In this document: one piece after another, positions 1 through 64,000 of the stretch
Position numbering within the stretch: the stretch's first letter is position 1
How the letters are laid out: every line of letters begins with the position of its first letter
Assembly (NCBI GenBank): GCA_041661385.1
Contig: JBAZUP010000001.1
Span: 209,692 to 273,691, forward strand
Direction: 5' to 3'
Source: Patescibacteria group bacterium
GTDB taxonomy: Bacteria; Patescibacteriota; Patescibacteriia; Magasanikbacterales; GWA2-37-8
DNA length: 64,000 nt
Notes under the pieces: model-generated
What the model was told of the DNA's origin: nothing
Seen by the model: only the letters and a program-made list of their open reading frames with translations
The model's database searches: none
Position numbers and translations under genes: made by a program

Positions 1-73
1 GGGGTCGCAACGTCTTCGGTAGTATATTCTTTTTTCAAGTCAACTACTTGTATGAGCGCCATATTTTTTGGAA

Positions 74-1645
74 TTATTTTATACTCAAGATAACCAGTTC
101 ACCTTCTTTAAGACCAGTTAATATTTCAACCTTACCTTCATTTGCCTTCATACCGATTGTAACAGTCTTCTCAACCGACTGACCATTTTCAAGTACTTTA
201 ACATATTTAGTGCCGTCAGTTCGTGTTTTTACACTGCGTAAAGGAATGCTTAAAACATTATCTTTTTGAGCAGCATTCACTGAGACGTTTGCGGTCATGC
301 CGGGTTTAACGGCTTTGTTAGTGTCATCGAGACTGATTCGTACTTTGTAATACACAACATCCTGAACCTCAGTAGAACCAGGATCAATAGTTAAGATAAG
401 ACCGGAAAATTTTGTTTCTTCACCAAATGCATCTAAGGTAATCTCGGCTTTTTCGCCAACATTGATTTTAGCGACATCAGTTTCCGGAATATCAACATTT
501 ACTTCGTAATGAGGTGAAAGTAAATTTATGATTGCTTCAGAACCGTTTACAGTCTCGCCAATTTTTTTATTTACTTTAGTAATAATTCCATCAATCGGCG
601 CACGAATAATCGCTTTATCTCGATTTGCGACTGCCTGAGCTAGCGCCGCACGATATGGTGCAACATCGACATCGCGGGGCGGAACAACTTTGCCTTGATA
701 ATTAGCCAAAGCTTGATTGTAAGCAGCACGCCTAATACTAATAGCATTTTTGGCATTGGTAACTACTTGGCTCTGCCCAACAAATGATGTGTACTGCGTG
801 GCGAGAGTAATACGAGTTGATTCAATTGTTGTTTTTTTACCATCCAAGATTGCCTGCGTAAACGAACCATTGGTCACAGTGTTATTTAACATCTCCGATA
901 CATCAGCTAAGAGTTGGTTAAAAGCAACAAACGCAGTATCAATAGCCGGAACAACCAAATCAACGGATGAAGTTGAACTAATAGAAATTAGATTTAAAGC
1001 TAATGATCTAGCATTGTCACGAGCTCTTTTGGCTGCGCTATAATCTATGGAAGATTTTCCGATCAAAGAAGGTTTCTGCACTGATAATAGGGTCTTAAAA
1101 TCCGCGTTAGCATTTGTATTATCAATCCCTAAAATATTGTCGGCTTGAGTTAAACTGTCGTCTAATCTTGGCAAGCTGGCTTGAATTGCCACGATCATGG
1201 TATTGCGGGCATTTACCTCGTCCGCGATAGATTGATCAAGCGAAGCTTTCGCAGATTCAACCGCCGCCGCATAATATTGTTTATCCTGATCGGTTGATCC
1301 GGCCAAAATTTTATTCAAATTTGCCTGAGATTGAGCAACTGCAGCATCAAGTTCGGCCAAGCGAATATTCGCAAGAATTTGTCCAGTTTTAACAATCGAC
1401 CCTTCAGCCACATTCATTCTTTCGATTGTTCCTGGCATTTCAAATCGCAAGGAAATATCATTTTTCGATTCTACTTTACCGGTTGCGTCGACAGTTTGTT
1501 TTAGGGTTTCAAGAACAACCGGAACGGTTTCATATACCGGCGGTTTATTTTTTGCCTGATAACTGCGATACCAATAAAAACTACCGCCGGCAACAATGAG
1601 CAAGGCGATAATATATCTGGCTTTTAGAAATTTCTTTAAGTTCAT
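74..1645 (-). CDS. HlyD-family periplasmic adaptor (membrane-fusion protein) of an efflux/secretion system
   Basis: 523 aa. It has an N-terminal TM helix, a long coiled-coil middle region and C-terminal beta-barrel/lipoyl-like segments (TGKVESKNDISLRFEMPGTIERMNVAEGSIVKTGQIL). This is the typical HlyD/MFP architecture. Confidence 0.65.
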   Translation of the reverse strand: MNLKKFLKARYIIALLIVAGGSFYWYRSYQAKNKPPVYETVPVVLETLKQTVDATGKVESKNDISLRFEMPGTIERMNVAEGSIVKTGQILANIRLAELDAAVAQSQANLNKILAGSTDQDKQYYAAAVESAKASLDQSIADEVNARNTMIVAIQASLPRLDDSLTQADNILGIDNTNANADFKTLLSVQKPSLIGKSSIDYSAAKRARDNARSLALNLISISSTSSVDLVVPAIDTAFVAFNQLLADVSEMLNNTVTNGSFTQAILDGKKTTIESTRITLATQYTSFVGQSQVVTNAKNAISIRRAAYNQALANYQGKVVPPRDVDVAPYRAALAQAVANRDKAIIRAPIDGIITKVNKKIGETVNGSEAIINLLSPHYEVNVDIPETDVAKINVGEKAEITLDAFGEETKFSGLILTIDPGSTEVQDVVYYKVRISLDDTNKAVKPGMTANVSVNAAQKDNVLSIPLRSVKTRTDGTKYVKVLENGQSVEKTVTIGMKANEGKVEILTGLKEGELVILSIK

Positions 1646-1648
1646 AAA

Positions 1649-1870
1649 CTAAAATTTAAGATGCTTGGTTAAATGTTTTATGTAAGTTTCCATTTTTTTC
1701 TTTGAGACGAAAATCAGAGTTTCATTATGAACCAATGCGACCAAACTATCTCCAGTTTTAATCTTGAGAGCGGCCCGCGCTTCTTTTGGTATAACTATTT
1801 GACCGCGCTCACCAAGACTAGTTACGCCGCAAACTTCGGGATAATCACCCATTTTCAGTTTTTTCTTCAT
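1649..1870 (-). CDS. AbrB/MazE (SpoVT-AbrB) family DNA-binding protein
   Basis: Looped-hinge-helix motif GQIVIPKEARAALKIKTGDSL. The N-terminal 25-30 aa of the ORF-track product are probably a spurious extension. Alternative starts are at 1870 or 1852. The gene ends 4 bp before the hlyD-like gene. Confidence 0.5.
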   Translation of the reverse strand: MKKKLKMGDYPEVCGVTSLGERGQIVIPKEARAALKIKTGDSLVALVHNETLIFVSKKKMETYIKHLTKHLKF

Positions 1871-1929
1871 AAAATATGATAAGTATGAATAATCATACTT
1901 ATCATATAAATATTTTTGCCTTTTGTCAA

Positions 1930-3381
1930 TTAAGATTTTTCCCAATCTTGAACGTTTTTTAGGTACTCATCTTTAATTTTTTCAAAATAGATTTTGGCCG
2001 GTTCATATTCATTCGGAATTATTCCATCCAAAATTGCTTCCTCAATCGCAGTTTTAATTTTACCAACCGTCGGACCCGGTTTAAGACCGCAAACTGACAT
2101 TATTTCATCACCGCGAACCGGCGATTGAAAAGACAACATTTTATCCTTTTCTATTACTTCTGCCACCCGCTTTTCAAGTCGATCGTAATTTTTAAGACGG
2201 CGCTCTTTTTTTAAAGGATTACCAGTTGTAATATCACTTCGGCCGAGAATTAGTAAATCATTTATATGAACACCAAGCGTAACAATAAGACGCCTGACCG
2301 CTGAATCGGTAATCCCCTCATCCATAAGCGATATGGGTTGGAGATGCCAGCGAATAAGTTTGGCAATATAATCGGTTGTATCTTTAGAAAATTTAAGCCG
2401 TTTAGCAATGACATATAACATTTTTTTACCCAAATGTTCATGAGCATGAAAAGTCCAGCCGATTTTTGGAATAAATTCTTTGGTGCCGGTTTTGCCAATA
2501 TCATGCAGAAGACCAGCCAGGCGTAACCAAACATTATCGGATTGCTCCGCAATATTATCTACGACTTTAAATGAGTGGATCAAATTATTTTTATGCTGAT
2601 GACCGAATATTTCTTCAACCCCATCAAGATTTGCAACTTCCGGTAAGATTTGTTCAAGTAAACCGGTATGAAATAAAAGCCCAAGACAAACCGAGGGTTG
2701 TTCTATTGCCATCATTTTTAATATTTCATCCTGAATTCTTTCACCAGATATTATTTTTATTCTGGATCGATTTTTATGGATTGACTCAAGTGTCGATTTA
2801 TCAATAAAAAACTTCAGTTGTCCAGCAAAACGAATCGCTCTAAGCATTCGAAGCGGATCATCGGAAAAAGTCGTATCCGGATCAAGCGGAGTGCGCAAAA
2901 CCATTTTTTCCAGATCTTTCTCCCCTCCGTAGGGATCGGTTAAGCTTTTTTTCAACGCGGCGGCCGTAACCTTTTTTATAAATATTTTAACCGGCGCCGC
3001 CATAGCATTTATCGTAAAATCACGACGACTAAGATCGGTATTTAAATCAGCGGTTTCCACTTTTGGCTTACGAGACTTCGACTGATAGGTTTCCGATCGA
3101 GCGCCGGCAAATTCAACCTCGATTGTATCCTCTTCACCATCTTTCAAAACATATCGCGCGGTATCAAAATCTGGAAATTCTACCAAAGAACCAATTTTCT
3201 CCATTGTTATATCAAATTTCTTGGCAAACTCAACTCCTCCACCAACCACAACACAATCAATATCTTTTTTTTCTTTTCGCCCCAGCAACAAATCGCGCAC
3301 ATAGCCACCAACGACAAAAACCTCCGTTTTATTTTCGGAGGCTGTGTCATTAATTTTTTTAAATATCTCAATCAATTTCAT
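1930..3381 (-). CDS. cca: CCA tRNA nucleotidyltransferase (Pol-beta nucleotidyltransferase head plus HD domain)
   Basis: Motifs GGYVRDLLLGR...DIDCVV (nucleotidyltransferase) and LLHDIGK (HD domain). The start was moved to the internal Met (MKLIEIF), which removes the 52-bp overlap with pilT. Confidence 0.7.
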   Translation of the reverse strand: MKLIEIFKKINDTASENKTEVFVVGGYVRDLLLGRKEKKDIDCVVVGGGVEFAKKFDITMEKIGSLVEFPDFDTARYVLKDGEEDTIEVEFAGARSETYQSKSRKPKVETADLNTDLSRRDFTINAMAAPVKIFIKKVTAAALKKSLTDPYGGEKDLEKMVLRTPLDPDTTFSDDPLRMLRAIRFAGQLKFFIDKSTLESIHKNRSRIKIISGERIQDEILKMMAIEQPSVCLGLLFHTGLLEQILPEVANLDGVEEIFGHQHKNNLIHSFKVVDNIAEQSDNVWLRLAGLLHDIGKTGTKEFIPKIGWTFHAHEHLGKKMLYVIAKRLKFSKDTTDYIAKLIRWHLQPISLMDEGITDSAVRRLIVTLGVHINDLLILGRSDITTGNPLKKERRLKNYDRLEKRVAEVIEKDKMLSFQSPVRGDEIMSVCGLKPGPTVGKIKTAIEEAILDGIIPNEYEPAKIYFEKIKDEYLKNVQDWEKS

Positions 3382-3415
3382 ATCATCTTTACTCTCCGCT
3401 CCTTCAGAATTATTC

Positions 3416-4453
3416 TTAATCAACCTTGCGATGTATACCAGTTCGGTTCGCCGCTTCTTTTTCATCAATCAGACCTTCTTTAACCAGCTGTCGAACCGAG
3501 TTTTCCATCGTTACCATCCCTTCTTTCGCACCAGTTTGAATAGCAGATTTTATTTGAGGAATATTATTTTCTCGAATAAGGTTCGCGACACCTGCCGTAT
3601 TAACCATAATTTCACGGGCCGGCACTCGTCCGCCGTCTTTGGCGGGAATTAACTGCTGAGCAACCACACCGCGAAGAACCGCTGAAAGTTGAATGAGAAC
3701 TTGCTTTTGTTTTGAACCTTCAAAAACATCCACAATTCTTTCTACTGCTTCTGCGGCACTACCGGTATGCAAAGTAGAAAATACCAAGTGACCGGTTTCT
3801 GCCGCCGTTATTACCGTCGCGATTGTTTCCGGATCGCGCATTTCTCCCACAAAAATTACATTCGGATCCTGACGCAAAACATATTTAAGCGCATTCGCAA
3901 ATGACTTTGTGTCCGTTCCGACTTCACGCTGTTCAATAAGACTTTGCTTATTACTAAACACAAATTCAATCGGGTCTTCAATAGAGATAATATGCGCACG
4001 TCTCGTTTTGTTTATTTCTTCAATCATGGAAGCGATCGTGGTAGATTTTCCGCACCCCGTCGGACCGGTGATAAGGACAAGTCCATCTACTAATTTTGAA
4101 AAACCAAGCAACGAACTTTCAAAATGCAAAGCTTCTGGTGTTGGAATATCTTTGGGAATAAGACGCGCGGTAAGAGCGATATTTTCTTGCTGCTGATGCA
4201 GGTTAACGCGAAACCTAACATCATCAACTGAAAAACCAAAATCCAGTTCTTTATCTTGTTCAAACTTAGCAATTTGCTCTTTAGTAATAATTGAATAGAT
4301 TCCAGTTTGTAAAAGTTTATTTTCTAAAACGGTATCCTCAATGTTTTGTAACACGCCCTCAATGCGCAAAATCGGATTTGTGGAACCAACTAAGTGCAGA
4401 TCTGAAGCATCTCGCTTTATCGCTTCTCTAAAGTAAGCTTTGATTGGTTGCAT
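3416..4453 (-). CDS. pilT: Type IV pilus retraction ATPase PilT
   Basis: 345 aa. Walker A GPTGCGKSTT, Asp box, AHLVFSTLHT and an N-terminal PilT domain. Confidence 0.8.
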   Translation of the reverse strand: MQPIKAYFREAIKRDASDLHLVGSTNPILRIEGVLQNIEDTVLENKLLQTGIYSIITKEQIAKFEQDKELDFGFSVDDVRFRVNLHQQQENIALTARLIPKDIPTPEALHFESSLLGFSKLVDGLVLITGPTGCGKSTTIASMIEEINKTRRAHIISIEDPIEFVFSNKQSLIEQREVGTDTKSFANALKYVLRQDPNVIFVGEMRDPETIATVITAAETGHLVFSTLHTGSAAEAVERIVDVFEGSKQKQVLIQLSAVLRGVVAQQLIPAKDGGRVPAREIMVNTAGVANLIRENNIPQIKSAIQTGAKEGMVTMENSVRQLVKEGLIDEKEAANRTGIHRKVD

Positions 4454-4553
4454 ATTTATCTCCTTAGGTTAAAATTATAGCTTAATTATACAATAAACCG
4501 GCCGACTTGAAAAGCATCAATAAATATGGTAGTCTTATGAAGCAATTTTGCCA

Positions 4554-4627
4554 CGGGCTGTAGCGAAGTTGGCTATCGCGTCTGCATGGGGTGCAGAAGA
4601 TCGCAGGTTCAAGTCCTGTCAGCCCGA
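4554..4627 (+). tRNA. tRNA-Pro (anticodon GGG)
   Basis: Manually folded cloverleaf. Acceptor CGGGCTG/CAGCCCG, D-stem GCGA/TCGC, anticodon stem TCTGC/GCAGA with loop ATGGGGT, T-arm GCAGG-TTCAAGT-CCTGT. No encoded CCA. Confidence 0.65.
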
Positions 4628-4735
4628 CGCGAGCCAAACCAGTACAATAAACGAAATCCGGTTATATGCCGCTACGCGTCATATAGCCCTCATCGCTCGA
4701 AAATAAGAATTAATTTCTTATTTTACTCACTCTAT

Positions 4736-4808
4736 CGGGCTATAGCGCAGTTGGTAGCGCGCGTGGTTCGGGACCACGAGGCCGTGGGTTCAAGTCCCAC
4801 TAGCCCGA
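4736..4808 (+). tRNA. tRNA-Pro (anticodon CGG)
   Basis: Acceptor CGGGCTA/TAGCCCG, D-arm GCGC-AGTTGGTA-GCGC, anticodon stem CGTGG/CCACG with loop TTCGGGA, T-arm GTGGG-TTCAAGT-CCCAC. Confidence 0.7.
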
Positions 4809-4813
4809 CAAAA

Positions 4814-4848
4814 AACAAAACAAGCTTTTTAAGCTTGTTTTGTTAAAA
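4814..4848. terminator. Perfect 14-bp palindromic hairpin (AACAAAACAAGCTT-TTT-AAGCTTGTTTTGTT) after the tRNA pair
   Basis: Stem 4814-4827 pairs with 4831-4844 around a 3-nt loop, and the 3' arm is U-rich. It is a likely intrinsic terminator or processing site. Confidence 0.45.
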
Positions 4849-4888
4849 GTTGAAACCTAAATTGAAAGTAAAAAAAACATGAAAAAAC

Positions 4889-4916
4889 TTTGACATATCC
4901 AGCTTTTGCAGTAAAA
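4889..4916 (+). promoter_or_regulatory. Sigma-70-like promoter TTGACA-16-TAAAAT upstream of the 4948 gene
   Basis: Hexamers at 4889-4894 and 4911-4916, about 30 bp upstream of the ATG. Confidence 0.4.
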
Positions 4917-4947
4917 TACTAATATATCTATTAATAATTATAAATAT

Positions 4948-5910
4948 ATGGAAAATACGACCCAAGAAGAGAAAACTACAACGCCAAAACACGTGTTTTT
5001 ACACCTGTTCGTAATTATTATGCTGTACGCCAGCACGATTAATTTTGTCACCCTTTTATTTCAATACATTAACTATTGGGTTGCTGACCCGCTTTTAAGG
5101 ACCTCTTATTCTATTTCATATAACGCGGATTTAATTCGTTTTGGTATTGCGGCTTTAATTATTATTTTTCCGGTATTTATTTTGTCTTCAAAATTCTTAA
5201 ATTCTAGTTATCTCAAAAATGCAGCCATCCGTGAAATGCGCATTAGAAAATGGCTGATATATTTTACCCTTTTTGTTTCAGCCTTAATTATAGTTGGCGA
5301 CTTAGTTGGAATAATACTTTCCTTTCTCAACGGAGAAGCTACCCTTCGCTTCATTTTAAAAGCGCTTACCATTCTATCCGTCACAGGCTTAATATTTTTC
5401 TATTATTTAGGAGATTTAAGAGATTCAGTTTCTTCAAAGAATATAAAAATATTTGTCTGGGGTGTAATCGGTGCGGTAACTGTCGCAATTATTACCGGTT
5501 TTTTTGTAGTGGGTTCGCCGAGTGTTTCAAGGGCTATCAGATTTGATAATGAAAGAACTGCAAACTTACAGGAAGCCCAGTATCAAATAATTAATTACTG
5601 GCAAAATAAAGGTAAACTTCCTGCAACCCTCGGCAATCTAACGGACAGCATTAGCGGTTACAAGACCCCGACAGATCCAGAAACCGGCACTGCTTATGAA
5701 TATTCAGTAACCGGCACAACGACATTTAAGTTGTGTGCAAACTTTAACTTAGCGAGCGATGCAAACAACCCAAATAGCATGCAAACCGGTGCGATTTACG
5801 CACCTTATCCAAATGGAAAAGTAGATAATTGGAGTCATGAAAAAGGCCGCACTTGCTTTGACAGAACAATTGATCCTGAAATCTATAAGCAATTTGACAA
5901 AATTAAATAA
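4948..5910 (+). CDS. Polytopic membrane protein (5 predicted TM helices) with a C-terminal type IV pilin-like globular domain
   Basis: Hydrophobic helices through residue about 190. The region RAIRFDNERTANLQEAQYQIINYWQNKGKLP...PTDPETGTAYEYSV...LCANF follows the Gram-positive/CPR pilin pattern (R..DL..I..AL.Y...G.YP ... P.DP ... Y.Y ... C). There is no prepilin cleavage motif. Confidence 0.5.
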   Translation: MENTTQEEKTTTPKHVFLHLFVIIMLYASTINFVTLLFQYINYWVADPLLRTSYSISYNADLIRFGIAALIIIFPVFILSSKFLNSSYLKNAAIREMRIRKWLIYFTLFVSALIIVGDLVGIILSFLNGEATLRFILKALTILSVTGLIFFYYLGDLRDSVSSKNIKIFVWGVIGAVTVAIITGFFVVGSPSVSRAIRFDNERTANLQEAQYQIINYWQNKGKLPATLGNLTDSISGYKTPTDPETGTAYEYSVTGTTTFKLCANFNLASDANNPNSMQTGAIYAPYPNGKVDNWSHEKGRTCFDRTIDPEIYKQFDKIK

Positions 5911-5950
5911 TATTCAGCATAAAATAAAAAATCGCCCTAGAGGCGATTTT

Positions 5951-6505
5951 TTATTTAGCTTTATTTTTTCGAAGATAAATATATATCATTAACAATGACC
6001 CGTAGTTCAAAATCATAAACCACGGCTGACCCCAAGAAAAACCATCAAATTTCCAATTTGAAAAGGGCCAAAGAAACGGTGTTGGATAAAATTTATAGCT
6101 ATGAGTGGGAATATCCATAATGATATGCATGAGCCATCCAATCATCACAATCGGCAAATCTCTCCAAGAAACAGATTTTCTAAATAAATATTTAATAATT
6201 AAAACCAGCGCAATAACTCCGAAGAAAACAAATAAACTATGTGAATAATTATATAATTGACTCGATAAAAGAAACGGTCCTCCCCCGCTTTGTTCTAGGG
6301 CAACAGAATTTTCAGGGCGGATAGGAATAATATTTATTCCTCTGAGGCGCATCCAAAGAAGCCAAATAATTGCCGGGGTAAATGCAAACAAATCCGGAAA
6401 CATTCCCCAAAAAGCCGCCAAAAATAAATTGAATTTAGTTTGTTTTTTCTTATTTATTCCTTTGACGGCTGCAGCGGCCCAGAGACCGTGAGAAATAATA
6501 TCCAT
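5951..6505 (-). CDS. YdjM/DUF457-like membrane-bound metal-dependent hydrolase
   Basis: Starts MDIISHGLW and has 4-5 TM segments, as in the DUF457 family. The start was moved to the internal Met to remove the overlap. Confidence 0.45.
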   Translation of the reverse strand: MDIISHGLWAAAAVKGINKKKQTKFNLFLAAFWGMFPDLFAFTPAIIWLLWMRLRGINIIPIRPENSVALEQSGGGPFLLSSQLYNYSHSLFVFFGVIALVLIIKYLFRKSVSWRDLPIVMIGWLMHIIMDIPTHSYKFYPTPFLWPFSNWKFDGFSWGQPWFMILNYGSLLMIYIYLRKNKAK

Positions 6506-6506
6506 A

Positions 6507-7715
6507 TTATTCGTGGGCCTGATATGCGAGCAAGCGCATTTTACGTTCAAACCTCCAAGAATTTATTCGTCCGGCGGAAATTACCGTAAGACCAGCCACA
6601 ATCGACTCCGTTGAACCAATGGTCGCGAGTGCCCAACCATTATCCATAATTCCGAGCAAGGCGCCCGTAATACCCATAACCGGCGCAAGCGAAGCGCCGA
6701 TAATAAGCCCCAGTCTCGCCGGGTTAGTAAAATCTTGGCGCAAAGCAATCCTAATTTCGCTTTCATCCTTTTGATCAAATGATAATTTATTTTCGATTTT
6801 TAATTTACGTAAATTTCTTCGATACATTAACAATGATTGAAATGCCGTGGTTAGAGATAATGCAACTGCAGAAAAACCAAATACCACGCCACCGAGTATC
6901 ATCTGTCCATTTACAAGCAAATGATGAACAGAAAAAGCTCCCCACGAAGCAAGGGCAAAAACAGGTATAAGTATTCGAGAACGTCTAATCAATTCTTTCC
7001 AGCTAAAACCAGAGCCGCGTAATGCAGATAATTCAGCTGCTTCACCAAGTAAATCATCGGTTGAAGCCGCAAATATTTTACCGATTCCAGCGGCATACTT
7101 TTCCAAAATATGCGCTACCGGACCGATTATAAATAGCGCTTTTATAATTGATTGCGCAATTTCTGTACGTTCGTGTGCATTATCAACGAGTACGCGATAG
7201 ATTGCGTAATCAATCTGTAAAGGATAAATAATTTCACTAAGTTCGGTCATAAACTGTTGATCTTCCGGTTTAATACCATTATTGTCTTCATCCACCAAAA
7301 CCAGGCGTTTAAAACGTAAATGATCATTTAAAATCGTTTTTACCGCTTCATCAATATTTTCACCGTGAACGTGAGCCCTTTGACGATCGCTTTCGGTTAC
7401 AATTGGACGATGTTTTTCACGCAATAATTTTGGTAACCAAGTAATTATATAATTTTCCTGACTAAAAACACTAATCGTATGAACCGCTTTCAAAACATTT
7501 TCAGGTGTTCTCGTCATGGTTCGAACTCCAATTGCCTTTCCGTCTTTTAAAAGTTGTCTAATTCGTTCCTTATATTGCGGAAAACGCCTAAAAATATATA
7601 CCAATTCAATCGGTACATATTGCTCCATGTCACATTCTTCCGGCAAAGAAATCAAATCCATTCGATAACTGCCGAGAATTTTTTTCTGAGCTTTTTTATT
7701 TCCGTATTCAAACAT
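6507..7715 (-). CDS. Hypothetical protein: unknown cytoplasmic N-terminal domain plus C-terminal multi-TM region
   Basis: ORF with coding-like composition and no recognisable motif. The start was moved to Met21 to abut the upstream gene. Confidence 0.4.
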   Translation of the reverse strand: MFEYGNKKAQKKILGSYRMDLISLPEECDMEQYVPIELVYIFRRFPQYKERIRQLLKDGKAIGVRTMTRTPENVLKAVHTISVFSQENYIITWLPKLLREKHRPIVTESDRQRAHVHGENIDEAVKTILNDHLRFKRLVLVDEDNNGIKPEDQQFMTELSEIIYPLQIDYAIYRVLVDNAHERTEIAQSIIKALFIIGPVAHILEKYAAGIGKIFAASTDDLLGEAAELSALRGSGFSWKELIRRSRILIPVFALASWGAFSVHHLLVNGQMILGGVVFGFSAVALSLTTAFQSLLMYRRNLRKLKIENKLSFDQKDESEIRIALRQDFTNPARLGLIIGASLAPVMGITGALLGIMDNGWALATIGSTESIVAGLTVISAGRINSWRFERKMRLLAYQAHE

Positions 7716-7716
7716 A

Positions 7717-8796
7717 TTATAACTCGATAAGCGTTTGATCGCCGATAATAAGACGGTGGGTTTTTTTTGTTTCATTTTTTACAACTTTTGCCTGATCGCC
7801 AATAATACTATTTTTTATCACAACTTTTGCTTCGATGCGGCAGTTCGAAAAAATTATTGATTCCGAAATACTGGCATTTTTAACCGTACTGCCGGAACCA
7901 ATAGTTACATTCGGTCCGATTTCACATTTTTCCAAAAAACAATTATCACCAATAATAACCGGCCCGATAATTTTTACACCAGATCCTATTTTTAGTTCTT
8001 TTCCAAGATGAACTCGTCCTTTAATTTTAAGTTTGTGGCCATTGCTCCCTGAAAACTCATCATCTTTCATTACCTCCAGCAAAAGTTTATTTGCCAATAT
8101 TAAATCTTCCGGCATGCCGGTATCTTTCCACCAGCCGGTCACTTCTTCCCAACCTACCTTTTTTCCTTGTTTTAAAAAATAAGAATGGATGTCTGAAATT
8201 TCAAATTCCCCTCTTGAAGATTTTTGAATATGTTGAAAAGCATCGAAAAATATTTTCGGACCATATAAATATATTCCGGTTACCGCAAAATTATTGGAAG
8301 GGTTTTTTGGTTTTTCCTGCACTTCTATCAATTCATTTTTTTCGTTAAATACTGGCACACCAAATCGCTCTGGATCGTTCACGCGAGAAAAAGCCAACAT
8401 ACAATCATTATTGTTGCTTGTGAATTTTTCAAAAAACGGCACTAAACTGCCAAGCACAATATTATCTGACAGATAAAATATAAAAGGATCGTCCCCAATA
8501 AAATCTTTCGCGCAGTTCACCACATGGGCAATACCCTGAGGACCGCCGGTTTGTTCAAAATATTTAATTTTAACACCCCACCGGCTGCCGTCGCCGACAA
8601 CATTCTGAAGTTGGACTTCACCAGGGTTGGTATTAATAAAAATTTCATTAACGCCAGCCTCAATAACCTTTTCAATCGCATGAAAAATCATCGGCTTGTT
8701 GGCAAGCGGTATTAAATGTTTATTGATGGTAGTCGTAATCGGCCGAAGTCGAGTAGCTCTGCCACCGCCGGTAAGAATGGCTTTTGTGATTTTCAT
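7717..8796 (-). CDS. Sugar-1-phosphate nucleotidyltransferase (glucose-1-phosphate thymidylyltransferase-like, long form with C-terminal left-handed beta-helix)
   Basis: N-terminus MKITKAILTGGGRATRLRPITTTINKHLIPLANKPMI is the G-x-G-T-R-L signature. The C-terminus has hexapeptide repeats. Confidence 0.7.
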   Translation of the reverse strand: MKITKAILTGGGRATRLRPITTTINKHLIPLANKPMIFHAIEKVIEAGVNEIFINTNPGEVQLQNVVGDGSRWGVKIKYFEQTGGPQGIAHVVNCAKDFIGDDPFIFYLSDNIVLGSLVPFFEKFTSNNNDCMLAFSRVNDPERFGVPVFNEKNELIEVQEKPKNPSNNFAVTGIYLYGPKIFFDAFQHIQKSSRGEFEISDIHSYFLKQGKKVGWEEVTGWWKDTGMPEDLILANKLLLEVMKDDEFSGSNGHKLKIKGRVHLGKELKIGSGVKIIGPVIIGDNCFLEKCEIGPNVTIGSGSTVKNASISESIIFSNCRIEAKVVIKNSIIGDQAKVVKNETKKTHRLIIGDQTLIEL

Positions 8797-8812
8797 AGCA
8801 ATAGGCGATATT

Positions 8813-9907
8813 TTACCAAAAAACTAGTAATTCTACAACCCTTTTATAAATTATCATGAGCGGATTAGCGATGTATCGAAGCAGCGGGCTGTCCATACCT
8901 TGTTTTTCGCCAAATTTAATATTCCCCGTAGTAAGCTTTAATAATTCTCGATCAGTAATTTTACGGATCACCTGGATCATTTCTCTCTTTTTAACCCACA
9001 ATTTCATATTATCTACCTTTAACCAATACTGATAAATTTTTATTTTTTCTCTAAACCAGCCTTTATAAATAAAAAATACCAGTAAACCAAGCTCCATAAA
9101 AATAAGCATCGGCAAAAGCAATATTAGCGTGCCGGTTTTATAATACATTAGCAGCACCGCATAGCGATTGCGTTCTAAGAAATAAAATTTGGAAGCGCTT
9201 CGGTTAAAAACATATTTATGAAAAAATTTCGCTGTTGAAACAATTACAACTTTATAACCGGTAATTTTTAAGCGTAAAGAATATTCAATATCTTCATGAT
9301 AAGCAAATAAATCTTCATTTAACTTACCATATTGCTTTACCAAACCTGCCCGCATCATGAGAGCGGCGCCACTTGCATAGCCGACTTCCGATACCGGAGG
9401 AAGTTTTATACTGCTTTCTTCTACTCCAAAATTTGGGATGAAGCCAAAACCGAGATAGTTGAATGAATTTCCGGCAGTATTAATTTTAGTTGTACCATGA
9501 AGCAAGATCAATGCTTGAGCGCAGCCAATCGTCTTGTCGGCCTCTAGCGCTTCAACCATTTTTTGAATACAGGTTTCACCAACATAACCGTCTTGATTGT
9601 GCCAAAAAATATAATCAAAGCCGTTTTTAACCGCCCAATCAATGCCAACGTTATTTCCACCGCAAAAACCTTTGTTTACAGTCTGGGGCAATATTATTAC
9701 TTCCGGTAATTCATTTTTTGAAAGCGGCAAAACAAGTTCCTCAATTTTTTTTATTGATGAACCAAACTCCGGATGTGGATTATCTACAATTACTAAAGCG
9801 GTTTTATCTTTTGGGTAAGTCGATTTCTTAAGCGCCTCAATCATTTCAGGCAAATATTCGTCTGAGTGATAGGAAAGATAGACAATCGCTACTTTTGGTT
9901 CATTCAT
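8813..9907 (-). CDS. Glycosyltransferase family 2 (with C-terminal TM helices)
   Basis: GT-A fold N-terminus (VAIVYLSYHSDEYLPEMIEAL...VIVDN). Confidence 0.65.
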   Translation of the reverse strand: MNEPKVAIVYLSYHSDEYLPEMIEALKKSTYPKDKTALVIVDNPHPEFGSSIKKIEELVLPLSKNELPEVIILPQTVNKGFCGGNNVGIDWAVKNGFDYIFWHNQDGYVGETCIQKMVEALEADKTIGCAQALILLHGTTKINTAGNSFNYLGFGFIPNFGVEESSIKLPPVSEVGYASGAALMMRAGLVKQYGKLNEDLFAYHEDIEYSLRLKITGYKVVIVSTAKFFHKYVFNRSASKFYFLERNRYAVLLMYYKTGTLILLLPMLIFMELGLLVFFIYKGWFREKIKIYQYWLKVDNMKLWVKKREMIQVIRKITDRELLKLTTGNIKFGEKQGMDSPLLRYIANPLMIIYKRVVELLVFW

Positions 9908-10734
9908 ATTTTAATAGCGTAATATTTAAAATTTCCGCGCCACTTCCACATATACTTTAACCAGCTCAAAATATGAACACGGGCAAGTTTGTTTTTGAAC
10001 AATGCTTTTATAACTTTGGGTTCCGAGGCTGAACCGCGTCCGTGTACATGTTCAATTTTTGCTTCCGGAAAATAATATACCGATAAGTTATTTTCCCAAA
10101 ATCTTCGACAAAGATCACTGTCTTCGTAATACATCCAGAATCGCTCGTCAAAATAACCGACTTTTTCAAAAGCCGCACCGCGAATAAACATCGCCGAACC
10201 CATGAGCCAATCTACCGGCCGTTTAAAATTATGTTCCACATCTTTCATAGTAAGATGACGGTGGTATTTTTTACCTCTTTCAGTATGAAGACGGGTTCTA
10301 GTAAATAACGGATGCCAAAAAGTCGGAAAACGATAACATGATAACTGTAAAGCTCCATCTGGATAAACGATTTTGGGGCCAGCCATACCGACCGAACTTT
10401 CTTTTTCCATGAAATTATATAATTTTCGCAAAACACTTTCGTTTGAAAAGAAGAAAGTATCGGGATTTAAAACAAAATAATAATTTGCTTTAACTGATTT
10501 TAAACCGATATTTTGCGCAGCACCAAAACCGCGATTTTCTTGAAGCAGTAATTTTTCCGCTTCCGGATATTTTTCAGAAAGCAGAGCAATACTGCCATCT
10601 GACGAGGCGTTATCAACTACAACAACTTTAACATTTAAGCCAGAAATTTTGATATCTGAATATAGCGAAGCAAGACAGCGGTCAATCTGCTCTTTTCCGT
10701 TAAAATTCACGATAACCACAACGACATCAAACAT
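9904..10734 (-). CDS. Glycosyltransferase family 2
   Basis: VVVIVNFNGKEQIDRCLASL...VVVDNASSDGS. Overlaps the downstream gene by 4 bp. Confidence 0.7.
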   Translation of the reverse strand: MFDVVVVIVNFNGKEQIDRCLASLYSDIKISGLNVKVVVVDNASSDGSIALLSEKYPEAEKLLLQENRGFGAAQNIGLKSVKANYYFVLNPDTFFFSNESVLRKLYNFMEKESSVGMAGPKIVYPDGALQLSCYRFPTFWHPLFTRTRLHTERGKKYHRHLTMKDVEHNFKRPVDWLMGSAMFIRGAAFEKVGYFDERFWMYYEDSDLCRRFWENNLSVYYFPEAKIEHVHGRGSASEPKVIKALFKNKLARVHILSWLKYMWKWRGNFKYYAIKI

Positions 10735-10737
10735 ATT

Positions 10738-11745
10738 TTATGCCCACCAACGCCCTAAATTTTTCCAGGATTCGCGAGTGATACTTTTAATTCTTTTGCG
10801 TTCAGCTTTCAGTTCTTCCCTTCTATTCCATAAATCCCTAATACCTTTTAAAATTTCCCTATCAAACCAAAAATTATATTTAAACTTTAATCCTTCATAC
10901 CAAAATATCAAGAAAAAATCAAGAATAAAGTTTGGCCATTGCTCATTTTTATAAATAGTAGCCAAGTGATTACGATAACTATTATATCGAATATAAAAAG
11001 GCTGCTTTTTCTTATTCTTAAATCTACCTAATAAAGACTTGTCTTCCGGTTCTTTAATACCCCGTTCATGATAGGCGGAAATACCGGTAAGCACCGCTGA
11101 ACCAAAACCGCCGAGCTGTAATTTCCACGCCAGATCGACATCTTCCTGATAAGAAAAATAACTTTCATCAAATAATTCACCGGGTCGGCATACAGCTCCA
11201 ACCGCTTGACGACTATAAATTGCAATAGCTGCTGATACCCCAAAAACATCATGTACCGGAGATTGTTCAAATACTTCATTTTGAAAATTTTTTCCGGCGC
11301 TAATATCGACAACTTGTCTATTTTTTCTAATCTGCAAACCAAGCGAGTCGATAATTGTTGTTTTAGTTCCATTTTGCATCCGAAGCAAACGCGGTGAAAC
11401 CGAACCAACTTTCGGATTTTTATCGAGATAATTGGTTAATTTTTCAAAAACCTCCGTTTCCAAAATAAGGTCCTGATTAATCACCGCAACATACGGCGAA
11501 GATGATTCGCGAAATAGAAAACTGTGAGCCGGAGCAAAACCGATATTTTTATTTTTAATAAAAATTCTAACCGGAACGCCAATTTTATCTTTTTGTTCGT
11601 TTATAAATTCAACCGATCGATCGGTAGAGCCGTTATCTAATATAAGCAACTCCCAATCTATGAAACTTTGACTCTTTAGGGAATCAAATAAGGCGGGTAA
11701 ATATTTTTCGCCATTCCATGTAACTAATTGAACACTAAGCTTCAT
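10738..11745 (-). CDS. Glycosyltransferase family 2
   Basis: MKLSVQLVTWNGEKYLPALFDSLKSQ...LDNGSTD. The ORF-track start is a TTG 27 bp upstream. The ATG at 11745 lies at the edge of repeat copy 1. Confidence 0.7.
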   Translation of the reverse strand: MKLSVQLVTWNGEKYLPALFDSLKSQSFIDWELLILDNGSTDRSVEFINEQKDKIGVPVRIFIKNKNIGFAPAHSFLFRESSSPYVAVINQDLILETEVFEKLTNYLDKNPKVGSVSPRLLRMQNGTKTTIIDSLGLQIRKNRQVVDISAGKNFQNEVFEQSPVHDVFGVSAAIAIYSRQAVGAVCRPGELFDESYFSYQEDVDLAWKLQLGGFGSAVLTGISAYHERGIKEPEDKSLLGRFKNKKKQPFYIRYNSYRNHLATIYKNEQWPNFILDFFLIFWYEGLKFKYNFWFDREILKGIRDLWNRREELKAERKRIKSITRESWKNLGRWWA

Positions 11746-11883
11746 AATCGTAATGAGTGAGTATAATGACAAATTTATTTGTCATTATCGAGCGAATTAG
11801 TTTATATCGGAGATATAATCGTAATGAGTGAGTATAATGACAAATTTATTTGTCATTATCGAGCGAATTAGTTTATATCGGAG
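11744..11883. repeat. Perfect tandem direct repeat: two 69-bp copies (11744-11812 and 11815-11883) separated by 2 bp (period 71 bp), each containing a 10-bp inverted repeat
   Basis: Copies are identical by eye: ATAATCGTAATGAGTGAGTATAATGACAAATTTATTTGTCATTATCGAGCGAATTAGTTTATATCGGAG. The internal palindrome is TAATGACAAA-TTTA-TTTGTCATTA. Copy 1 abuts the GT2 start codon and copy 2 overlaps the stop of the upstream GT2. Confidence 0.9.
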
Positions 11884-12737
11884 TTATTATCATGTACTAA
11901 ATCAATAACCCAGGTCACAGCGAGCACGAACGCTGCTATTATCGCGAGACAAATTCCCGCGAGAAACGATTCCCATTTAAAAAAATAATTTATCAAACTC
12001 TTTGCAAATTGATATTGTTTCCAAAATAACTTTTGTTTCGCGAAGCTTCTTCCTCCAAAATCTATTGCCTTAGCATCTGGAGTAAACCAAACTTCATAGC
12101 CAAGTTTTTTTGCCTCTTGGCACAAATCAACATCCTCAAACCAAATAAAAAATCTTTCATCAAATAATTTACCAAGATTACTATAAACCTCTCGGCTCAC
12201 CAGCATAAATGAGCCCTGCACACTATCTACTGCTTGCGCCTTTGAAAAATCAAATCCTGTTTGTAAATATTCATTCAGTAATTTGGGAAATATATGATGA
12301 ATTTTTAACAGTATTACCAGCTGATCAAAAAATTTCGGAAAACGACGCGGCAAAGCATTATTTTTTATGACGCCGGCTTCATTATACAAAGCCCCGCCAA
12401 CGATGCCGGCTTTGGGGTGCTGCTTTGCAAATTCAATCAATTTCTTTAAACTCCCCTCACCCACTTCCATATCGGGATTCAAAAGCAAAAAATATTTTCC
12501 ACTAGATTTTTTTACTAACTCATTATTAGCAGCCGCAAAACCGAGATTTTTAGAAAAAACTGTTAACGCTAAATCCGGAAATTTTTTTCTAATCTCGGTA
12601 ACTGTACCGTCGACAGAATTATTATCTGCCACCAGCTGCTCATAACTCAAACCGTCTGAACCTTTTTTAACCGATTCGAACTGCCTCAAAACAAAATCAG
12701 CCGAATTCCAGGTTACGGTAAGAATTGAGACATCCAT
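11868..12737 (-). CDS. Glycosyltransferase family 2
   Basis: MDVSILTVTWNSADFVLRQFESV...LVADNNSVDGT. The stop codon lies inside repeat copy 2. Confidence 0.7.
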   Translation of the reverse strand: MDVSILTVTWNSADFVLRQFESVKKGSDGLSYEQLVADNNSVDGTVTEIRKKFPDLALTVFSKNLGFAAANNELVKKSSGKYFLLLNPDMEVGEGSLKKLIEFAKQHPKAGIVGGALYNEAGVIKNNALPRRFPKFFDQLVILLKIHHIFPKLLNEYLQTGFDFSKAQAVDSVQGSFMLVSREVYSNLGKLFDERFFIWFEDVDLCQEAKKLGYEVWFTPDAKAIDFGGRSFAKQKLFWKQYQFAKSLINYFFKWESFLAGICLAIIAAFVLAVTWVIDLVHDNNSDIN

Positions 12738-12810
12738 AGTCGAAATGAGTAAAAGAAATGAAAAAATTTTATTTTTCTTAACAAATGAGAATATAGCGAG
12801 GCCCCGATAA

Positions 12811-13881
12811 TTATTTCGTCTTGAGAGCCAGCTTAAGAAAATCTACGGTCGGAATAGCCGTCGGATCAATTCCTTCAATGATGGCAGTATAAAAACTTAG
12901 ATAACTGCTAAAAACCAATACTTCTATCGTTTCCAACAATTTATTTTTTTCTTTACAGCGATAAGTCAAAAACTGTTTAGCGTGTCGAACTAAAATATTT
13001 TTTGTAACCTGATATCGTTTTTGCACCCGTTTGTCATACAAATCCGATTCGATAAACGCAAAAGTTTCATTTTCACCAGCAGGAAATGTTAACCCTTCAA
13101 GCAAATGATGATTTAGTTCAGGGATAAGAAAATACCCGCCGAACCGCTTAGAATTTTCATTAAGCTGATTAGCCGCCACATGCACGCTGCCCGCCAAATG
13201 CGCTGAGCCAACATACCAAACCGGACCGCGTAATAACGCGGATGCAAACTGTTTCGCCAAATTCTTCTGTTCTCCGTTTTTCGGACCAAATAATTTTTGA
13301 TATTTTTTGGCGGTATTTACAACCTTGTCCAAAGTAATTCCTGAAAGTTTAACTTGCTTTAATCTGATTAACAAAAGTAATGGCCCAAAAATTGTATAAC
13401 CGAGACCCATTCGCGGTGAACCGCAAGGATTGTTTTGTGTACCAAATATTAAAGCGGGAATTTTATTTTTTTGTGAAATTTTAGAAAGCTCCCCATTTGA
13501 GGTGATAATAATTATTTTGGCCTTGCGTTTTCTGGCCTTTTCAAGCGCTGACAAAGTTTCCTCAGTTGAACCTGAATAACTAACCGCAAAAACCAAGGTA
13601 TCTTTGGTTAAGGTGCCAGGAATATCATAACCATTTACAACCTCCAAAGGTATTTGCAGTTCATTTTCATAAACGGAACGAATAACATGCGCTCCAAGAG
13701 TTGAACCTCCCATGCCAAGAAAAATGATATTTTTAAATTTCTTATAATTACCGGGAATTTTGATCTTTCTCACTTCATCATGAACCTGTTTGATTTGATT
13801 GGAAAGCTTTTCAATACTTCCAGCCATATTCATGGAATCAAGACGTTTAATTTCATTGATGCTATCGAGGTTTGCTTGCAT
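12811..13881 (-). CDS. SIS-domain bifunctional phosphoglucose/phosphomannose isomerase (archaeal-type PGI/PMI)
   Basis: FLGMGGSTLGAHVI SIS motif. About 350 aa with a second SIS-like half. Confidence 0.6.
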   Translation of the reverse strand: MQANLDSINEIKRLDSMNMAGSIEKLSNQIKQVHDEVRKIKIPGNYKKFKNIIFLGMGGSTLGAHVIRSVYENELQIPLEVVNGYDIPGTLTKDTLVFAVSYSGSTEETLSALEKARKRKAKIIIITSNGELSKISQKNKIPALIFGTQNNPCGSPRMGLGYTIFGPLLLLIRLKQVKLSGITLDKVVNTAKKYQKLFGPKNGEQKNLAKQFASALLRGPVWYVGSAHLAGSVHVAANQLNENSKRFGGYFLIPELNHHLLEGLTFPAGENETFAFIESDLYDKRVQKRYQVTKNILVRHAKQFLTYRCKEKNKLLETIEVLVFSSYLSFYTAIIEGIDPTAIPTVDFLKLALKTK

Positions 13882-13957
13882 AAAATAGATAATAAATTCG
13901 AGTTTAGTTTAGCAAAAAAACCGCCACTTGTAAACAAATGACGGTTAATTTATTTCT

Positions 13958-16078
13958 TTAAGCTAATACCGGTTTTTGAGCAAATTCCTTTACTTCTGAT
14001 TCATCTTTGAAAGCATGCGGGTATTTTGCAACCAGATAATCACGCAAGGCTTTTTCCCATGGTCTAACGGTGTTTACTTTTTCAGCAATAAGGCGTTTGG
14101 AAATTAGACATTCTCGTTTTGGTCTTGGAGTATAGAAAGTTTCGGAAAAATAATCAGACGAAACCGGTTTCACCTTAATTTCTGATTCATAACCAAGTAA
14201 AGAAACAATTTTTTCGGCAATCTCAAATCTACTGGCGGCACCGGGTGAAACCAGATGATAAATTCCGTTGGCTTTTTTATCAAGTAACACATTTATGGTG
14301 CGAGCGACATCCGGCGCATAAGAAAGCGTTCCGAATTTATCATTTACAACGTTTAATTCCTGGCTGCCGGAAGTAATTTGCGAAACCAATTTGCCGACAA
14401 ATTTTTTATCATATTTTGGACCCCCGCCAATCAACCATCCGAGGCGTAAAATTAAATGCTTTGGCGCATAATATTGCGTCATAAGTTCGCCCATATGCTT
14501 GGTTAAACCGTAGACGTTTAAAGGCAGCGGTTCATCATGTTCAGTGTACCAATCGCTACTGCCATCAAAAATATTTGCCGAACTGGTATACACTAATGTT
14601 GCACCATATTTAGCGGCAAGTTGAGCCATGGTTTTGGTAGCGAGTGTGTTTACCGTATAAGCTAACGGCAAATTTTTCTCACACGCTTCCAAATCCGTCA
14701 TAGCAGCAAGATGAACGATATAATCCGGCTTAAATTCCGAAATAATTTTTTCGGCATCGGCAAAATTAGTTACATCCAATTCTGATTGCCAATTTTCTGT
14801 CGGGTGCTTGGTGGTAGCGCAAACTAAGTATTTTCCTGAAAAAGAGTCATACAAAGTTCTACCAAGCGCCCCATCCGTGCCGGTAATAAGCATCTTTTTC
14901 CTTCCAACTTTTTCATCTTGTTCGGCTTCTAAAATTTGCTTAGCAGATTCCTTAGTTAGTGACTTGATCAATTTAAAATATTCAAAAGCTATCTTGTCCC
15001 AACTATATAATACCATCGCGCGTTGGGCAGATTTTAATCCAAGTTCAATTATTTCTTCACGGTGATCTGAAGCGTATTCAAACTGCCTGGCAAGCGAAGG
15101 AACATCCATTGAAAAGAATAACCCGGCATCTCCAAGAGGTTCACGATTTTCCTTTTTGTCGTTTGCGATCACACAAACCGCCCTACCCATCGCTTCGATA
15201 AGCGCTGGAGAATGTCCGCCTACTTCGGCGGCCCGCACATAACATAATGAATTTTTAACTAATTGTTTATAACGCTGACCAAACAAAAACCCGGTAAAAA
15301 TTACATTTTTTCCGGCATTCATTTTTATTTCTTCCACCAATTCCGGAGAGTAGCGGTTATCACCCACCATTACCAAGGGTAATTTACTACCGGATGCAGC
15401 GTGCGCCCTTACTACCAAAAGCGGATTATTTTCCGGTTCAAACCGGGCAACGTAAATAAAATATTTTTTGTAAAGCAATTTAAATTCATCAAGCACATCA
15501 ATGTCAGGTGTTTGTTCAGTTTCGATTTCGGTGCCATAAGGAATAAAAGCACTCGACATTCCCCGTTCTTTTTTATAAAACTCCTGCACACTGCCGGCAT
15601 CTGTTACAATTTGATGTGAAGCAATACCTGCGAGGTATGAACAAAGTTTTAAATAGGTACGAGCAAACTTGCCCCATTTTTTACGATGCCAATCCAGCCC
15701 ATCCACGCAAAATACAACTTTCTTTCCAAGAATTTTTGCCAGCAATGCAAACGGCGCATTTCCAACATTTACAACAATTACAACTGAAGCGGTATTATAT
15801 ATAAACACATGCAGTACGCTGATCAAAGAATGAAAAAGCGTATCCAAACTTTTACGCGCAATAGTTGGTAAATAAAATAACTTCACGCCTTTATATTCAA
15901 CGGGTTTGTTTTCAAAATAATTGGATCGGCAATATACCGAAACATCAGCGCCGAGCCCTTTTAGATTAACCGCAAGCTCTTCTGCAAGAGTTTCAAAACC
16001 ACCGTAAGAATTAGGAATTCCTCGGTGACCGAGAATAGCAATGCGAATTGGCTGAGTTTTTGTAGTAGTTTTCTCCAT
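13958..16078 (-). CDS. Fusion protein: GT4 glycosyltransferase (DUF1972/RgpA-like putative rhamnosyltransferase) plus dTDP-4-dehydrorhamnose reductase (RmlD)
   Basis: N-terminal roughly 390 aa read IRIAILGHRGIPNSYGGFETLAEEL... with a GT-B C-terminal half. The C-terminal roughly 310 aa read KMLITGTDGALGRTL (Rossmann fold) ... NVYGLTKHMGE (RmlD Y-x-x-x-K) ... RLGWLIGGG. Confidence 0.65.
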   Translation of the reverse strand: MEKTTTKTQPIRIAILGHRGIPNSYGGFETLAEELAVNLKGLGADVSVYCRSNYFENKPVEYKGVKLFYLPTIARKSLDTLFHSLISVLHVFIYNTASVVIVVNVGNAPFALLAKILGKKVVFCVDGLDWHRKKWGKFARTYLKLCSYLAGIASHQIVTDAGSVQEFYKKERGMSSAFIPYGTEIETEQTPDIDVLDEFKLLYKKYFIYVARFEPENNPLLVVRAHAASGSKLPLVMVGDNRYSPELVEEIKMNAGKNVIFTGFLFGQRYKQLVKNSLCYVRAAEVGGHSPALIEAMGRAVCVIANDKKENREPLGDAGLFFSMDVPSLARQFEYASDHREEIIELGLKSAQRAMVLYSWDKIAFEYFKLIKSLTKESAKQILEAEQDEKVGRKKMLITGTDGALGRTLYDSFSGKYLVCATTKHPTENWQSELDVTNFADAEKIISEFKPDYIVHLAAMTDLEACEKNLPLAYTVNTLATKTMAQLAAKYGATLVYTSSANIFDGSSDWYTEHDEPLPLNVYGLTKHMGELMTQYYAPKHLILRLGWLIGGGPKYDKKFVGKLVSQITSGSQELNVVNDKFGTLSYAPDVARTINVLLDKKANGIYHLVSPGAASRFEIAEKIVSLLGYESEIKVKPVSSDYFSETFYTPRPKRECLISKRLIAEKVNTVRPWEKALRDYLVAKYPHAFKDESEVKEFAQKPVLA

Positions 16079-16179
16079 ATTTCCGCTAATATTAGCGTAA
16101 ACCTAAACTTGATACGGAACAAATAATTATACATCAAAAAAGACCCTTTGTCAAGGGTCTTTTGAAAACGATTTTTTAC

Positions 16180-16488
16180 CTATTTCTTTAAATCTTTTTG
16201 TACTTCCTTCCATCTCTTTTTTAATTCCCTGAGAAGCATTACTTTAACTTCTTCTGCCAACTCTTTCTTTACTGCGTATTCCTCTACTGCTCTTTCTACT
16301 AACGCATCATACATATCTTTGGTTGGGCCCTCCAGCTGTTTCAGACTCGCTTTTAATTCATTAAACAGCGGCTCAAGATGATTGGCCAACTTTGAGCGCA
16401 TTTCTTTGCCTTTAGGCGTGGCATTTAGCCACATGAGTGACGCTCCAAGTAAACCTCCTAAAAATAGACCCTTTTTAAATCTTCCCAT
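16180..16488 (-). CDS. YtxH-like small membrane-anchored protein
   Basis: GLFLGGLLGASLMWLNATPKGKEMRSKL followed by a charged coiled-coil tail. Confidence 0.5.
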   Translation of the reverse strand: MGRFKKGLFLGGLLGASLMWLNATPKGKEMRSKLANHLEPLFNELKASLKQLEGPTKDMYDALVERAVEEYAVKKELAEEVKVMLLRELKKRWKEVQKDLKK

Positions 16489-16564
16489 ATGGAGATAGTT
16501 CGTTAGTTAGAGAATTTAAATATATGAAAGGGATTCTTTGACAAGCTCTAAATTATAATCTGGA

Positions 16565-17446
16565 TCAGGTTCCACAGCCAGCGCTAGCAGTATTTCCAGC
16601 GGCTGCTGATAGACCGAAACCTGGCTGAAATGAGGTGCCTGGTAAGGTAGTGTTACATTCCGCAGGTGCATTGGTAAAGGCCGCGCAAATTGCCTGTTTT
16701 ACAGCTTCTGGAGTGCGTCCAGCTTCAGACTGTACGCCATTGATTACGAGAGTCGGTGAACCCTGTACTCCGTATTTGGCATTTTCAGTTTGATTGATTG
16801 GAAACATCGGATACTGACCGGAGAGCCAAGATGCTTTGTCATTAAATTTAGCCATGATGCCAAATTGCTTATCGGTTTTAGCATAGCAACTATCAAGAGC
16901 GGATACATTTACTCCGGCGGAAGTTAGACATTGTTTATAATTTGCAGGCTGACCGTCATTTTGCCCGGCAGAAAAGAAACAATTTAGATAAGCGCTGTAC
17001 TTCGCTGGCTGTTCTTTACTAATACAATACTGGCGGGTATTTTCTTCGACTTCTTTCTGACCATGCATGGCGTAACTGACATACTTAATTGAAATGTCTG
17101 CTTTATCCTTCAATAAATTCCATGCCGGTAAGAAAGCTTTTTCCATCTGCAAACCATAAGGGCAATACGACATCACGAATAATTCGACAGTTGGTTTGGC
17201 GGTCTTAGGAACATTGGCAGCCGGTTGCTGCTGGGCTGGTTGCTGTGCTTGTTGTTGCGATGGCTGATTGGCTGCAACATAATTAGAATCCGTGGTCTTG
17301 CCAACATTTACCTTACCCGTAAGGGTTAGATAACCAAGAATAATAAAACCGAGGGTACCGAGGGTGAGAAGCCCACCAACAGCCCCAACGATTAGAGCGC
17401 TTTTGGGATCCAAAAGCTCAAATAAACTTTTTTTGTCTTGCGACAT
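16565..17446 (-). CDS. Membrane-anchored thioredoxin-fold (DsbA-like) protein with a Q/P-rich linker
   Basis: N-terminal TM helix, a QPSQQQAQQPAQQQP low-complexity linker, then FVMSYCPYG (a CPxG/monothiol thioredoxin-like motif) and several further Cys. Confidence 0.4.
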   Translation of the reverse strand: MSQDKKSLFELLDPKSALIVGAVGGLLTLGTLGFIILGYLTLTGKVNVGKTTDSNYVAANQPSQQQAQQPAQQQPAANVPKTAKPTVELFVMSYCPYGLQMEKAFLPAWNLLKDKADISIKYVSYAMHGQKEVEENTRQYCISKEQPAKYSAYLNCFFSAGQNDGQPANYKQCLTSAGVNVSALDSCYAKTDKQFGIMAKFNDKASWLSGQYPMFPINQTENAKYGVQGSPTLVINGVQSEAGRTPEAVKQAICAAFTNAPAECNTTLPGTSFQPGFGLSAAAGNTASAGCGT

Positions 17447-17535
17447 AAATAAAATAGAAAAATAAATAAGGTAGATATTATTATAGTACTTTTTTAACGC
17501 TCAGGCAATACAAATTGTCAAGCTAACCCCCTGGG

Positions 17536-18348
17536 TTATTTTGGTTTGATTGCGGTGATGTGAAGATTTGGCGAAGGAATGTATTGTAATATTAAACTTT
17601 CTATATAAACAAGGCCATTTATGCACTTTTTAAAAAATTTAATGATTGCTGACTCATTATTTTCAGTAAAAAATTGTTCATTATTAATCTGTTTTCCCGT
17701 TTGTTTCTTCGCTTTTGCTTCCATTGCAAAAAAAGCCGCAATCCCAATTAACTGCCCTAGGACATGTTCACTATATTTTATTGAATAATTAAAACCGAAT
17801 TTATTTAGCGTTATTAAAATATCATTTTTTGAAAAGTAATTAATATGGCCTGCATATTTATTTGTAAGATTTTTTCCAATATTTAATTTTCGAAGCCAAT
17901 TCCAAAATGATACTTTACTTCCTTCGCATGGCACAAAGATATAAAGCACCCCACCCGGCTTCAAAACTCTTTGGGCCTCAGATAAGATCTGTTGCCAATT
18001 TTCTACATGCTCAAGAACATCTAATATAATTACCGCGTCAAAAAAATTATTCTCCCTCGGCAGCAATTCACCAGTCTGACAAAAATATTCAACACCATCT
18101 TTAGTTTCGCGCGCGGCGTTTATTGCATTCACGCTAATATCAACACCCTGACAAATTAATTCTGGCCGAATTAATTTTATACCACGTATAAACTGACCGG
18201 CTCCACAGCCGATTTCCAAAACTTTATCACCCGATTTAAGAATTTTAAGAGCTCGTAAGGCGTGCCCCAAACGGATACTGGTCGGATCGCTAATTTTTGT
18301 TGATGCGGTTCCCCTGCCCCAAACGGATTTTTCGTAATCAAAACTCAT
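17536..18348 (-). CDS. Class I SAM-dependent methyltransferase
   Basis: VLEIGCGAGQF (motif I) and IILDVLEHVEN. Confidence 0.65.
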   Translation of the reverse strand: MSFDYEKSVWGRGTASTKISDPTSIRLGHALRALKILKSGDKVLEIGCGAGQFIRGIKLIRPELICQGVDISVNAINAARETKDGVEYFCQTGELLPRENNFFDAVIILDVLEHVENWQQILSEAQRVLKPGGVLYIFVPCEGSKVSFWNWLRKLNIGKNLTNKYAGHINYFSKNDILITLNKFGFNYSIKYSEHVLGQLIGIAAFFAMEAKAKKQTGKQINNEQFFTENNESAIIKFFKKCINGLVYIESLILQYIPSPNLHITAIKPK

Positions 18349-19463
18349 ACCGCTTCTTTGTAAACTTCTTCAAGTCGATCCATATGACCTTGCATACTAA
18401 ATTTATCCAACACTAATTTTCTTCCTTTTTCACCCATTTTCTTTTTTTCTTCGTGCGATACGCTTATTATTTTCTTCAAAGATTTTTCCAAATCTACTTC
18501 GTTACCAGTTTCAAATACATATCCAGTTTCACCATCAATAATCTTTTCATGCATTCCCGGTAAATTACTACTGACTACCGGAGTTTCACAGGCCATCGCC
18601 TCGGTAGCTACCAATGAAAACGATTCCGAAATAGATGGAATTACGACGGCAAAGGCGGCGGCATAAAATTTTGCCATTTTTTCCGGGTCGTGGCAAGCGC
18701 CAAGCCATGTGATATTTTTTATTTTTAGATTTTCCGCCTCAGCCCTATATTCATGCTCGTGATACCCGCCGCCCACAATTGCCAAATGAGCATCATCACG
18801 ATTAAATTTATGCCAAGCTTTTAATAATTTTGATAATCCTTTGATAGGCAATAAATTACCCACGAACATAAAGATCTTTTTATTTTCGAGCCCGCCAAGA
18901 CCAAGGTCGTGCAGATTCACCGTCTGCGGTTTAAAAATTTCTGTATTAATACCATTGTGAATTACTATTGATTGATCGGGAAATATAAATTTACGTTCGG
19001 CTAAGTAATGGCGTTCATCCACCAAAATGACCCGTTTTGATTTTTGCATAATTCTTTTTGCAAATAACCGGTCATAAACATTTTTAACTAATTGACGATG
19101 TTTGAGAGTTGGCGAAGCATCCATGTGATACGTGACAACATAAGGACGGCCCGAAAGCCAAACCCATTCTGCTCCGCCATAAAAAGGATAATGCAGATGC
19201 ACCAGATCAAAATCATGAAAAGATTGTCGTAATTCTGGTACTAAACCCGCTATACCACTACGAACCAAAGGCTTCGCTCGCACCACTTTAAAAGGAAATT
19301 TTTCATCTTTATATTCATATGGAAAATATGCCAAGGTAAAAACGGTTACTTGGTGGCCGCGCTTAACCAATTCACTTGCTTCATCGTATGCGACTCGACC
19401 CATACCGCCGATATCTGGAGGCAGAGACGCAACGACGTGTGCAATTTTCATATGATTTAACAA
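18345..19463 (-). CDS. Glycosyltransferase family 4 (GT-B)
   Basis: MKIAHVVASLPPDIGGMGRVAYDEASELVKRGHQVTVFT and a C-terminal E-x7-E-like region. Confidence 0.7.
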   Translation of the reverse strand: MLNHMKIAHVVASLPPDIGGMGRVAYDEASELVKRGHQVTVFTLAYFPYEYKDEKFPFKVVRAKPLVRSGIAGLVPELRQSFHDFDLVHLHYPFYGGAEWVWLSGRPYVVTYHMDASPTLKHRQLVKNVYDRLFAKRIMQKSKRVILVDERHYLAERKFIFPDQSIVIHNGINTEIFKPQTVNLHDLGLGGLENKKIFMFVGNLLPIKGLSKLLKAWHKFNRDDAHLAIVGGGYHEHEYRAEAENLKIKNITWLGACHDPEKMAKFYAAAFAVVIPSISESFSLVATEAMACETPVVSSNLPGMHEKIIDGETGYVFETGNEVDLEKSLKKIISVSHEEKKKMGEKGRKLVLDKFSMQGHMDRLEEVYKEAV

Positions 19464-19512
19464 AATATATTCAACTAATCAATCACTTTTCATTTCAAAA
19501 AAACGCCAAGTA

Positions 19513-19833
19513 TTACTTCAGCGCCTTTTCTCTTATTACCTTCGTAATTTCACGATTTAATTTTTCTATCTTAATTACAAGTCGGAAGACGATAAAAAAC
19601 AAAACTACCAATGAAATATATACGACCACATCGGCCCCGCGTCCAACCCCGAGCATCTCTGCGACCCGCGCAGTAAGATTCGGTTGAATTACCACTACGC
19701 CCGCTAGCACCCAAAATAATATCCAAACCACAGTTTCTTTCAGTGAAAGATCTTCCGAACGATAACGCATAAATACCTTGCTAATTGCAATAAGAAAAAT
19801 TAATATTAGCAATGCTTGAATAGGCTGGTTCAT
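19513..19833 (-). CDS. DUF2304-like small membrane protein (GtrA-like partner of the adjacent GT2)
   Basis: 106 aa with 3 TM helices, immediately upstream of a DPM-synthase-like GT2. Confidence 0.45.
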   Translation of the reverse strand: MNQPIQALLILIFLIAISKVFMRYRSEDLSLKETVVWILFWVLAGVVVIQPNLTARVAEMLGVGRGADVVVYISLVVLFFIVFRLVIKIEKLNREITKVIREKALK

Positions 19834-19847
19834 TTGATTTATATAGT

Positions 19848-20516
19848 TTATTTAGTAAAACTAGCTATAATGAGGTCTAAGATAATTCTAAACCCTCCGG
19901 AGAGTCCTTGTCCATAGTTCAAATAAGTCACCTCAACCGGACTTTCTGCATAAGTTAAATTATTTTTTTTAACAATTTTTAGTATTTCAGTATTGTGCGC
20001 CATGCGATCATGAAGGAATACTACTTTGCTTAAAGCTTTTTTTGATAAAATTCTAAAACCGTTGTGTGCATCTGAAAGCGTAATGCCAGTGAATACAAAA
20101 TTTATCCATCGGGCCGCCGGTAAAATTAAATATTTTTTTTGCCAAGGAATTTTTGAACGGCTATCTAAAAATCTCGAACCAAAAACTAAGTCGACATTTT
20201 TATCCCGCATTAATTTTAACGCCGGTTCAATATCAAGCGGATTAAATTGACCATCAGCGTCAAAATGAATTACTATCTCCGCTCCGACATTTCTCGCGTA
20301 GGCATCCCCTGTTTCTAACGCCGCTCCTTGCCCGCGATTAATCTCATGTTTAATAACTTTCGCTCCAGCTTTTTCAGCCTCGAGCGCAGTATCGTCTTTA
20401 GATCCATCATCAACCACTAAAACATCTTTATAACCATGTTCAAAAAGACCGCGTATCACGCGGCCCACCCTTAATTTTTCGTTGTAAGCCGGAATAACGA
20501 CCAAAACCATAAGCAT
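19848..20516 (-). CDS. Glycosyltransferase family 2 (polyprenyl-phosphate sugar synthase / DPM1-like)
   Basis: VVIPAYNEKLRVGRV...VVDDGSKDDT. Confidence 0.7.
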   Translation of the reverse strand: MLMVLVVIPAYNEKLRVGRVIRGLFEHGYKDVLVVDDGSKDDTALEAEKAGAKVIKHEINRGQGAALETGDAYARNVGAEIVIHFDADGQFNPLDIEPALKLMRDKNVDLVFGSRFLDSRSKIPWQKKYLILPAARWINFVFTGITLSDAHNGFRILSKKALSKVVFLHDRMAHNTEILKIVKKNNLTYAESPVEVTYLNYGQGLSGGFRIILDLIIASFTK

Positions 20517-21556
20517 TAGTTGTTCTGCTGACTTGAACCGATACTATTAAATAACAAAGTTTCTTTACGAGCAATAATATAATCGATGGTTTTGCGCAAA
20601 CCCTCTTCTAGCCTTACAAGCGGCAACCAATCTAAATTATTTTTTGCATAGCTAATATCCGGCAAGCCTTTCTGAGTAAGAAATAGTAAAGGTTTTTCAA
20701 CCACAATCCTTGAAGGCGAATTTGTCATTTTAATTATTGCTTCGGCAACCTCGGCATAAGGAACTGCTTTTTCACCGCCTAAATTTGCAACTTTTACTTC
20801 CGGACCGGTATTTTGAAGTCGAATAATACCGTCAACGATATCACTCACATAACACAATGACGTTGAAAAAGATTTGTCACCGTAAATAACTAAATCTTTT
20901 CCTTCTAAAGCATTAATAATAAAATCTGGGATGAGCTGGTGGTCAAACAACTTCATGTGCGGACCGTAGGTAGTAAAAATACGGGCAATTTTAGTATCAA
21001 TTCCATAAACTTGTCGGCTGGTTTCTACGCAGGTTTCCGCAAATCTCTTACCTTCGTCATAACACGCGCGTTCAGAAAGCTGATTTACCACGCCTAAATC
21101 TGTTTCATTGAAAAGGTCTCCCCGACCCTGGTCATCACCATACACTACCGCGCTTGAGGTAAATAAATATTTAGCGTGATATTTAACAGCGAGATCAAGC
21201 GTATTTATCATAGCTGAAGAATTTGCCCAAAGCGACTGCATTTTTAATTTTTCAAAATCGCGCGGGCTGGTAGGACACGCTAAATGATACACCTCTTGAA
21301 TACCCTGAAATTTTACTTTGAATTTATCCAATTCATCATACTGATCAAGATTTAGAGGTTTATTTACATCACAATTGATAAATTCAAAATCCGGATATTG
21401 GAGTAAGTGATTAATGGTTGCAGGATCGGAATTAGAAAAATTATCCATGCAAATTACCTTGGCATCTTTAAGCAACCTTTCACATAAATGCGAACCGATA
21501 AAACCGGCGCCGCCGGTAACAAGTACATTCTTTTTTTCAAAAATTGGTATATCCAT
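20516..21556 (-). CDS. NAD-dependent epimerase/dehydratase, UDP-glucuronate decarboxylase (UXS)/RmlB-like
   Basis: VLVTGGAGFIGSHLCERLL and CYDEGKRFAETCV (the UXS-type Y-x-x-x-K). Confidence 0.65.
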   Translation of the reverse strand: MDIPIFEKKNVLVTGGAGFIGSHLCERLLKDAKVICMDNFSNSDPATINHLLQYPDFEFINCDVNKPLNLDQYDELDKFKVKFQGIQEVYHLACPTSPRDFEKLKMQSLWANSSAMINTLDLAVKYHAKYLFTSSAVVYGDDQGRGDLFNETDLGVVNQLSERACYDEGKRFAETCVETSRQVYGIDTKIARIFTTYGPHMKLFDHQLIPDFIINALEGKDLVIYGDKSFSTSLCYVSDIVDGIIRLQNTGPEVKVANLGGEKAVPYAEVAEAIIKMTNSPSRIVVEKPLLFLTQKGLPDISYAKNNLDWLPLVRLEEGLRKTIDYIIARKETLLFNSIGSSQQNN

Positions 21557-21611
21557 ATAACATTAATTTGTGCCTTTATTGTAGCATTTTTTGCCAATGA
21601 TGACAATGGAG

Positions 21612-23537
21612 CTATCTAATAGTCGCTGGTAGACCGGGCGTGACAATAGTTAAGGATTCATAAAAATCTTGATCCAACAAAACATAGCGGCCTTTTTCCG
21701 GTAAAAAAGGTAAATAATAGTTTTTGTCTCCGAAATTTAAAGTTTTAATTTTCCACAATTTACTCACTGCTAAATTCAAATTTTTTGTAACAATTTTTTG
21801 ATCACTTAATCCGACCGAGGCGATATTCACTTTTCCATCTCTAATTATTAACAAAATTGCCTTATCACCAACAATTTTATAATCCAAAATTTTTGTCGAA
21901 TTTTTTATTGTTGCAACAATCTTTCCGGTCGATACTTTTTTTATGGTTATAGCACCCCGAACAAGAGTAGCAGAAAACATCTCCCCAAAATCATTCACAT
22001 CAACCATAGATTGGTCTACCACATAACGACTAACAACTTTTTTTGTCGTAGTATTATAAATTCGATAATCTGTTCTAGCGGTTTTTTTATTATATTTATA
22101 GGAAACTATATAGAATCCAGATTCAAAATATTTTATGAAAACATTCTCACTAATTAGATTCGTTTTAGAAATTTGAGTACTTCCACTAAAATCACCATTC
22201 TCTTTATAAACATCAAGAAAATAAGCATCGCGACGTTTTGCGAGAATCGCAGTTTCTTCTTTTAAGAATGCAGGATAAACAACTTGTGATATTATTTTTT
22301 CTTCTGGAATGCTTGAAACAGAAGTAGTTATATCTTTTGCAATATCATAACGGCGAAGTTCGGAATTTTTAACATACCAAAAACCACCTCGGCCGCGTTT
22401 AATTGGGCTTCCTGCTGCCATTGTTAAAGCTAAACCGGCATTAAGCCGACCACGACCAACTTGCCCAGCATGCGGCGCATTATAAATATCAATTGGGTCA
22501 GCGGTTGAAAGGATTGTATTTATAATTTCTTTAGCAGTATATTCGGGATGAACTGACTTAATGAGCGCAGCGGTTGCCGCTACTAACGGCGTAGCAAACG
22601 ACGTGCCAAACCACGGCCCACTAAACTGATTTGGATAACCGTACTGTGGCGCAAACCGCTCGGTACTATAAATATATTCGCCTGGCGCCATAATATCAAT
22701 GCACTTTCCATATTCGCTAAAATCACTTAGCCTATCCTCTGAATCCACCGACCCAACTGTTAACAGCCAATTCTCACCCTCGCCATCATAAGCATCAAAA
22801 CATCCTGGATAGGTTGGTTTTTTACTTGTATCGCCGATACTGTCAGCCGAGTCATAATTTCCCGCGGCAACGACGATTACTATTCCCTTTTTATACGCCT
22901 GCCGCATTACTTCGTAAAAACGCTGTTCAAAACTATCCCCCATAAAACTCATACTGATGATATCGGCACCGTTATTAATCGCATAATTTACTGCTTCAGT
23001 TACGCTTTTTAGAGAACCGGTGCCATTACTTCGAATTGCTCGAAGAGTCATAATACTGACTTTTTGCGAAAGACCCGTGCCGTCTAGTAAATTATTTCCT
23101 CTAGCGCCAATTAACCCACCCACGATTGTGCCGTGGCGCACCGCTTCTTTATCATCCGCCACATCAAAAACAGAAGGACGCACATTGTTATTATTTTCAA
23201 CAAAATTCCAACCATTTACGTCGTCGACGTAACCATTATTATCATCGTCTTTTCCGTTATCAGGAATCTCCCTCTGATTAACCCATAAATTATCTCGGAG
23301 ATCTTCGTGCCAAATATCCATGCCAGTATCAATAAAAGCCACCACTACCTTCTTTGAGCCCGTTGAAACATCCCAAGCGGCTTCAGCATTAATTTGCTTC
23401 ATAAAGATCGCCTGCTGATTATACTCCGGGTCATTTGGAACTAAAGCAAAAACCGGTTCAACAACAAAAATCGTCGAAATAATAAGACAGATCGAAAAGA
23501 TTGCTTTTTTGGCCAAATTATTATACAATCGCTCCAT
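21612..23537 (-). CDS. Secreted subtilisin-like serine protease (peptidase S8) with a C-terminal beta-rich domain
   Basis: Signal peptide. Catalytic triad contexts are VAFIDTGMD (Asp), HGTIVGGLIG (His) and GTSFATPLVAATAAL (Ser). Confidence 0.75.
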   Translation of the reverse strand: MERLYNNLAKKAIFSICLIISTIFVVEPVFALVPNDPEYNQQAIFMKQINAEAAWDVSTGSKKVVVAFIDTGMDIWHEDLRDNLWVNQREIPDNGKDDDNNGYVDDVNGWNFVENNNNVRPSVFDVADDKEAVRHGTIVGGLIGARGNNLLDGTGLSQKVSIMTLRAIRSNGTGSLKSVTEAVNYAINNGADIISMSFMGDSFEQRFYEVMRQAYKKGIVIVVAAGNYDSADSIGDTSKKPTYPGCFDAYDGEGENWLLTVGSVDSEDRLSDFSEYGKCIDIMAPGEYIYSTERFAPQYGYPNQFSGPWFGTSFATPLVAATAALIKSVHPEYTAKEIINTILSTADPIDIYNAPHAGQVGRGRLNAGLALTMAAGSPIKRGRGGFWYVKNSELRRYDIAKDITTSVSSIPEEKIISQVVYPAFLKEETAILAKRRDAYFLDVYKENGDFSGSTQISKTNLISENVFIKYFESGFYIVSYKYNKKTARTDYRIYNTTTKKVVSRYVVDQSMVDVNDFGEMFSATLVRGAITIKKVSTGKIVATIKNSTKILDYKIVGDKAILLIIRDGKVNIASVGLSDQKIVTKNLNLAVSKLWKIKTLNFGDKNYYLPFLPEKGRYVLLDQDFYESLTIVTPGLPATIR

Positions 23538-23580
23538 ATAACCTATTAATTATACCATTTATTTTGGCTACTCCCAACTT

Positions 23581-24942
23581 ATGTTCTATCGTCTAAAACA
23601 AATGATTTTGCTATTCGTTGATACCGCAATGCTTTATGTCGGGTTATACGCGGGTGTTGCTGCACGCAACCTAGAGATTCCAGGCAAAAGTCTTACCGGT
23701 CTTATTCTTCCCATATCACAATTATTTATTGCCGCTCTCATTATCATGTTTATTATCGGTTTATATGATGTTGGACGCAGTCGCAACTCTTGGAAATTTT
23801 TTCAAAAAATTCTTTTATCGGCTGGAATATGGTTTGCGGTTGCGGTGTTCTTTTTTTACGCTTATCCAAATATTACTGTTTCACCTAAAACCACTCTTTT
23901 ACTAATTACTTTTTTTGGTTTTGGTTGTGTTGCTCTATGGCGTTTTATTTATAATCATTTTTTATCAGCCAATCTATTAAAAACATCTATTGTTTTCGTC
24001 GGCTTTAATAACGAAATAAAAGAAATAATTGACGTAATTAATAAATTTCCAGAACGGGGCTATGCTGTTGCTGGCGTAGTTAGCAGTTCAACTGTTTCCG
24101 AATTAAATTCCGCCCCAAACCTAGCTTCAATAATTAAAATAAATAATGGCGCCTATCCTGGTTTAATTGTAATTTCCGAAAATACTGCCACTCCCGAAAT
24201 TCTCAAAGAACTTTACCAAGCGCTATATAGTCAAGTAAGCATGGTTAAACTGGCGGAATTTTACGAAGCTTTTTTTCGCCGCATTCCTCCATTTACTTTT
24301 TCTGAAGATTGGTTTATTACGAATCTAAAGGAACAATCCTTAAAAATTTATGATCGCTTTCGAATCATTATGGATTTGTTTTTTGCTGTTATTACCGGAT
24401 TGGTTTTTATTGTTTCATTTCCAATTATCGCCTTAATTTTAAAAATTACTTCTCCTGGTCCAATATTTTTTTCTCAAACCAGAATTGGAAGAATGGGAAA
24501 AGAATTTAAGATTTACAAATACCGTACCATGAAAGTACTGGGTGCGGGCGGCAGCGCTGAACTAAGCGGGCCACAATTTGCAACTGTAAATGATGAACGA
24601 ATTACTTTTTTTGGTAAATTTTTACGCCGCACACGGCTTGATGAGATTCCTCAGTTTTGGAATATTTTACGCGGCGAAATGGCACTGATTGGACCTCGGC
24701 CGGAGCGCCCGGAGTTTGTAAAAATTCTTACCGATCAAATGCCGTTTTATACCTTACGACACCTCGTCAAACCCGGTCTTACCGGCTGGGCACAGCTCCA
24801 GGCATCATATTTTGGCACGATTGAAGAAAATTTGGTAAAGCTAGAATACGATTTGTACTATGTAAAAAATCGCAATTTATTTTTGGATATTGCGATTATT
24901 TTACGGACTTTTAGTGTGCTATTTAGGTTCATGGGAAGATAA
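23581..24942 (+). CDS. Polyprenyl-phosphate hexose-1-phosphate transferase (WbaP/bacterial sugar transferase family)
   Basis: 4-5 N-terminal TM helices and a C-terminal Bac_transf domain (IGPRPERPEF...PGLTGWAQ). Confidence 0.75.
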   Translation: MFYRLKQMILLFVDTAMLYVGLYAGVAARNLEIPGKSLTGLILPISQLFIAALIIMFIIGLYDVGRSRNSWKFFQKILLSAGIWFAVAVFFFYAYPNITVSPKTTLLLITFFGFGCVALWRFIYNHFLSANLLKTSIVFVGFNNEIKEIIDVINKFPERGYAVAGVVSSSTVSELNSAPNLASIIKINNGAYPGLIVISENTATPEILKELYQALYSQVSMVKLAEFYEAFFRRIPPFTFSEDWFITNLKEQSLKIYDRFRIIMDLFFAVITGLVFIVSFPIIALILKITSPGPIFFSQTRIGRMGKEFKIYKYRTMKVLGAGGSAELSGPQFATVNDERITFFGKFLRRTRLDEIPQFWNILRGEMALIGPRPERPEFVKILTDQMPFYTLRHLVKPGLTGWAQLQASYFGTIEENLVKLEYDLYYVKNRNLFLDIAIILRTFSVLFRFMGR

Positions 24943-24990
24943 AATAATTGACCTACAGAATCAAGTTTAAGATTGCCAATTTACAAATTA

Positions 24991-25022
24991 AAAACCCCGA
25001 CTTTAGGTCGGAGTTTTTTATT
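24991..25022. terminator. Bidirectional intrinsic terminator (CCGAC-TTTAG-GTCGG with A/T runs on both sides)
   Basis: Lies between the convergent wbaP-like gene (+) and pyrG (-). Confidence 0.55.
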
Positions 25023-25036
25023 TAAATATTATCTAG

Positions 25037-26689
25037 CTATTTATGGTTCCCATTTTTTATTCCGAGTGCTGCTTTTATGAGACCAATAAACAGCGGGTGC
25101 GGATGGAGCGGTCTCGACTTAAACTCCGGATGAAACTGCGAACCGACAAAATATGGATGGTTCGCAAGTTCAATAATTTCGACTAAGTCTGCTTCTTTAT
25201 TTACCCCAACAATCTGCATTCCGGCTTTTTCCATTTCTTCACGATATTTATTATTAAATTCATAACGATGCCGGTGTCGCTCGCTGATATTGGTATCTTT
25301 ATATAATTTTTGAACTTTGCTACCCGCTTTTAATTCACAATCATAAGCGCCGAGCCGCATCGTACCACCGTAACGATTTTGTTTTACATTATCAGCTTGA
25401 TTCGGATTAATATGAATTACCGGATTATTTGATGCTGCATCACATTCAACCGTATGAGCATCAACATACCCAAGAACATTGCGCGCAAATTCAACAGATG
25501 CAAGCTGCATTCCGTAGCATAAACCCAAATACGGAATTTTGTGTTCGCGCACAAAACGGATTGCATTGATTATGCCTTCAATTCCGCGAGTACCGAAACC
25601 ACCAGGAACGATTACCGCATCAAATTTCTTCAATTCTTCGGTCTCTCCGGGGTTCTTTTCATACTTTTCCGCATCTACCCAAGTAAGCTCCGGCTTCGCC
25701 CCATAGAGCCAAGCAGCGTGTTTTATCGCCTCGATTACAGAAATATAGGAATCTGATAAAGTATAATTTCCGGTACCAAAATACTTGCCAATTACGGCAA
25801 TTTTGACCGGTTTTTTTGCATTTGCAATACTGTTAATAAATTTGTTCCAGCCCGGATTCTTCTTTTCACGAAAACGTAATTTTAGACGTTTTCCAATGAG
25901 GTCACTAAGATGCTGTTTTTCAAAATTTGCCGGAACGTCATAAATACTTGAAACATCCGGCGCGCTAATAACATCTTCTTCGGTCCGAAGACCGCAAAAT
26001 ACCGCCAGCTTTTCTTTACGCGGCTGATCAAGGGCGTCTGGCCCTCTCGCCACAATAAAATCCGCTTGAATTCCACTAGAATTAAGAGCGCGGGCGGCGT
26101 GCTGAGTCGGTTTAGTTTTCATTTCACCGATATGGCTAGGTACCGGCAAATAACTAACGAGCACGAATAATACATCTTCAGGTCTTTCCAATTTCAACAT
26201 GCGAGCCGCCTCGAGAAACAAAATATTTTCATATTCCCCTACCGTACCGCCTATTTCAATAACCATCACTTCGGCCTTTGTTTCTTCGACCGCTTTTTTC
26301 ATTCGAGAAATAACTTCTTGAGGAATATGAGGAACGACTTGTACGCATCTGCCTTTGTAATACATGCTGCGTTCTTTTTGAATTACACTTTCATAAACTC
26401 TACCGGTAGTCATGTAATTCAACGAAGTGATATTAGTATCAAGAAAACGTTCGTAATTTCCAATATCTTGATCAGTTTCATCTTTGTCATCAGTTACAAA
26501 TACTTCACCATGTTCGAGCGGGTTCATGGTTCCGGCATCCACATTAACATACGGATCAATTTTCATAGCGGTTACGCTCAGTCCTCGATTTTTCAGAATT
26601 CTTCCAATTGATGCAACTGCGACACCCTTGCCGACTCCCGAAATAACTCCACCAATAACGAAAATAAATTTTGTTTTTGCCATAGCCAA
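25037..26689 (-). CDS. pyrG: CTP synthase
   Basis: N-terminal KFIFVIGGVISGVGKG and a C-terminal glutamine amidotransferase domain (GLCYGMQ). Confidence 0.9.
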   Translation of the reverse strand: MAMAKTKFIFVIGGVISGVGKGVAVASIGRILKNRGLSVTAMKIDPYVNVDAGTMNPLEHGEVFVTDDKDETDQDIGNYERFLDTNITSLNYMTTGRVYESVIQKERSMYYKGRCVQVVPHIPQEVISRMKKAVEETKAEVMVIEIGGTVGEYENILFLEAARMLKLERPEDVLFVLVSYLPVPSHIGEMKTKPTQHAARALNSSGIQADFIVARGPDALDQPRKEKLAVFCGLRTEEDVISAPDVSSIYDVPANFEKQHLSDLIGKRLKLRFREKKNPGWNKFINSIANAKKPVKIAVIGKYFGTGNYTLSDSYISVIEAIKHAAWLYGAKPELTWVDAEKYEKNPGETEELKKFDAVIVPGGFGTRGIEGIINAIRFVREHKIPYLGLCYGMQLASVEFARNVLGYVDAHTVECDAASNNPVIHINPNQADNVKQNRYGGTMRLGAYDCELKAGSKVQKLYKDTNISERHRHRYEFNNKYREEMEKAGMQIVGVNKEADLVEIIELANHPYFVGSQFHPEFKSRPLHPHPLFIGLIKAALGIKNGNHK

Positions 26690-26701
26690 TGAAAATCAAT
26701 A

Positions 26702-27145
26702 CTAAGAAATAGCTTGTACAATAATTTTAATTTCAGCTTCTAAACCGTGTCCAAATTTAATATTCGCCGCAAAAGTTCCGGCTTTCTTAATGGGTTTCAT
26801 CTGGATTTGATCGGGCAAGACATTATAACCTTGTTTTTTTAGAGAATCACAAATTTTTTGACTCGTTACCGCTGCATATAAAACACTTTTTTCGTTGGCT
26901 TTTTCCATAAGTTCAATTTCAAGGCCGTCTAGTTGGCCGGCGATACTCTGTTGTTCGTGTAAATCAGCTTCGGTTTTTTCCACAACTTTCTTTTTGTCTG
27001 AATTTATTTTCTGAATTGCTGCGGAAGTTGATTGAACCGCCAAATGATTGGGGAATAAAAAATTCCTAGCATACCCTTCGGCAACTTCTTTAACATCATC
27101 CATTTCTCCAAGTCCTTTAATTTTTTTTAAAAGTATTACTTTCAT
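26702..27145 (-). CDS. rplI: 50S ribosomal protein L9
   Basis: MKVILLKKIKGLGEMDDVKEVAEGYARNFLFPNHLA. Confidence 0.85.
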   Translation of the reverse strand: MKVILLKKIKGLGEMDDVKEVAEGYARNFLFPNHLAVQSTSAAIQKINSDKKKVVEKTEADLHEQQSIAGQLDGLEIELMEKANEKSVLYAAVTSQKICDSLKKQGYNVLPDQIQMKPIKKAGTFAANIKFGHGLEAEIKIIVQAIS

Positions 27146-27203
27146 AACATAATTAGAAAGGATTTCTCCTTTCCCCCTTGCTTTATTTCCTACTTTTCCG
27201 TAA

Positions 27204-27233
27204 TATTATACAGTAATTCAAATAATTTGTAAA
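27204..27233 (-). promoter_or_regulatory. Sigma-70-like promoter TTTACA-18-TATAAT for rplI-pyrG
   Basis: Hexamers on the minus strand at 27233-27228 and 27209-27204, in the divergent rplI/era intergenic region. Confidence 0.4.
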
Positions 27234-27250
27234 AGAATAAGCTGTTTCCT

Positions 27251-28099
27251 ATGAAATCTGGACTAATTACCCTAGTCGGCCGATCCAATGTCGGTAAATC
27301 GACTCTTCTTAACACAATCATTGGTACTAAAATTTCTGCCGTCACCGACAAACCGCAAACGACCAGAAATGTTATCCACGGTGTTCTTAACCATGCGCTT
27401 GGACAAGCGGTGTTTGTCGACACTCCGGGTATTTTTCGCGAACACCACAATCACCTTTCTAGCCAACTTACTGAAAGCGTTCACGAAGCACTCAAACAAA
27501 TCGACGTAGTTATTTATGTCGCCGATCCAACCAAGCCAATGGGCCCGGAAGAACGATCCATCCTAAGCACAGTTCGCAAACTAACCATGCCTAAAATAAT
27601 GGTAATAAATAAAAGCGATCTTTCTACCAAAGAAAAAGAATTTTTGGATGATTACAAGGCGTTATCTGAAGATTTTTTAGCGACTTTTGAACTTTCAGCA
27701 ATTAAAAACCGACATATTCAACCACTTATTGAAAAAGTATTTGAATTACTTCCCGATGGAGAACCATACTACCCACCCGATCAACTGACAAATATTGATA
27801 AAAATTTCTGGATAGCGGAAATAATCCGAGAAAAAATATTTTTGGCTTTGCGCAAAGAAGTTCCTTATTCAACACATGTCGAAATTGAAAGCGTTGACGA
27901 AAAACCTGACATCACAGTAATTAAGGCAATGGTTTATACTTATGACAAAAAGTATAAAGAAATGATTATCGGCAAAGGTGGCCGGGCAATAAAAGAAATC
28001 GGCATCGCCGCGAGAAAAGAACTTGAACAGGCAGCAAATAAAAAAGTTTTTCTCGAACTTGAAGTTGAAACTGACAAGCATTGGATGGAAAGAATATAA
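27251..28099 (+). CDS. era: GTPase Era
   Basis: LVGRSNVGKSTLLN G1 motif, DTPG, NKSD and a C-terminal KH domain. Confidence 0.9.
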   Translation: MKSGLITLVGRSNVGKSTLLNTIIGTKISAVTDKPQTTRNVIHGVLNHALGQAVFVDTPGIFREHHNHLSSQLTESVHEALKQIDVVIYVADPTKPMGPEERSILSTVRKLTMPKIMVINKSDLSTKEKEFLDDYKALSEDFLATFELSAIKNRHIQPLIEKVFELLPDGEPYYPPDQLTNIDKNFWIAEIIREKIFLALRKEVPYSTHVEIESVDEKPDITVIKAMVYTYDKKYKEMIIGKGGRAIKEIGIAARKELEQAANKKVFLELEVETDKHWMERI

Positions 28100-28112
28100 A
28101 TTATAAATAAAA

Positions 28113-28140
28113 AATCCGCTTATTAAGGCGGATTTTTTTA
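28113..28140. terminator. Bidirectional intrinsic terminator (AATCCGC-loop-GCGGATT-TTTTTT)
   Basis: Lies between era (+) and ctp (-). Confidence 0.55.
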
Positions 28141-28172
28141 ATTCTATTTTTTGCTGGGAGGCAGTTGTAAGA

Positions 28173-29423
28173 TTATTTTTTCAAAAGCTCCAATGCTTTT
28201 TGAATTACCACATCTTCACCAATCGCTTCCTTTTCAAATTCTTCTTTAACTTCAATATTTGGAGTTATTCCTTTTTCATTAATATTATTTCCGGCCGGAG
28301 TATACCATTCTGCTACCGTAACTTTTAATGCCGAACCGTCGGAAAGCACTTGATAGTCCTGTACTGAACCCTTTCCAAAAGTCTGCTCGCCGATCACAGT
28401 GGCGGCTTTATTATCCTGAAGCGCGCCCGCAACAATTTCCGAAGCTGAAGCCGAACCCTTGTTTACAAGAACAACCGTCTTAATGCCAGAAAGCCGATGC
28501 AAACCTTCGGTATAATGTATATTTTCACTTCCGTCACTAAATTTCTCACTTACTATTTTGCCTTCTGGAACCCATTCACTCGACATCGTTATCGCCGCAT
28601 CAAGGTATCCGCCCGGGTTACCGCGCAAATCTAAAATAATTCCGGCTGGTTTTTTATTTTGAATATCACCAATATATTTATTTAGCTGTGGTATGGTATT
28701 TTCGTTAAATTGCATTATCCTAAGATAAGCGATATTGCCGGTCTTTTCCGAATATATCACCGAAGGTACGTTGATCTTTGCCCGATGAATAGAAAAATCC
28801 CTTACCTTATCCCAACCATTCCGCATAATCGTAAGTTTGACACTGCTGGTTGCGGGCCCGCGAATATTTTCAACTGCAGTGTTGGTGTCCATTCCAACCG
28901 TTGGCTTACCATCAATAAGCATAATTTTATCTCCCGGTTTAAGACCGGCTTTTTCTGCTGGTGTATTTGGTAACGGTGAAATAATCATGAGTTGATTATT
29001 TTTAATTCCAATTTCAGCTCCGATACCATTAAATTCACCTGATAAACTTTTGCTAAATTCAGATGCTGCCATTGGAGGAAAATATACTGAGTACGGATCA
29101 CCAAGGCCGGCTACCATTCCCTGAATTGCTCCATAAAAAAGATCCTTATCTTTAATATCTTGCTGTTTAACATATTTTTGTTTTATCGCATCCCACACTT
29201 CCCAAAACTGATTAAACGAAACTTCTCCTGAATGGTTAATTAACCGGTTCAAGTCAGTGACTTTTTCAATACTTACTTGTCCATTCTCATTGGTGATGGT
29301 TTTCTTTACATACATCGCCTCTCCGGCAAGTACTCCCACTCCAAAAATTAAAAAAGCAGCACTAACACCAAGATAAATGTTAATGTATTTAATTGATCTA
29401 AAATTCCTAAGTCCGTTAAACAT
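28173..29423 (-). CDS. ctp: C-terminal processing peptidase (S41 family, PDZ domain)
   Basis: N-terminal TM helix, a PDZ segment (GLKPGDKIMLIDG) and an S41 catalytic region. Confidence 0.8.
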   Translation of the reverse strand: MFNGLRNFRSIKYINIYLGVSAAFLIFGVGVLAGEAMYVKKTITNENGQVSIEKVTDLNRLINHSGEVSFNQFWEVWDAIKQKYVKQQDIKDKDLFYGAIQGMVAGLGDPYSVYFPPMAASEFSKSLSGEFNGIGAEIGIKNNQLMIISPLPNTPAEKAGLKPGDKIMLIDGKPTVGMDTNTAVENIRGPATSSVKLTIMRNGWDKVRDFSIHRAKINVPSVIYSEKTGNIAYLRIMQFNENTIPQLNKYIGDIQNKKPAGIILDLRGNPGGYLDAAITMSSEWVPEGKIVSEKFSDGSENIHYTEGLHRLSGIKTVVLVNKGSASASEIVAGALQDNKAATVIGEQTFGKGSVQDYQVLSDGSALKVTVAEWYTPAGNNINEKGITPNIEVKEEFEKEAIGEDVVIQKALELLKK

Positions 29424-29429
29424 AAAATA

Positions 29430-30737
29430 TTATTCGTTTATAACTTCAATTTGAGCGCCAGCGGCGCAAAGTGTTTCATAAAGATTTTCGTACCCTCGAT
29501 CAATTGTATAAGTATTACGCAGAATTGACCGGCCTTTCGCCGCGAGCATCGCAATAAGTACGTTTACCGCCGGGCGCAGCGCTGGCGGAGCAACCACTTC
29601 ATTTGGTAAAAAATTAACCGGGCCTTCCACCCATACTCGGTGGGTGTCCACTAAATCTATTTTAGCACCTAATTTTTTTAATTCCAGACTATAAATGGCC
29701 CGATCTTCGTAAACCCAATCATGAATCATAGTGCGCCCCTTTGCGGTCGCAACAATTGGAATAAATAGCGGTAAATTATCGATGTTTAACCCGGGAAACG
29801 GACGACATTCAATTTTGTCTGGCAAGGCTACCAATTTGCTTGGAAAAATTTCAATATCAACCAAGGTAAATGCTCCGCTTTTTGATAAGTGTTGATTTTT
29901 AATTTTTAATTTTTGACCCATTATTTCCAGTTTATACATTTCCAATTCCAAAAACTCCAACGGACAATTTTTTATCGTGAGGTGAGATTTGGTTACAATG
30001 CCGGCGGAAATTAAAGTCATCGCCACAATCGGATCAGGCATAATTGGATAATCTTTGACCGAGTGTAATTTTGAAACACCTTCGATGGTAAGAGTAGTAG
30101 TACCCAGTCCGGATATTTTGGCGCCTGCCTTCACCAAAAAGTGGCACAAATCTTGTACCGTATAGTTGGCTGAGGCCATTTTTATTACCGTTTTACCTTT
30201 GGCGAGTACCGCGCCCATAATAGCATTTGCGGTAGCAGTATCACCAGATTCGTACATGATTATTTCAGCACCTTTTAAAATAGAATTATTTTCAACCTGA
30301 TAAAACCCGGGAAATGTTTCTACCTTAACTCCGAGCTTTCCCAAAGCATAAAGATGAGGGCGAACGGTCCGGTTTCCAAGTTTGCAACCCCCTGAACGAT
30401 AGAGTTTATATTTTTTTTCACGGTGCGCTAGCGCCCCAAGTAGCATGAGACCGGCTCTGGTAACTTCAGCGGCATGACGATCCATTTTTTGAAGAGTAAG
30501 CGGCCGGCTGGAATCGACTTGTAATGTGCCGGGTTTTATTTTAGTGACCCGTACTCCAATGCTGACCAATAGTTCAATTATCCTATTTACCTCTTCAATT
30601 TGCGGAACGTCTGAAAGAACCACCTTCCCGCGTACCATAACAGACGCGCACAAAATAGCGAGAGCCGAATTCTTGGCAGATTGATTTAACAGGGTCCCGG
30701 AAAGCTTTTTTCCGCCCTCTACGATAAGGTATGCCAT
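29430..30737 (-). CDS. murA: UDP-N-acetylglucosamine 1-carboxyvinyltransferase
   Basis: 435 aa. MAYLIVEGGKKLSGTLL...KNSALAILCAS is the EPSP-synthase-like fold. Confidence 0.9.
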   Translation of the reverse strand: MAYLIVEGGKKLSGTLLNQSAKNSALAILCASVMVRGKVVLSDVPQIEEVNRIIELLVSIGVRVTKIKPGTLQVDSSRPLTLQKMDRHAAEVTRAGLMLLGALAHREKKYKLYRSGGCKLGNRTVRPHLYALGKLGVKVETFPGFYQVENNSILKGAEIIMYESGDTATANAIMGAVLAKGKTVIKMASANYTVQDLCHFLVKAGAKISGLGTTTLTIEGVSKLHSVKDYPIMPDPIVAMTLISAGIVTKSHLTIKNCPLEFLELEMYKLEIMGQKLKIKNQHLSKSGAFTLVDIEIFPSKLVALPDKIECRPFPGLNIDNLPLFIPIVATAKGRTMIHDWVYEDRAIYSLELKKLGAKIDLVDTHRVWVEGPVNFLPNEVVAPPALRPAVNVLIAMLAAKGRSILRNTYTIDRGYENLYETLCAAGAQIEVINE

Positions 30738-30816
30738 ACTTTACTTAGCAATAAATTTCAGGTAAACTGAAGTATACTATATTTATTATGGATTTACAAC
30801 TTTAACGGATAAGCCA

Positions 30817-32169
30817 ATGGAATACCCAGGAGCTAAATTTCGCCGTCCGATTCGCCTCACAATGTTAATCCTGTTTATAACGGCTTTTTTTATTATTTCG
30901 CCCCTCGTTATCCTTTATAGCGCCGGTTATCGTTTTGATTTTAAAAACGGCTTATTAAAGGAAACCGGCAGTTTAAGCGTGGATATTTTACCCAAAACTG
31001 CGGCAGTTTATCTGGAAGGTTTAAAAATTGACCAAACCCTGCCAGTTAGACTAAATAATATTACTCCTCATAAATATACGATCCTCCTTAGCGCGCCTGG
31101 TTATTACGACTTTGAAAAACAAATCGAAATAAACAAAAATCAAACCACCTATATAAAGGAGCTAGTTTTAATAAAAAAAGATAAGCCAAAGCTTGTTTCA
31201 AAAGATTTGGCGCTAGTAACCGCTCTTTCAGTTTCCGGAAAATCCTTGGCTTATATTATAAAAGAAAAAAATAATTACGTGGTAAAAATTTCTGATGAGC
31301 AAACCGGCAGCGTCACAACTGTTTTAAAAATAGCCGACGACGAAATTCCAAATTTATCCTGGTCACCAACCGGTGAATTTTTGGCTGTTCACTCAAAATT
31401 TTCTCCTTATAAACAATTTTTTGTCGTAAATGTTTCTGCGATTGCGCCAAAAGTATCGGATCTAGCTCTAATAAATAAAAGTATTATCGATAAATATATT
31501 TGGAGTCAAGATGTTGAACCAAAACTACATTTTGAGTCTGGCGGAAATATTTATTCTTTCCTTCCCCGTCTTAATAATGCGAGCCGAATTGCCTCAAGCA
31601 GTTTCCAAGACTGGTATTTGGACGAGGGTTCACTATGGACGATTGATTATATCACCACCTCAAAACAACTAGCTATATACAGCGACACCCTTGGATTTAA
31701 ATCTTTTTTTGCTTCGATTTCCGAAAATAATGAGTACGCTTCTTCATCTTTAAAAAAACTTAAACTTGAATCGGCGAAAAAAAATACCGTGGTACTCGCT
31801 GATTCAGAAACCGGAAAATTTTTAATTGTGAAACGTGATAAATATTTTACCGTGAACGCCGATAAAATGTTTTATTCTAAATTTAATAACTGGCTAATCC
31901 TGTGGAATTCATTTGAATTATGGACCTACAGTGAAAATGACGAACCGTATTTATTAAACCGTTCCGGAGAAAAACTAAATGACATAATACCGCTCGATCA
32001 ATATAACACCCTTGGTTTACTTTGGAATAATGAAATTTCGGCGTTGTACCCCTATTTTTATACCGAACGCTCAATTGTAAACGACAAAATTTCATCAATG
32101 ACGGCGAATCCGGACCAGAGAATTATTTACTATAGTAATTCAAATGGAATTTGGAAAATAAATTATTAA
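30817..32169 (+). CDS. PEGA-domain membrane-anchored protein with a C-terminal beta-propeller-like region
   Basis: N-terminal TM helix and a PEGA-like segment (DILPKTAAVYLEGLKIDQTLPVRL...APGYYDFEKQIEI). Confidence 0.45.
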   Translation: MEYPGAKFRRPIRLTMLILFITAFFIISPLVILYSAGYRFDFKNGLLKETGSLSVDILPKTAAVYLEGLKIDQTLPVRLNNITPHKYTILLSAPGYYDFEKQIEINKNQTTYIKELVLIKKDKPKLVSKDLALVTALSVSGKSLAYIIKEKNNYVVKISDEQTGSVTTVLKIADDEIPNLSWSPTGEFLAVHSKFSPYKQFFVVNVSAIAPKVSDLALINKSIIDKYIWSQDVEPKLHFESGGNIYSFLPRLNNASRIASSSFQDWYLDEGSLWTIDYITTSKQLAIYSDTLGFKSFFASISENNEYASSSLKKLKLESAKKNTVVLADSETGKFLIVKRDKYFTVNADKMFYSKFNNWLILWNSFELWTYSENDEPYLLNRSGEKLNDIIPLDQYNTLGLLWNNEISALYPYFYTERSIVNDKISSMTANPDQRIIYYSNSNGIWKINY

Positions 32170-32179
32170 AAACATTTTT

Positions 32180-32578
32180 ATGAAATTAACAACTTTCACC
32201 GACGGCGGCGCGCGCGGCAACCCAGGCCCGGCTGCAGCTGGAATTGTTATAAAAAATGAAGCGGGTGAAACTTTAGCTTCTTATGGAGTATATCTCGGAG
32301 AGCAAACAAATAATTATGCTGAGTACTCCGCGCTTCTTGAAGCTTTAAATAAATCCCTTAAACTCGGCGCTTCTGAAGTAGAATGTTTCCTAGATAGCGA
32401 ACTGGTTGTAAAACAAATGCGGCGTGAATACAAAGTAAAAGAACCCGCCTTACAAAAATTATTTATCAAAGTTTATAATTCAGCTGCAGCATTTAAAAAA
32501 GTAACTTACCACCACATTCGCAGAGAAAAAAACAAAGAAGCTGATGCTGAAGTCAATAAAACTCTTGATCTTCAATAA
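32180..32578 (+). CDS. rnhA: Ribonuclease HI
   Basis: TDGGARGNPGPAAAGIVI, the RNase H catalytic D/E context. 132 aa. Confidence 0.7.
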   Translation: MKLTTFTDGGARGNPGPAAAGIVIKNEAGETLASYGVYLGEQTNNYAEYSALLEALNKSLKLGASEVECFLDSELVVKQMRREYKVKEPALQKLFIKVYNSAAAFKKVTYHHIRREKNKEADAEVNKTLDLQ

Positions 32579-32580
32579 AA

Positions 32581-32606
32581 AAAACCGCCCTATAGGGCGG
32601 TTTTTA
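32581..32606. terminator. Bidirectional intrinsic terminator (CCGCCC-TATA-GGGCGG flanked by A/T runs)
   Basis: Lies between rnhA (+) and the minus-strand heat-shock/sigma operon. Confidence 0.6.
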
Positions 32607-32608
32607 GT

Positions 32609-33757
32609 TTAATTATCGGATTCATTAGCGCTGGATTCTTTGAGCAGCTCAGCTCGCTTTTCTTCTTCATGTTTTTTTTCTTCTTCTAGCTTCTTCTCGC
32701 TTTCAGATTGTCTTTCTCTTTCTTGAATAACTGCCTTTGATTCCGAACGATACCAACGTGTCTCTTGGTCACGCTCATTTACTTCCAGGCGAATTTGTGT
32801 CGAACTGGCAATAACTTGTTCAATGCGAGCCGGAGTGCTACTCGAATAAATCTTGTATTCATTTTCATTATCAATCACTCTTATCTCCCCTTTTTCATTT
32901 TGAATAATTTTTATTTTCTCCTTTGTTTTAGATTTTGTAAACTTCTTTAAAATATTGTTATTTTTAAAGAATGAATTTTTTGCATTAGTATTTCGATCCT
33001 CTCGGTCGAATTCAACTAGGGTACTGGTCGGAAAAGAAAGAGTTGTACTAGCCACAGATGTAGAACTTGTAAAAACAATCGGCTCCTGTAATTCAGCATC
33101 TTTTATTTTGTGACGGTTAATTCGTTCTTGAATTTTCACTTTTAAATTATTGGCTTCTTCTGAATCGCCTAATTTAGCTTCCATATCCTCTAGATTGTGA
33201 TCAACATTTTCAATGTCCCGATCAATCAATTCAACCTCGCGGGGCTGAGTAGTAATTACAATTAAATTCGATGATGTCGGGCTAAAAGCTTCGCTTACTG
33301 TTCCAGATGTAGTTAAGGTTGAAGTAGCTAAAGAATTTTGTTCGACGGAAGAAAAAGTTAATTTAATTTCTGAACCGACTTTATCCACGATTACATCACG
33401 CTCGGCTTCACGGCGACCGGCTTTTTTAAATAAAAATTTAACTTTAGCCTCCGGACTAACTTTTGTTTGTTCTTCAATTTTTTCTAAACTAATTTTAATC
33501 GGATAAAGCACACTGCCTTCGGTGACCTGCGGTGAATTATACGCGTAGGCGCTAGTGCCAACCATACTAACTCCTAAAGTGCTAGCAATTATAATTCGAG
33601 TTGTTTTAACCCAAACATACCGGTACCAAATACCGGGTTTGCCATAAACCATATCAAATTGCCTAGAAAGAAGAGCGTTTAATTCACGCTTAAAACCAGG
33701 CCTTGGTTCAAGATCCTTTTGTGCCTTCTTCAAGTTGTACCAAAGTTTTAGGTTCAT
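32609..33757 (-). CDS. Putative anti-sigma factor (single-pass membrane protein)
   Basis: Its start overlaps the ECF sigma gene stop by 4 bp. It has an N-terminal cytoplasmic segment, one TM helix (IIIASTLGVSMVGTSAYA) and an S/T-rich, charged C-terminus. There is no sequence-level family match. Confidence 0.4.
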   Translation of the reverse strand: MNLKLWYNLKKAQKDLEPRPGFKRELNALLSRQFDMVYGKPGIWYRYVWVKTTRIIIASTLGVSMVGTSAYAYNSPQVTEGSVLYPIKISLEKIEEQTKVSPEAKVKFLFKKAGRREAERDVIVDKVGSEIKLTFSSVEQNSLATSTLTTSGTVSEAFSPTSSNLIVITTQPREVELIDRDIENVDHNLEDMEAKLGDSEEANNLKVKIQERINRHKIKDAELQEPIVFTSSTSVASTTLSFPTSTLVEFDREDRNTNAKNSFFKNNNILKKFTKSKTKEKIKIIQNEKGEIRVIDNENEYKIYSSSTPARIEQVIASSTQIRLEVNERDQETRWYRSESKAVIQERERQSESEKKLEEEKKHEEEKRAELLKESSANESDN

Positions 33758-34284
33758 AAATATTCCTTCATCTTCTTTATTATCCGGTGCGAAGCTACCT
33801 TCACCGCACCCTCCGTGGTGTTAATCATTGTGGCTACTTCTGCGTAATTATACCCGATAATATAGTGTAATGTTACAATTTCTGCTTCTTCTTTACTTAA
33901 TTTAGCCAAAATTTCATAAACCAAATTCTTGTTTGCCTGCTTTTCTGCCACTTTTAAGGCTGATTTAAGCCATTTTGAATCATTATTACCTTCTTCATCA
34001 TCTTCGTTGATATTATCAATCGGCACCGTTAATTTACGATCACGCCAATAATTAGCAAGGTGATTTTTAGTTATCGTCATTAGCCAGGCGGTTTTACTGC
34101 GAGTTTCATCATAGTCGGAAAAATGCTGTAAAACTTTCATGAATATTTCCGAAACCAGGTCTTCCGATAATTCACGATCGTGACACCGAAAAAAAACAAA
34201 GCGGTAAACCTTGTCAAAATGAGTCTGATAAAATTTTTCGAATTCCTGCTTTAATGAAGACATAAATCTGTAGCAGACATCCAA
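33754..34284 (-). CDS. ECF-type RNA polymerase sigma factor (sigma-70 regions 2 and 4)
   Basis: Region 2 (LVSEIFMKVLQHFSDYD) and region 4 HTH (IVTLHYIIGYNYAEVATMINTTEGAVKVASHR). Confidence 0.75.
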   Translation of the reverse strand: MDVCYRFMSSLKQEFEKFYQTHFDKVYRFVFFRCHDRELSEDLVSEIFMKVLQHFSDYDETRSKTAWLMTITKNHLANYWRDRKLTVPIDNINEDDEEGNNDSKWLKSALKVAEKQANKNLVYEILAKLSKEEAEIVTLHYIIGYNYAEVATMINTTEGAVKVASHRIIKKMKEYL

Positions 34285-34301
34285 CTATTTAATCAGATTA
34301 T

Positions 34302-35390
34302 TTATTGCTTGTCCAGTTCGTCGAGAAGTTTTCGGTAATTTTTACTAATCTTTTTGGGTACAATAATTTTAACTCGAACATAGTGATCTCCCCTACCGCG
34401 CCCGCCAACTTCCTGAACACCATGTCCCTTCAACCTTATTAGCTGGCCCGATTCTGTTCCTTCAGGAATCTTAATTTCTAGCTGGCCATCAATGGTTTCT
34501 ACCTTGACCGTCGCGCCAATTACAGCTTTTGAGTACGAAATTTCCTGATCCGTATAAACATCAAAACCATCTCTTGTAAAAATTTTTGAAGGTTTGATAC
34601 GAATACGCACATAAAGATCGCCGCTTGTCCCGTTGTGCGGCGCCGCCTCGCCATGACCGGTCAATCGAATTGATTGGCCATTATCAATTCCAGCCGGAAT
34701 TTTTACTTTTACTTGATTATTTTTTGAAAGTATTCCATCGCCGCCGCAATGTTTGCATTTTTTTGCCGCGTGCTTGCCTCGGCCATTACAGGTAGGACAA
34801 TTTGCAACGGTCTGAACGGTTCCAAGAATGGTTCGTTGATTTTGAAGAATTTGCCCCTGTCCATTACACGAAGTACATGTTTCAAGTTTACTGCCCGGTT
34901 CAGCTCCGCTACCCTTACATACCTCGCAAGTAGACTGCCTTCGCAGATTTAATTCTTTTTCAATCCCAAACGCCGCTTCTTTAAAATCTAATTCAACATC
35001 AACCTGAATATCATGGCCGCGCGCTTGCCTTGGACCACCACGGCGTCCGCCGCCGCCAAAGCCAAACATATCACCAAAAATATCACCAAAATCGGCACCG
35101 CCGAAATTCGCGGAACCGCCTCCATTACGAAAAGCGCCCATCACATCTTCCCAGCTGGCTCCGCCAAAACCGCCCTGCTGTTCAAAGTCAGATCCAAACT
35201 GTTCGTATTTTTTTCTTTTTTCCGCATCGCCCAGCACTTGATAGGCTTCGTTTATTTCTTTAAACTTTGCCTCATTTCCACCCGGTCGGTCGGGGTGGTG
35301 TTGCATCGCAGCTTTTTTGAAAGCTTTTTTTATTTCGTCAGTTGAAGCATTTTTTTCAACTCCGAGTATTTTATAATAATCCTTTGACAT
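34302..35390 (-). CDS. dnaJ: Chaperone DnaJ
   Basis: J-domain (YYKILGV...HPD), G/F-rich region and four CxxCxGxG zinc-finger repeats. Confidence 0.9.
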   Translation of the reverse strand: MSKDYYKILGVEKNASTDEIKKAFKKAAMQHHPDRPGGNEAKFKEINEAYQVLGDAEKRKKYEQFGSDFEQQGGFGGASWEDVMGAFRNGGGSANFGGADFGDIFGDMFGFGGGGRRGGPRQARGHDIQVDVELDFKEAAFGIEKELNLRRQSTCEVCKGSGAEPGSKLETCTSCNGQGQILQNQRTILGTVQTVANCPTCNGRGKHAAKKCKHCGGDGILSKNNQVKVKIPAGIDNGQSIRLTGHGEAAPHNGTSGDLYVRIRIKPSKIFTRDGFDVYTDQEISYSKAVIGATVKVETIDGQLEIKIPEGTESGQLIRLKGHGVQEVGGRGRGDHYVRVKIIVPKKISKNYRKLLDELDKQ

Positions 35391-35392
35391 AA

Positions 35393-35689
35393 CTATCTTT
35401 TTAAACCAATACTTTCCTCTCTTTCAACTTCACTTCGTAGTTCTTGATAGAGATTTTTTGCTGCATCGCTAATTTTTGCATCCCAATTCGGAAGATCAAC
35501 CCACTTCACACCATTAATTATTTCACCTTTAATATTTTCTTTTAACCATTCTCGGTGATCATTTTTTAGTTCGCTTAATTCTCTTTCAACCGAACACTCC
35601 GAACATAACCCATGTGAAGTGTTTTTATTTTCAAAAGGAATTTTCTCTTTTTCTTGCCTACGCCCGCAATCCATGCAAACGACAATCAT
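35393..35689 (-). CDS. Small zinc-ribbon protein (CxxC...CxxC) of unknown function, inserted between dnaK and dnaJ
   Basis: 98 aa: MIVVCMDCGRR...HGLCSEC followed by a charged helix. Tightly packed, 3 bp from the dnaJ start. Confidence 0.4.
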   Translation of the reverse strand: MIVVCMDCGRRQEKEKIPFENKNTSHGLCSECSVERELSELKNDHREWLKENIKGEIINGVKWVDLPNWDAKISDAAKNLYQELRSEVEREESIGLKR

Positions 35690-35743
35690 ACATAATAATT
35701 ATCAAGCACCACAACGAGTGCATGACCCTAAACCCGATGTGGT

Positions 35744-37663
35744 TTAGGGTTTTTGTTCATCAACTACTTCACCCTCAATTGGACCCTCGTCCTTCTTGTC
35801 GCCGGCAGCTCCACCACCTGGCTGTCCTGCAGACGGTCCACCTTGCGGTTGTTGAGTTTGTTGGTAAAGTTTGGCTCCAACTGCTTGGCCAGCCTTAGAA
35901 AGCTCCTCTGAGGCCTTTTTAATAGCCTCGACATCATCCTTATCTTTTACTTCTTTCATTTTGGCAACTGCCTCAGTCACCGCTTTCTTTTCATCTTCAG
36001 TAATATTTATTTTTTTCTCTTCAATATCTTTCATCATTTTTTCTGTGGTGTAAACCATAGTATCTGCGAGGTTGCGGGTTTCAATTAGCTCCTGCTTTTT
36101 CTTATCTTCGGTTGCATGAAGCTCGGCATCCTTCTTCATATTTTCTATATCCTCTTTAGAAAGACTGGTAGAAGATTCAATACGAATTGACTGCTCTTTA
36201 TTTGTTCCTTTGTCTTTGGCTTTTACGCTGATAATGCCATTTGCATCTATATCAAAAGTAACTTCAATTTGCGGAACACCGCGCGGAGCCGGAGGGATAC
36301 CAGTGAGTTCAAACTGGCCCATTAATTTATTATCATTAAACATCGAGCGTTCACCCTGAGCGACTCGAATTGAAACTGCCGGTTGACTATCGGCGGCGGT
36401 AGAAAATACCTGAGTCTTGCTGGTCGGGATAGTAGTGTTGCGTTCGATAAGCTTGGTGAAAATTTGACCCATGGTTTCAATACCAAGAGAAAGCGGGGTC
36501 ACATCAAGCAAAAGCACATCTTTGACATCGCCTTTTAATACTCCACCTTGAACAGCAGCGCCAACAGCGACTACTTCATCAGGGTTCACACTGATATTCG
36601 GCTTCTTACCAAAATATTTTTCAACTGTAGAGAGAACCAGTGGCATGCGAGTCATTCCACCGACCATTACAATTTCATTAATATCTTTAAGGTCCATTTT
36701 GGCATCGGCAAGAGCATTCTTTACCGGCTGAAGAGTATTACTAACTAAATCACCAACCAAATCTTCCAATTTAGAGCGAGAAAGTTTAATCATTAAGTGT
36801 TTCGGACCATTGGCGTCAGAAGTAATAAATGGCTGATTGATTTCCGTTTCTTGAGCGGTTGAAAGTTCAATTTTGGCTTTTTCAGCCGCCTCTTTAATAC
36901 GTTGAAGAGCTAAATTGTCTTTACCAAGATCAATACCATTTTCTTTTTTGAACTCATCAAGAATCCATTGAATAATGCGTTGATCAAAATCGTCACCACC
37001 GAGATGTGTATCACCGTTGGTCGCAAGAACGTGAACAGAATCTTCACTTACTTCAAGAACCGATACATCAAATGTACCACCGCCTAAATCGTACACCATT
37101 ATTTTTTGTTCTTTCTTTTTATCAAAACCATATGCAAGCGCCGCGGCGGTCGGTTCGTTTATAATGCGAAGCACTGTAAGACCGGCAATTTCACCGGCGT
37201 CTTTGGTGGCCTGTCGCTGTGAGTCATCAAAATATGCTGGCACAGTGATAACTGCTTCAGTAATTTTTTCACCGGTTCGTTCTTCGGCATCAGCTTTCAT
37301 TTTTCCAAGTATCATGGCCGAGATTTCTTGCGGGGTGTGTTCTTTTCCACCAACTAATACCTTTACGCCTTCACCGCTTTTTACCATCTTAAATGGCATG
37401 TGTTTTAGGTCGCGTTGCACTTCTGAATCTTCCCACTTGCGGCCAATCAGGCGCTTAATGGAATATAAGGTGTTTTCCGGGTTGGTCACTGCCTGGCGCT
37501 TGGCAAGCTGGCCCACCAACCGTTCACCGCTTTTTGAGACAGCGACAACCGATGGAGTCGTGCGCGCTCCTTCTTTGTTTTCCAGCACCTTCGGCTGGCC
37601 ACCTTCAATAATAGCCATACACGAATTAGTTGTACCTAAGTCTATTCCGAGAACTTTGCTCAT
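35744..37663 (-). CDS. dnaK: Chaperone DnaK (Hsp70)
   Basis: [16 protein letters not shown] and a 639-aa full-length Hsp70. Confidence 0.95.
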
Positions 37664-37788
37664 AGTAAATTTTGATTATTAGTAATTAGTAGCTATTTGT
37701 AGCCCGCCTGCAACGCTATGCGTAGCATTGCGGGCAGGTTCCCAAATCAATTCCAAGTACTTTTGACATAAGTGAAAATATTTATTAT

Positions 37789-38304
37789 TTATTTAGAAAT
37801 TATTACTCTTGCTGGTTTTATTACCCTCTTCCCCATTTTATATCCTCCCGAAACTTCACGAATTATTTTTCCAGACTTTTCGCCATCTTCTTCCCCGGCT
37901 GCCTCATGAAAAACCGGATCAAACATTTCTCCAACAGTTTTTATTTCTTCTACATCGTGCGCCTTTAGTACATCCCCAAATTGCTTCATGATATAGCCGA
38001 TTCCATCAATCCAGTTTTTAATATTTTTCTGGTCGCCATTGAGGTCGGGATGATGATAAAACGCAGTTTTGAAATGGTCATAAACCGGTATAAACTCTTC
38101 CAAAATCTGCTGTTCACTCATTTGCACCCATTCGGCGCGCCTCGCTTCGGTTTCTTTTTTTAAATTCTGATAATCTGCCATTGCTCTTTGCCAGCCGAGT
38201 TTGTATTCAGCGGATTGCAACTCGCATTTTTCTAACGGCGAAAGTTCAACGGCTTCGGCTTTTTGCTCTTCAGCATTTTCTTCATTTTTTTGTTCGTCGG
38301 TCAT
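37789..38304 (-). CDS. grpE: Nucleotide exchange factor GrpE
   Basis: 171 aa with a coiled-coil N-terminus and a GrpE C-terminal beta domain. Confidence 0.8.
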   Translation of the reverse strand: MTDEQKNEENAEEQKAEAVELSPLEKCELQSAEYKLGWQRAMADYQNLKKETEARRAEWVQMSEQQILEEFIPVYDHFKTAFYHHPDLNGDQKNIKNWIDGIGYIMKQFGDVLKAHDVEEIKTVGEMFDPVFHEAAGEEDGEKSGKIIREVSGGYKMGKRVIKPARVIISK

Positions 38305-38306
38305 AA

Positions 38307-38993
38307 TTAAATTATTTCAATAATCTTGTGAATCAGTCCCCAATTCTTTTTATAATTCATGCGCTGAGGGCCAAGGAGCACAATGAGTGATTTGTTGTCG
38401 TCGCCGAACCGGCTAGCAACCACTGAGAGCATGCTGCCAAACGGGTGGTCTTCACCAAGATAAAATTCGGGTTCATTTTTAACTTTTTGGAAAAATTCCG
38501 GCAAGCATTCGTCGCTGTGATCAAACGCCTCGGACACTGTCGCAATTTGTTTCATTTCTTCAAAATCCGGCTTCTCAAACAAATTTGCAAGACCAGTATA
38601 ATACACTTTTTCCGGTGAAAAAGCGATGAGTACAGTCTCGTCCGATACTTCAACTAATTTTTTTGCGACATTTTTCATCGCCTGTTCAAAATCGTTGTAA
38701 GCGCTAAATGCCTCTTTGAGTAAATCACTATCTTTGCGACTAGTCGTATCGACACCGCGATTAAGCTGGCGTAGATAATATTCATAGCCCTTGGTGGTTG
38801 GAACGCGTCCAGCGGAAGTGTGGGGGTGAGATAAATAACCTTCTTCTTCAAGAGCGCGCAGTTCATTACGAACAGTGGCCTCACTCCAATCGAGTCCGGC
38901 TTTCTCTACCAAAAAACGCGAGCCAACCGGTTCGGCTGTCGCGATATATGTTTCAATAACTAAATTCAATAATTTTTGCTGTCTTGGTTCCAT
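38307..38993 (-). CDS. hrcA: Heat-inducible transcription repressor HrcA (compact form)
   Basis: N-terminal wHTH (LLNLVIETYIATAEPVGSRFL...TVRNELRALEEEGYL) and a C-terminal LGPQRMNY motif. The start is placed at the ATG preceded by AGGA. The ORF track extends it to 39035. Confidence 0.7.
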   Translation of the reverse strand: MEPRQQKLLNLVIETYIATAEPVGSRFLVEKAGLDWSEATVRNELRALEEEGYLSHPHTSAGRVPTTKGYEYYLRQLNRGVDTTSRKDSDLLKEAFSAYNDFEQAMKNVAKKLVEVSDETVLIAFSPEKVYYTGLANLFEKPDFEEMKQIATVSEAFDHSDECLPEFFQKVKNEPEFYLGEDHPFGSMLSVVASRFGDDNKSLIVLLGPQRMNYKKNWGLIHKIIEII

Positions 38994-39015
38994 GTTCGTA
39001 ATCCTATATAACAAC

Positions 39016-39188
39016 CCCGTCCGTATTTCACTCATTCAATAGAATGGCGATGTAACCAGATACGACAACGGGATACCGACAGATACTAGTTCCGTGCAAT
39101 TCCCCTATCGACAGGTCAGACGAAGGACGGGGCTGCTAGGCAGGATTGGAGCTGAGGCCGCAAATTGGCCCTAAAGGCCGTTCCGCGG
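39016..39188 (+). ncRNA. Candidate SRP RNA (ffs)-like structured RNA, or alternatively the antisense of the structured hrcA leader
   Basis: GC-rich, self-complementary segment. On the + strand, CAGGTCAG (39112-39119), GAAGGA (39123-39128), GCTGC and AGGCAG (39138-39143) match the conserved SRP RNA helix-8 motif in order and spacing. Boundaries are uncertain. Confidence 0.35.
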
Positions 39189-39215
39189 TTATCACTCCAC
39201 TCCTATGAGTGATAA
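39189..39215 (-). promoter_or_regulatory. CIRCE-like HrcA operator (TTATCACTC-N9-GAGTGATAA)
   Basis: Perfect 9-bp inverted repeat with a 9-nt spacer. It matches the CIRCE consensus TTAGCACTC-N9-GAGTGCTAA at 16/18 arm positions. It overlaps the -10 of the promoter upstream of hrcA-grpE-dnaK. Confidence 0.7.
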
Positions 39216-39241
39216 TACACCCTATCGCTCCAGCATGTCAA
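39212..39241 (-). promoter_or_regulatory. Sigma-A-type promoter TTGACA-18-TATTAT of the hrcA heat-shock operon
   Basis: Minus-strand hexamers at 39241-39236 and 39217-39212. The -10 overlaps the CIRCE element. Confidence 0.55.
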
Positions 39242-39274
39242 GCGATAAAATAGTGGATAAAATATAATAAAAAA

Positions 39275-39302
39275 ACACCCCTATTTTTGGGGTGTTTTGT
39301 TG
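39275..39302. terminator. Bidirectional intrinsic terminator (CACCCC-TATTTTT-GGGGTG with A/T runs on both sides)
   Basis: Immediately after the stop of the SPFH gene (-) and downstream of the structured-RNA region (+). Confidence 0.6.
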
Positions 39303-39308
39303 ATGTTT

Positions 39309-39884
39309 TTATTGATGAATCTGAGAGATTTCGCTGAGGAGCACATTTTCTACATAGATACCGCGCGGGAAGAAAATCTTTTCAAGCTCATTTTTTAATT
39401 CGATTTCAACACTGTCACGATGCGAGCCGATAATGTTCGCATAATCGAACCTAGAAAATACCATGCGAATACGGCTACGAATTGCCGGCCTAACAATCTT
39501 AGCGACAAAATCTTCACCAATGGTTTGCCAAATCGAAGGAACTTGATGAATATCTAAGCGGAGTAAAATTGTACCGTTTACTTCTACTCGCTTACCATCT
39601 TGTGTAACCGCGGCAATAGGAATGTCCCCAAGCGCTCTTTCATGAGCGGCATCAAATTGACGAGAAATACTATATTCCAAGGTCTGAACATTAAACAATT
39701 TTGCTTTTTGCCAAAACGGAATTTTCAAATGCAGTCCGGAAGTCAAAACTTTTTTTAATACTCCCCTGCCCAAATCGTACACGCAAGCAACGTATCCCGG
39801 TGGGACATAAATAAAAAGACCCTTCAGCACATCATCCACTACGAATGAATATACTAATCGGTCTAAATCATTTGATTCCGCCAT
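39309..39884 (-). CDS. SPFH/band-7 domain protein (no TM anchor)
   Basis: GYVACVYDLGRGVLKKVLTSGLHLKIPFWQKAKLFNVQTLEY follows the SPFH pattern. Confidence 0.55.
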   Translation of the reverse strand: MAESNDLDRLVYSFVVDDVLKGLFIYVPPGYVACVYDLGRGVLKKVLTSGLHLKIPFWQKAKLFNVQTLEYSISRQFDAAHERALGDIPIAAVTQDGKRVEVNGTILLRLDIHQVPSIWQTIGEDFVAKIVRPAIRSRIRMVFSRFDYANIIGSHRDSVEIELKNELEKIFFPRGIYVENVLLSEISQIHQ

Positions 39885-39894
39885 ATTTTATTTC

Positions 39895-40629
39895 TTAATG
39901 ATGCGCTCCTGCGCTAGGCAGAGAAGCTTTTTTATTCTTCTTTTTTGGCACTACCGTTAGGTAATGAATCGCCTTAATCATATCAGTAAATATCATGGTT
40001 GTCAAAATAAACAACGACTTAACCATGGGCAAATACCAGAGCGCCACAAACGTAAAAATCGGAAAAAATATAATGAAATACATGTCTGAAGGGCTCCAGT
40101 GTTTTTGATGACGGCTTCCAATTAGGGTAGAAATTATAAGATATAAAGTTGCAAGGCCAGCCCACAAATAATCGTGGCGATAGCCAATATCAAACCCGTA
40201 AAAACTAATATTTATTTTGCCGGGATAATCAATAATCGGATAAAGAGTTTTGATAACTTTTTCTCCGGTAATACCTTGTAAGAAAACTTGATAAAGTAAA
40301 ATAAGTACTAAAAATTGAATTGCGAGCGTTAAAACTTTTGCCCATGGAGAAATGCGGTATTTTTTCATGATGCTGCGCGCCGCCTCACTCTGAGCAATCC
40401 GATCATTTTTAAAAGCCAACATTGCTTTTCTAGCTTCTTCCTCCGCTTTTTCACGACGATCAGTATTCATGAGCGCAATAATTGTAAGCGGCAACAATAT
40501 AACTCGAAGAAAAACCGTAAGCCAAACCACTGCCCACCCAAGGTTTTCACCGGCGACATTTACATAAATCCAAATCAGCGCGTTAAACAACGGCTGGAAA
40601 AGGAAATTATACCAAATCAGATTAAGCAT
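39895..40629 (-). CDS. yidC: Membrane protein insertase YidC (short Gram-positive-type form)
   Basis: NLGWAVVWLTVFLRVILLPLTI signature and 5 TM helices. Confidence 0.7.
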   Translation of the reverse strand: MLNLIWYNFLFQPLFNALIWIYVNVAGENLGWAVVWLTVFLRVILLPLTIIALMNTDRREKAEEEARKAMLAFKNDRIAQSEAARSIMKKYRISPWAKVLTLAIQFLVLILLYQVFLQGITGEKVIKTLYPIIDYPGKINISFYGFDIGYRHDYLWAGLATLYLIISTLIGSRHQKHWSPSDMYFIIFFPIFTFVALWYLPMVKSLFILTTMIFTDMIKAIHYLTVVPKKKNKKASLPSAGAHH

Positions 40630-40728
40630 AAATATGCCATAATAATAACATAAAATGACGCTATTCGCAAATGTATTGGAAATGATTAGGGCGGCCGCAA
40701 TTTCGCGGCCGCCCCGGAAAAAGAACGA

Positions 40729-41316
40729 CTATACGACCTTTCTTACATCGATGTCTTTTCGCTCAAGACCGAGCGAGTAAAAGGCGGTAAGAACAGCCTC
40801 AAGCTGAGACGGATTACCGCCAAATTCAGGGCTCCAAACAAGCTTGATATCGGACGGTTCACCGCCGTGCGGATAGATGCGAAAATCACATCGAACTGAG
40901 TTATTAAACCGGTTATACTTGTGAGCCGACCTCACAAATGAAAGATGGCCCACATAACCACGCCGCAGAAAAACGGCGGCGATCTTCCGAATAATTTCAA
41001 AGCTTTTTTCACTTTTGCGCCCAGCCTCTTCAAAAGCAACAAAGCTCGGAAGCTTTTTGTCTACCATGAGCGCAGAAAGATCTGGAAGGTGTCTTTTCCC
41101 GGATCCCTGCTCGGCTTTTCCGACAATCACCGGTGAAATATCATGCAATCTGGAAAAGAGGTATCCAGTTTGATATGCAATATCACGAAACATCTCCTGA
41201 TCTGGCGGGAAATGCAAAACCCCGTCGAACCATTTCCAATCTTTTGGAATAGATTCTACAAGCTTTTTACGGACCTCTGGATTATCCGGAAGCGCAAAAA
41301 AGATTTGGTTTTCCAT
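40729..41316 (-). CDS. Hypothetical protein (195 aa) with elevated GC relative to its neighbours
   Basis: No recognisable motif. The gene body is about 48% GC against about 38% locally. It is flanked downstream by a strong GC hairpin, GGCGGCCGC-AATTTC-GCGGCCGCC (40658-40685). Confidence 0.4.
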   Translation of the reverse strand: MENQIFFALPDNPEVRKKLVESIPKDWKWFDGVLHFPPDQEMFRDIAYQTGYLFSRLHDISPVIVGKAEQGSGKRHLPDLSALMVDKKLPSFVAFEEAGRKSEKSFEIIRKIAAVFLRRGYVGHLSFVRSAHKYNRFNNSVRCDFRIYPHGGEPSDIKLVWSPEFGGNPSQLEAVLTAFYSLGLERKDIDVRKVV

Positions 41317-41383
41317 CTCTTCCTCCTCATCGTGCTTGAAAGGTTAACTGATAGAAACTAACACGAGAAATAAAAATTAGCAA

Positions 41384-41414
41384 GGTAAAAAATAACCGCT
41401 TGGTTTAAGCGGTT
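41384..41414 (-). terminator. Intrinsic terminator after the 864-aa ATP-grasp gene
   Basis: AACCGCTT-loop-AAGCGGTT followed on the minus strand by ATTTTTTACC. Confidence 0.55.
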
Positions 41415-41429
41415 AGATATTAAACTGAA

Positions 41430-44024
41430 TTACTCATGAAGCTCCCAAATGAACCGCGCTACCGGGTTTGGCTTGCCGATAAGCGGATGGTGATGCAAAT
41501 TTATAAACGGCATGCCGTTACACTCTATAATACCCCACTTTTTACCGGCCGGCGAAACTGTCACATCATCAACGATGAAATCAAACCCGAGCAGCGGGTC
41601 GCCGATAGCGGCGGCGGCTTTTTCCAAAGCCGCTTTGATTTCCGGATGCGTTTCCTCGGTAATTTCAAAACTTGAACCGCCATAGGAAATGCCGACTTTT
41701 TCAGTAAGATCAATTTTTTTATCTTTCGGCAAAACTGTTTTAAGATTAAATCCGTTTCTAGCCAAAAATTCATTTGAAGATTGAGAAATTTTAAAATCTT
41801 TTACGCGCGGATCTTTGGCGGCATTTTTTAATTCAATTAATTCACTAATAGTATGGGTGCCGTCGCCAATAATGCGCGGAGGTGAACCGCCCAAAACTCC
41901 CGCAAGTTTTCCACCAATTACTGTGCCTCGGAATACGTCTCCGATCAAATGTTCTTCCATAACCACCCAGTGGCATAATTGCTTGGCTATTTTAAAAGCC
42001 TTACGAAGCTGCTCTTCATTATAAATATGAGTGGTGGTGTGGCGGCCGCGAGAACCAAGCCTCGGTTTAATAATAACCGGCTTTTCCAATTCACGAAACC
42101 TATTTAACAATTTCTTATATTTTGAATATCCGCCACCCGGTGAAACCGGCACCCCGGCCGACATTAATTTTTTCTTGATTATGGCTTTATCGTCTAGCCA
42201 AAATTCAATCTCGGTATCCTTAAATTTATCAGGTCGCGGCAAACCAGAAAAATACATAACCTTATCGCCAATTTTTGCGTCGTAAAAATCAACCTCACGC
42301 CCAAATATTTTTGCTCCTCTCATTTCAATCCCCTTTTTTTCAGCTTCCTCCCATAAAACTTTTGCCCGTTCAATCGTCCAAGTTTCACGATTATTATGGA
42401 ATCCAACCAACTTCAACTTTTCAAATATTCGCCACCAAAGCATAAAAAAATTATCCAGAAGTCGACTAAACGCCCTAAAAATCCCCACTCTTGCCATGGA
42501 CCGATTCAATGGCGACATCATTATAATCATTGATTCACTTATCCACTGCACATTATGCGGAACCGGATTATTACCGCAATATTCGCATTTCTTCGGCGCA
42601 AACAGATTACTGAAATTGGACGGGATAAATAAAAACGGCTTCAGTTTTTTCCGTTTAACATTAGACGTCTTTCCGGTAATTATTTTGTAATATTCAGGCA
42701 GCATAGTATCAACAGCTTTTTTTAGGGAAGTTAAAAGACAAATCTTTTTAAAATCTGCGGCGTTGTTTTCATTTCCGTACAAAAGCACGTCTAAGCCGGT
42801 CGCCGGAACTGAGCGGCTTTGATAATTAATAAACGAAAGAGCCATATCCGCCGCAAAATGGTTGGTTTGAAGCGCCGCTAAAAATGGTGGAATTATAAAA
42901 TTGTTTTCCAATAATACTTTTTTCCAGGCGGCCTTTAATTCTGCCAAATAATTCACCTGGCTGAACCCGCCGCCGCAAGTCACACCATAATAAAACGAAA
43001 TCACAATATAAGTAAGGGCCATGCTCGGCATAATCTGATTATTGTTCAGCGCTTCCGCTACGCCATTTGGGGTAAGTGGAATATTTAAATTGTAATCATT
43101 GCTAATAAGTTTTTCATCTTCCAAAAACAGTCTAACTCTTTTACCGTTTTTTAAACCCCAAAACAAAAAGGTTCCCTTATTCTCCGCTTCAAAAAATGCC
43201 CCGGCAATACCGTTGAAATTTTTCCTAAACGAAGACAGGGTCTTTTTATTAAACATCAGTTCAAAGATAGCCGTTTTTTTATTTAGGTGGTGTTGTAAAA
43301 TTAAATTCTTTACAATTTCTTCCTGATCCAAATAAATTAAATTCGAATTTTCCTGTCCGGGAAATAATTTCCATAAATGATAATTTCCTCTGCTGATTTG
43401 ATCAGAATATTTTTCGCACAACAAATTATCTTCTCTAAAAAATGTTTTATTCAAAATTTTAAGCAATCGGTTAGATTTATAACCAAGATCTTCCGCAATT
43501 ATTTCTTTTATTACATTAGCAACAGCGCTTTTATCATAACCTTTGGTGATATGTATCGGCTGGTGCTTATTTTTTAAACTGAAGAGGTGCAAGCGCTTTT
43601 CGTCGAGATTTGAATCATGAACCAAAAAACCTCTGGGAAACGATGAATTATTGAGCGATACACCTGAACAAGCCAAAGTAAAAATATATTTATTGTTTTT
43701 ATGATTATTTACCAATGCCTGCAACCAAGTAGAATTGAAAAAAAATGCGTGAGTAAGCGGGCCATGATGGTCGGCGGTGGAAACATAATATTGATTCCAT
43801 AATTCCACTCGCGCTTCTTCCGCCGTCTTTTTATCAAATAATTCTAAAATCTTAGCTTCAACAACCCCAAGAAACTCATTTTTCAAATCCTCACTAACAT
43901 TTATTTGCTCATTAACAACTGAAGAAGCATACTCAAAAATCGATTCTTGACCGTGGTCATCGATAATATTTTTTAATACTGGTTTGTCGTCAAAAACTTT
44001 TTTTCTGATTATGCGCCTCGACAT
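41430..44024 (-). CDS. Large protein: roughly 540-aa N-terminal domain of unknown function fused to a C-terminal RimK-like ATP-grasp ligase domain
   Basis: The C-terminal roughly 320 aa read ...VIIKPRLGSRGRHTTTHIYNEEQL...GFDFIVDDVTVSPAGKKWGIIECNGMPF, the RimK/ATP-grasp pattern. The N-terminal part has no recognisable motif. Confidence 0.5.
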   Translation of the reverse strand: MSRRIIRKKVFDDKPVLKNIIDDHGQESIFEYASSVVNEQINVSEDLKNEFLGVVEAKILELFDKKTAEEARVELWNQYYVSTADHHGPLTHAFFFNSTWLQALVNNHKNNKYIFTLACSGVSLNNSSFPRGFLVHDSNLDEKRLHLFSLKNKHQPIHITKGYDKSAVANVIKEIIAEDLGYKSNRLLKILNKTFFREDNLLCEKYSDQISRGNYHLWKLFPGQENSNLIYLDQEEIVKNLILQHHLNKKTAIFELMFNKKTLSSFRKNFNGIAGAFFEAENKGTFLFWGLKNGKRVRLFLEDEKLISNDYNLNIPLTPNGVAEALNNNQIMPSMALTYIVISFYYGVTCGGGFSQVNYLAELKAAWKKVLLENNFIIPPFLAALQTNHFAADMALSFINYQSRSVPATGLDVLLYGNENNAADFKKICLLTSLKKAVDTMLPEYYKIITGKTSNVKRKKLKPFLFIPSNFSNLFAPKKCEYCGNNPVPHNVQWISESMIIMMSPLNRSMARVGIFRAFSRLLDNFFMLWWRIFEKLKLVGFHNNRETWTIERAKVLWEEAEKKGIEMRGAKIFGREVDFYDAKIGDKVMYFSGLPRPDKFKDTEIEFWLDDKAIIKKKLMSAGVPVSPGGGYSKYKKLLNRFRELEKPVIIKPRLGSRGRHTTTHIYNEEQLRKAFKIAKQLCHWVVMEEHLIGDVFRGTVIGGKLAGVLGGSPPRIIGDGTHTISELIELKNAAKDPRVKDFKISQSSNEFLARNGFNLKTVLPKDKKIDLTEKVGISYGGSSFEITEETHPEIKAALEKAAAAIGDPLLGFDFIVDDVTVSPAGKKWGIIECNGMPFINLHHHPLIGKPNPVARFIWELHE

Positions 44025-44030
44025 ATATTG

Positions 44031-44792
44031 CTACTCGGTTATTTTCAACTCCTTTTCACCAAGGAAACGAACTTCACCTAGCAACTCTATTTCTAAACTC
44101 GGTTTAAAACGAATTTCGTACCTGTGACCACTTGGCTGTTTAACAAAAAAAATCTCATTTTTTGACGGGTCTCTAAAAGGTATACAAGCCGCTATACTCC
44201 CCGATCCACAGGCGCTTTCTTTTACAAAAGTTCCAGTTTCTTTAACCCAAACTGTCGGCTCAATTTTTAAACTTGCGTAACTATTTTTTTCGAGAAAAAT
44301 TATTCCAAAAGCCGGAGAACTATTATAGTATGCCCGCACCAATGAATCGGCATCGAGATCTTTTTTTGTAGTCACGAGATAAGAGATACCCTGCAGTTCC
44401 ACCAAAAAACCATCGAACACCACGGTACAACCCACCACTAATGAGCCGGGCATGGATAGCGCGATAAGTTGGTCAGATTTTTGAGCAGTAATCTCTTGGT
44501 CAAATCCGGAAACTGTAAACTTTACTTCATCAATATTCTTTTCGTTTAACCAATGACTGGCCGCGGAACTTGCCGCATTCACGCAAAATTCACCGCCCAT
44601 CATTTGCAAACGTAACGGTCCCGCGCCCGACAAAACAAACCCTACTTGTTCAATTTCTGGATTACTCGCCATTATCTCCCTTGAAACCTCTGAAACTGAA
44701 TCTTTGTGATTAGAAAAAACGATCGCAGTAGTATTGCCACCCGGATAAAAAACCTTATATTTAACGTTATTTTTGTTGTTATCTATTGCCAT
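44031..44792 (-). CDS. Diaminopimelate epimerase-family (DapF-like PLP-independent epimerase/racemase) protein
   Basis: FYPGGNTTAIV (resembles GLGNDF), MMGGEFCVNAASSAAS (first catalytic Cys region) and ESACGSGSIAAC (resembles the ACGTGACAA second Cys motif). 253 aa. Confidence 0.45.
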   Translation of the reverse strand: MAIDNNKNNVKYKVFYPGGNTTAIVFSNHKDSVSEVSREIMASNPEIEQVGFVLSGAGPLRLQMMGGEFCVNAASSAASHWLNEKNIDEVKFTVSGFDQEITAQKSDQLIALSMPGSLVVGCTVVFDGFLVELQGISYLVTTKKDLDADSLVRAYYNSSPAFGIIFLEKNSYASLKIEPTVWVKETGTFVKESACGSGSIAACIPFRDPSKNEIFFVKQPSGHRYEIRFKPSLEIELLGEVRFLGEKELKITE

Positions 44793-44840
44793 AATTCCGC
44801 TTAATTATAGCAAGAACTTAAAATAAAACAACCTTAAACA

Positions 44841-44867
44841 AAAAACAGCCCATTGGGCTGTTTTTTG
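44841..44867. terminator. Bidirectional intrinsic terminator (CAGCCC-ATT-GGGCTG with flanking A/T runs)
   Basis: Downstream of the surface-protein gene (-). Confidence 0.55.
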
Positions 44868-44877
44868 ATATTTCTAT

Positions 44878-45942
44878 TTAATCATCTTCCTGCTCGCTGT
44901 GATTCGTGCGAGTTTGATTTAATGATCGAACAGATCTATGCTGTTCACCTTGTGAATTCTTTGAATCATGAATTTCAATTTCATTTTCATCTTCATGATC
45001 ATCTTCATCGTCATCATGATGTTGATTGTTGGTATTTGGGGTTGAAGTTGGAGTTGAGGTTGGAGGAGTTACTGGCGGAGGTGTGGTCGGGGTTGAAGTA
45101 ACATTATTTACGGTTACTAAAATTAAAGTTGAATTTCCAATATTACTTGCTGGGTCATAGGCCTTTGCTTGTAAGGTATGCGGACCGTTTGTTTCCAAAG
45201 TGGTGTCCCAAGCAAATGAATATGGATTGGTAATATCAAGATATTTTAATATACCATCAACATAAAACTCTACCTTTGCAACACTTGGCACACCAGTCGC
45301 ATCGGCAGCAACCATTATAGTACCAGACACGGTAGAAGGACCCGGGGTGGTTATATTGGAAGTTGGAGGGGTTGAGGTGGTTGAACCGGCATTATTAACA
45401 GTTACGTTTACAACTGAAGAGTTGCTTACGTTTACACCATCATAGGCTTTGGCTTGCAAAGTATGCGCGCCATTTGAAACGGCGGCAGTGTTCCAATCAT
45501 ACGAATATGCCAAAGAGGTGTCCGTTGAAGCTAACGCACCATCAATATAAAATTCAACTTTCGTTACTCCAGTATAAGTAGTGGGAAGTAAATACGGAAT
45601 CATGCGTGTCACATCTGTCCCGTGCATGCCGAAATATAGCGCGTCATTATTTTGTCCGCAGAGGAAAACATTTCCACCAGGATGAGCGCCGGTTGGTTGC
45701 AGCGGCGTCACATCATACTGTTTTCCATAAAGATTTATTACGCACGAAGAGAAAAGGTCGGTAGCGGTTGCAGCGATTGTAACTGTTCCAAAAACAGAAG
45801 CGCCGTTTGCTGGCGAGACGATTGAGACAACCGGTGGCGAACTATCAGTTGGAGCGGCATAAGCCATAATCGGCAGGAGCGGTGCAATAACCATTGCACT
45901 AACCACTCCATATATAAGTGTTTTTAATGAATTTTTATTCAT
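44878..45942 (-). CDS. Cell-surface protein with two bacterial Ig-like repeats, a P/T-rich linker and an acidic C-terminal tail
   Basis: Signal/TM at the N-terminus. Two repeats (VEFYIDGALASTDTSLAYSYDWNTAAVSNGAHTLQAKAYD and VEFYVDGILKYLDITNPYSFAWDTTLETNGPHTLQAKAYD), a TPTTPPPVTPPTSTPTSTP linker and a DDDEDDHEDENE tail. Confidence 0.55.
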   Translation of the reverse strand: MNKNSLKTLIYGVVSAMVIAPLLPIMAYAAPTDSSPPVVSIVSPANGASVFGTVTIAATATDLFSSCVINLYGKQYDVTPLQPTGAHPGGNVFLCGQNNDALYFGMHGTDVTRMIPYLLPTTYTGVTKVEFYIDGALASTDTSLAYSYDWNTAAVSNGAHTLQAKAYDGVNVSNSSVVNVTVNNAGSTTSTPPTSNITTPGPSTVSGTIMVAADATGVPSVAKVEFYVDGILKYLDITNPYSFAWDTTLETNGPHTLQAKAYDPASNIGNSTLILVTVNNVTSTPTTPPPVTPPTSTPTSTPNTNNQHHDDDEDDHEDENEIEIHDSKNSQGEQHRSVRSLNQTRTNHSEQEDD

Positions 45943-46227
45943 ATGACTTGATGAAATCATATCGCGAAACATCAGTTGAGACGCGATGTTAATTAATTTA
46001 TTGTTTTTTTCAATAACAAACCGGAAATTAGCTACTTACATATATTTAATTTTTACAAATTAAAAAAAGACCAATTGTTATTCGCCCTCATAATGATAGA
46101 CAGTTTTGCGGCAATTTTTGGACTAATCGCCTATCTAAATATTCATTACACGCTACAACTACAATAGGTTACAAACTAAAAAACCCCTCTTGATATATGA
46201 CAAAAGGGGCTAAAAAAAGATTTATTA

Positions 46228-46653
46228 TTACGACAATAACTTAGCCAACCTGTCTAGTTCCGCCCTTTCGGCAAAAGGAAAGTTTCGTGGAGAAAATACG
46301 ATTTTATTATTTTCAATACCGGCCGCGCGGGCTGTAGTGATGTCGCCAGAATTATGTAAAGGAGCAACAATCATATGAGCATGACCGACTCCGTACCCAT
46401 TAACAATAATTCCCACCCGGTCAGGTTTTAAATTTTTTTCAATTGCCCTAGTTAATTCTCTTGATTTTTTAAATATTTTCTCAGCAATTTCATCGCTGAC
46501 ATCAGAAAATTTATCTATATGATCTTTAGGAATAATCAGCACTTGGCCGGGCCTGATTGGTTGAATATCCATAAACGCAAAAATATCAGTGTCTTCGTAC
46601 ACTGGGCTACATTCAGCGGTTCGAGCAATTATTTTACAAAATATACAGGTCAT
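46228..46653 (-). CDS. HIT-family-like hydrolase
   Basis: GVGHAHMIVAPLH is a histidine-triad-like motif. 141 aa. A terminator-like hairpin follows at about 46190-46227. Confidence 0.5.
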   Translation of the reverse strand: MTCIFCKIIARTAECSPVYEDTDIFAFMDIQPIRPGQVLIIPKDHIDKFSDVSDEIAEKIFKKSRELTRAIEKNLKPDRVGIIVNGYGVGHAHMIVAPLHNSGDITTARAAGIENNKIVFSPRNFPFAERAELDRLAKLLS

Positions 46654-46655
46654 AA

Positions 46656-48341
46656 TTATGCTAGTACTTCGGTGTGATCATGGCTGTGAGAAACTCGCAA
46701 ATCGCATCCCAATTTTTTTAAGGCGACTGATGTGTGCGGGAATACTCTACCTTCTTTTTCCAATCTATTAAAATGATGACTCTGACGCAATATTACCATC
46801 GAAAAAACATTTGTACCAGTAACATAAACTTTTTTATCTTGCTTTTCCAAAACTTCTACTATTTCGTCAAATGCATCAACCCCATCAAGATCAATAAAAT
46901 ATAATTCGCGCAAACGAAGAACTACATTCTCAACTCCACCCAAATCAGTTTCAAATCTAGAAATATGCGCCTGGCCATCCACATAAGTCAAATGACCCTT
47001 AATTGAGTAAACCAAGGTATGAGATTTTTCGGATATTTCTTCAATATCACAACCATGATAATGGCACGACACCGTATTCTCATCATCATTAACAACCATA
47101 TCAAATTGGCCTTTTGAAAGAGTGTCGAGGAAAATAATGAGCGATATCGCCGCACCAACCATAATACCAATTATTGGATCTTCATAAACGGTAATAGTTG
47201 CGACAATCATAGCAACGGCAAAACTTTTTTTATCAACATGCCACATCCTTTCTAAATGTTCACGCTCAACCATTTTAATAGCAACCATCGTTAAAATAGC
47301 AGCAATTACCGGTAAGGGTAAATATTTAAAATATGTTAAAAAGAATATTGAAATAACCGCTACCATAACAGAACTTACAAATGCCGAGGATCGATGAGTT
47401 GCTCCGCTTTTTATATTGAGCGCAGTACGCGCAAGTGCCGCCGTACTAGGAATTCCTCCCATAAAACCACAAACAATATTGGCAAGACCGAGACCGAACA
47501 TTTCTTTTCGTTTATCATGTTTAGTTTTGGTCATGCCGTCGGCAATCTTGGCCGATAACATTGTTTCGAGAATAGCAATAAGAGCGACGGTAAAAGCAGT
47601 AACAATAAGTGTGCGATTAAAACCGCCCACAAATGAAACTGATAAAAAAATTTTGGGAGCAATATCTGAATACCGCGAACCAAGCGTGGCAATTGTAATA
47701 GGAATAAATTTTGCTGTTGATAGATAACCTAAAACCATACCAAACGGCGCAACAATAGTTGCAGGTGGAAGTTGAGGAATAGAATGAAAGCGTTTTATTA
47801 ATCTTTCGATAACAAACATGGCGCCTAAAAATAGTGCAAATGTTATAAGCGCGACCCAGGAAACCGAACCAACGTGACGAATCGATTCAATCAAATTTTC
47901 AATAAATCGTTCGTGCGGCGGCAACCCTGATAAACCAAAAGCAAAATTAAAATTATTAAAAGCAATGATGAACGCGACGCCAAGCGTAAAACCCTGAATA
48001 GTATTAGCTGGAATATAAATTAAATATCGTTCAAGTTTTAACATCCAGGCAATTAAAATTAGTGCGCCAGCTGCCATCGCTAGAAGACCAAATTTATCCG
48101 GACCGTTGATAAATGCGAAAGTTGCTAAAATTCCTGAAAGAGCCCCGGTCGGACCAACGATATTAAAATTACTACCACCAAAAATACTGGCAAAAAGACC
48201 TGCCCAAATCGCCGTAATAATGCCTTGAGTTGGTGAAGCTCCAGCCGCGACCGCAAGAGAAATTGATAATGGAATAGCGACCAAAGATACCGTTAACCCG
48301 GATTTCCAGTTAAACCTGAGCTTTAAAAAAAATTCTTTCAT
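46656..48341 (-). CDS. SulP-family anion transporter with C-terminal STAS domain
   Basis: About 11 TM helices and the SulP N-terminal pattern (SLVAIPLSISLAVAAGASPTQGIITAIWAG). Confidence 0.8.
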   Translation of the reverse strand: MKEFFLKLRFNWKSGLTVSLVAIPLSISLAVAAGASPTQGIITAIWAGLFASIFGGSNFNIVGPTGALSGILATFAFINGPDKFGLLAMAAGALILIAWMLKLERYLIYIPANTIQGFTLGVAFIIAFNNFNFAFGLSGLPPHERFIENLIESIRHVGSVSWVALITFALFLGAMFVIERLIKRFHSIPQLPPATIVAPFGMVLGYLSTAKFIPITIATLGSRYSDIAPKIFLSVSFVGGFNRTLIVTAFTVALIAILETMLSAKIADGMTKTKHDKRKEMFGLGLANIVCGFMGGIPSTAALARTALNIKSGATHRSSAFVSSVMVAVISIFFLTYFKYLPLPVIAAILTMVAIKMVEREHLERMWHVDKKSFAVAMIVATITVYEDPIIGIMVGAAISLIIFLDTLSKGQFDMVVNDDENTVSCHYHGCDIEEISEKSHTLVYSIKGHLTYVDGQAHISRFETDLGGVENVVLRLRELYFIDLDGVDAFDEIVEVLEKQDKKVYVTGTNVFSMVILRQSHHFNRLEKEGRVFPHTSVALKKLGCDLRVSHSHDHTEVLA

Positions 48342-48479
48342 AGAATTTCGCTAATTAATGAGAAAAAGAAGAATTTATATGGCAATAGTATACGCCCATC
48401 ATTATTAATCGTCAATCGATATTGTGGAAAACCTTAATATTACTAAAAACACCCTACTTAGGGTGTTCTACGGTACAGC

Positions 48480-49070
48480 TTAAAGCTTAATAATTTCTGG
48501 CAATAATTCCCTAAAATCTGAGATAATTTTCAAAGGATTCCCCTTTTCTAGCCGGGTTCGATCGTGAAAGCCAAAGTCGACAGCAATAGTATTGAGCCCA
48601 GCTTTGTTCGCTTCCAAAATATCACCCAAAGTATCGGTAACAAAAATACTGTTGTGCTTAGCGATTCCGTACTCATTTTTTAGAGCATTAAACTTTTCAA
48701 TTTTTGACCGATGGGTTTCCACGCCAAGAACTTTTTTGAAAATATGAATAATATTATTATTTTCAAAATATTCATTTAAAATTAATTCTGAATTAGAACT
48801 AACGATAAATAACTCAAACTTATTTTTAATTTTTAAAAGCTCTTCTCGAATATGCTTCTCAATTTGTAAATCTTTAAATGCCTTGACTGATAGATCAATA
48901 AACTCTTTGGAATTTTGTTCATTAATTTTTTCATGTAAATATAAATTACCATTAAACATGTCCTTGTATTCTTCTACTGTGAACCCGTGAATTTGCTGAC
49001 TAATCGGATAAACCAAATCAAAGGTATCATGAATTACCCCGTCAAAATCAAATATTATCGACTTAAGCAT
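48480..49070 (-). CDS. HAD-superfamily hydrolase
   Basis: IIFDFDGVIHDT (DxDG motif I). A terminator hairpin lies at 48437-48465. Confidence 0.6.
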   Translation of the reverse strand: MLKSIIFDFDGVIHDTFDLVYPISQQIHGFTVEEYKDMFNGNLYLHEKINEQNSKEFIDLSVKAFKDLQIEKHIREELLKIKNKFELFIVSSNSELILNEYFENNNIIHIFKKVLGVETHRSKIEKFNALKNEYGIAKHNSIFVTDTLGDILEANKAGLNTIAVDFGFHDRTRLEKGNPLKIISDFRELLPEIIKL

Positions 49071-49071
49071 T

Positions 49072-50439
49072 TTATTCTCTGGGTTCAACATGAACAATTA
49101 CATTGTCGACATTACTGATGTTTTCTTTAATCATCAGTTTATATCGTCTGGCGACATTATGCGATGCCTCAATTGTTTCATTAGCATCGGCATAGCAATG
49201 TAATGTAATAAACATTTTGGCACCGATTTTTCTGACCAAAATATTATGAGGATCCTTAATAATTTTTAATCCCAATATCAAATCTGCGACTCGTTTTTTT
49301 ATATTTTCCACCTCTTCAGTCGGAAGTTTTTCACTGGTTGCCTCCTTCACAAGAAGCGGATCAACATGCGTATTTAATTCCACATCAAGTCCGACTTCAT
49401 TTTGAACATCTTTTTCCAGATGTTTTACAATTTTGTTCGCTTCGCCGACTGTGAGGCTACTCGGCAGTTCGAGGTCATAACTGACAAATTTTTTATCGCT
49501 TAAATTATCGATAACGATATTATGAACCGAGTGGCCATGTTTTGATGAAATTGTCCGAATAATATCTACCATCGTTTCATCTTTAAGCTGAATCGGTTTT
49601 GTGTGTACAACTATATCCGCGCCGGGAATTTTATCCTGTACGGCTTGCTTGGCTTTTTTTACGACTTCATCAACTTTAATGATTGAAAATCCCCGATTAA
49701 TTCCAACTTCAATTTCAATCGACACCGATGGACCGAGCGGTCTAACCCGAACTTTTTCCACATTAATTATCCCATCAATTTTTCCAACAATTTCTTTTAC
49801 AATATCGGTTATTCCTTCGGGGGCGGTATCGATAAGCACCGCAATCGTTCTTTTTCCAAGCCGGTACCCGGCAAACATCACGAAAAAAGATACTCCTATC
49901 GCGGCAAAAGTGTCGGCTCCTTTAACACCAATAAATACCAAAGCTAAACCAATCAAAACAACTGCCGAACTCCAGATATCCGAACTAAAATGCAAAGCAT
50001 CCGCTTCGAGCGCCTGACTATTTGTTTCTTTGGCAATTTTACTGAGTGCCCGGGAGCGAGAAATATCTATAATAATTGAAATAATTATTACCGCAAAAGC
50101 ATACCAGGTAATTTCCACTTCGGTATTTTTTGTTACAAGCCGGTGAACCGCTTCATATATAATCCAAGCACTAGTCAAAAATAAAAGACCGGTTTCAATG
50201 AGGGCGGAAACACTTTCAATTTTACCATGACCAAAAGGATGGTCGTCGTCGGCCGGTTTGTCGCTGACTTTTACTGCGAACAAAGTTAGTCCGGCTGCGC
50301 CAAGGTCGAGAGCGGAATGGGCGGCTTCAGAAATAATACCCATACTGCCGGTCATAATACCGACAACAAATTTCATGATAGTCATTCCTGCGCTCGCGAG
50401 AACTGAACTTAGAGCAACGGATTCTTTTTTATTCATCAT
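49072..50439 (-). CDS. Cation diffusion facilitator (CDF) family metal efflux transporter with an extended C-terminal cytoplasmic domain
   Basis: SEAAHSALDLGAAG (HxxxD) and 6 TM helices. Confidence 0.75.
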   Translation of the reverse strand: MMNKKESVALSSVLASAGMTIMKFVVGIMTGSMGIISEAAHSALDLGAAGLTLFAVKVSDKPADDDHPFGHGKIESVSALIETGLLFLTSAWIIYEAVHRLVTKNTEVEITWYAFAVIIISIIIDISRSRALSKIAKETNSQALEADALHFSSDIWSSAVVLIGLALVFIGVKGADTFAAIGVSFFVMFAGYRLGKRTIAVLIDTAPEGITDIVKEIVGKIDGIINVEKVRVRPLGPSVSIEIEVGINRGFSIIKVDEVVKKAKQAVQDKIPGADIVVHTKPIQLKDETMVDIIRTISSKHGHSVHNIVIDNLSDKKFVSYDLELPSSLTVGEANKIVKHLEKDVQNEVGLDVELNTHVDPLLVKEATSEKLPTEEVENIKKRVADLILGLKIIKDPHNILVRKIGAKMFITLHCYADANETIEASHNVARRYKLMIKENISNVDNVIVHVEPRE

Positions 50440-50452
50440 AAATTAGTTTGAA

Positions 50453-51016
50453 TCAGCGATTGCTCAAATTTTCAAATAATAACTTTGCCACCTTATTATG
50501 TGACTTCCACCCTATAATTGGCATATGATTTATTGGAAACCAGCGAATGTCTTTATTTTCCTCTGAATCATTATTAATAAGCGACCCAACATAATTATTA
50601 ACCTTATAAAAAATACTAAAATGTCCAGGGGATCTCGGATCATCTGATGTTTGCAATAAAAGAAAGTATTGATATTCTACCACCTTTAATCCAGTCTCTT
50701 CTTTAACCTCTCGAATTAAAGTCTCTTCCGGGTGTTCACCGTAATCAACAAATCCAGATGGAAACACCCACGTATCTTTATAAGGATCCCGTCCACGTTT
50801 TACCATAAGTACGTTTCCATCATTGACTATTATAGCACCGACTGCAGATGCTACATGAGGATAGTATATCCACTTACAATCAGTGCACCATTGCCTCGCT
50901 TTAGATTCTTCAATCTTCTTTTTTAAGGCTTTGCCACAATATGGACAAAATTTATATATTCTAGAATTTATAGTTATCATATTAATTTCTTTATTTGTTA
51001 ATTCAACTTTGCACAA
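50453..51016 (-). CDS. NUDIX hydrolase with N-terminal zinc ribbon (NudC-like)
   Basis: CPYCGKAL...CTDCKW and a Nudix box GFVDYGEHPEETLIREVKEETGL. Confidence 0.7.
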   Translation of the reverse strand: MCKVELTNKEINMITINSRIYKFCPYCGKALKKKIEESKARQWCTDCKWIYYPHVASAVGAIIVNDGNVLMVKRGRDPYKDTWVFPSGFVDYGEHPEETLIREVKEETGLKVVEYQYFLLLQTSDDPRSPGHFSIFYKVNNYVGSLINNDSEENKDIRWFPINHMPIIGWKSHNKVAKLLFENLSNR

Positions 51017-51046
51017 AATGTTTTTTTGATAAATACTACATTAAAA

Positions 51047-52234
51047 TTAAGCAAAATTTTGATCAATAATATTAGCAACCCTCTTCTGGTAATTTTCAAC
51101 TATTTTTTGCTGATTACCAGATGCCTCGTTTGATCCCCTAGCAAGCACAGTGGGGCGGCCTTGACCGGCTAAAACTTTTGATGCTGATGAAGTAGTTATA
51201 ACCCTGGGAAGAATATCAAATCGAACGGTATCGCACCCATAAGAAAATGATAAATTGATCATTCCAGCAAAACCTTTAGTGAGCCACGCTTCGTTAGCAG
51301 ATTTCATATTACGAAAATCAATACCGGCGGGCTGCTTAATATTTTTAGAGAGATAGTATAATAACTCATTTGATTCGGAAGATAACCACTCTTGATTACC
51401 CTTGATATATTCACGTATTAAAGCAGTGCGCTCATCTTCTATTCTAGGAATATATCTGTTAGTTAAACGATCGGTGTGTTTATCTGTAAATATATTCTCA
51501 ACTTGAGCGTATTCTTCTTGCATATCATGATATAAGGCCTTAATATCGGGGAATGTATTAAAAATATTTTCCTTATTATTCAACTGTAAAGATACATACC
51601 CATGCTGCATGTCGACCTCTTGTGATGCGAGAAAATTATTAAATAATTTTTGTTTTTTAATTGAATTCGCAACAAAATCCCTATATAATGGCGCGAATGG
51701 TTCTACAACGCTAAGCCGCTTAAACCAATTTAAATCCTTCCATGAAACTGGCGTTCTACAAGTTTCAACTTCATTATCCCTTGAAACATATATATGGGAG
51801 TGGAGTTTTGTTTGTATCGAATGCTGACCTGGTAAATTATCTTCAACATTATAACCTATAGATACATTTATTTCTCTACTATCAGCATCAAGTGTCTCTT
51901 GAGCAATTTTAGAATTTACTTTTAAAAACAACAATCCTTCATCGTCTTCAAGATCTTCAATAGTTTTTACTATTCTATCATCATTCCCAACGAACATATT
52001 AATGTCCTGGAATGTCCATGATGGAGATTTGGAGGTAAGTATATATTCTAGCCCTGTTCTTGGATGTTTTATCGTGCGCAATGGTTGAAGTCGTTCTTTG
52101 AACTCGCGCCAGGAAAGCTCATTAGCTTCTTCTTGAGAAATTATATCAGGATAATATTTCGGAGTTTCCATAGACCCAACCGACAAAGTCCTCCCCTTTA
52201 AAATTGATCTTAAAAAAGGATTTTTTTCAGACAT
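51047..52234 (-). CDS. Hypothetical protein (395 aa, soluble, no recognisable domain)
   Basis: Long uninterrupted ORF, monocistronic, adjacent to a tRNA-Ser and a tRNA 3'-half remnant. Confidence 0.35.
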   Translation of the reverse strand: MSEKNPFLRSILKGRTLSVGSMETPKYYPDIISQEEANELSWREFKERLQPLRTIKHPRTGLEYILTSKSPSWTFQDINMFVGNDDRIVKTIEDLEDDEGLLFLKVNSKIAQETLDADSREINVSIGYNVEDNLPGQHSIQTKLHSHIYVSRDNEVETCRTPVSWKDLNWFKRLSVVEPFAPLYRDFVANSIKKQKLFNNFLASQEVDMQHGYVSLQLNNKENIFNTFPDIKALYHDMQEEYAQVENIFTDKHTDRLTNRYIPRIEDERTALIREYIKGNQEWLSSESNELLYYLSKNIKQPAGIDFRNMKSANEAWLTKGFAGMINLSFSYGCDTVRFDILPRVITTSSASKVLAGQGRPTVLARGSNEASGNQQKIVENYQKRVANIIDQNFA

Positions 52235-52342
52235 ATAATTTTGAAATGCTATTTCATTGTGCTACAAAACGCCTTATGAGGCATCCTATTGAAATCTAGA
52301 TACAAAATTGAAGCACTTTAGTCATCCTATAAATAGACACTA

Positions 52343-52395
52343 TTCCGAGAGAGGTTCGAACTTTCGAGGCATTTGACGCCCTACACGACCCCAGG
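52343..52395 (-). other. tRNA 3'-half-like remnant (variable arm plus T-arm similar to the adjacent tRNA-Ser, no 5' half)
   Basis: Reverse-complement TCGTG-TAGGGCGTCAAATGCCTC-GAAAG-TTCGAAC-CTCTC parallels the tRNA-Ser 3' half GCGTG-TAGGGAGTCAAATCCCTC-GAGAG-TTCGAAT-CTCTC. Confidence 0.35.
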
Positions 52396-52439
52396 GATTC
52401 CTGCGAGACTTTTTAGATTTAACTTACAAGGCGGAGAGT

Positions 52440-52527
52440 GAGAGATTCGAACTCTCGAGGGATTTGACTCCCTACACGCTTTCCAAGCGTGCGCACTAGA
52501 CCAACTATGCGAACTCTCCACTCTATA
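52440..52527 (-). tRNA. tRNA-Ser (anticodon GGA), class II with long variable arm
   Basis: Acceptor GGAGAGT/ACTCTCC, anticodon stem CACGC/GCGTG with loop TTGGAAA, long variable arm, T-arm GAGAG-TTCGAAT-CTCTC. 88 nt. Confidence 0.65.
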
Positions 52528-53317
52528 AATTATCTCTCTTTTTAAATACCTGCCTGATTCTATCAGAAAAGATGGTCCCAGTCAATATTAATACAATGAT
52601 AATCATCCCCCATTGCGCTGCGGTAAGATGTAAATATCTTGGATCGCTATCTACCAAATCCGTCGCTCTTAAAAAATCTAAAAAGAATCGCCCGACAGCA
52701 TAAATCATGAACGAGTAAACCGAAACAATTCCCCAACGTTTAGAAATTAATTTATTAAATAATTTATAAAAAATCCCAAAAATTACAAAAACAAACAATG
52801 ATTCCAGTAAGCCCAGATCAAAACGGCTACCGTAAGGAAATTTTACTGCCAAAAAAGAATTCGACAGAATCCCAACATGATCATGTATAAGAAAACAACC
52901 AATTCTTCCAATTCCTTGACCCAAGAAATAACTAATCGCCATAATGTCTAAATATGGCCAAAAATCAATCATTTTAAAATGGCGAAGTTTTGCAAATAAA
53001 TAAATGGCTACCGCGGCGCCAAAAAAACCCCCAAGTGATGACTGTCCACCCTGCCAAAACTTAAGAATTTCGGACGGGTGAATAACGTAAAAATCAAAAT
53101 TATAAAAAACCACATGAAAAATCCTGGCAAAAAATATGGCTGATACCAGAACCCAAATAACAAGATCCAAAAAAACATCCTCGGACAAAAGATATTTTTT
53201 TGTTAGTTTACGGCCCAAAGTGACCGCACAAATAATGCCCGTCGCGACTAGTAAGCCCCAAACATGGATTGTTAAAAATCCAACAACGAAATAATTAAAT
53301 TGAAAATAAGGAATCAT
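52523..53317 (-). CDS. lgt: Prolipoprotein diacylglyceryl transferase
   Basis: GRIGCFLIHDHVG (Lgt signature G-R-x-G-C-F) and 7 TM helices. Confidence 0.85.
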   Translation of the reverse strand: MIPYFQFNYFVVGFLTIHVWGLLVATGIICAVTLGRKLTKKYLLSEDVFLDLVIWVLVSAIFFARIFHVVFYNFDFYVIHPSEILKFWQGGQSSLGGFFGAAVAIYLFAKLRHFKMIDFWPYLDIMAISYFLGQGIGRIGCFLIHDHVGILSNSFLAVKFPYGSRFDLGLLESLFVFVIFGIFYKLFNKLISKRWGIVSVYSFMIYAVGRFFLDFLRATDLVDSDPRYLHLTAAQWGMIIIVLILTGTIFSDRIRQVFKKRDNL

Positions 53318-53320
53318 ACA

Positions 53321-54691
53321 TTATGATTTCATATGCTTTACAATGTCCGACGGTTCATCAATTATCTTAATTAACAATTCATCTGGAGCGGAAATTGTTT
53401 TAAATTCTACATTTAAGTTGTGAATTATATCAAGCAATGGTTTCCAATATTCTTTTCCATATAACAAAATCGGCATAACTTCCATTTTCTTTGTTTCCTG
53501 CAGAGTTAAAAGCTCAAAAAGTTGATGCAAAGTGCCGAATCCGCCCGGAAAAAAAACAAAAAAATCAGACGGCGCGGTAATTATTAGTTTGCGGACAAAA
53601 GGAAAGAAAAAACCTTTTGATTTTGTAATATAATTATTAACCCGTTCCTTGCCATTCAATTGCATCGTAATACCGATACTCTCACCACCGAGTTCAAAAG
53701 CGCCCTTACTTGCAGCTTCCATAATACCAGGACCGCCGCCGGTAATAACCGTATATTTATTTTCTGCCAAAACCTTACCAACATTATAAGCTGCCTCGTA
53801 GTATGGTGAACCAGGCAAACAACTTTTGGTGCCGAGGAGGGTGACATTTTTATCAATTCTAGTCAAAAATTCAAAACCTTCAACCAACTCTGCCATAATT
53901 CGAAAAACTCGCCAATCAGTCGTACCTTCTTGGCAGAGCGGATTATGCGAATCGTTATCACAGACATTTGGTCGGTCAGTAATATCCTTTATGAGGTCAT
54001 AAGCTTCTTCCGCGGTTTCGACGATGTGCCAATGATTCATTTCACTGCTAGAAATAGAATGGACTTCTTCAACCGCGCGTTCACGCAAAAAATTTATAAT
54101 CGGCTCCCAATATTCTCTTCCGACCAAAACAATTGGCGCTTTATCCATGAAACCCATTTCCATATAATCCACCACTTCAAAAAATTCATCTAAGGTTCCA
54201 TAACCCCCAGGGAAAAAAACAAAAGCATTACCAGGAGAAGTAAGCATTACTTTTCTGGTAAAAAAATAATAAAAAGCGACCGCTTTTTTCACATAAGGAT
54301 TAATACGCTGTTCCATCGGTAATTGAATGTTGAGGCCGACCGATTCACCGCCAACTTCAAACGCGCCTTTGTTGGCCGCTTCCATAATACCGGGACCGCC
54401 GCCGGTAATGGTGGTAAAACCATTTTTTCCAAGCAGTCTGCCCAAATCCTCGGCTATTTTGTAATACTTATTGTTTGAAGGGATGCGCGCAGAACCAAGG
54501 ACGATAACTTCTTTAACAAGTTCACTTAAAAATTGATAACCTTCAACCATTTCAGTAACAATTCGAAAAATTCGCCAACTATCACGGTAATTTACCGCCG
54601 CGCCAGTAGTCTCCATATGATGGTGCACCTTGAGCGGACTTTCGTTATTGTGCGTGGCGTCATTATTATTTTTCTGATTTTTATCCGCCAT
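53321..54691 (-). CDS. Tandem-duplicated LOG/TIGR00730-family (cytokinin riboside 5'-monophosphate phosphoribohydrolase-like) protein
   Basis: Two complete LOG-like modules: TITGGGPGIMEAANKGAFEVGGESVGLNIQL...FPGGYGTLDEFFE and VITGGGPGIMEAASKGAFELGGESIGITMQL...FPGGFGTLHQLFE. Confidence 0.65.
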   Translation of the reverse strand: MADKNQKNNNDATHNNESPLKVHHHMETTGAAVNYRDSWRIFRIVTEMVEGYQFLSELVKEVIVLGSARIPSNNKYYKIAEDLGRLLGKNGFTTITGGGPGIMEAANKGAFEVGGESVGLNIQLPMEQRINPYVKKAVAFYYFFTRKVMLTSPGNAFVFFPGGYGTLDEFFEVVDYMEMGFMDKAPIVLVGREYWEPIINFLRERAVEEVHSISSSEMNHWHIVETAEEAYDLIKDITDRPNVCDNDSHNPLCQEGTTDWRVFRIMAELVEGFEFLTRIDKNVTLLGTKSCLPGSPYYEAAYNVGKVLAENKYTVITGGGPGIMEAASKGAFELGGESIGITMQLNGKERVNNYITKSKGFFFPFVRKLIITAPSDFFVFFPGGFGTLHQLFELLTLQETKKMEVMPILLYGKEYWKPLLDIIHNLNVEFKTISAPDELLIKIIDEPSDIVKHMKS

Positions 54692-54700
54692 AAAAAAATT

Positions 54701-56128
54701 TTAAACCTTGGTAAAAGCAAAACCAATATTCATTATTTCTCCTTCGTTTAACCGAGGACCAATAATTTGAATACCAACTGGTAAATTATTTTTGTTTTTT
54801 CCAGCTGGCACAGAAATTGCCGGCATTCCCGCTACGGCAGCGGGTCCAACCATTACATCCGCAAGATACATAGCAAGCGGATCGTTTGATTTTTCACCCA
54901 GTCCAAAAGCTGGAAACGGAGAAGTTGGCGTGATTAAAGCGTCAACTTCCTTAAAAACATTATCAAAATCCCGACGAATAAGAGTACGAACCTGCTGAGC
55001 CTTTTTATAATAAGCGTCATAATATCCCGCGGATAATGCATAGGTACCGATAAGAATACGGCGCTTTACTTCTTCGGGAAAACCATTTTTTCGTGATTCA
55101 GAATAAATCTGATATAAATTTTTATCCCCCACTCGTACTCCATACCGGATACCATCGAGCCGCCCCAGATTTGAACTATCTTCGCAGGGAACGATTATAT
55201 AATAAACTGCTGTTGAATATTTGGTATGCGGCAGACTAACTTCTTTTATTTTACAGCCGAGCTTTTTTAATTTTTCTATTGCCTTCATGGTAATTTCTTT
55301 CACTTCCGGATCAATACCTTCAATTTCAAAATATTCTTTTGGCAAACCAAGCGTTAACTTTTTAAGATCTTTGGACAAAAATTTATCATAATTTGGAACA
55401 GCATCCGGAACCGTGGTCGCATCAAGCGGATCCTGACCGGCAATCACTTGCATTACAATGGCCATATCCTCGACGGTTTTGGTAATGGGGCCAACAGTAT
55501 CAAGTGATGATGCCATGGGCATAATTCCAAAACGAGAATTACGGCCATAACTCGGTCGCAGCCCAACCACACCACAAAAACTTGCCGGCTGACGAATCGA
55601 ACCGCCGGTGTCTTCAGCAACAGAATATAAACATTGATTGTCCGCAACTGCCGCAGCTGAACCGCCCGATGACCCGCCGGCAACCTTGCTTAAATCTGCC
55701 GGATTTCGCACTGGACCGTACATGCTGTTTTCATTGCTAGCGCCATGACCAAATGAGTCACAATTGTTTTTTCCGACCAAAACCCCGCCTGCCTCCCTTA
55801 TTTTCTTGATGACAGTTGCTTCAAAAGGTGAAATATAATTATCCAAAATTTTTGCCGAACCAGTGGAACGAATTCCCATGGTATTAATTGCATCCTTTAC
55901 TGAAAAAGGTATACCCGTAAGCGGGCTCGCCTTGCCGTCGGCAATCATTTTATCGGCATTCTTAGCATCAACAATAGCACTCTCTTCGCAGACAGTAATA
56001 AAAGCGTTTATCTCAACATTTCGTTCTTTAATTCGTTTAAGACACGCTTCTGTAAGATCTACCGAAGTAAACTTTCCGGCTCGAAGACCTTCCGCCGCCT
56101 CTTTAATTGTCAGTTCATTTAATAACAT
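54701..56128 (-). CDS. gatA: Glu-tRNA(Gln)/Asp-tRNA(Asn) amidotransferase subunit A
   Basis: Amidase signature GGSSGGSAAAVA. The start was moved to the internal Met to abut gatC. Confidence 0.85.
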   Translation of the reverse strand: MLLNELTIKEAAEGLRAGKFTSVDLTEACLKRIKERNVEINAFITVCEESAIVDAKNADKMIADGKASPLTGIPFSVKDAINTMGIRSTGSAKILDNYISPFEATVIKKIREAGGVLVGKNNCDSFGHGASNENSMYGPVRNPADLSKVAGGSSGGSAAAVADNQCLYSVAEDTGGSIRQPASFCGVVGLRPSYGRNSRFGIMPMASSLDTVGPITKTVEDMAIVMQVIAGQDPLDATTVPDAVPNYDKFLSKDLKKLTLGLPKEYFEIEGIDPEVKEITMKAIEKLKKLGCKIKEVSLPHTKYSTAVYYIIVPCEDSSNLGRLDGIRYGVRVGDKNLYQIYSESRKNGFPEEVKRRILIGTYALSAGYYDAYYKKAQQVRTLIRRDFDNVFKEVDALITPTSPFPAFGLGEKSNDPLAMYLADVMVGPAAVAGMPAISVPAGKNKNNLPVGIQIIGPRLNEGEIMNIGFAFTKV

Positions 56129-56129
56129 A

Positions 56130-56420
56130 CTAATCTTCAAAAACTTCAGGAACAACCAATTCATTTAATTCTGTCATCGGCATTTGGCCAAGTATTTTTT
56201 CCTGACGCCCTGAATTTCGCGATATGTCATCACGAAAAACATCCGTGAGGCCGGTAACCTGAGAAGTGATTTCAATTCCGTCAGTATTTACCTCGTTTAA
56301 TATTGTCATGTAATCTAAAACAACAGAAATGGTTTCTGTGTAGCGCTTTTCTTCTTCTGGAGAAAGACCAATGCGCGCAAGTGATGCAATTTTTTTTACT
56401 TCAGCAATTGATAAAGCCAT
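56130..56420 (-). CDS. gatC: Glu-tRNA(Gln)/Asp-tRNA(Asn) amidotransferase subunit C
   Basis: MALSIAEVKKIASLARIGLSPEE, the typical GatC N-terminus. The ORF-track N-terminal 23 aa are likely spurious. Confidence 0.7.
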   Translation of the reverse strand: MALSIAEVKKIASLARIGLSPEEEKRYTETISVVLDYMTILNEVNTDGIEITSQVTGLTDVFRDDISRNSGRQEKILGQMPMTELNELVVPEVFED

Positions 56421-56582
56421 ATTTAAATGAGTGAACGAAATGAATCCATAACTCTGAAAACGAATGAAAATATATGGGACGAAATCCATATATTTATACT
56501 TCGCCAGTATATCATATATTTTAGGGCTTAGGCAAGAGAAAAATACTTGAATAATTCAGTTAAATGCTGTATAAATTGAGAT

Positions 56583-57008
56583 ATGAAAATTATCGTAAAA
56601 AACGAAAAAGAAACTATTTCAGAAGGTATAAAATTTAGCAGCCTGCTTACCGGCGGGATGATTTTATGTTTGCATGGTGAATTAGGCTCCGGAAAAACGA
56701 CTTTTACAAAAGGGTTGGCAAAAGGCCTGGGAATAAATATTGAAATTAAAAGCCCGACTTTTACTTTGATGAATATTTACAAAATTTCGAATAAGAAAAT
56801 TAAAACCCTCATTCATATCGATACATATCGATTAAAAAATGAACACGAATTAATAGAAATTGGCGCTGAAGATTATTTAGGTAATCCAGATACGATTACG
56901 ATTATTGAATGGCCGGAAAAAATAAAAACGCTTTTGATTAAAAAAAATGTGGCTGATATATATTTCAGCCACACTGCCAATGGTTTTAGGGAAATTACTT
57001 TTAACTAA
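56583..57008 (+). CDS. tsaE: tRNA threonylcarbamoyladenosine biosynthesis protein TsaE
   Basis: P-loop GELGSGKTTFTKG and about 140 aa. Confidence 0.8.
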   Translation: MKIIVKNEKETISEGIKFSSLLTGGMILCLHGELGSGKTTFTKGLAKGLGINIEIKSPTFTLMNIYKISNKKIKTLIHIDTYRLKNEHELIEIGAEDYLGNPDTITIIEWPEKIKTLLIKKNVADIYFSHTANGFREITFN

Positions 57009-57369
57009 GTCGTTCATTAACTTTTGTTACAATATCTTCGAGTGACCAATCCGACTTAACCAAATAATCATACACTCCTCTATCTAACGCGTCCGCAACC
57101 TTATCTGCAATATTTAAATTTGTTAATAACACAACCGGAACGTCTTTACCCCATTCATTTCCGCGTAATTTCTTTAATACAGTCATACCATCCATAATCG
57201 GCATAACAATATCCAGCAAGATTAAATCCGGATGATCAGTAAGTGCCATTTCAAGAGCAACTGCGCCGTCGCCCGCAGTACTAACTTCATACCCCTCCTT
57301 TGAAAACCTCTCTTTAAGAACTTTTAATAAAGTTCTTTCATCCTCTACGATTAGCAGTTTCTTCTTCAT
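57001..57369 (-). CDS. Stand-alone response-regulator receiver domain protein (CheY-like)
   Basis: LLIVEDERTLLKVL...DLILLDIVMP...TNLN with no output domain. Confidence 0.7.
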   Translation of the reverse strand: MKKKLLIVEDERTLLKVLKERFSKEGYEVSTAGDGAVALEMALTDHPDLILLDIVMPIMDGMTVLKKLRGNEWGKDVPVVLLTNLNIADKVADALDRGVYDYLVKSDWSLEDIVTKVNERLS

Positions 57370-57419
57370 ATAGTTTGAATAAATCATGTCGCGCGTTATA
57401 ATTAGGGCGACTTAAATAA

Positions 57420-59378
57420 TTATTTTTTTTCTTTCATACCGGAAAGCGGAACTTCAAATACAAACTCTGTTCCGTATCCTTCTTTTGATTTAAAGGAAAT
57501 CTTCCCTCCAACAAAATCCACTACAGATTTCACAATGTATAACCCCAAACCGGTTCCGTCGGCTTGAATTTTTCCAGCATTATTCGCCCTAAAAAATTTA
57601 TTATATATATTTTTTTGATCTGCAATCGGAATACCAATTCCATTGTCGATAACCGAAACGATAATATTATCCTGATTTGATTTCATTTCAATTTTTACCA
57701 CACCTTTTTCTAAGGAATATTTAATTGCGTTTGAAATTAGATTTTGAAAAATCATCCTGATCAAACTTTCATCTATCATAACAACTAATTTTTTCATCAA
57801 ACAAACATATTCAATTTTTACTTTTTTTCCGATTGCATCGGGTTTCAGCTCTTTAACTACATCATTTAAAATAACGCACAAATCGGCAGATACAACATGG
57901 ATCGGTAAAGTACCTAATTCCAATCGTGAAACACTTAATAAATTATTTACTAAAGTTATCATCCTTTTATTACCATCAAAAATCTCTTTTATAAATTCAG
58001 TTTGTTTTTTATTTATTTTTCCGGCTTTGCCGCTTAGTAATAATTCTGAATACCACCTAATCGCTGTGAGCGGCGTTCGAAGCTGGTGCGAAGCCAATGA
58101 CGTAAATTCCGTTTTCGCGCGATCGACGGCAACTTCTTTAGAAACATCTCTTTCTAACCCGATAAAAAAAATCGGTTTATTATTTTTATCAAGAATTGGA
58201 GAGATACTTACCGCCGCATCATAAATTTCACCATTCTTTCGATGATTTTTTACTAACCCTTTGAATGGTTTGCCTTCGACCTTAATAACCTTCCAAAGAT
58301 TTTCATAATATTTTTTATCCATTAAACCACCCCAAAGTTGCCCGGCTTTTTTTCTGAACATTTCTCCGGTCGAATAACCGGTAATTTCTTCCGCAGCTTT
58401 ATTAGCATACATTATAAAACCCTCACTATCCGTGATAATGATATGATCAGACGCCCCTTCAATTGCTAATCGAAATTTTTCGTTTTCAGACAACAGCTTT
58501 TCAATTTGTTTTTTTTCTTCTTCTACTTTTTCTTTACCCCCTTCTACTTCTATAATCTTTATTTCTAATTCACGCGTTTTTTCTTTAACTTTTTTTTCCA
58601 AGGAACCGGTAAATTCGCGCTGTCTTATTAGTAATTTATTAAAAACATCCGCAATTTCCCCGAATTCGTCCGAGCCTTTCATTGGCAAGTGTTGTGACAA
58701 ATCACCTCCAGCTGCCTTCGGTAAAATTTTCGAAATAATATTTAAAGGCGTAACTACCCGTCGTTTTATAATTATCATCAGAAATATTAAAGCAACCACT
58801 TCGAGTATAAACAACACAAGTTGAACAGCTTCAGAAACGACAACTTTATTTCGAGCCGCCTCCTCGGCTGCTCGTACCGACCGATCAGTAAGGATAAAAA
58901 AATCTTCACTTTGACGCAACAAATCGGAAAATGCATCAGGCTGATTTTTTGACAGTTCAATAGTCTTTTTTATTTTTTCCCAATCCGTCGAAACATCATT
59001 CATGAGCAGCTGAAATTGGTCATTATTTAACTTCTTTAAACCAAGCGATTCATCGCCGTTTTTAAGACCGATAATAATTTTATCAAGCTGAAGCTCATAA
59101 GATTCTGCTTCACTATAATGACCGGCATAATCAAGCTTGAAAACCCGTTGCGCGAGACCTCTTACCAAGCCTGAATAATTAATAATTTTTGCATCGCTTT
59201 CTGAATTATGAATAAAAAAATACAGCACTCCAAACTCAAGAAGCGTCATTATAATAATGAATAATCCAAAGCGCTTTAACAAACTTGCGACTTTCATTAG
59301 ATTTGACTCTAATCTATTAGTTTCATTTATTATACCATGTCTAACAAATGAAAAACCAACCCGCCTAATATAAACCAA
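57420..59378 (-). CDS. Sensor histidine kinase (2 TM, PAS domain, HisKA, HATPase_c)
   Basis: H-box HQLRTPLTAIRW, N/G boxes (NLISNAIKYS, GTGLGLYIVKSVV) and a PAS-like segment. Confidence 0.8.
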   Translation of the reverse strand: MVYIRRVGFSFVRHGIINETNRLESNLMKVASLLKRFGLFIIIMTLLEFGVLYFFIHNSESDAKIINYSGLVRGLAQRVFKLDYAGHYSEAESYELQLDKIIIGLKNGDESLGLKKLNNDQFQLLMNDVSTDWEKIKKTIELSKNQPDAFSDLLRQSEDFFILTDRSVRAAEEAARNKVVVSEAVQLVLFILEVVALIFLMIIIKRRVVTPLNIISKILPKAAGGDLSQHLPMKGSDEFGEIADVFNKLLIRQREFTGSLEKKVKEKTRELEIKIIEVEGGKEKVEEEKKQIEKLLSENEKFRLAIEGASDHIIITDSEGFIMYANKAAEEITGYSTGEMFRKKAGQLWGGLMDKKYYENLWKVIKVEGKPFKGLVKNHRKNGEIYDAAVSISPILDKNNKPIFFIGLERDVSKEVAVDRAKTEFTSLASHQLRTPLTAIRWYSELLLSGKAGKINKKQTEFIKEIFDGNKRMITLVNNLLSVSRLELGTLPIHVVSADLCVILNDVVKELKPDAIGKKVKIEYVCLMKKLVVMIDESLIRMIFQNLISNAIKYSLEKGVVKIEMKSNQDNIIVSVIDNGIGIPIADQKNIYNKFFRANNAGKIQADGTGLGLYIVKSVVDFVGGKISFKSKEGYGTEFVFEVPLSGMKEKK

Positions 59379-59380
59379 TT

Positions 59381-60502
59381 TTATACAAAATATTCAAGTT
59401 TTTTTGCAAGCCATTCACGCAAATGTTGCAACCAATGCCGACGACGAAAAGCATCAATATTCAACGGCTCCGCCTGGGCCTTTAACTCATCAAACATGCC
59501 GTTCAATTCCGAAACCATTTTTTCATCAGTAAAGGAAACAGCGCTTTCTTCCTGATACGAAAATGAACGCGGCATCAGATTTATACTTCCGACCAGCCCG
59601 AGCTGACCATCTACCGTCAAAGCTTTACCATGATTCATTTTAGGCAAAAGATAAATATTAGCTCCCGCCCGAATTGTCAGATCAAAATAGGTCCGCGACA
59701 AAAGTTCCATAAGTTGAACATCCGCGTGATGAGGTAAAAAAATATTTACTTGAACTCCCCGAGCCGTTGCAATAGCGATGCCGCGCAAAAAATTTCCATC
59801 TGGAATATAATATGGCGATAATAAATTCACCCTTTCTTTTGCAATTGTTAAGGCCTTCAAATAGAAAAGTTTGGTCCGCGGCAACTTTGCCTTGGACGGC
59901 GAATGCACAATAAATTTTAGTTTTGCTGACAAATCTGGAATTACTTGTTCCAATATTCCCTGTCCTAAATACGGATACAATAACCGTCTTACATCCTTAC
60001 TTTGACCGCCGGACGAAATATAGCTTCTGGCGAACCCTTTCATGAGCGGCCAAGCAATTTTTCCGGTTAATTTAATAAAAATATCATCCCAATCTTTAAA
60101 ATCGGCTTTAATATTTACTCCGCCTAAAAAAACTATTTTTTTATCGACAATTAAAACCTTTCGATGGTTCCGGTGCATCAAACGAGAAACAAAATTCCAA
60201 AATTTAAGCTGAGGGTGATAACGACTATATCTTAAAACTACTACACCTGATGATGTTAAAAATTTTTCAGCCTTAGAAGAAAGTTTTGAACTTCCAAGAG
60301 CGTCTACTATCAATTTTACCTCAAGTCCAGCTTTAGCTTTTTCTGCAAGCAAATTTACAAACCGATTTCCCGCTTCATCATCAACAAAAATATATACTTC
60401 CCAAAAAATTGATTTTTGAGCTGTGAGTAGTGACTGGTACATTGCTTCCCAGGCGTCAGCGGTGGTTTTATAAAATTGGTACGAAAAATTATTTTCTTCC
60501 AT
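59381..60502 (-). CDS. Phospholipase D-family protein / cardiolipin synthase-like (two HKD motifs)
   Basis: HRKVLIVD and HGKALTVD. Its stop overlaps the kinase start, suggesting a cls-HK-RR operon. Confidence 0.7.
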   Translation of the reverse strand: MEENNFSYQFYKTTADAWEAMYQSLLTAQKSIFWEVYIFVDDEAGNRFVNLLAEKAKAGLEVKLIVDALGSSKLSSKAEKFLTSSGVVVLRYSRYHPQLKFWNFVSRLMHRNHRKVLIVDKKIVFLGGVNIKADFKDWDDIFIKLTGKIAWPLMKGFARSYISSGGQSKDVRRLLYPYLGQGILEQVIPDLSAKLKFIVHSPSKAKLPRTKLFYLKALTIAKERVNLLSPYYIPDGNFLRGIAIATARGVQVNIFLPHHADVQLMELLSRTYFDLTIRAGANIYLLPKMNHGKALTVDGQLGLVGSINLMPRSFSYQEESAVSFTDEKMVSELNGMFDELKAQAEPLNIDAFRRRHWLQHLREWLAKKLEYFV

Positions 60503-60548
60503 AATAATCTAGTATGCCACCTTTACAATAAGCAGTCAAAAAACATAA

Positions 60549-60590
60549 GACCCCCGCCCCGACGTACTGTCGGGACGAGGGTCTAAAAAA
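60549..60590 (-). terminator. Nested GC-rich hairpin (GACCC...CCGAC-GTACT-GTCGG...GGGTC) followed by a U-run on the minus strand
   Basis: Lies directly 3' of the small GC-rich ORF and immediately before a TTGACT-17-CATACT promoter-like element for the cls operon (60505-60539). Confidence 0.45.
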
Positions 60591-60609
60591 AGAACTAACT
60601 TCTGTCGGC

Positions 60610-60834
60610 TTAGCCGACCTGCTGGAGAGACGACTTTTCCTCCTGTTCGTGTATGAACTCGAGCACGAGCTCATGGATGTTGCGCTTCACGAAATGCGCG
60701 AAGGCCTGCGAGTCCGCGAGAATCTTCTCCACCTGCTCCTTCGGGAGCTGATCCTCGTTGAAGGCATGACGCGCGCCCTCATACACGAGATGGGGAACCA
60801 TGTTGCGCTTGAATTCGTCGGAACCATTCTTCAT
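60610..60834 (-). CDS. Small protein (74 aa from MKNGSDEF...) encoded within a roughly 60% GC insertion, unknown function
   Basis: About 80% G/C at third codon positions on the minus frame, against an AT-rich genome background. Flanked by hairpins at 60549-60585 and 60932-60960. The + strand ORF 60649-60852 lacks this third-position bias. Confidence 0.4.
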   Translation of the reverse strand: MKNGSDEFKRNMVPHLVYEGARHAFNEDQLPKEQVEKILADSQAFAHFVKRNIHELVLEFIHEQEEKSSLQQVG

Positions 60835-61092
60835 GACTACTCCTTGTTGTGAGACTTTCCGCCTCTTTTTGCCGATCTGGCAGGCCTGTTCCAACCGCTG
60901 AAATAGGCCATACAGATTATAAAAAGAAAAATCACCCGTTTTTTTCGGGTGATTAGAGTGTGAAGTTATTTCTTACTAGGCACAATCATAATCACCCTTC
61001 TTCAACAAAGAAAGGCTAATAATGCTAAGTAATGATTGCTTGTTTTGCATATTAATGTCATTATATATAATAACTATTAAGTCGTCAAATTT

Positions 61093-61758
61093 ATGAAATA
61101 CACCATTAAAACTGAGGCGCCAGCTTTAATATCAATTTTTATAACCTGGATTTTGGGCGTATACTTTTATGCGCAATTTCCTGAAAAGGTAATTACGCAC
61201 TGGAATTTTAACGGCGTTGCTGATGGTTACTCCGGAAAAACGCTTGGAGCGTTTCTCATGCCAATTATTTCAACATTTTTTTATGTTCTCTTTTTAGCTC
61301 TTCCAAGTCTTGACCCAAAAAAAGAAAATTACCTTAAATTTGAAAACTTATACCATTGGTTAAAAAATATTTTTATTATTTTCATGCTATTAATTTCTAC
61401 TGTTGTCGGAGCCGTTAATCTTGGCATAAACATCCCGATAAACCTGATAGTACCAAGCCTGGTCGGACTAATGTTTATTGCACTTGGTAGTATAATTGGA
61501 AAAATTAAACAAAACTGGTTTATTGGCTTTCGATTTCCTTGGACACTAACTTCCGAAAGTGTTTGGAATAAAACCAACCGCTTTGGCGGCTGGTCAATGA
61601 TTTTCTGCGGCGGTCTAATGCTTCTTACGCCGTTATTACCGAACGCAACGGGAATGGCAATTTTTTATATCGCAATTTTACAGATGGTATTTGGAACAAT
61701 GATCTATTCATACCTCGTATATCGCAAAGAACAAAAATCCGGCCAAAATAAAATTTAA
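61093..61758 (+). CDS. SdpI/YhfL-family membrane protein
   Basis: NWFIGFRFPWTLTSESVWNKTNRFGGW matches the SdpI-family core. 6 TM helices. Confidence 0.6.
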   Translation: MKYTIKTEAPALISIFITWILGVYFYAQFPEKVITHWNFNGVADGYSGKTLGAFLMPIISTFFYVLFLALPSLDPKKENYLKFENLYHWLKNIFIIFMLLISTVVGAVNLGINIPINLIVPSLVGLMFIALGSIIGKIKQNWFIGFRFPWTLTSESVWNKTNRFGGWSMIFCGGLMLLTPLLPNATGMAIFYIAILQMVFGTMIYSYLVYRKEQKSGQNKI

Positions 61759-62870
61759 GGCTGAAATAATGTTTCCGGAAAAAACTTAACTTCTTTAATT
61801 CCCGGAAACTGTTTAACAGTTGCTTCTATTTGCATCCAAAGTACGCCGACCCGGCATGATCCGCCCGAGGTTTTGTTGTTTAGGTCGGAAAAATTTAGAG
61901 TCGCAATACCGTCGTTCACAAAAAGCGAATTCAATTTAACCCCCTTGATCGGGAACTCACTCGAAACGCCCTGCGCTTTCTCCGCCGGGTAAATATTCCC
62001 TGCGAGTAACAAATTTACGGTATCTGAAATTATTTTATCTGAATTTGGCACAAACCGCTTTACCGATACGAGTCCCTTTTCGCTGCACAAAATATTACCA
62101 GTCCCGTCTTTATCTAAACCGGCATTATAATAATATAAATTAACTTCACGGCTTAATTTTGACGGCAACAAGGTAACCGGAATTTTAATTTCTCGATCAT
62201 TCTGAGGCAAACCGGAAGGGTTGTCAGCTGCGAGTACCAGTTCCGCCGGTGTTTTTGTCGCAACATCAAAATTTATAGTCGCAGAAAACGGTACAAAATC
62301 CGTCGTCATCCAATCACTGCCGGCCTGCGCAATCGTGGTTGTTATAACCGTTCCTTTTAAATCAATCAAACGTATAGGGAAACTAGCTTCAAAAAACCAT
62401 TGACCGCGTGCTCGACCAGTAATAGTTGTCGGACTTTCCAAAATATCTCCGGAAGTAATTTTGTCGACACTAATCAAATCTGCCGAGGTTTCCGCGGTAA
62501 GCTCGGTAATAGTTAAAACTTCGTTTTCCTTTTCACCTGAAACTCTAACTCTTGTACCGTTTGGAAAATCAATTTTATTACAATCAACTCTAGTACTGCC
62601 TACCGAACATTCACTCGTGTCAACGAACTTCAATTCAATCCGGCTAGCGGGCTTATCAGGCATATCTACTGTCAGATACCAAATGTCTCTAACCAAACCC
62701 GTGCTGTTGCGTATAAGCGTACCAGCGATTTGAAAATTCTTATTTATTCCATCTGGGGTCGAAGAAACAACCGGCGGACGCGTTGTTTGCAACAAGTTCC
62801 ATTTCCAACCATAATATCCAAACACTGAAACCAAAACTACCCCGATTGCCAAAATTAAGTATTTTTTCAT
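61755..62870 (-). CDS. Membrane-anchored protein with Gmad2-like Ig domain and C-terminal GerMN-like domain
   Basis: N-terminal TM helix. C-terminal LLAGNIYPAEKAQGVSSEFPIKGVKLNSLFVNDGIATLNFS is GerMN-like. The gene's 3' end overlaps the convergent SdpI-like gene by 4 bp. Confidence 0.45.
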   Translation of the reverse strand: MKKYLILAIGVVLVSVFGYYGWKWNLLQTTRPPVVSSTPDGINKNFQIAGTLIRNSTGLVRDIWYLTVDMPDKPASRIELKFVDTSECSVGSTRVDCNKIDFPNGTRVRVSGEKENEVLTITELTAETSADLISVDKITSGDILESPTTITGRARGQWFFEASFPIRLIDLKGTVITTTIAQAGSDWMTTDFVPFSATINFDVATKTPAELVLAADNPSGLPQNDREIKIPVTLLPSKLSREVNLYYYNAGLDKDGTGNILCSEKGLVSVKRFVPNSDKIISDTVNLLLAGNIYPAEKAQGVSSEFPIKGVKLNSLFVNDGIATLNFSDLNNKTSGGSCRVGVLWMQIEATVKQFPGIKEVKFFPETLFQP

Positions 62871-62985
62871 AAAAAACTTTTTTGCTCTATATGTATAATA
62901 ATGTTAAAACGCTTGAAAAGCAAGAAGAAATACACCTCTAATGGTGACAGTTAAGTTCTTATACAAATAATAATGCCAATAAGTA

Positions 62986-63012
62986 ACAAAAAACGACCCA
63001 TGTGGGTCGTTT
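62986..63012 (-). terminator. Intrinsic terminator after the glutaredoxin gene (CGACCCA-TG-TGGGTCG plus U-run on the minus strand)
   Basis: Perfect 7-bp stem with an A-run on + (a U-run on the minus strand) at 62988-62993. Confidence 0.55.
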
Positions 63013-63031
63013 ATTATATCGTAATAAGATT

Positions 63032-63289
63032 TTAAGAATTTACTTTTTCCAAAAATTTATTTTCGGCATGAAGCGCAATCATATCATCATAACCGCCAAT
63101 AAATTCATCTCCAACAAAAATCATCGGCACCGTCTGCCATTGATATTTTTCCACCATTTCATTTCGAAGTTTTTCATCACCAGCCAAATCAACTTCTTTA
63201 TATTGAACTTTTAGCTCATCAAACAAGGATTTGGCACGGCGACAGTATGGGCAAACCGGAGTAGAATAGATTGTTACTTGTTTACTCAT
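63032..63289 (-). CDS. Glutaredoxin
   Basis: TIYSTPVCPYCRRAK (CPYC active site) ... TVPMIFVGDEFIGGYDD. Confidence 0.8.
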   Translation of the reverse strand: MSKQVTIYSTPVCPYCRRAKSLFDELKVQYKEVDLAGDEKLRNEMVEKYQWQTVPMIFVGDEFIGGYDDMIALHAENKFLEKVNS

Positions 63290-63290
63290 A

Positions 63291-63641
63291 TTAGGTTTTT
63301 TTAAATTTAACGCTAAACTCAGGTTCGTATTTATTACTATATTCGTCTACCACCTCTACTGTCTCGCCTTTCATGAGTTTCGTCAAGGCGGCATCAGAAA
63401 GCATCGTGTTATCAGACTCAAGATCTACTTTAAAATCTTCTAATTTTGTAAACTCACCGGAAAAATCATTTTTTACCGATATTTCGATTTGTTTTTTTCG
63501 CTCCCGCAAAACTTTAATCTTTTCTTCTACATCTTTATACTCGCCAGATGCAGAAAGGGCATCTTTGTACGCTCCTCGAATATCTTTTGATTTCTTTTTA
63601 ATTTCCTGAATACGATTGAATATTTCCTGGATATCCTGCAT
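63291..63641 (-). CDS. Hypothetical coiled-coil protein (116 aa)
   Basis: Charged, helical composition with no motif. 1 bp from the glutaredoxin start, suggesting co-transcription. Confidence 0.4.
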   Translation of the reverse strand: MQDIQEIFNRIQEIKKKSKDIRGAYKDALSASGEYKDVEEKIKVLRERKKQIEISVKNDFSGEFTKLEDFKVDLESDNTMLSDAALTKLMKGETVEVVDEYSNKYEPEFSVKFKKT

Positions 63642-63705
63642 AAAAATTAGACGAAATTTAATTTAAGTTTGCATATTATACACTTAAATATATTTTGAAG
63701 CAAGA

Positions 63706-63737
63706 CTAAAAAACCACACTGTTCGTGTGGTTTTTGA
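63706..63737 (-). terminator. Intrinsic terminator after the DEAD-box helicase gene (CCACAC-TGTTC-GTGTGG plus U-run on the minus strand)
   Basis: Hairpin at 63714-63730 with A7 on + (U7 on the minus strand) at 63707-63713. Confidence 0.55.
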
Positions 63738-63740
63738 AGT

Positions 63741-64000
63741 TTATCGGAATCTTTTTTGAAACCCTCTGTTGCGGCCGCCTTGAAAACGATTGTTTCCGTT
63801 GTTTAGATTGTGATAATTGCCCGGTGGCAAAGAACGGCGTGGTGGAAGCACGGGAAGAATCATAATTGGAATAGTTTTGCGTATTAAACGTTCAATGCTT
63901 TTTATTTCACCGCGTTCACTTGGCGTTGCAAAAGAAATCGCCTTGCCAGACTTTCCGGCGCGGGCAGTTCGACCGATACGGTGAACATAATCTTCTGAAT
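63741..64000 (-). CDS. DEAD-box ATP-dependent RNA helicase, C-terminal fragment (continues beyond window end)
   Basis: Minus-strand translation gives ...[38 protein letters not shown]... (helicase motif [10 protein letters not shown]) and an RG-rich tail ending at TAA 63741. Confidence 0.75.

Follow-up and report, generated by a model that had tools for sequence, protein, structure and literature searches.

A recent, copy-number-polymorphic tandem duplication of a candidate dispersed hairpin element in a surface-glycan operon of a Patescibacteria genome

Small non-autonomous repeats located between genes, within operons, include the Correia/NEMIS, ERIC/IRU, RUP, BOX and REP/BIME sequences and, more generally, MITEs. 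The attC sites of integrons are composed of R''/R' core sites (RYYYAAC / GTTRRRY) placed around an imperfect palindrome. In Gram-positive bacteria, stem-loops that stabilise or process mRNA are found at 5' ends, where they block RNase J1, and in operons processed by RNase Y such as cggR-gapA. Bacteria of the CPR/Patescibacteria are not growable alone and many of them have no Shine-Dalgarno sites. To our knowledge, almost nothing is known about the cis-acting RNA or DNA signals of this group. Putative mobile promoters, or promoter reuse, were described in prokaryotes (PMC3575422). TIGR (tandem interspaced guide RNA) arrays have many units with variable spacers and an adjoining Tas gene (PMC12045711). 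Microhomology-mediated tandem duplications (MTDs) are described as common and rapidly reversible (bioRxiv 10.1101/2020.03.03.972455, also PMC8639346; bioRxiv 10.64898/2026.02.28.708716).

The tandem repeat and its copy-number states

The repeat studied here lies in a cell-surface glycan operon whose genes are all on the minus strand. The host is an uncultured Patescibacteria bacterium, represented by a MAG that has bacterial marker genes and in which Shine-Dalgarno motifs are almost absent. The window is the whole stretch of DNA that was analysed (64,000 nt). The repeat separates two GT2 glycosyltransferase genes and has the following components:

10738–11745, minus strand: GT2 glycosyltransferase of 335 aa (GT2-335), downstream of the repeat (Pfam PF00535, 2.8e-21)
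11868–12737, minus strand: GT2 glycosyltransferase of 289 aa (GT2-289), upstream of the repeat (domain annotation, relatives)
11744–11814, minus strand: proximal tandem unit, adjoining GT2-335 (repeat search; model R1, 82 bits)
11815–11885, minus strand: distal tandem unit, adjoining GT2-289 (repeat search; model R1, 75 bits)
11813–11814, no strand: joint 'AT', which reads AT on both strands (repeat search, allele comparison)
11763–11788, minus strand: proximal-unit hairpin, whose arms are perfect over 12 nt (inverted-repeat search, RNA folding)
11834–11859, minus strand: hairpin of the distal unit, the same as the proximal one (inverted-repeat search, RNA folding)

The two 69-bp copies of the same sequence, 2 bp apart and with a period of 71 bp, that were reported in an earlier note on this DNA were recovered both by TRF (11744–11891, period 71, 2.1 copies, 97% matches, score 282) and by a repeat search. 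The head-to-tail 71-nt units 11744–11814 and 11815–11885 are identical at 70 of 71 positions (99%). The identical 69 bases occupy 11744–11812 and 11815–11883, with AT (11813–11814) between them, and the sole mismatch in the 71-nt register opposes A at 11813 to T at 11884. Two identical 69-mers cannot have arisen by chance. The repeat is bordered by GATAATAACTCC on the left and CGATTATGAAGC on the right, and the sequence of the joint is CGATTATATCTCCGAT. On the coding strand the proximal unit is composed of AT, CTCCGATATAAACTAATTCGCTCG, the hairpin and ACTCACTCATTACGATTAT, its final two bases being the AT of the GT2-335 start codon (ATG at 11745–11743), a start supported by homologues that span 100% of the protein length. 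The distal unit carries the final codons and the stop of GT2-289 (..TCC GAT ATA AAC TAA, with the TAA at 11870–11868), the last residues of the protein (..SDIN*) being encoded within the element. Its tail reads ATA at the joint and a second start codon is thus not created. This placement of the two copies relative to the genes, with the ATG at one and the TAA inside the other, is the one given in the earlier note. That note also described a perfect inverted repeat in each copy, which is present, although its arms (ATAATGACAAAT and ATTTGTCATTAT, 2 nt apart) are 12 nt rather than 10 bp long. As RNA, the hairpin of the proximal unit is predicted to form an 11-bp stem capped by a loop of 4 nt (dG -10.1 kcal/mol, z = -6). 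The full 24-nt palindrome has no other occurrence in the 64 kb (0 expected). Its 10-nt half-site, put forward as a possible regulon marker, is not enriched there (13 matches with at most one mismatch vs 11.8 expected).

One copy (ERZ27249449) and two copies (the window and the SRR18595301 graph) are the only states seen, each in different samples and read from assemblies. The single-copy allele is carried by a 44-kb MEGAHIT k141 contig of ERZ27249449 (L002/L004) that is 99.93–99.97% identical to the window and codes for the same two GT2 proteins, separated by a 51-nt spacer. In SRR18595301, the Logan contig L001 (k=31) ends at ACTCCGATATAAACTAATTCGCTCGATAATG, the last 31-mer with a unique base before the 69-nt unit, while L005 starts at TTTGTCATTATACTCACTCATTACGATTATG, the first 31-mer with the G that follows the unit; both match the window at 100% identity. 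These breaks are the signature of a de Bruijn graph loop whose branches match the joint of the window, and they fit a pure two-copy population or a mixture alike. The exact 69-mer has 0 matches among 185,579 species genomes. The duplication is real and very recent, and its copy number is polymorphic between near-identical populations. The recent age and the copy-number difference between relatives that the earlier note had proposed are both borne out by L002/L004, which still has a single unit.

A candidate family of hairpin elements with variable stems

Sequence comparisons indicate that the tandem unit is one copy of a dispersed family of ~70-nt hairpin elements that is apparently undescribed. 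The definition of the family rests on about five independent copies (alignments A3 and A5). Five loci were found in ~80 kb of the host species and one locus in another species (L010/L011, GCA_021812425.1). Beside the unit between the two GT2 genes (copy B), the window contains:

12732–12800, minus strand: diverged copy A, in the 73-nt gap between a PGI-like gene and GT2-289 (local alignment to copy B)
4677–4747, plus strand: copy between tRNA-Pro(GGG) and tRNA-Pro(CGG) (model R1, 36.3 bits, E = 7.7e-5)
56415–56479, minus strand: weak, partial relative in the gatC leader (model R2, 23 bits, E = 0.04)

The local alignment of copy A to copy B scores 26 vs 14.2 ± 2.6 in shuffles (2/2000 reach it), and the copy A tail, ACTCATTTCGACTATG, terminates in the GT2-289 ATG. 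Model R1 recovered two copies outside its training set, the one in the tRNA-Pro spacer and one at 5115–5188 of L014 (E = 2e-5). The former reads TCGCTCG-AAAATAAGAA-TTAAT-TTCTTATTTT-ACTCACTC-TAT and is followed directly by the tRNA 5' end. The relative in the gatC leader has the motif TCATT-N6-AC-TCATT 5 nt before the ATG; a second round of search with model R2 yielded no further copies in the window and the related contigs scanned. The copies are thus located before GT2-289, between two tRNA-Pro genes, in the 5'UTR of a zinc-finger gene and, in the other species, in the syntenic operon but within another gap. The earlier note made no mention of a dispersed family.

Copies other than B are strongly diverged from it (about 70% identity). 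The 5' flank (ATATAAAC..TCGYTCG) and the G-poor tail (ACTCAYTCATT..TATG) are conserved in the family, the tail running up to, or to the immediate vicinity of, the start of the gene that follows, with which the element is co-oriented. We know of no reader for the conserved single-stranded flanks TCGYTCG and ACTCAYTCATT. The stem is perfect, AU-rich and 10–12 bp long, and its sequence differs between copies through compensatory changes: the half-sites are ATAATGACAAAT, GAAATGAAAAT, GTAATCAGTGAA and AAAATAAGAA, with pairing preserved throughout. Among the family copies 95% of cells are paired, whereas slid controls never exceed 61%, and both partners have changed in 4 of 10 pairs. In L010/L011 the 19-nt tail is identical though the neighbouring proteins are only 51–59% identical, while the stem is altered by compensatory substitutions. 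By this pattern the palindrome behaves as a conserved hairpin, in RNA or in single-stranded DNA. The suggestion of the earlier note that it is an RNA hairpin without a U-tract agrees with the stem covariation, with pairing kept, and with the absence of such a tract.

In Rfam searches of the 64 kb, three tRNAs are the only matches that attain the gathering threshold, and nothing in 11500–13000 reaches even half of a family gathering score. Literature searches turned up no account of an element of this kind in Patescibacteria, the viral contigs gave 0 matches to the palindrome or the tail, and a PGI-based search for related loci among the 185,579 species genomes returned only an unrelated match in Elusimicrobia. 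In JGI metagenomes the palindrome was matched by a single contig, L007, of Alistipes-like origin. Note that this contig has the same 24-nt hairpin between similar flanks, CCCGYTCGG and CTCGCTTATTCG (L007/L020), and that a 99%-identical strain carries a different insert in the same slot.

Several other accounts of the spacer and its motifs were tried and rejected. Local alignments of the 51-nt spacer to the 200 nt that flank it on each side, with both strands compared, do not outscore shuffled sequences, which speaks against decayed adjacent coding sequence. A mini-ORF that starts at the ATG of the left stem arm (MTNKFVIILTHYDYEA*) and ends in a TAG overlapping the GT2-335 start is missing in copy A and in the L014 and tRNA copies, and L010 has it in a different frame. 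The motif TCATT-N6-AC-TCATT, considered as a translation signal of general use, is found before only three genes in 64 kb and not before the other ~47 starts. An extended fold in which AACUAAUU pairs with codons 6–8 of GT2-335 has a z of only -2 in the single-copy allele and was taken as chance.

Origin and readings of the duplication

Comparison with related loci suggests that ~70-nt blocks were inserted between genes that in relatives are contiguous or overlapping. In L008–L013 the GT2 pair has an overlap of 11 nt or 4 nt, or a 1-nt gap, and in L010 and L012 the PGI gene and the first GT2 gene are 1 nt apart. Such empty sites at orthologous positions are found in L008–L013 and also within the window itself. 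The blocks measure 71 nt (142 in the window), 69 nt and about 72 nt. The copy B block provides the new stop codon of the upstream gene, while the downstream ATG stays in place. One further feature of the window bears on how this block was doubled:

11886–11891, minus strand: GATAAT (coding strand), codons D-N of GT2-289, a candidate imperfect microhomology for slippage

GATAAT sits 71 nt upstream of the unit-ending GATTAT (11744–11749; 11815–11820 at the joint), with the palindrome between them. Replication slippage or unequal exchange between these two hexamers is the most likely route to the 71-nt duplication, and would have left one odd base behind at the joint. The hexamers match at 5/6 positions, the exact microhomology being only 2–3 nt (AT or GAT). 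The joint is the clean product of no simple event: GATTAT-AT-CTCC is observed vs GATTAT-AA-CTCC predicted by slippage, and the A at 11813, which is T in the single-copy allele and in the other unit, matches neither parent flank and is left unexplained by any simple slippage product. The 69-nt perfect direct repeats should make the second unit easily lost again. Taken as a whole, we hold with moderate confidence that this is a real, very recent local duplication of a resident hairpin element, with a slippage-type origin and a near-neutral effect, the element acting at the RNA level.

The ends of the duplicated unit agree to within about 4 nt with the element limits set by L010 homology, a closer match than random slippage would be expected to give and one that fits re-insertion of the element. 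That a mobile element, still active and specific for its target, inserted again beside the first copy is nevertheless unlikely. A ~68-nt element would insert at TAT with a 3-bp duplication and its right junction (..CGAT^TAT) would recreate the target, giving E1-TAT-E2-TAT. Such an event is consistent with the family copies being block insertions at different sites in different lineages, each bracketed on both sides by TAT or ATTAT, with the 71-nt period being the original insertion size relative to the L008-type empty site, and with the joint copy beginning TAT-AT like the L010 copy (TAT-ATAGAG) while the older copy begins AAT-AA. TAT is, however, frequent in AT-rich DNA, and the left register varies, with 10–18 nt between the left-hand TAT and the ATATAA box. 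The element has no terminal inverted repeats and there is no transposase in the window. The other copies, ~70% identical to B, show no sign of a recently active master copy, the exact 69-mer is unmatched in the species genomes, and the two units are identical across the variable stem. Re-insertion also needs two extra substitutions in the older copy vs one for slippage. The broader proposal, in which the unit is a live member of a so far undescribed class of mobile 'leader cassettes' of ~70 nt, present in Patescibacteria and perhaps in other groups, with the tandem as a fresh second insertion, is less probable still. Hairpin-centred and without terminal inverted repeats, such cassettes would insert at TAT immediately 5' of gene starts and, where genes overlap, would separate them by supplying a stop codon, a stem-loop and an unstructured translation leader that has no Shine-Dalgarno site; the tandem pair would then be an insertion caught as a polymorphism.

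The earlier note had read a promoter in each copy, a complete one being placed by the duplication upstream of the leader, and had considered phase variation. In its fullest form this reading makes the repeat a selected copy-number or phase-variable switch, in which a sigma-70 promoter in the distal unit drives GT2-335 and the downstream glycosyltransferases through a transcript with a ~65-nt hairpin leader, altering the surface glycan. The hexamers TTGTCA-17-GATTAT are present in both units; GATTAT or GACTAT is retained in copies B, L010 and A. In the single-copy allele the -10 overlaps the ATG, such that a translatable transcript is only possible with two copies. The copy-number difference between near-identical populations and the nature of the target, a surface-glycan operon, are also in keeping with a switch. 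We regard it as improbable all the same. The hexamers match at 9/12 positions, and sites of this quality are not enriched in the region (21 found vs 24.4 ± 4.6 in shuffles), while textbook promoters are present elsewhere in the genome, for instance one with a 12/12 match at 16154–16126. The candidate -35, TTGTCA, falls in the stem that is free to vary and is lacking in the tRNA and L014 copies; the '-10' of the former would fall inside the tRNA itself, and in L014 the element lies downstream of a separate TGn-TATACT promoter. The hexamers are present, but a promoter created by the duplication is not supported. Phase variation finds no favour in two states that come each from a different sample, or in a repeat number that touches no reading frame and leaves the stop context and the 69 nt upstream of the ATG identical in both alleles; moreover, the 71-nt unit is dissimilar to known phase-variation repeats.

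A further proposal of the earlier note was that a dimeric regulator uses the palindrome as its operator; on this reading the duplication would double the number of operators. In favour of it, the 12-nt inverted repeat is perfect, its position relative to the start codon is fixed and palindromes lie at the same place in every family copy. The reading is very unlikely because of the stem covariation: half-site sequences vary between family copies while pairing is kept, the pattern of a folded strand and not of duplex DNA read by a protein. In addition, the palindrome of the window is unique in 64 kb and the downstream genes are unrelated (glycosyltransferases, tRNA, zinc-finger protein). An intrinsic terminator was also considered and rejected, the stem having only 2 G-C pairs of 11–12 and a tail (ACUCACUC) with no U-tract; the terminator scan did not flag it, while canonical terminators nearby were flagged (e.g. 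13946–13919).

That the genome truly has one unit and that the second was made by the assembler, a refutation foreseen in the earlier note, has a similarly slight probability: short tandem repeats are a known cause of assembly error and one independent assembly has a single unit, but the independent SRR18595301 contigs break at both unit edges, at exactly the two bases predicted from the joint of the window, which requires that in the reads the 69-mer have two different predecessors and two different successors, the joint has a specific 2-nt sequence unlike a collapsed or expanded perfect repeat, and a dispersed identical copy that could mimic the breaks was found neither in ~80 kb of the species nor in the genome-collection scan.

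Effect of the element and comparison with known systems

In the two-copy allele each gene keeps its immediate surroundings, the stop codon and the 51 nt after it for one and the 69 nt before the ATG for the other. The new joint destroys the extra ATG (to ATA). Since both gene ends keep at least 69 nt of local context, the duplication is probably near-neutral and would add no more than another hairpin and 71 nt of RNA between the cistrons. The element does not look like a promoter or an operator, and it most likely acts at the RNA level in a genome poor in Shine-Dalgarno motifs. Its stem-loop and unstructured leader may insulate, stabilise or mark for processing the downstream cistron or tRNA. 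Pairing of ACUCACUCAUU with the 3' end of 16S rRNA is a putative alternative to the Shine-Dalgarno interaction.

The duplication itself is probably an ordinary event, recent, reversible and close to neutral, in which both gene ends are preserved. The copied unit is of wider interest as a candidate cis-element in the poorly known CPR/Patescibacteria. It is a candidate because it is dispersed, has a conserved structure with a free stem, lies before gene starts or a tRNA and is inserted between formerly overlapping genes. The family offers a testable candidate for how Patescibacteria uncouple, stabilise or start the translation of cistrons and, if still mobile, would be a rare mobile element in such reduced genomes. 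Populations with one and two copies provide a natural experiment on glycosyltransferase expression that could be read in metatranscriptomes.

Among known systems, the element resembles MITEs in being small, non-coding, multicopy and present or absent at orthologous sites. Its ends (AT[CTCC]GATATAA.. and ..CTCATTACGAT) are non-complementary, the central hairpin alone being complementary, and they do not form the terminal inverted repeats of MITEs. It was rejected as a REP/REPIN sequence, the palindrome being not conserved and without GTAG and no RAYT being found among the annotated ORFs of the 64 kb; as an integron attC site, the flanks TCGYTCG and ACTCACTC being non-complementary and the GTTRRRY core absent; and as a TIGR array, the two units being identical with no variable part and both neighbours being GT2 and not Tas genes.

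Like the Correia, ERIC, RUP, BOX and REP-type repeats, the element is ~70 nt long, non-coding, hairpin-centred and found in several copies per genome. As in the Correia/ERIC-type repeats, it is present or absent at orthologous sites, intercistronic and presumably co-transcribed, with a possible duplication of a TAT target. It differs from them by the lack of terminal inverted repeats, by its strict co-orientation with a downstream gene at or next to whose start it ends and by its host, a reduced CPR genome; we know of no partner transposase for the family. Its copies keep the flanks and not the stem, whereas those of REP and Correia keep the palindrome sequence. As an event, the duplication resembles MTD or slippage duplications: one segment became two head-to-tail copies while a near-identical lineage (L002/L004) keeps one, the short similar GATAAT and GATTAT lie exactly one period apart with a palindrome between them, and reversibility is expected. 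It departs from these duplications in that the microhomology is imperfect, one base of the joint is explained by neither parent and the duplicated unit coincides with a pre-existing insertion element. The highly similar upstream regions before unrelated genes, within a genome and across species, recall the mobile promoters (PMC3575422). Unlike these, the element has no convincing conserved hexamers, a separate promoter precedes one copy, another copy stands before a tRNA within a tRNA pair, and its conserved part resembles a leader (hairpin and tail) rather than a -35/-10 pair. By analogy, the stabiliser stem-loops of Gram-positive bacteria may provide a functional parallel: in both, a stem-loop whose sequence is free precedes a short unstructured leader and the start codon, in a position between cistrons and plausibly between tRNAs. 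The element is distinguished from them in being a dispersed repeat family.

Structure and reality of the tandem repeat

The repeat lies in a glycan operon whose genes code, in this order, a GT4-RmlD fusion, a PGI-like SIS protein, four GT2 glycosyltransferases, a nucleotidyltransferase, a 422-aa protein (no Pfam match) and YdjM. The minus strand carries all genes at the repeat. The coordinates of the two flanking genes agree with the earlier note, which placed a stop codon inside copy 2 and a start codon at copy 1:

start at 11745, minus strand, GT2 of 335 aa (GT2-335), downstream of the repeat
stop at 11870-11868, minus strand, within the distal unit, GT2 of 289 aa (GT2-289), upstream of the repeat

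Two 71-nt units are disposed head-to-tail at 11744-11814 (proximal to GT2-335) and 11815-11885 (distal). They were recovered by TRF (period 71, 2.1 copies, score 282) and by a repeat search of the window (99% identity), the sole mismatch being 11813 A versus 11884 T. Read in another register, the repeat is composed of two identical 69-mers with an AT joint, as initially described. The inverted repeat reported inside each unit is also confirmed: it is perfect, with 12-nt arms ATAATGACAAAT / ATTTGTCATTAT spaced by 2 nt, and the 24-nt palindrome has no second site elsewhere within the 64-kb window. A mini-ORF starts at an ATG in the left arm of the stem (window 11743-11793 and 11797-11856, minus strand; 2961-3011 in L002, a contig with a single unit). 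In the single-copy allele it codes MTNKFVIILTHYDYEA and terminates at a TAG overlapping the GT2-335 start (ATGAAGCTTAG); in the two-copy allele the distal-unit mini-ORF has 19 aa and terminates at the second TAA. This mini-ORF is not conserved among the other family copies.

Independent assemblies of the same population were reached through exact-protein look-ups. The Logan contig L001 (SRR18595301, k=31) terminates 14 nt past the GT2-289 stop, its final 31-mer ACTCCGATATAAACTAATTCGCTCGATAATG being the last k-mer still holding the unique base before the 69-mer, and contig L005 from the same run opens with TTTGTCATTATACTCACTCATTACGATTATG, the first k-mer holding the G after the 69-mer. Both are 100% identical to the window. 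De Bruijn breaks at these two k-mers arise only if the reads give the 69-mer a second predecessor and successor, which is precisely what the window joint (..GATTAT-AT-CTCC..) supplies. We regard the breaks as good, albeit indirect, evidence for the presence of the duplication in the SRR18595301 reads, and the repeat is confirmed rather than an artefact. In another sample (ERZ27249449), a 44-kb MEGAHIT contig (L002/L004) codes GT2 proteins identical to both of the window and has 99.93-99.97% DNA identity to it. A single unit is found there between the GT2 genes (51-nt spacer), the distance from CATGAT to TATGAAGC being 71 nt versus 142 nt in the window. An error is possible in principle in this k=141 contig, while a single-copy path at k=141 requires spanning reads. 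The duplication is recent, one of the two readings that the earlier note had drawn from the identity of the copies, and the copy-number variation that it suggested looking for exists: one unit or two, depending on the population.

A family of hairpin elements

Among relatives that share this gene order, the GT2 pair overlaps by 11 nt (L008) or is separated by 1 nt (L009); it has an ATGA-type 4-nt overlap in L010/L011, L012 and L013, and PGI is spaced by 1 nt from the first GT2 in L010 and L012. Both window spacers are therefore lineage-specific. Note that the first GT2 has a GTG start directly after the PGI stop in L010 (2502) and L012 (9231), and an ATG start in the window (12735-12737), where the PGI/GT2-289 element (copy A) is inserted (..CGACTATGGAT versus ..TAATGTGGAT).

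The 73-nt PGI/GT2-289 spacer resembles the 51-nt GT2-289/GT2-335 spacer, with a local alignment score of 26 versus 14.2 +/- 2.6 for shuffles, equalled in 2/2000 of them; common to both is ACTCATTWCGAYTATG, terminating in the start codon. A homologous block is found in another species (L010/L011, GCA_021812425.1) between 277-aa and 362-aa GT2 genes whose window counterparts overlap. Its tail ACTCACTCATTACGATTAT is identical at 19/19 positions, versus 51-59% identity in the neighbouring proteins, and its stem GAAATGAAAAT / ATTTTCATTTC has changed in sequence and again pairs perfectly. An A/G polymorphism in this tail (GATTATA at L010 5160-5186, GATTATG at L011 5211-5237) creates or abolishes an in-frame ATG located 21 nt ahead of the annotated start of GT2-362 and may alter the protein amino terminus between strains.

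The covariance model R1, built from four sequences (the window spacers and the L010/L011 block), found two copies absent from its training set:

4677-4747, plus strand, copy between tRNA-Pro(GGG) and tRNA-Pro(CGG), R1 E = 7.7e-5
5115-5188 of L014 (a contig of the window species), copy in the 5'UTR of a zinc-finger gene, E = 2e-5

The tRNA-spacer copy features, in order, TCGCTCG, the stem AAAATAAGAA/TTCTTATTTT, ACTCACTC, TAT and the tRNA 5' end. A TGn-TATACT promoter lies ~60 nt upstream of the L014 copy, which has the stem GTAATCAGTGAA/TTCACTGATTAC and the tail ACTCATTCATTTCATTT-ATG. The gatC leader is a weak, partial relative. All copies are co-oriented with the following gene. In the model-based alignment, which comprises few sequences and is fitted to the model, 95% of stem cells are paired versus <=61% with slid partners, and 4/10 stem pairs have changes on both sides; judged from this alignment, the structure appears conserved and the stem sequence not. 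No match was found in Rfam and no description of such an element in the literature, and the family is apparently undescribed.

The sole metagenome match to the palindrome, with the same 24 nt, is in L007 (6010-6081), from an Alistipes-like organism (Bacteroidota, 52-59% G+C), upstream of a GNAT gene. Its flanks are family-like (CGCTCG-G-stem-CCTCGCTTATTCG; position-weight test p = 1.7e-4 for the 3' flank and 0.045 for the 5' flank) and a second covariance model, R2, scores it at 35 bits. L020 (2190-2330), from a strain whose neighbouring NhaC antiporter is 99% identical to that of L007, carries a different insert of ~100 nt between the same flanks (CCCGYTCGG ... CTCGCTTATTCG), and the whole region is absent from relatives with 85%-identical NhaC. 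The two may represent a related, replaceable hairpin slot, or the likeness to the family may be a coincidence.

Insertion and duplication of the element

The carboxyl terminus of GT2-289 (..IDLVHD/NNSDIN and stop) aligns with that of L008 (..HDLFTD/YEA and stop). Protein and DNA alignment shows the ancestral junction, ..GAy TAT GAA GCT TAG, in which the upstream stop overlapped the downstream ATGAAGC. The window species has a 71-nt block between GAT and TATGAAGC, so that the upstream gene reads into the block and stops at an in-frame TAA; the downstream ATG is kept. The blocks of L010 and copy A have 69 nt and ~72 nt, respectively. A TAT or ATTAT borders every block at either end and may represent a target duplication, but this DNA is rich in TAT and the register on the left side is not constant.

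The tandem pair would be produced by slippage or unequal exchange between GATAAT (11886-11891, GT2-289 codons D-N) and the GATTAT at the unit end, exactly 71 nt away, a type of event that is ordinary, frequent and reversible (bioRxiv 10.1101/2020.03.03.972455; PMC8639346; bioRxiv 10.64898/2026.02.28.708716). The joint expected from such an event is GATTAT-AA-CTCC, against GATTAT-AT-CTCC in the window, which leaves one base unaccounted for; this origin is favoured with moderate confidence. Alternatively, the element could have inserted a second time, at the TAT that its first insertion recreated. This would account for the unit limits being those of the element and for the joint copy opening with TAT-AT, like L010. 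It is nonetheless improbable: two substitutions are required in the older copy, the element lacks inverted termini and has no known transposase, and the other copies are all old and have diverged, in contrast to the identity of the two units across the variable stem.

Expression signals and possible role of the element

NCBI annotates a protein identical to GT2-335 in a 'Patescibacteria group bacterium' MAG, on a contig of 778,751 bp. The nearest named homologs of GT2-335 are from Candidatus Magasanikbacteria, and the window codes the bacterial markers DnaK, DnaJ, GatA, a short YidC and CTP synthase. A Shine-Dalgarno-like motif precedes only a handful of 50 long ORFs. Several genes have a TATAAT-like box merely 10-20 nt ahead of the ATG, which suggests very short leaders. 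Two signals flank a 706-aa gene:

16154-16126, minus strand, sigma-70 promoter TTGACA-17-TATAAT (12/12), upstream of the gene
13946-13919, minus strand, GC-stem/T-run terminator hairpin, directly after the gene

Textbook sigma-70 signals are therefore in use in this CPR genome, and the downstream glycan genes, starting with PGI, may be transcribed as a separate unit. The 706-aa ORF (13958-16078, minus strand) fuses a DUF1972/GT4 glycosyltransferase to an RmlD-type (dTDP-4-dehydrorhamnose reductase) domain and is absent between YtxH and PGI in the syntenic loci L010 and L012. Elsewhere, an 864-aa protein (41430-44024, minus strand) has a carboxyl terminus of ~250 residues similar to cyanophycin synthetase/GshAB-type ATP-grasp ligase domains, its amino-terminal 550 residues being without assignment.

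The orientation of the element, its position at gene or tRNA starts, its stem free in sequence and its unstructured, G-poor tail are most consistent with a module that would work in the RNA, as a leader or between cistrons, in a genome poor in Shine-Dalgarno sites. It may otherwise be a small insertion element that is tolerated and survives in that orientation and position only. The 3' end of the upstream gene and the leader of the gene downstream are both part of the unit. Duplication kept the original contexts (stop plus 51 nt after it; 69 nt ahead of the ATG) and the joint turned the extra ATG into ATA, from which we infer a nearly neutral change that makes the intercistronic RNA 71 nt longer and gives it a second stem-loop. 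Predicted folds retain the hairpins, whose arms can also pair across units in the two-copy RNA. Altered expression of the downstream glycosyltransferase, through polarity, stability or a fortuitous promoter, is conceivable. In predicted folds a long-range helix between AACUAAUU (11795-11802, element 5' flank, including the stop codon) and its perfect complement AAUUAGUU (11721-11728, minus strand, GT2-335 codons 6-8) encloses the hairpin and start codon; it is probably due to chance, since z is only -2 in the single-copy allele.

The earlier note proposed that duplication had created a promoter, TTGTCA-17-GATTAT, for GT2-335. Its logic is sound on one point: only the two-copy state could yield a translatable transcript, because the single-copy -10 overlaps the ATG. 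Nothing supports such a promoter, however, and it is a minor rival. The site matches 9/12 positions, a level found 21 times versus 24.4 in shuffled sequence, its -35 falls in the unconstrained stem, the equivalent -10 of the tRNA copy would fall inside the tRNA, and a separate promoter precedes the L014 copy; conservation across the family therefore does not extend to this promoter. A dimeric-regulator operator, also suggested, would be expected to conserve its half-sites and the family shows the opposite; the 10-nt half-site of the palindrome put forward as a regulon marker is not enriched in the 64 kb (13 matches with <=1 mismatch versus 11.8 expected). Phase variation is not supported. The hairpin without a U-tract is borne out (stem fold -10.1 kcal/mol, z = -6). 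An intrinsic terminator was rejected, the stem being AU-rich with no U-tract after it.

The duplication in itself is an ordinary event; what the analysis adds is that a family of small hairpin elements has been recognised in a Patescibacteria genome.

Follow-up and report, generated by a model that had tools for sequence, protein, structure and literature searches.

The window, meaning the whole 64-kb stretch of DNA that was analyzed, carries on its minus strand a heat-shock operon with the gene order hrcA-grpE-dnaK-(98-aa ORF)-dnaJ. The encoded proteins gave Pfam matches to HrcA, GrpE, HSP70, and DnaJ, and the homologs used for comparison were drawn from Patescibacteria and Magasanikbacteria. 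The features of the locus are listed with their coordinates in Table 1.

The start codon of hrcA is preceded by AGGA-N8, as had been noted in an earlier reading made from the sequence alone (below, the sequence-only reading). All HrcA homologs begin with M-E/D-x-R-Q. A longer HrcA of 242 aa, starting from an ATG at 39035, was considered and rejected: the extension falls within the RNA element described below, this ATG is not conserved, and in orthologs such as L095, the extension is out of frame or has no ATG. On the upstream side, the bidirectional terminator closes a Band_7/SPFH gene (39309-39884) and is the upstream boundary of the hrcA control region. No terminator or promoter was found between the RNA element and hrcA.

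Table 1. Features of the hrcA locus (window positions; the RNA helices are predicted)
Feature	Position	Strand	Remarks
dnaJ	34302-35390	minus	last listed gene of the operon
98-aa ORF	35393-35689	minus	between dnaK and dnaJ
dnaK	35744-37663	minus	downstream of grpE
grpE	37789-38304	minus	downstream of hrcA
hrcA	38307-38993	minus	228-aa, short Patescibacteria-type HrcA; ATG at 38993
Three-way-junction (Y-shaped) leader RNA	39000-39147	minus	about 150-155 nt; covariance-model match 38999-39151
P1, 3' strand, UAGGAUU	39000-39006	minus	holds SD-like AGGA; ends 6 nt before AUG
P1b, 3' strand, GGACGGGGUUGUUA	39009-39022	minus	invariant; two invariant G-U pairs with the 5' strand
P3 hairpin	39028-39050	minus	sequence varies, pairs covary
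P2 arm	39053-39118	minus	P2 (ACC/GGU), P2a (CGAUAGGGGA / UCC..CUGUCG), internal loop, P2b (ACGGA/UCUGU with 7-nt loop)
P1b, 5' strand, UAGCAGCCCCGUCC	39125-39138	minus	invariant in 7 close members
P1, 5' strand, AAUCCUG (anti-SD)	39141-39147	minus	covarying pairs
5' hairpin H0	39148-39206	minus	from MFE folds
Extra hairpin P0, CCGCGGAACGGCCUUUAGGGCCAAUUUGCGG	39158-39188	minus	within the H0 loop; window and L099 only
CIRCE-type HrcA operator, T/A variant, TTATCACTC-N9-GAGTGATAA	39189-39215		perfect 9-bp inverted repeat
Putative transcription start	39204-39206	minus	6-8 nt past the -10, first bases of the CIRCE spacer
-10 hexamer TATTAT	39212-39217	minus	shares 4 nt with the start of the CIRCE left arm
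-35 hexamer TTGACA	39236-39241	minus	from promoter scan
DnaA-box-like octamer TTATCCAC	39253-39260	minus	11 nt upstream of the -35
Bidirectional intrinsic terminator	39272-39298	minus	10-bp stem, then T-run, on both strands

Promoter and HrcA operator

The top promoter-like site across 38500-39800 was TTGACA, 18 nt, TATTAT (score 11/12), for which the sequence-only reading had given exact coordinates. The related loci inspected have TTGACA at the corresponding position, and TAT(A)TTATCACTC was kept in the relatives inspected as well. The putative transcription start was placed by promoter geometry, and the 5' UTR would therefore be approximately 211-213 nt long.

The inverted repeat overlapping the -10 was confirmed as perfect, and its match to CIRCE was the same as previously reported: compared with the canonical TTAGCACTC-N9-GAGTGCTAA, 16/18 arm positions are identical and the spacer is exactly 9 nt. 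Even at a tolerance of 3 mismatches, the operator is found only once in the 64 kb (0.02 expected by chance), and the pattern TTAKCACTC-N9-GAGTGMTAA was found exactly once, immediately upstream of hrcA, in 57/99 related loci. Position, gene context, and this conservation back the earlier assignment of a CIRCE-controlled heat-shock promoter, which we regard as well supported on comparative grounds. HrcA would repress transcription here because the operator covers the -10 and the start site.

Promoter and operator together represent an already known system. The 9-bp repeat with a 9-nt spacer is the same as in the CIRCE/HrcA system of the Bacillus subtilis dnaK and groE operons and, as in the CIRCE systems known from many bacteria, the operator overlaps the -10/start site of a vegetative-sigma promoter and precedes hrcA-grpE-dnaK-dnaJ, the repressor gene being the first. 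Unlike the canonical arms, TTATCACTC and GAGTGATAA have T/A at position 4, a variant that is the norm among the related Patescibacteria loci. The locus differs from known CIRCE systems also in the size of HrcA, only about 228 aa, and in the predicted reuse of the operator spacer and right arm in RNA, as one strand of a leader hairpin. Only these two parts of the operator would be transcribed, because the transcript would begin inside it.

The octamer TTATCCAC was found in either orientation within 90 nt upstream of CIRCE in 16/55 distinct related loci, and its background is 0.004 per 95 nt.

Fold and conservation of the leader RNA

The segment between CIRCE and hrcA had been described in the sequence-only reading as GC-rich and self-complementary, and both descriptions hold. 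The GC content is 54.3% in 39016-39188 vs 38.4% in the whole window, and the arms 39000-39022 and 39125-39147 (23 nt, 78% complementary) pair. Two of the self-complementary examples given there are present, each with its position off by one (CCCCGTCC lies at 39015-39022 and GGCC-CTAAA-GGCC at 39167-39179).

When both strands were folded, the hrcA-sense strand was favored (-92.7 kcal/mol, z -6.1, vs z -2.1 for the plus strand). Orthologs of the leader were six close ones (L092, L095, L096, L097, L098, and L099) and a divergent one (L100), all seven placed between CIRCE and the hrcA ATG. In the window and its six close orthologs, the same three-way junction was predicted, with sense folds of -55 to -64 kcal/mol vs -39 to -47 kcal/mol for the antisense. 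The structure was assigned to the hrcA-sense strand because six conserved G-U pairs become A-C on the plus strand. The minus strand of the window scored 163.6 bits with covariance model R1, the plus strand 23 bits.

The basal helix (P1 and P1b) comprises 21-23 predicted bp. It takes in AGGA and stops 6-10 nt short of the AUG. In the P1 of L096 and L092, no clear AGGA was seen; since these two orthologs lack a clear one and many genes in the genome have no SD, sequestration of an SD may matter less than general occlusion. The internal loop of the P2 arm carries an invariant AAUUGC. Three stretches of junction and internal-loop nucleotides (CGUCUG, GAUAGGGGAAUUGCACGGA, and GAAAC) do not change among the seven close members, in contrast to P1, P3, and the loops, which are variable. 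The divergent L100 has kept the basal helix but not the domain interior, which is replaced there.

Standard pairs occupied 94.8% of the pair cells, compared with 34-50% when the partners were slid. Compensatory changes were found at 8 pairs vs 2.7 ± 1.2 in shuffled alignments (0/500 reached 8), and the covariation statistics are modest because the family has only 8 members, all from one narrow clade. Invariant positions made up 79/160 element columns (49%) vs 3/57 four-fold synonymous hrcA sites (5%), and the pairwise synonymous identity of hrcA was 0.25-0.48, i.e., saturated. These comparisons show purifying selection on the predicted leader RNA. The 13-bp P1b helix had zero covariation despite the saturated divergence, which suggests sequence-specific recognition by a protein, an RNase, or a second pairing partner, and which the gating model proposed below does not explain.

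Judged by the searches made, the leader RNA is previously undescribed and limited to a narrow group of Patescibacteria. Across all Rfam families, both strands of 38900-39400 gave only weak matches at E ≤ 10, all of which fall on the hairpin of the upstream terminator; nor did any family match the leader in four orthologous loci. No second copy was found in the 64-kb window, either with R1 or with a 16-mer allowing 3 mismatches, and R1 recovered the seed sequences only across 95 related loci (300 kb). The 25-mer core had 0 matches in viral contigs; the 90 matches of 15-mers there are taken as chance because none has the partner arm. A metagenome scan with the HrcA protein yielded 3 loci, none of them bearing the element, and nothing relevant was found in the literature on leader RNAs of hrcA or CIRCE or on structured RNAs of Patescibacteria.

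Alternative pairing at the 5' end and a proposed mode of action

In the H0 hairpin, the spacer and right arm of CIRCE, as copied into RNA (AUAGGAGUGGAGU, 39206-39194), are predicted to pair with GCUCC (39152-39148). The extended form of this hairpin (H0ext) additionally takes up AAUCCUG, the anti-SD strand of P1 (39147-39141). For the P0 hairpin inside the H0 loop, L099 has GGUC/GAUC and the window GGCC/GGCC, so that pairing is preserved. The cells of the alternative hairpin were paired in 85.9% of cases vs 35-49% in slid controls, with 2 compensatory pairs vs 0.3 expected (6 sequences; 12/500 shuffles reached 2). Additional H0 compensations in L100 were judged by eye. CIRCE spacers resembling AUAGGAG were confined to the loci that carry the element. 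By partition-function folding, P1 and H0ext compete in the window, L095, L096, and L100, and the predicted balance varies by ortholog, P1 being dominant in L098, L097, and L092 and H0ext in L100.

On balance, we lean towards a new cis-acting leader that controls hrcA translation and/or mRNA stability beneath the CIRCE-repressed promoter. Control would then be exerted in two layers. In the first, a sigma-70-type promoter with its -10 and start under CIRCE would be repressed by HrcA. In the second, transcription initiating within CIRCE would yield a leader of ~210 nt, the sense-strand fold of which would consist of the 5'-terminal H0 and the Y-shaped domain. The basal helix would pair the SD-like UAGGAUU with the anti-SD AAUCCUG, and the 5' end of the transcript would be an SD mimic (UAGGAG) capturing the anti-SD by extension of H0; the presence of the mimic bases in the transcript depends on the start site deduced from the promoter.

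Because P1 and H0ext compete for the anti-SD strand, the leader would have two mutually exclusive states. With P1 formed, the ribosome-binding region would be occluded, and with H0 extended, it would be exposed. We infer that translation is reduced when P1 forms and that, in vivo, the leader passes back and forth between the two states; the order of co-transcriptional folding, temperature, a protein, or RNase processing are candidates for shifting the balance. The leader would thus act in cis, gating the amount of HrcA translated from the operon mRNA, and may also shield the 5' end of the mRNA. Its effect would be independent of grpE, dnaK, and dnaJ, since these have their own start regions.

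Alternative explanations and implications

An RNA thermometer or thermoswitch, in which heat melts P1 or favors H0ext and so frees the hrcA ribosome-binding region, is an unlikely explanation of the leader. The location in a heat-shock operon leader, with the SD-like AGGA covered by P1, would suit such a device. For the window, the predicted occupancy of P1 was 0.85 at 5 °C, 0.50 at 37 °C, and 0.25 at 60 °C, and that of H0ext climbed from 0 to 0.48 between 5 and 60 °C; other lineages (L013 and L082) have unrelated AU-rich hairpins adjoining the AUG. However, L098, L097, L096, L095, and L092 were predicted to be nearly flat from 5 to 60 °C, and a simple zipper thermometer was rejected on the ground that the predicted melting is not common to the orthologs. 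Zipper-type thermometers are also not typically invariant in primary sequence, and the leader had no match to ROSE, FourU, or other thermometer models.

Phage lambda cIII mRNA and the E. coli cspA 5' UTR are bistable leaders that work as temperature-dependent switches, and the thermosensor of E. coli rpoH mRNA is a large multi-branched structure. The hrcA leader is like these three in being a long structure near the start of a stress regulator, with alternative pairings that would expose or occlude the ribosome-binding region. Unlike them, it has a GC-rich core (P1b) that, by prediction, is still completely folded at 75 °C and a predicted temperature response that is inconsistent among orthologs, and no similarity to them was seen in sequence or by covariance model. 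It shares with the ROSE and FourU thermometers the position in the 5' UTR of a heat-shock gene and the paired SD, but it has no Rfam match, is far larger and more stable, and contains an invariant 13-bp GC-rich helix in contrast to their weak, mismatched pairing.

The basal helix might instead be an RNase III-type processing signal, cut at or near the 2x2 internal loop, so that the leader is detached and the hrcA part of the mRNA is activated or destabilized. P1 and P1b form a near-continuous duplex of 21-23 bp that is interrupted by a small internal loop and is just long enough for bacterial RNase III, and this helix is both invariant in sequence and the sole part retained in the divergent L100. 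There is a precedent in Bacillus subtilis, where Homuth and colleagues in 1999 reportedly found the hrcA segment of the dnaK operon mRNA to be differentially processed. Yet RNase III substrates rarely require an invariant sequence, and the conserved P2 arm and the alternative 5' hairpin are left unexplained, which makes processing as the function of the helix quite unlikely.

A MITE-like or other palindromic mobile element, inserted between CIRCE and hrcA and tolerated or secondarily useful, was also considered. The element resembles Correia/ERIC-type MITEs in its size (~150 bp), its long terminal inverted repeats (~22 bp), and its intergenic position between promoter and gene. When co-transcribed, such MITEs give a long mRNA hairpin that RNase III can cleave, to which the long hairpin here is comparable. 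The element is patchy among close relatives, the same spot in L004, L012, L013, and L089 holds unrelated, strongly structured inserts, and in L100 the ends are kept and the interior swapped. Unlike Correia/ERIC-type elements, it is single-copy within the 64-kb window, with none elsewhere in 300 kb of related loci, and the viral contigs held no match to its partner arm. It is also, unlike them, orthologous across genomes saturated at synonymous sites, where 49% of its columns are nevertheless invariant under strong purifying selection, and its compensatory changes postdate insertion at an orthologous site. Comparison of filled (L096 and the window) with empty sites (L085 and L083) revealed no target-site duplication. 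On the HrcA tree, the carriers form a paraphyletic group, in agreement with an ancient presence followed by losses. We regard a mobile element as a very unlikely explanation.

It is highly improbable that the Y-shaped domain senses a metabolite or a proteostasis signal, whether as a riboswitch aptamer or as a protein-binding leader. Its invariant junction and internal-loop nucleotides, set against variable P1, P3, and loops in the seven close members, and its location in the 5' UTR next to the ribosome-binding site would be in keeping with this. On the other hand, none of the known classes in Rfam matched, no terminator or other expression platform was present, the interior is not retained in L100, P1b lacks covariation, and one would not readily expect metabolite control of a heat-shock repressor gene. 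A ligand at the junction could hardly control P1 because 13 invariant bp intervene.

The sequence-only reading had preferred a plus-strand SRP RNA gene (ffs) that would run antisense to the hrcA leader. The words on which it was based do exist (CAGGTCAG at 39112-39119, GAAGGA at 39122-39127, GCTGC at 39132-39136, and AGGCAG at 39138-39143), and in a gapped alignment, the plus strand of the window equals the helix-8 segment of E. coli 4.5S RNA at 25/33 positions. A weak promoter-like site (TTGGTT-15/17-TATATA/TATAAC) lies upstream and the bidirectional terminator downstream. The likeness to SRP helix 8 (domain IV) is nonetheless a coincidence: in the six close orthologs, CAGGTCAG was kept in 0/6, GAAGGA in 1/6, and AGGCAG in 1/6, so that the similarity to bacterial SRP RNA is one of words only, on the strand opposite to the leader and in this window only. 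The words sit in the junction and the 3' strand of the long closing helix with no GNRA-capped hairpin, and the only local hairpin of the plus strand is a 3-bp stem with an 8-nt loop. The promoter proposed for the gene, TTGGTT-15-TATATA (38984-39010), is present as a sequence but did not pass the promoter scan, its -35 having only 3/6 matches. No SRP RNA (RF00169 or RF01854) was detected in the 64-kb window at the gathering threshold, and the SRP models had no match at E ≤ 10 on either strand of 38900-39400 or of four orthologous loci. Models of 6S RNA, tmRNA, RNase P, and thermometers likewise had no match in 38900-39400 at E ≤ 10. With the plus strand folding much more poorly, its six A-C mismatches included, and the leader failing each defining feature of SRP RNA that was tested, the ffs gene is almost certainly not there and is refuted as far as sequence analysis reaches; the fallback offered in the same reading, a long structured hrcA leader merely resembling SRP helix 8, is the one backed by the evidence.

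The CIRCE/HrcA part of the locus is textbook and adds nothing but the T/A variant of the operator, which is typical in Patescibacteria. The leader, by contrast, represents an RNA family that is unmatched in Rfam 15, near-invariant across genomes in which neutral sites are saturated, the genomes being tiny and having little non-coding DNA. The independent stable structures at the same position in sister lineages suggest either general selection for structure in the hrcA leader or an insertion hot spot.

If the cis-acting leader gates HrcA synthesis as proposed, these bacteria would have a second, post-transcriptional layer of heat-shock control, and the operator sequence would be partly reused as RNA. 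A bolder version, which we consider doubtful, is a new class of RNA sensor in the heat-shock response and proteostasis of CPR bacteria, built as an SD mimic/anti-SD/SD switch with the RNA copy of CIRCE as one strand. Were it true, the same 27 bp would serve as the DNA operator of HrcA and as a regulatory arm in RNA, and the invariant Y-shaped domain would be the place where a protein, a chaperone-related factor, or a temperature signal docks to set the output of the repressor. At ~210 nt, the leader is a small and concrete candidate for RNA-based regulation in uncultivated CPR bacteria.

Control region and operon of hrcA

Genes for a Band_7/SPFH protein and YidC lie upstream of the hrcA control region, and the downstream order on the minus strand is HrcA, GrpE, DnaK, a 98-aa ORF without a Pfam match, and DnaJ. 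The promoter described in the sequence-only reading is present and was the top promoter-like site of the region (score 11/12). The inverted repeat overlapping its −10 was single in the 64-kb window with up to 3 mismatches permitted (0.02 expected), and TTAKCACTC-N9-GAGTGMTAA was found exactly once in 57 of 99 related hrcA loci, always directly upstream of hrcA, so the CIRCE assignment holds. The usual setting of the operator in relatives is TTGACA-N17/18-TAT(A)TTATCACTC. From the conservation of this pattern, the T/A variant of the window can be regarded as the form of operator usual in this group. Both elements, promoter and operator, are part of the already described CIRCE/HrcA system.

Features of the hrcA region (window coordinates; L-numbers are fetched related hrcA loci)
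Feature	Position	Strand	Remarks
Terminator of Band_7 gene	39298-39272	minus	bidirectional
DnaA-box-like octamer	39253-39260	minus	TTATCCAC / GTGGATAA
−35	39241-39236	minus	TTGACA
−10	39217-39212	minus	TATTAT, 18 nt after −35
Inverted repeat	39215-39189		TTATCACTC-N9-GAGTGATAA, perfect
GC-rich sequence	inverted repeat to AGGA	minus	about 190 nt
P0	39188-39158; L099:7-37	minus	31 nt
P1	39147-39141 with 39006-39000	minus	AAUCCUG / UAGGAUU
Internal loop	between P1 and P1b	minus	2x2
P1b	39138-39125 with 39022-39009	minus	UAGCAGCCCCGUCC / GGACGGGGUUGUUA
J1/2	39124-39119	minus	UUCGUC
P2 arm	39118-39053	minus	invariant GAUAGGGGAAUUGCACGGA
P3	39050-39028	minus	hairpin, variable
J3/1	39027-39023	minus	GAAAUAC
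hrcA start	ATG at 38993	minus	AGGA-N8-ATG
HrcA	38307-38993	minus	228 aa, PF01628 (ORF, Pfam)
98-aa ORF	35393-35689	minus	between dnaK and dnaJ
tRNA genes	4554-4627, 4736-4808	plus
tRNA gene	52432-52519	minus
Element, close orthologs	L092:207-364, L095:141-294, L096:148-302, L097:927-1081, L098:81-234, L099:43-194
Structured inserts	L004:1411-1503, L012:1417-1503, L013:1425-1503, L089:1386-1503, L082:276-332
255-260-aa ORFs	L085:2704-3486, L089:2742-3512, L091:2004-2771		between grpE and dnaK
NUDIX-GrpE fusions	L093:2199-3110, L094:1174-2085, L100:1161-1976		303 and 271 aa, PF00293 + PF01025

The hrcA start was confirmed, as all HrcA homologs begin with M-E/D-x-R-Q at the equivalent position. 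A longer ORF from ATG 39035 was rejected as an artefact because of these common starts and its unconserved N-terminal extension. The closest homologs, 226-230 aa long, come from Patescibacteria and Magasanikbacteria, and the PF01628 alignment to the window protein covers only profile positions 101-213 of 215. Bacillus-type HrcA has ~340 aa; by comparison, the window protein resembles a 'mini-HrcA' characteristic of this CPR group.

A DnaA-box-like octamer is present just upstream of the −35. Of 55 distinct related loci, 16 have this octamer in the 90 nt preceding CIRCE, mostly at a distance of 40-50 nt (background 0.004 per 95 nt). Carriers besides the window are L006-L008, L010-L014, L017, L024, L082, L092, L095, L096, and L098. 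The octamer is not enriched window-wide (4 matches vs 2.05 expected). It may represent a regulator site conserved in the heat-shock promoter of Patescibacteria. Close relatives have an ORF without a Pfam match between grpE and dnaK, which is absent from the window. Some relatives have fusion proteins in which a NUDIX hydrolase domain forms the N-terminal part and GrpE follows. At most neighbouring genes (grpE 38304, dnaK 37663, yidC 40629, Band_7 39884), the start region is AU-rich and no Shine-Dalgarno sequence can be recognised; AGGA or GGAGG is present at hrcA and at a small number of other genes (orf195, orf864).

Fold and strand of the leader RNA

In most relatives, the hrcA ATG lies 2-25 nt after the right arm of CIRCE, whereas the window has a long leader. 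It is GC-rich, as had been claimed (39016-39188, 54.3% G+C vs 38.4% in the whole window), and the two self-complementary words reported in it exist, each one position away from its reported place (CCCCGTCC at 39015-39022, GGCC-CTAAA-GGCC at 39167-39179). On sequence grounds, the leader is clearly predicted to be co-transcribed with hrcA, because the two are not separated by a terminator and lie too close for a promoter to fit in.

The leader element was found between CIRCE and the ATG in every close ortholog (HrcA 78-90% identical to that of the window), and all 7 close members folded into a common three-way junction with a basal helix (P1, P1b) and two arms (P2, P3). Fold support was computed on the 7-sequence alignment, with partners slid by 1-3 columns and column shuffles as controls. 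Standard pairs were present in 94.8% of pair cells vs 34-50% in slid controls, and compensatory double changes occurred at 8 pairs, mostly within P1 and P3, vs 2.7 ± 1.2 in column shuffles (0/500 reached 8). R1, the covariance model built from this alignment, gave the window 163.6 bits (minus strand) vs 23 bits (plus strand); it detected no second copy in the window, and nothing except seed sequences over 95 related loci. L100 is an eighth, divergent member (HrcA 67% identical; R1 28.8 bits, E 2e-7), which retains the basal helix (UAGCAACCCCGUC / GACGGGGUUGUCA), the GAAAC junction, and a compensated P1 (AAUCCAU / AUGAAUU), and has a different, rod-like hairpin as its interior. Among the loci searched, the leader RNA family has only these eight members, all of a single clade. 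Promoter and operator are of a known type; the leader RNA is new, with no family matched in Rfam 15 and no description found in the literature searched.

The leader is highly structured, and the structure belongs to the hrcA strand. For 38995-39215, folding gave −92.7 kcal/mol on the minus strand (z −6.1, 0/200 shuffles as good) and −67.9 kcal/mol on the plus strand (z −2.1); the seven orthologs gave −55 to −64 kcal/mol in sense and −39 to −47 kcal/mol in antisense. Six pairs are conserved as G-U in the sense RNA and would be A-C mismatches on the plus strand. Thus, of the two earlier interpretations, a structured hrcA leader is upheld and an SRP RNA gene (ffs) antisense within it is rejected. 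At gathering thresholds, Rfam 15 matched only three tRNAs in the whole window. With permissive filters (38900-39400, E ≤ 10), no SRP, 6S, thermometer, or riboswitch match was obtained on either leader strand, the weak matches all being on the terminator hairpin (39240-39310), and searches of four orthologous loci likewise gave no such match to the leader. The SRP-like words are window-specific: CAGGTCAG is replaced by CTGG-, CCGG-, TCGG-, or GCGGACAG in six close orthologs, and GAAGGA and AGGCAG are each retained in 1/6. They are located in the junction and one strand of the long closing helix, not in a GNRA-capped hairpin tip.

On the plus strand (39007-39012), the leader's invariant GUUGUUAUA is read as TATAAC, with TTGGTT (38984-38989) 17 nt upstream. 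This weak antisense promoter-like site is better spaced than the previously proposed TTGGTT-15-TATATA. A hypothetical RNA from it would end at the bidirectional terminator.

Selection and history of the element

Among the seven genomes, only 3/57 four-fold degenerate hrcA sites were invariant, and pairwise identity at such sites was 0.25-0.48, i.e. saturated. Invariant columns made up 79/160 of the element, a share near that of the hrcA coding sequence (55%). The element is under selection and not drifting junk. In a neighbour-joining tree of HrcA, the carriers were paraphyletic across the clade, the element being absent from the subclade P0004/5/9/6/10/8 and from P0016 (tree entries). The distribution agrees with an ancient element that was later lost in places, although the tree, from one gene only, is weak.

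Between CIRCE and the hrcA ATG, exactly where the window has its element, unrelated, strongly structured inserts were observed in other lineages (for example L004, 93 nt, z −5.8; L012, 87 nt, z −6.0; L089, 118 nt, GC-rich, z −6.8; L013, 79 nt, AU-rich, z −3.1), and ACGGAU/AUCCGU-type palindromic units are common to L004, L012, and L082. The inserts suggest either that a structured hrcA leader was selected convergently or that this spot is an insertion hot spot.

Competing 5' hairpin and proposed function

Transcription would start at ~39206-39204, 6-8 nt after the −10, and the RNA would then begin with AUAGGAGUGGAGUGAUAA, copied from the CIRCE spacer plus the right arm. In the 5' hairpin H0, GGAGU pairs with (G/A)CUCC directly before P1. 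An additional hairpin, P0 (CCGCGG..GGCC-UUUAG-GGCC..GCGG), is nested in the H0 loop in 2/8 members only, with a compensating inner stem in L099 (GGUC/GAUC). In the extended form, H0ext, the first RNA bases UAGGA, a Shine-Dalgarno mimic, can pair with AUCCUG of the P1 5' strand, so that H0ext and P1 are mutually exclusive. In six sequences (window P0 excised for alignment), the 13-bp H0ext was paired in 85.9% of cells vs 35-49% in slid controls, with 2 compensatory pairs vs 0.3 expected (12/500 shuffles reached 2); further compensations were read by eye in L100 (AUGGG with UCCAU). The CIRCE spacer, normally free to vary, is AUAGGAG-like only in element-carrying loci; where close relatives lack the element, their spacers are AT-rich and unrelated.

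In the predicted leader fold, only 6-10 nt before the AUG are single-stranded. P1, whose 3' strand carries the AGGA, would hinder 30S binding at hrcA, and H0ext would relieve this; grpE, dnaK, and dnaJ, each with an AU-rich start region of its own, would stand apart from the hindrance. Partition-function folding predicted P1/H0ext competition in some members with no common temperature response. From 5 to 60 °C, P1 of the window went from 0.85 to 0.25 and H0ext from 0 to 0.48; L095 and L096 were bistable and flat with temperature, H0ext was dominant in L100, and P1 in L098, L097, and L092.

Given the fold and the H0ext competition without a shared temperature response, a cis-acting leader is favoured, which may set or gate HrcA translation and/or 5'-end stability. 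Gating does not explain the invariance of P1b over saturated divergence, which points to sequence-specific recognition of this helix. Rival explanations are a dedicated thermometer, RNase III processing, a domain that binds a protein or a ligand, and a palindromic insertion that became domesticated. Against a thermometer, the predicted response is not common to members and the GC-rich P1b core is predicted still to be formed at 75 °C.

The leader presumably works in the manner of known RBS-occluding, bistable leaders (e.g. lambda cIII, cspA, and rpoH), to which it is not similar in sequence or by model. Unusually, the operator transcript would be reused in it as a regulatory strand.

Follow-up and report, generated by a model that had tools for sequence, protein, structure and literature searches.

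The G domain of cyanophycin synthetase (CphA), the C-terminal part of GshF and Ngg belong to an ATP-grasp subfamily whose known substrates are soluble peptides or polymers rather than muropeptides linked to lipid or UDP. Any ATP-grasp ligase requires a carboxylate and an amine as substrates. BshC is the "cysteine ligase" of bacillithiol. The BshC reaction itself was never reconstituted, so that an analogy with this enzyme carries limited mechanistic weight (PMC5790435). The combination of a racemase with an ATP-grasp ligase, regarded in the initial annotation of the locus studied here as not being a described pathway, follows a well described logic: Alr/Ddl work in this way, and so do Racfm/Aslfm, an aspartate racemase and an ATP-grasp D-Asp ligase (PMC2922099). 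ATP-grasp ligases are known to form D-amino-acid cross-links, and there is precedent for class-I-aaRS-like ligases working together with ATP-grasp ligases (PMC2922099).

Here a locus from an ultrasmall bacterium of the Patescibacteria group (CPR) is described, located in a window of 64,000 nucleotides. It encodes a racemase-like protein and a fusion of two ATP-dependent ligase-type domains that are unrelated to each other. We show that these three components are genetically linked over many species, by fusion as well as by operon.

Results

Three ORFs and both hairpins of the initial annotation were found again, the ORFs all on the minus strand (Table 1). The 864-aa gene is in one operon with the racemase gene; 6 nt (44025-44030) separate its start from the stop codon of the racemase, and not 3 as noted before. 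At its 5' border the two-gene unit is separated from the upstream Big_7 gene by the bidirectional hairpin. The hairpin 3' of the 195-aa gene has arms of 10 nt each (GGGCGGCCGC/GCGGCCGCCC) and a loop of 6 nt; no T-run follows.

Table 1 Features of the racemase-ligase locus (positions in the window)
Feature	Position	Strand	Basis or description
GC-rich hairpin 3' of 195-aa gene	40689-40714		perfect inverted repeat
195-aa gene	40729-41316	minus	ORF
Terminator-like hairpin with T-run	41393-41415	minus	TAACCGCTTAAACCAAGCGGTTA then TTTTTT; closes the racemase-ligase operon
Fusion-protein gene, 864 aa	41430-44024 (incl. stop codon)	minus	ORF
ATP-grasp ligase domain, residues 540-864	41433-42407	minus	profile, PDB and Foldseek matches
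CxxC and hairpin module, residues 479-536	42417-42590	minus	conserved in 13 fusions
N-domain, residues 1-465	42630-44024	minus	CPR-wide family, usually stand-alone, ~470-550 aa
Racemase-like gene, 253 aa	44031-44792	minus	ORF
Bidirectional terminator-like hairpin	44839-44867		13-bp stem, CAAAAAACAGCCCATTGGGCTGTTTTTTG

Judged by its sequence, the 253-aa protein is a racemase of the CntK/HisR type (histidine racemases), which are two-cysteine enzymes without a cofactor, and not a DapF. In the NCBIfam profile search HisR (E 1.1e-18) and CntK (E 2.3e-16) were matched, both far under the equivalog cut-offs (67.8 vs 400 bits), and no match to the DapF equivalog model TIGR00652 was obtained. The HisR structure PDB 9cr6 was matched with E 9e-12, and the precomputed Pfam entry PF26317 (CntK_N) is present on members of the family. 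The motifs MMGGEFCVNAAS and ESACGSGSIAAC were located in the protein. Cys70 and Cys195 are the predicted catalytic residues, with Glu48, Glu68 and Glu192 in the pocket; they align with Cys67/Cys209 and Glu49/Glu65/Glu206 of HisR. Among 113 homologues these positions are 99-100% conserved, the Glu triad to 100%. This triad, proposed for imidazole binding in HisR, is also kept here. Of the former designation as a DapF-family epimerase, the DapF fold and the two catalytic cysteines remain, but the models matched are those of HisR and CntK. One relative (P0191, at L094) is fused to a HisRS anticodon-binding domain, and another shares an operon with hisS (L093). Histidine is proposed as substrate because of the best matches, the conserved triad and this linkage of relatives to HisRS and hisS. 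The linkage could equally mean a salvage of D-His to L-His.

The 864-aa protein is composed of a BshC-like ligase domain, a CxxC/helical-hairpin module and an ATP-grasp ligase domain, in this order. All quoted motifs, IIKPRLGSRGRHTTT, GFDFIVDD and IIECNGMPF, were found. Thirteen full-length homologues with 37-43% identity were identified. The AF2 model has a mean pLDDT of 91.8, with values <50 only at residues 470-478.

The ATP-grasp domain belongs to the cyanophycin-synthetase-G/GshF C-terminal/Ngg subfamily. It was matched by positions 214-467 of the 871 of NCBIfam CphA (E 4.5e-51, 174 bits vs a cut-off of 877), by positions 436-747 of GshAB (E 1e-37) and by Ngg (E 3e-28). PDB 7lg5 (E 2.4e-26) could be aligned motif by motif, and Foldseek superposed 7txv with an rmsd of 3.0 A over 325 columns at 26% identity. 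The domain had been described as similar to RimK and alpha-L-glutamate ligases; the ATP-grasp fold is confirmed, but the match to the RimK model TIGR00768 is marginal (E 0.022, 14 bits) and those to CphA-G and GshAB are far clearer. By alignment the predicted catalytic residues are intact: K653, the G657-S-R-G-R-H loop, E690-E691 and the Mg ligands D815, E834 and N836. These motifs are invariant across the 13 fusions.

The region in front of it, formerly an unknown N-domain of 540 aa, comprises a separate domain of about 465 aa, which has no Pfam entry, and a further ~75 aa, which go with the ATP-grasp gene wherever the two are split. More than 100 stand-alone homologues match residues 6-450 only. 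Invariant columns are T83, H86, N126, P130, R131, Q209, G284, W289, G352, G353, Q356, Y359, L360 and D412. By sequence, no match to the N-domain was obtained in Pfam or the PDB. Modelled alone (pLDDT 95.9, pTM 0.94), it appears to have a fold of the Rossmann type, similar to those of BshC and class I aaRS, as compared by one method, Foldseek. The best match was BshC (4wbd; E 1.2e-7, prob 1.0, 383 columns) with TM 0.45/0.40, rmsd 7.1 A and 14% identity. It was followed only by class I aaRS (LysRS, GluRS, TyrRS, TrpRS, GlnRS, CysRS, MetRS). The likeness is modest and at fold level only; BshC models gave no sequence or profile match to the N-domain. In the model, the first strand (80-84) and the first helix (93-108) flank an invariant TxDHxGP motif. 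Its location would be that of HIGH in class I aaRS. Neither HIGH nor KMSKS could be demonstrated as a signature in the sequence of the N-domain. By the initial annotation's own measure, the BshC-like region with its class-I-aaRS-like fold partly explains the protein.

The module between both domains carries the motif K-C-x-Y-C-G-N-N-P-x-x-H, followed by a rather hydrophobic hairpin of two helices (490-512 and 514-536 in the AF2 model). In split gene pairs it forms the N-terminus of the ATP-grasp protein, and all split ATP-grasp proteins start with M-(S)-K-K-C-x-x-C-G-N-N-P-x-x-H.

The neighbours of the N-domain gene were surveyed at 80 species-representative loci. An ATP-grasp gene adjoins it in 20 of the 80 loci; the racemase is no more than 10 kb away at 16 loci, and at 10 of these it follows directly downstream. 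These are by far the two commonest neighbour families, and the next one occurs at only 8 loci. Roughly 60% of the N-domain genes in the sample have neither partner within 10 kb, which suggests that the function does not strictly need the partners or that they are encoded elsewhere. Such associations are seen repeatedly, in several clades of the N-domain; in the clade of the window protein, ATP-grasp is joined in 22 of 23 members. Besides the 13 fusions of N-domain and ATP-grasp, one fusion of N-domain and racemase exists (P0028), with 37% identity in its racemase part (E 4e-49). This fusion, at L092, comes after a Glu-Cys-ligase-like gene and an ATP-grasp of the L-amino-acid-ligase type. Three separate genes for racemase, N-domain and ATP-grasp form one operon at L095, which is syntenic with the window via yidC-band7-hrcA-grpE-dnaK. 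Three-gene operons in the order N-domain, racemase, ATP-grasp were found at L019 and L051. In the split pairs start and stop codons overlap, across many species. The fusion in the window is a derived state of this widespread gene pair. Gene fusions in two combinations and overlapping start and stop codons are the classic marks of components that are coupled physically and functionally. The epimerase and the ligase, suspected to be a module, are a real functional one and no chance neighbours.

The 195-aa gene is outside the module. Its Shine-Dalgarno sequence is good, and the gene stands as an insertion with the ligase gene on one side and yidC on the other; it was absent from 92 of 92 tested N-domain loci, and the syntenic loci L005/L006 and L095 lack it. 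With 45.7% its GC content ranks among the highest 1.9% of stretches of equal size. The higher GC reported for it was thus reproduced, but the difference to the window mean (38.4%) is about 7 points only and not about 10%. Neither is the gene an orphan: exhaustive phmmer search revealed 177 representative clusters (E<=1e-3) of an uncharacterised family of ~200 aa, where a word-indexed search gave the self-match only. Pfam and PDB contained no match to the protein.

Discussion

On balance, we lean towards the operon encoding a CPR-specific two-ligase system, which forms amides or peptides independently of the ribosome, at the expense of ATP and with a D-amino acid. This amino acid is probably D-His. 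Together, the three parts probably make a peptide-like compound containing a D-amino acid.

A role in the cell envelope is possible but unlikely. By analogy with Racfm/Aslfm and Alr/Ddl, a D-amino acid or a short branch with a D-amino acid would be added to a precursor of peptidoglycan or to some other wall polymer, and the BshC-like paralogues would act one after the other, as adding enzymes of the Fem or Mur type do. Enzymes of D-amino-acid supply do recur beside N-domain genes, the racemase among them. A class IV aminotransferase (BCAT/D-amino-acid transaminase family) is directly downstream at L039, L067, L074, L085 and L091, but it is not assignable to D-amino-acid transaminase over BCAT. 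Tandem N-domain paralogues (L039, L052, L053, L067, L071, L074, L081, L085), a racemase-GNAT fusion adjoining an M15 D,D-peptidase-family gene (L093) and the D-amino-acid cross-links made by ATP-grasp ligases are consistent with such a role, as is the conserved, housekeeping-looking nature of the N-domain in bacteria of otherwise minimal biosynthesis. However, mur, fem and ddl genes are not recurrent in the N-domain neighbourhoods, and the adjacency of PBP2 is convergent and limited to the synteny block of one clade. Furthermore, the ATP-grasp subfamily is known for soluble substrates and not for muropeptides, and D-His is not a known constituent of peptidoglycan.

It is improbable that the components are only loosely associated. 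The racemase would then serve amino-acid salvage in an auxotroph, turning D-His into L-His for HisRS, and the N-domain would not be a ligase but, for example, a protein of aaRS-like fold that binds RNA or tRNA or has a regulatory role, the fusions reflecting co-regulation. The link of the racemase to hisS on two unrelated contigs, the lack of a demonstrable HIGH/KMSKS signature and the solitary position of most N-domain genes amid housekeeping genes (IleRS, ribosomal proteins, topoisomerase) would fit. Against this stand both fusion combinations with the overlapping codons of the split pairs, and the nearly constant ATP-grasp partner in the clade of the window protein. Since an ATP-grasp ligase requires a carboxylate and an amine, some ligase pathway exists anyway.

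It is very unlikely that the 864-aa protein is a cyanophycin-synthetase-like poly-amino-acid synthetase, in which the ATP-grasp domain would lengthen a backbone step by step and the BshC-like domain, in place of the M domain, would add a side-chain residue. The two-ligase fusion parallels the logic of CphA1, the CphA G domains are close relatives and the homologue P0010 is labelled "cyanophycin synthetase" by its source. But the CphA score is far below its cut-off, GshAB and Ngg score nearly as well, and the CphA N domain and Mur-ligase-like M domain are missing. An arrangement inverted relative to cyanophycin synthetase, as initially stated, is thus not applicable. Moreover, the N-domain is mostly found without ATP-grasp, no cyanophycinase-type gene recurs among its neighbours, and the racemase link has no counterpart in cyanophycin synthesis. 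Finally, that the 253-aa gene is a housekeeping dapF for meso-DAP peptidoglycan and a chance neighbour is scarcely credible: the DapF fold with its two cysteines, the label "diaminopimelate epimerase" of some homologues and murA in the window (29430-30737) are opposed by the HisR/CntK instead of TIGR00652 matches, the conserved His-racemase triad, CntK_N and the recurrent N-domain linkage, one fusion included.

In the favoured two-ligase system, the racemase would interconvert the L and D forms of histidine or of a very similar amino acid whose side chain is basic. A second amide bond could be formed by the BshC-like domain, in analogy with BshC, MshC and the class I aaRS fold, probably with an aminoacyl-adenylate or some other activated aminoacyl compound as the donor. 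With two ligase sites a small D-amino-acid peptide or pseudopeptide may be made, or the D-amino acid may be attached to a larger acceptor. The small-peptide reading is based on the gene context at L092 and the precedent for paired ligases (PMC2922099). As to the class of product, our best guess is a soluble compound of low molecular weight, such as a thiol or a peptide of the metal-binding or osmolyte type. The ATP-grasp domain would convert a carboxylate to the acyl phosphate (ATP to ADP and Pi) and then join it to an amine. The same chemistry is used by its nearest relatives for the extension of gamma-Glu-Cys, of the cyanophycin backbone and of N-acetyl-Gln, the nearest characterised ones being the G domains of CphA1 and CphA2.

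Gene organisation

Three enzyme types, a racemase, an ATP-grasp ligase and a putative ligase with BshC-like fold, are genetically coupled, with active-site residues intact. The three ORFs proposed in the initial annotation are all real and all on the minus strand, and the hairpin it described at 40689-40714 exists, though without T-run. Flanked by the hairpins at 44839-44867 and 41393-41415, the 253-aa and 864-aa genes look like one transcription unit. Downstream of the three ORFs yidC, a Band_7 gene, hrcA, grpE and dnaK follow in this order, and the content of the window is typical CPR housekeeping DNA. An identical partial protein, found by homology search, is deposited under Candidatus Magasanikbacteria. 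A search for a riboswitch or leader 5' of the operon (Rfam, E ≤ 1) gave only sub-threshold, terminator-driven matches.

Features of the window and aminotransferase genes at related loci
Feature	Position	Strand	Remark
Racemase-like gene, 253 aa	44031-44792	-	ORF
Fusion gene, 864 aa	41430-44024	-	ORF, start 6 nt past the stop codon of the 253-aa gene
195-aa gene	40729-41316	-	ORF
Bidirectional terminator-like hairpin	44839-44867		5' of the 253-aa gene
Hairpin with T-run	41393-41415		3' of the 864-aa gene
Hairpin GGGCGGCCGC/GCGGCCGCCC	40689-40714		without T-run
Class IV aminotransferase	L067:12872-13768		
Class IV aminotransferase	L091:5408-6268		
Class IV aminotransferase	L074:15821-16681		
Class IV aminotransferase	L085:5503-6351		
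Class IV aminotransferase	L039:12952-13845		

The 195-aa gene has a good Shine-Dalgarno sequence and a GC content of 45.7% vs a window mean of 38.4%, placing it in the top 1.9% among same-size windows. It had been taken for an orphan. A word-indexed search with the protein found only itself; exhaustive phmmer recovered a family of 177 representative clusters (50% identity) at E ≤ 1e-3, 83 of them at E ≤ 1e-10. The family is uncharacterised, with proteins of ~200 aa in which Trp27 is invariant and a G-Y-x-G motif conserved, and no match was obtained in Pfam or PDB. It was absent from all of 92 loci inspected, 91 of which carry an N-domain gene, and both syntenic loci lack the gene at its place between ligase gene and yidC. 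As the family never occurs near N-domain genes, the gene was left out of the module; it is neither an ORFan nor an acquired module part, but an unrelated insertion.

The product of the gene upstream of the racemase (window 44878-45972) looks secreted and has three Big_7 Ig-like repeats. Its C-terminal tail is rich in His/Asp/Glu (...NNQHHDDDEDDHEDENEIEIHD...) and might bind metal. Two unusual fusions are located elsewhere in the window, a 706-aa protein of GT4 glycosyltransferase and RmlD-type reductase (13958-16078) and a 456-aa protein with two LOG/Lysine_decarbox-type (SLOG) domains (53321-54691).

The ATP-grasp domain

For residues ~540-864 matches were found to the NCBIfam models of cyanophycin synthetase (G domain, i.e. 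the ATP-grasp domain, positions 214-467, E 4.5e-51), bifunctional GshAB (C-terminal ATP-grasp, positions 436-747, E 1e-37) and N-acetylglutaminylglutamine synthetase (Ngg, E 3e-28). PDB chains of CphA1, CphA2 and GshAB matched motif by motif at E 1e-26 to 1e-20. The AF2 model of the 864-aa protein has a mean pLDDT of 91.8, mostly >85 within residues 540-864. With Foldseek the domain matched CphA1, CphA2, GshAB, Ddl, LysX and PsnB (E 1e-22 to 1e-8), and its superposition on CphA1 gave 3.0 Å over 325 columns. As active-site signatures the Lys in the V-I-K-P strand, the Gly-rich loop, the E-E hinge and the D...E-x-N metal triad were considered. The corresponding ATP/Mg residues K653, G657-S-R-G-R-H, E690/E691, D815, E834 and N836 line up with the motifs of CphA1 and are invariant in the 13 full-length fusion homologues. 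With these motifs invariant, the domain looks catalytically competent.

The RimK-like identity first assigned was not upheld, since TIGR00768 matched only marginally (E 0.022, 14.1 bits vs a cut-off of 143.4). Cyanophycin synthetase (CphA1), with its three-domain architecture N + G + M, was rejected as well: no Mur-ligase Pfam match was found, and the CphA NCBIfam score is 174 bits vs a cut-off of 877, covering positions 214-467 of 871. Without CphA N and M domains, the 864-aa protein is, by its sequence, not a cyanophycin synthetase.

Residues 470-478 are the sole low-confidence stretch of the AF2 model; in split versions the gene boundary falls here. Every split ATP-grasp protein begins with M-(S)-K-K-C-x-x-C-G-N-N-P-x-x-H, and a hydrophobic helical hairpin comes next. 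This segment corresponds to residues 479-536 of the 864-aa protein, where K-C-x-x-C-G-N-N-P-x-x-H is strictly conserved (residues 479-490, window 42555-42590). The C-x-x-C...H segment could bind a metal or act in docking.

The N-terminal domain

A homology search with the 864-aa protein gave 13 full-length relatives (37-43% identity) and >100 proteins of 470-550 aa which match residues 6-450 only. Judging by the latter, the N-terminus (N-domain) is a stand-alone family widespread in Patescibacteria. Members were found in Magasanik-, Peregrini-/Peri-, Gracili-, Kerfeld- and Paceibacteria, and the family is confined to CPR in every reliable-looking source name and record title. Many species-representative records (loci L012, L015, L020, L037, L047, L052 and others) are titled "uncultured Gammaproteobacteria bacterium". 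These are binchicken/SRP co-assembly MAGs whose gene content and closest relatives are Patescibacteria, and the taxonomy in the titles seems to be a placeholder or an error.

No Pfam match was obtained for the N-domain in the 864-aa protein or the family members scanned. The BshC models of Pfam and NCBIfam matched neither the fusion nor, at E ≤ 10, any of 55 family members, and comparison of the family profile with PDB sequences, 4wbd included, found nothing. Sequence-level membership in BshC finds no support in these comparisons. The AF2 model of the N-domain alone (pLDDT 95.9, pTM 0.94) gave a single significant Foldseek match in the PDB, BshC (4wbd, E 1.2e-7, probability 1.0), aligned over 383 columns with TM 0.45/0.40. 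Nearly all weak matches ranked after it are class I aminoacyl-tRNA synthetases (aaRS). The modelled N-domain thus has the BshC fold, a Rossmann core with class-I-aaRS-like connective insertions. The BshC structure of VanDuinen et al. from 2015 is reportedly class-I-aaRS-like as well, matching this ranking. The N-terminus had been described as unknown; the lack of a sequence match to Pfam or PDB stands, whereas the structure check revealed a BshC fold match, so that it now appears as a large stand-alone CPR family with a predicted BshC-like, class-I-aaRS-like fold.

Literal HIGH or KMSKS motifs are not present in the N-domain. The invariant T83-x-D-H86-x-G-P lies between the first strand (80-84) and the first helix (93-108), and G352-G-F-S-Q356 follows strand 349-352. 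By positional analogy in the model, T83-x-D-H86-x-G-P would occupy the class I HIGH position. A GshA-like glutamate-cysteine ligase was rejected for the N-domain: GshAB is the top match of the full model over 703 columns, but with an rmsd of 29 Å, and no GCL or GshAB structure was among the Foldseek matches of the N-domain alone.

N-domain genes are often found as tandem duplicates (L039, L071, L052, L053, L067, L074, L081, L085). At L039:9914-13039 two N-domains lie within one ORF, and at L071:2776-7485 three N-domain genes occur in succession. In the tree the tandem second copies group in a clade of their own.

The racemase

The 253-aa protein was matched by the NCBIfam models HisR (E 1e-18, 67.8 bits vs an equivalog cut-off of 400) and CntK (E 2e-16, 60.1 bits vs 300), and its best PDB match is the solved HisR structure. 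Racemase homologues bear the precomputed Pfam PF26317, CntK_N. The initial assignment to DapF, and with it a housekeeping dapF, was not borne out: the DapF equivalog TIGR00652 gave no match at E ≤ 0.1, and Pfam DAP_epimerase gave none either. The two catalytic cysteines proposed on a pseudo-symmetric DapF-like fold were confirmed as C70 and C195, which align with HisR Cys67 and Cys209 and are 99-100% conserved among 113 homologues. In the same homologues E48, E68 and E192 are 100% conserved. They correspond to HisR Glu49, Glu65 and Glu206, proposed as binders of the imidazole ring in HisR/CntK (PMC11602996).

The racemase family is tied to HisRS in two independent contigs. At L094:397-1776 a single ORF (P0191) combines a HisRS anticodon-binding domain with a CntK-type racemase, and in a Saccharibacteria contig (L093:5169-8460) an M15 peptidase gene and hisS come after a racemase-GNAT fusion. 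The resemblance to HisR/CntK, the conserved Cys and Glu residues and the links to HisRS together make histidine the most likely substrate.

Linkage across genomes

Neighbourhoods were examined in the best 80 of 119 loci, i.e. those most similar to the query, with one genome per species; partners were called by HMM searches of the locus ORFs in a range of 10 kb. An ATP-grasp gene adjoins the N-domain gene in 20 of these 80 loci. The order N-domain, ATP-grasp occurs in 14 (L012-L018, L020, L021, L029, L041, L042, L070, L075), mostly as separate ORFs overlapping or abutting at one consistent boundary. In two loci the racemase lies between N-domain and ATP-grasp (L019, L051), in three the ATP-grasp gene precedes the N-domain gene (L059, L061, L078), and in one the two are convergent (L068). 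A racemase is located ≤10 kb from the N-domain gene in 16/80 loci, and directly downstream of it in 10/80, the matched domains being 8-158 nt apart. When neighbour ORFs were clustered without bias, ATP-grasp (20 loci) and racemase (18 loci) ranked highest, ahead of families with 8 loci at most.

A caveat to the linkage is that in ~60% of the best 80 of 119 loci neither partner is inside 10 kb. In the neighbour-joining tree the clade of the window's N-domain is joined to ATP-grasp in 22 of 23 members; ATP-grasp links recur in a second clade, and those to the racemase are scattered among several clades. The coupling of racemase and ligase claimed from the window alone is confirmed by this recurrence in the 80 loci, by a natural N-domain-racemase fusion (P0028, racemase part 37% identical to that of the window, E 4e-49) and by the L095 operon. 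L095 is syntenic with the window (SulP upstream, yidC-band7-hrcA-grpE-dnaK downstream) and has a separate gene for each of the three parts, racemase, N-domain (45% identical) and ATP-grasp (70% identical). The impression that the racemase link is not conserved, gained from the first five homologue contexts, which have no racemase, was overturned by the 80 species loci and targeted look-ups.

PBP2 transpeptidase, M16 peptidase and NDK were rejected as partners, being limited to the synteny block of one clade, with PBP2 convergent. Six loci belonging to one clade (L012, L015, L018, L019, L020, L075) have a Lum_binding (riboflavin-synthase-alpha-like) gene after the ATP-grasp gene, ~1.2-1.9 kb downstream of the N-domain; this adjacency is probably synteny, not function.

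Putative reaction and product

In the reaction proposed here, the racemase would supply D-His or a similar D-amino acid. The ATP-grasp domain would form an acyl phosphate on a carboxylate and join it to an amine, as its relatives GshF, CphA and Ngg do, and the BshC-like domain would catalyse a further amide ligation, as BshC, MshC and the aaRS fold suggest by analogy. To this general reading as a two-ligase system using a D-amino acid we give slightly better than even chances.

Within it, a soluble product is slightly ahead. At L092:126-5511 three genes in a row encode a plant-type Glu-Cys-ligase-like protein, an ATP-grasp of the L-amino-acid-ligase type and the N-domain-racemase fusion P0028. 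Three ligases together with a racemase are suggestive of a thiol peptide; the gene order, like the GNAT-racemase fusions, is a hint toward a soluble small peptide. Other hints point to a product of the cell envelope: N-domain paralogues occur in tandem, an M15 peptidase lies beside the racemase-GNAT fusion of L093, and in at least five species a class IV aminotransferase gene is located directly downstream of N-domain paralogues on the same strand. For the latter enzyme BCAT and D-amino-acid transaminase models scored equally, all below their cut-offs, so that it may be either. The aminotransferase could be a second route to a D-amino acid. A link of the module to mur genes was not found.

More specifically, the CPR-wide BshC-like ligase, the GshF-type ATP-grasp and the His racemase might make a new low-molecular-weight D-histidine compound, e.g. 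the redox thiol or the metal buffer missing from Patescibacteria, with the obligatory coupling of BshC fold and ATP-grasp showing the source of the activated aminoacyl donor for BshC-type enzymes. We consider this improbable. If true, the coupling would account for the failure to reconstitute BshC in vitro; according to a 2018 review, nobody has yet reconstituted the reaction of BshC (PMC5790435).

A large part of bacterial diversity belongs to CPR/Patescibacteria, in which almost no biosynthetic capacity is recognised, and a conserved and dedicated system of two ligases and a racemase implies a specific, so far unsought D-amino-acid compound in this group. The BshC-like, class-I-aaRS-like assignment is the first at fold level for a large family (>100 clusters) without Pfam entry, whose partners are defined by natural fusions. 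As a single polypeptide, the 864-aa fusion offers an experimentally tractable route to the reaction, and the understanding of BshC function may gain from work on the N-domain.

Comparison with known systems

The logic of racemase plus ATP-grasp ligase is already known, as is each fold. A literature search found no published BshC-like/ATP-grasp/racemase system in CPR; undescribed in the literature found are the BshC-fold family, its fusion with a CphA/GshF-type ATP-grasp and its recurrent association with a racemase of CntK type.

Among known structures, BshC (YllA, 4WBD), which putatively adds cysteine in bacillithiol synthesis, matches the N-domain best and is the only one to do so significantly. 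Both comprise ~500 aa, have class I aaRS as next-nearest structures and lack canonical aaRS function. However, sequence similarity is not detectable, TM is only 0.40-0.45, and neither bshA/bshB nor a recurrent glycosyltransferase or deacetylase partner was seen within the ±10 kb neighbourhoods. The N-domain goes together with an ATP-grasp ligase and a racemase, by fusion or by genetic coupling; to our knowledge, no such coupling is known for BshC.

GshF/GshAB (3LN6, 3LN7) has the same design, a ~450-aa N-terminal amide ligase and a C-terminal ATP-grasp of the same subfamily (E 5e-25 against the GshAB structure in the PDB). GshF forms a tripeptide in two ATP-dependent steps. Its N-terminus has the glutamate-cysteine ligase fold, from which the fold of the N-domain differs. 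The G domains of CphA1/CphA2 are the closest characterised ATP-grasp relatives (24-26% identity, rmsd 3.0-4 Å, ~325 columns) and have every ATP- and Mg-binding motif in common with the domain described here. The CphA N domain and the Mur-ligase-like M domain are absent, and nothing found here points to a polymer.

HisR of Fusobacterium nucleatum and CntK of Staphylococcus aureus (staphylopine) share the DapF-like fold, the catalytic cysteines and the three Glu residues with the racemase of the window, but identity is low and the scores lie under the equivalog cut-offs. The CntK partners cntL/cntM (opine synthesis) are absent here, where the partners are two ligase domains.

Racfm/Aslfm of Enterococcus faecium is a racemase with an ATP-grasp D-amino-acid ligase. 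Alr/Ddl and Racfm/Aslfm follow the same operon logic, in which the racemase yields a D-amino acid that the ATP-grasp enzyme ligates. In contrast, the racemase described here is PLP-independent and of CntK type, the ATP-grasp belongs to a different subfamily, and a BshC-like ligase domain is added as third part. Aravind and colleagues (PMC2922099) have described the pairing of racemase and ATP-grasp D-amino-acid ligase as well as class-I-aaRS-like ligases that in some cases share an operon with an ATP-grasp ligase. In MshC and the MetRS paralogue systems (Aravind et al. 2010) an aaRS-type Rossmann domain is reused for non-ribosomal amide bonds, as proposed for the N-domain; those proteins are recognisable aaRS kin by sequence, whereas the N-domain family is not and has no Pfam model. 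In its design, the two-ligase fusion parallels both GshF and the operons of class-I-aaRS-like and ATP-grasp ligases reported by Aravind.
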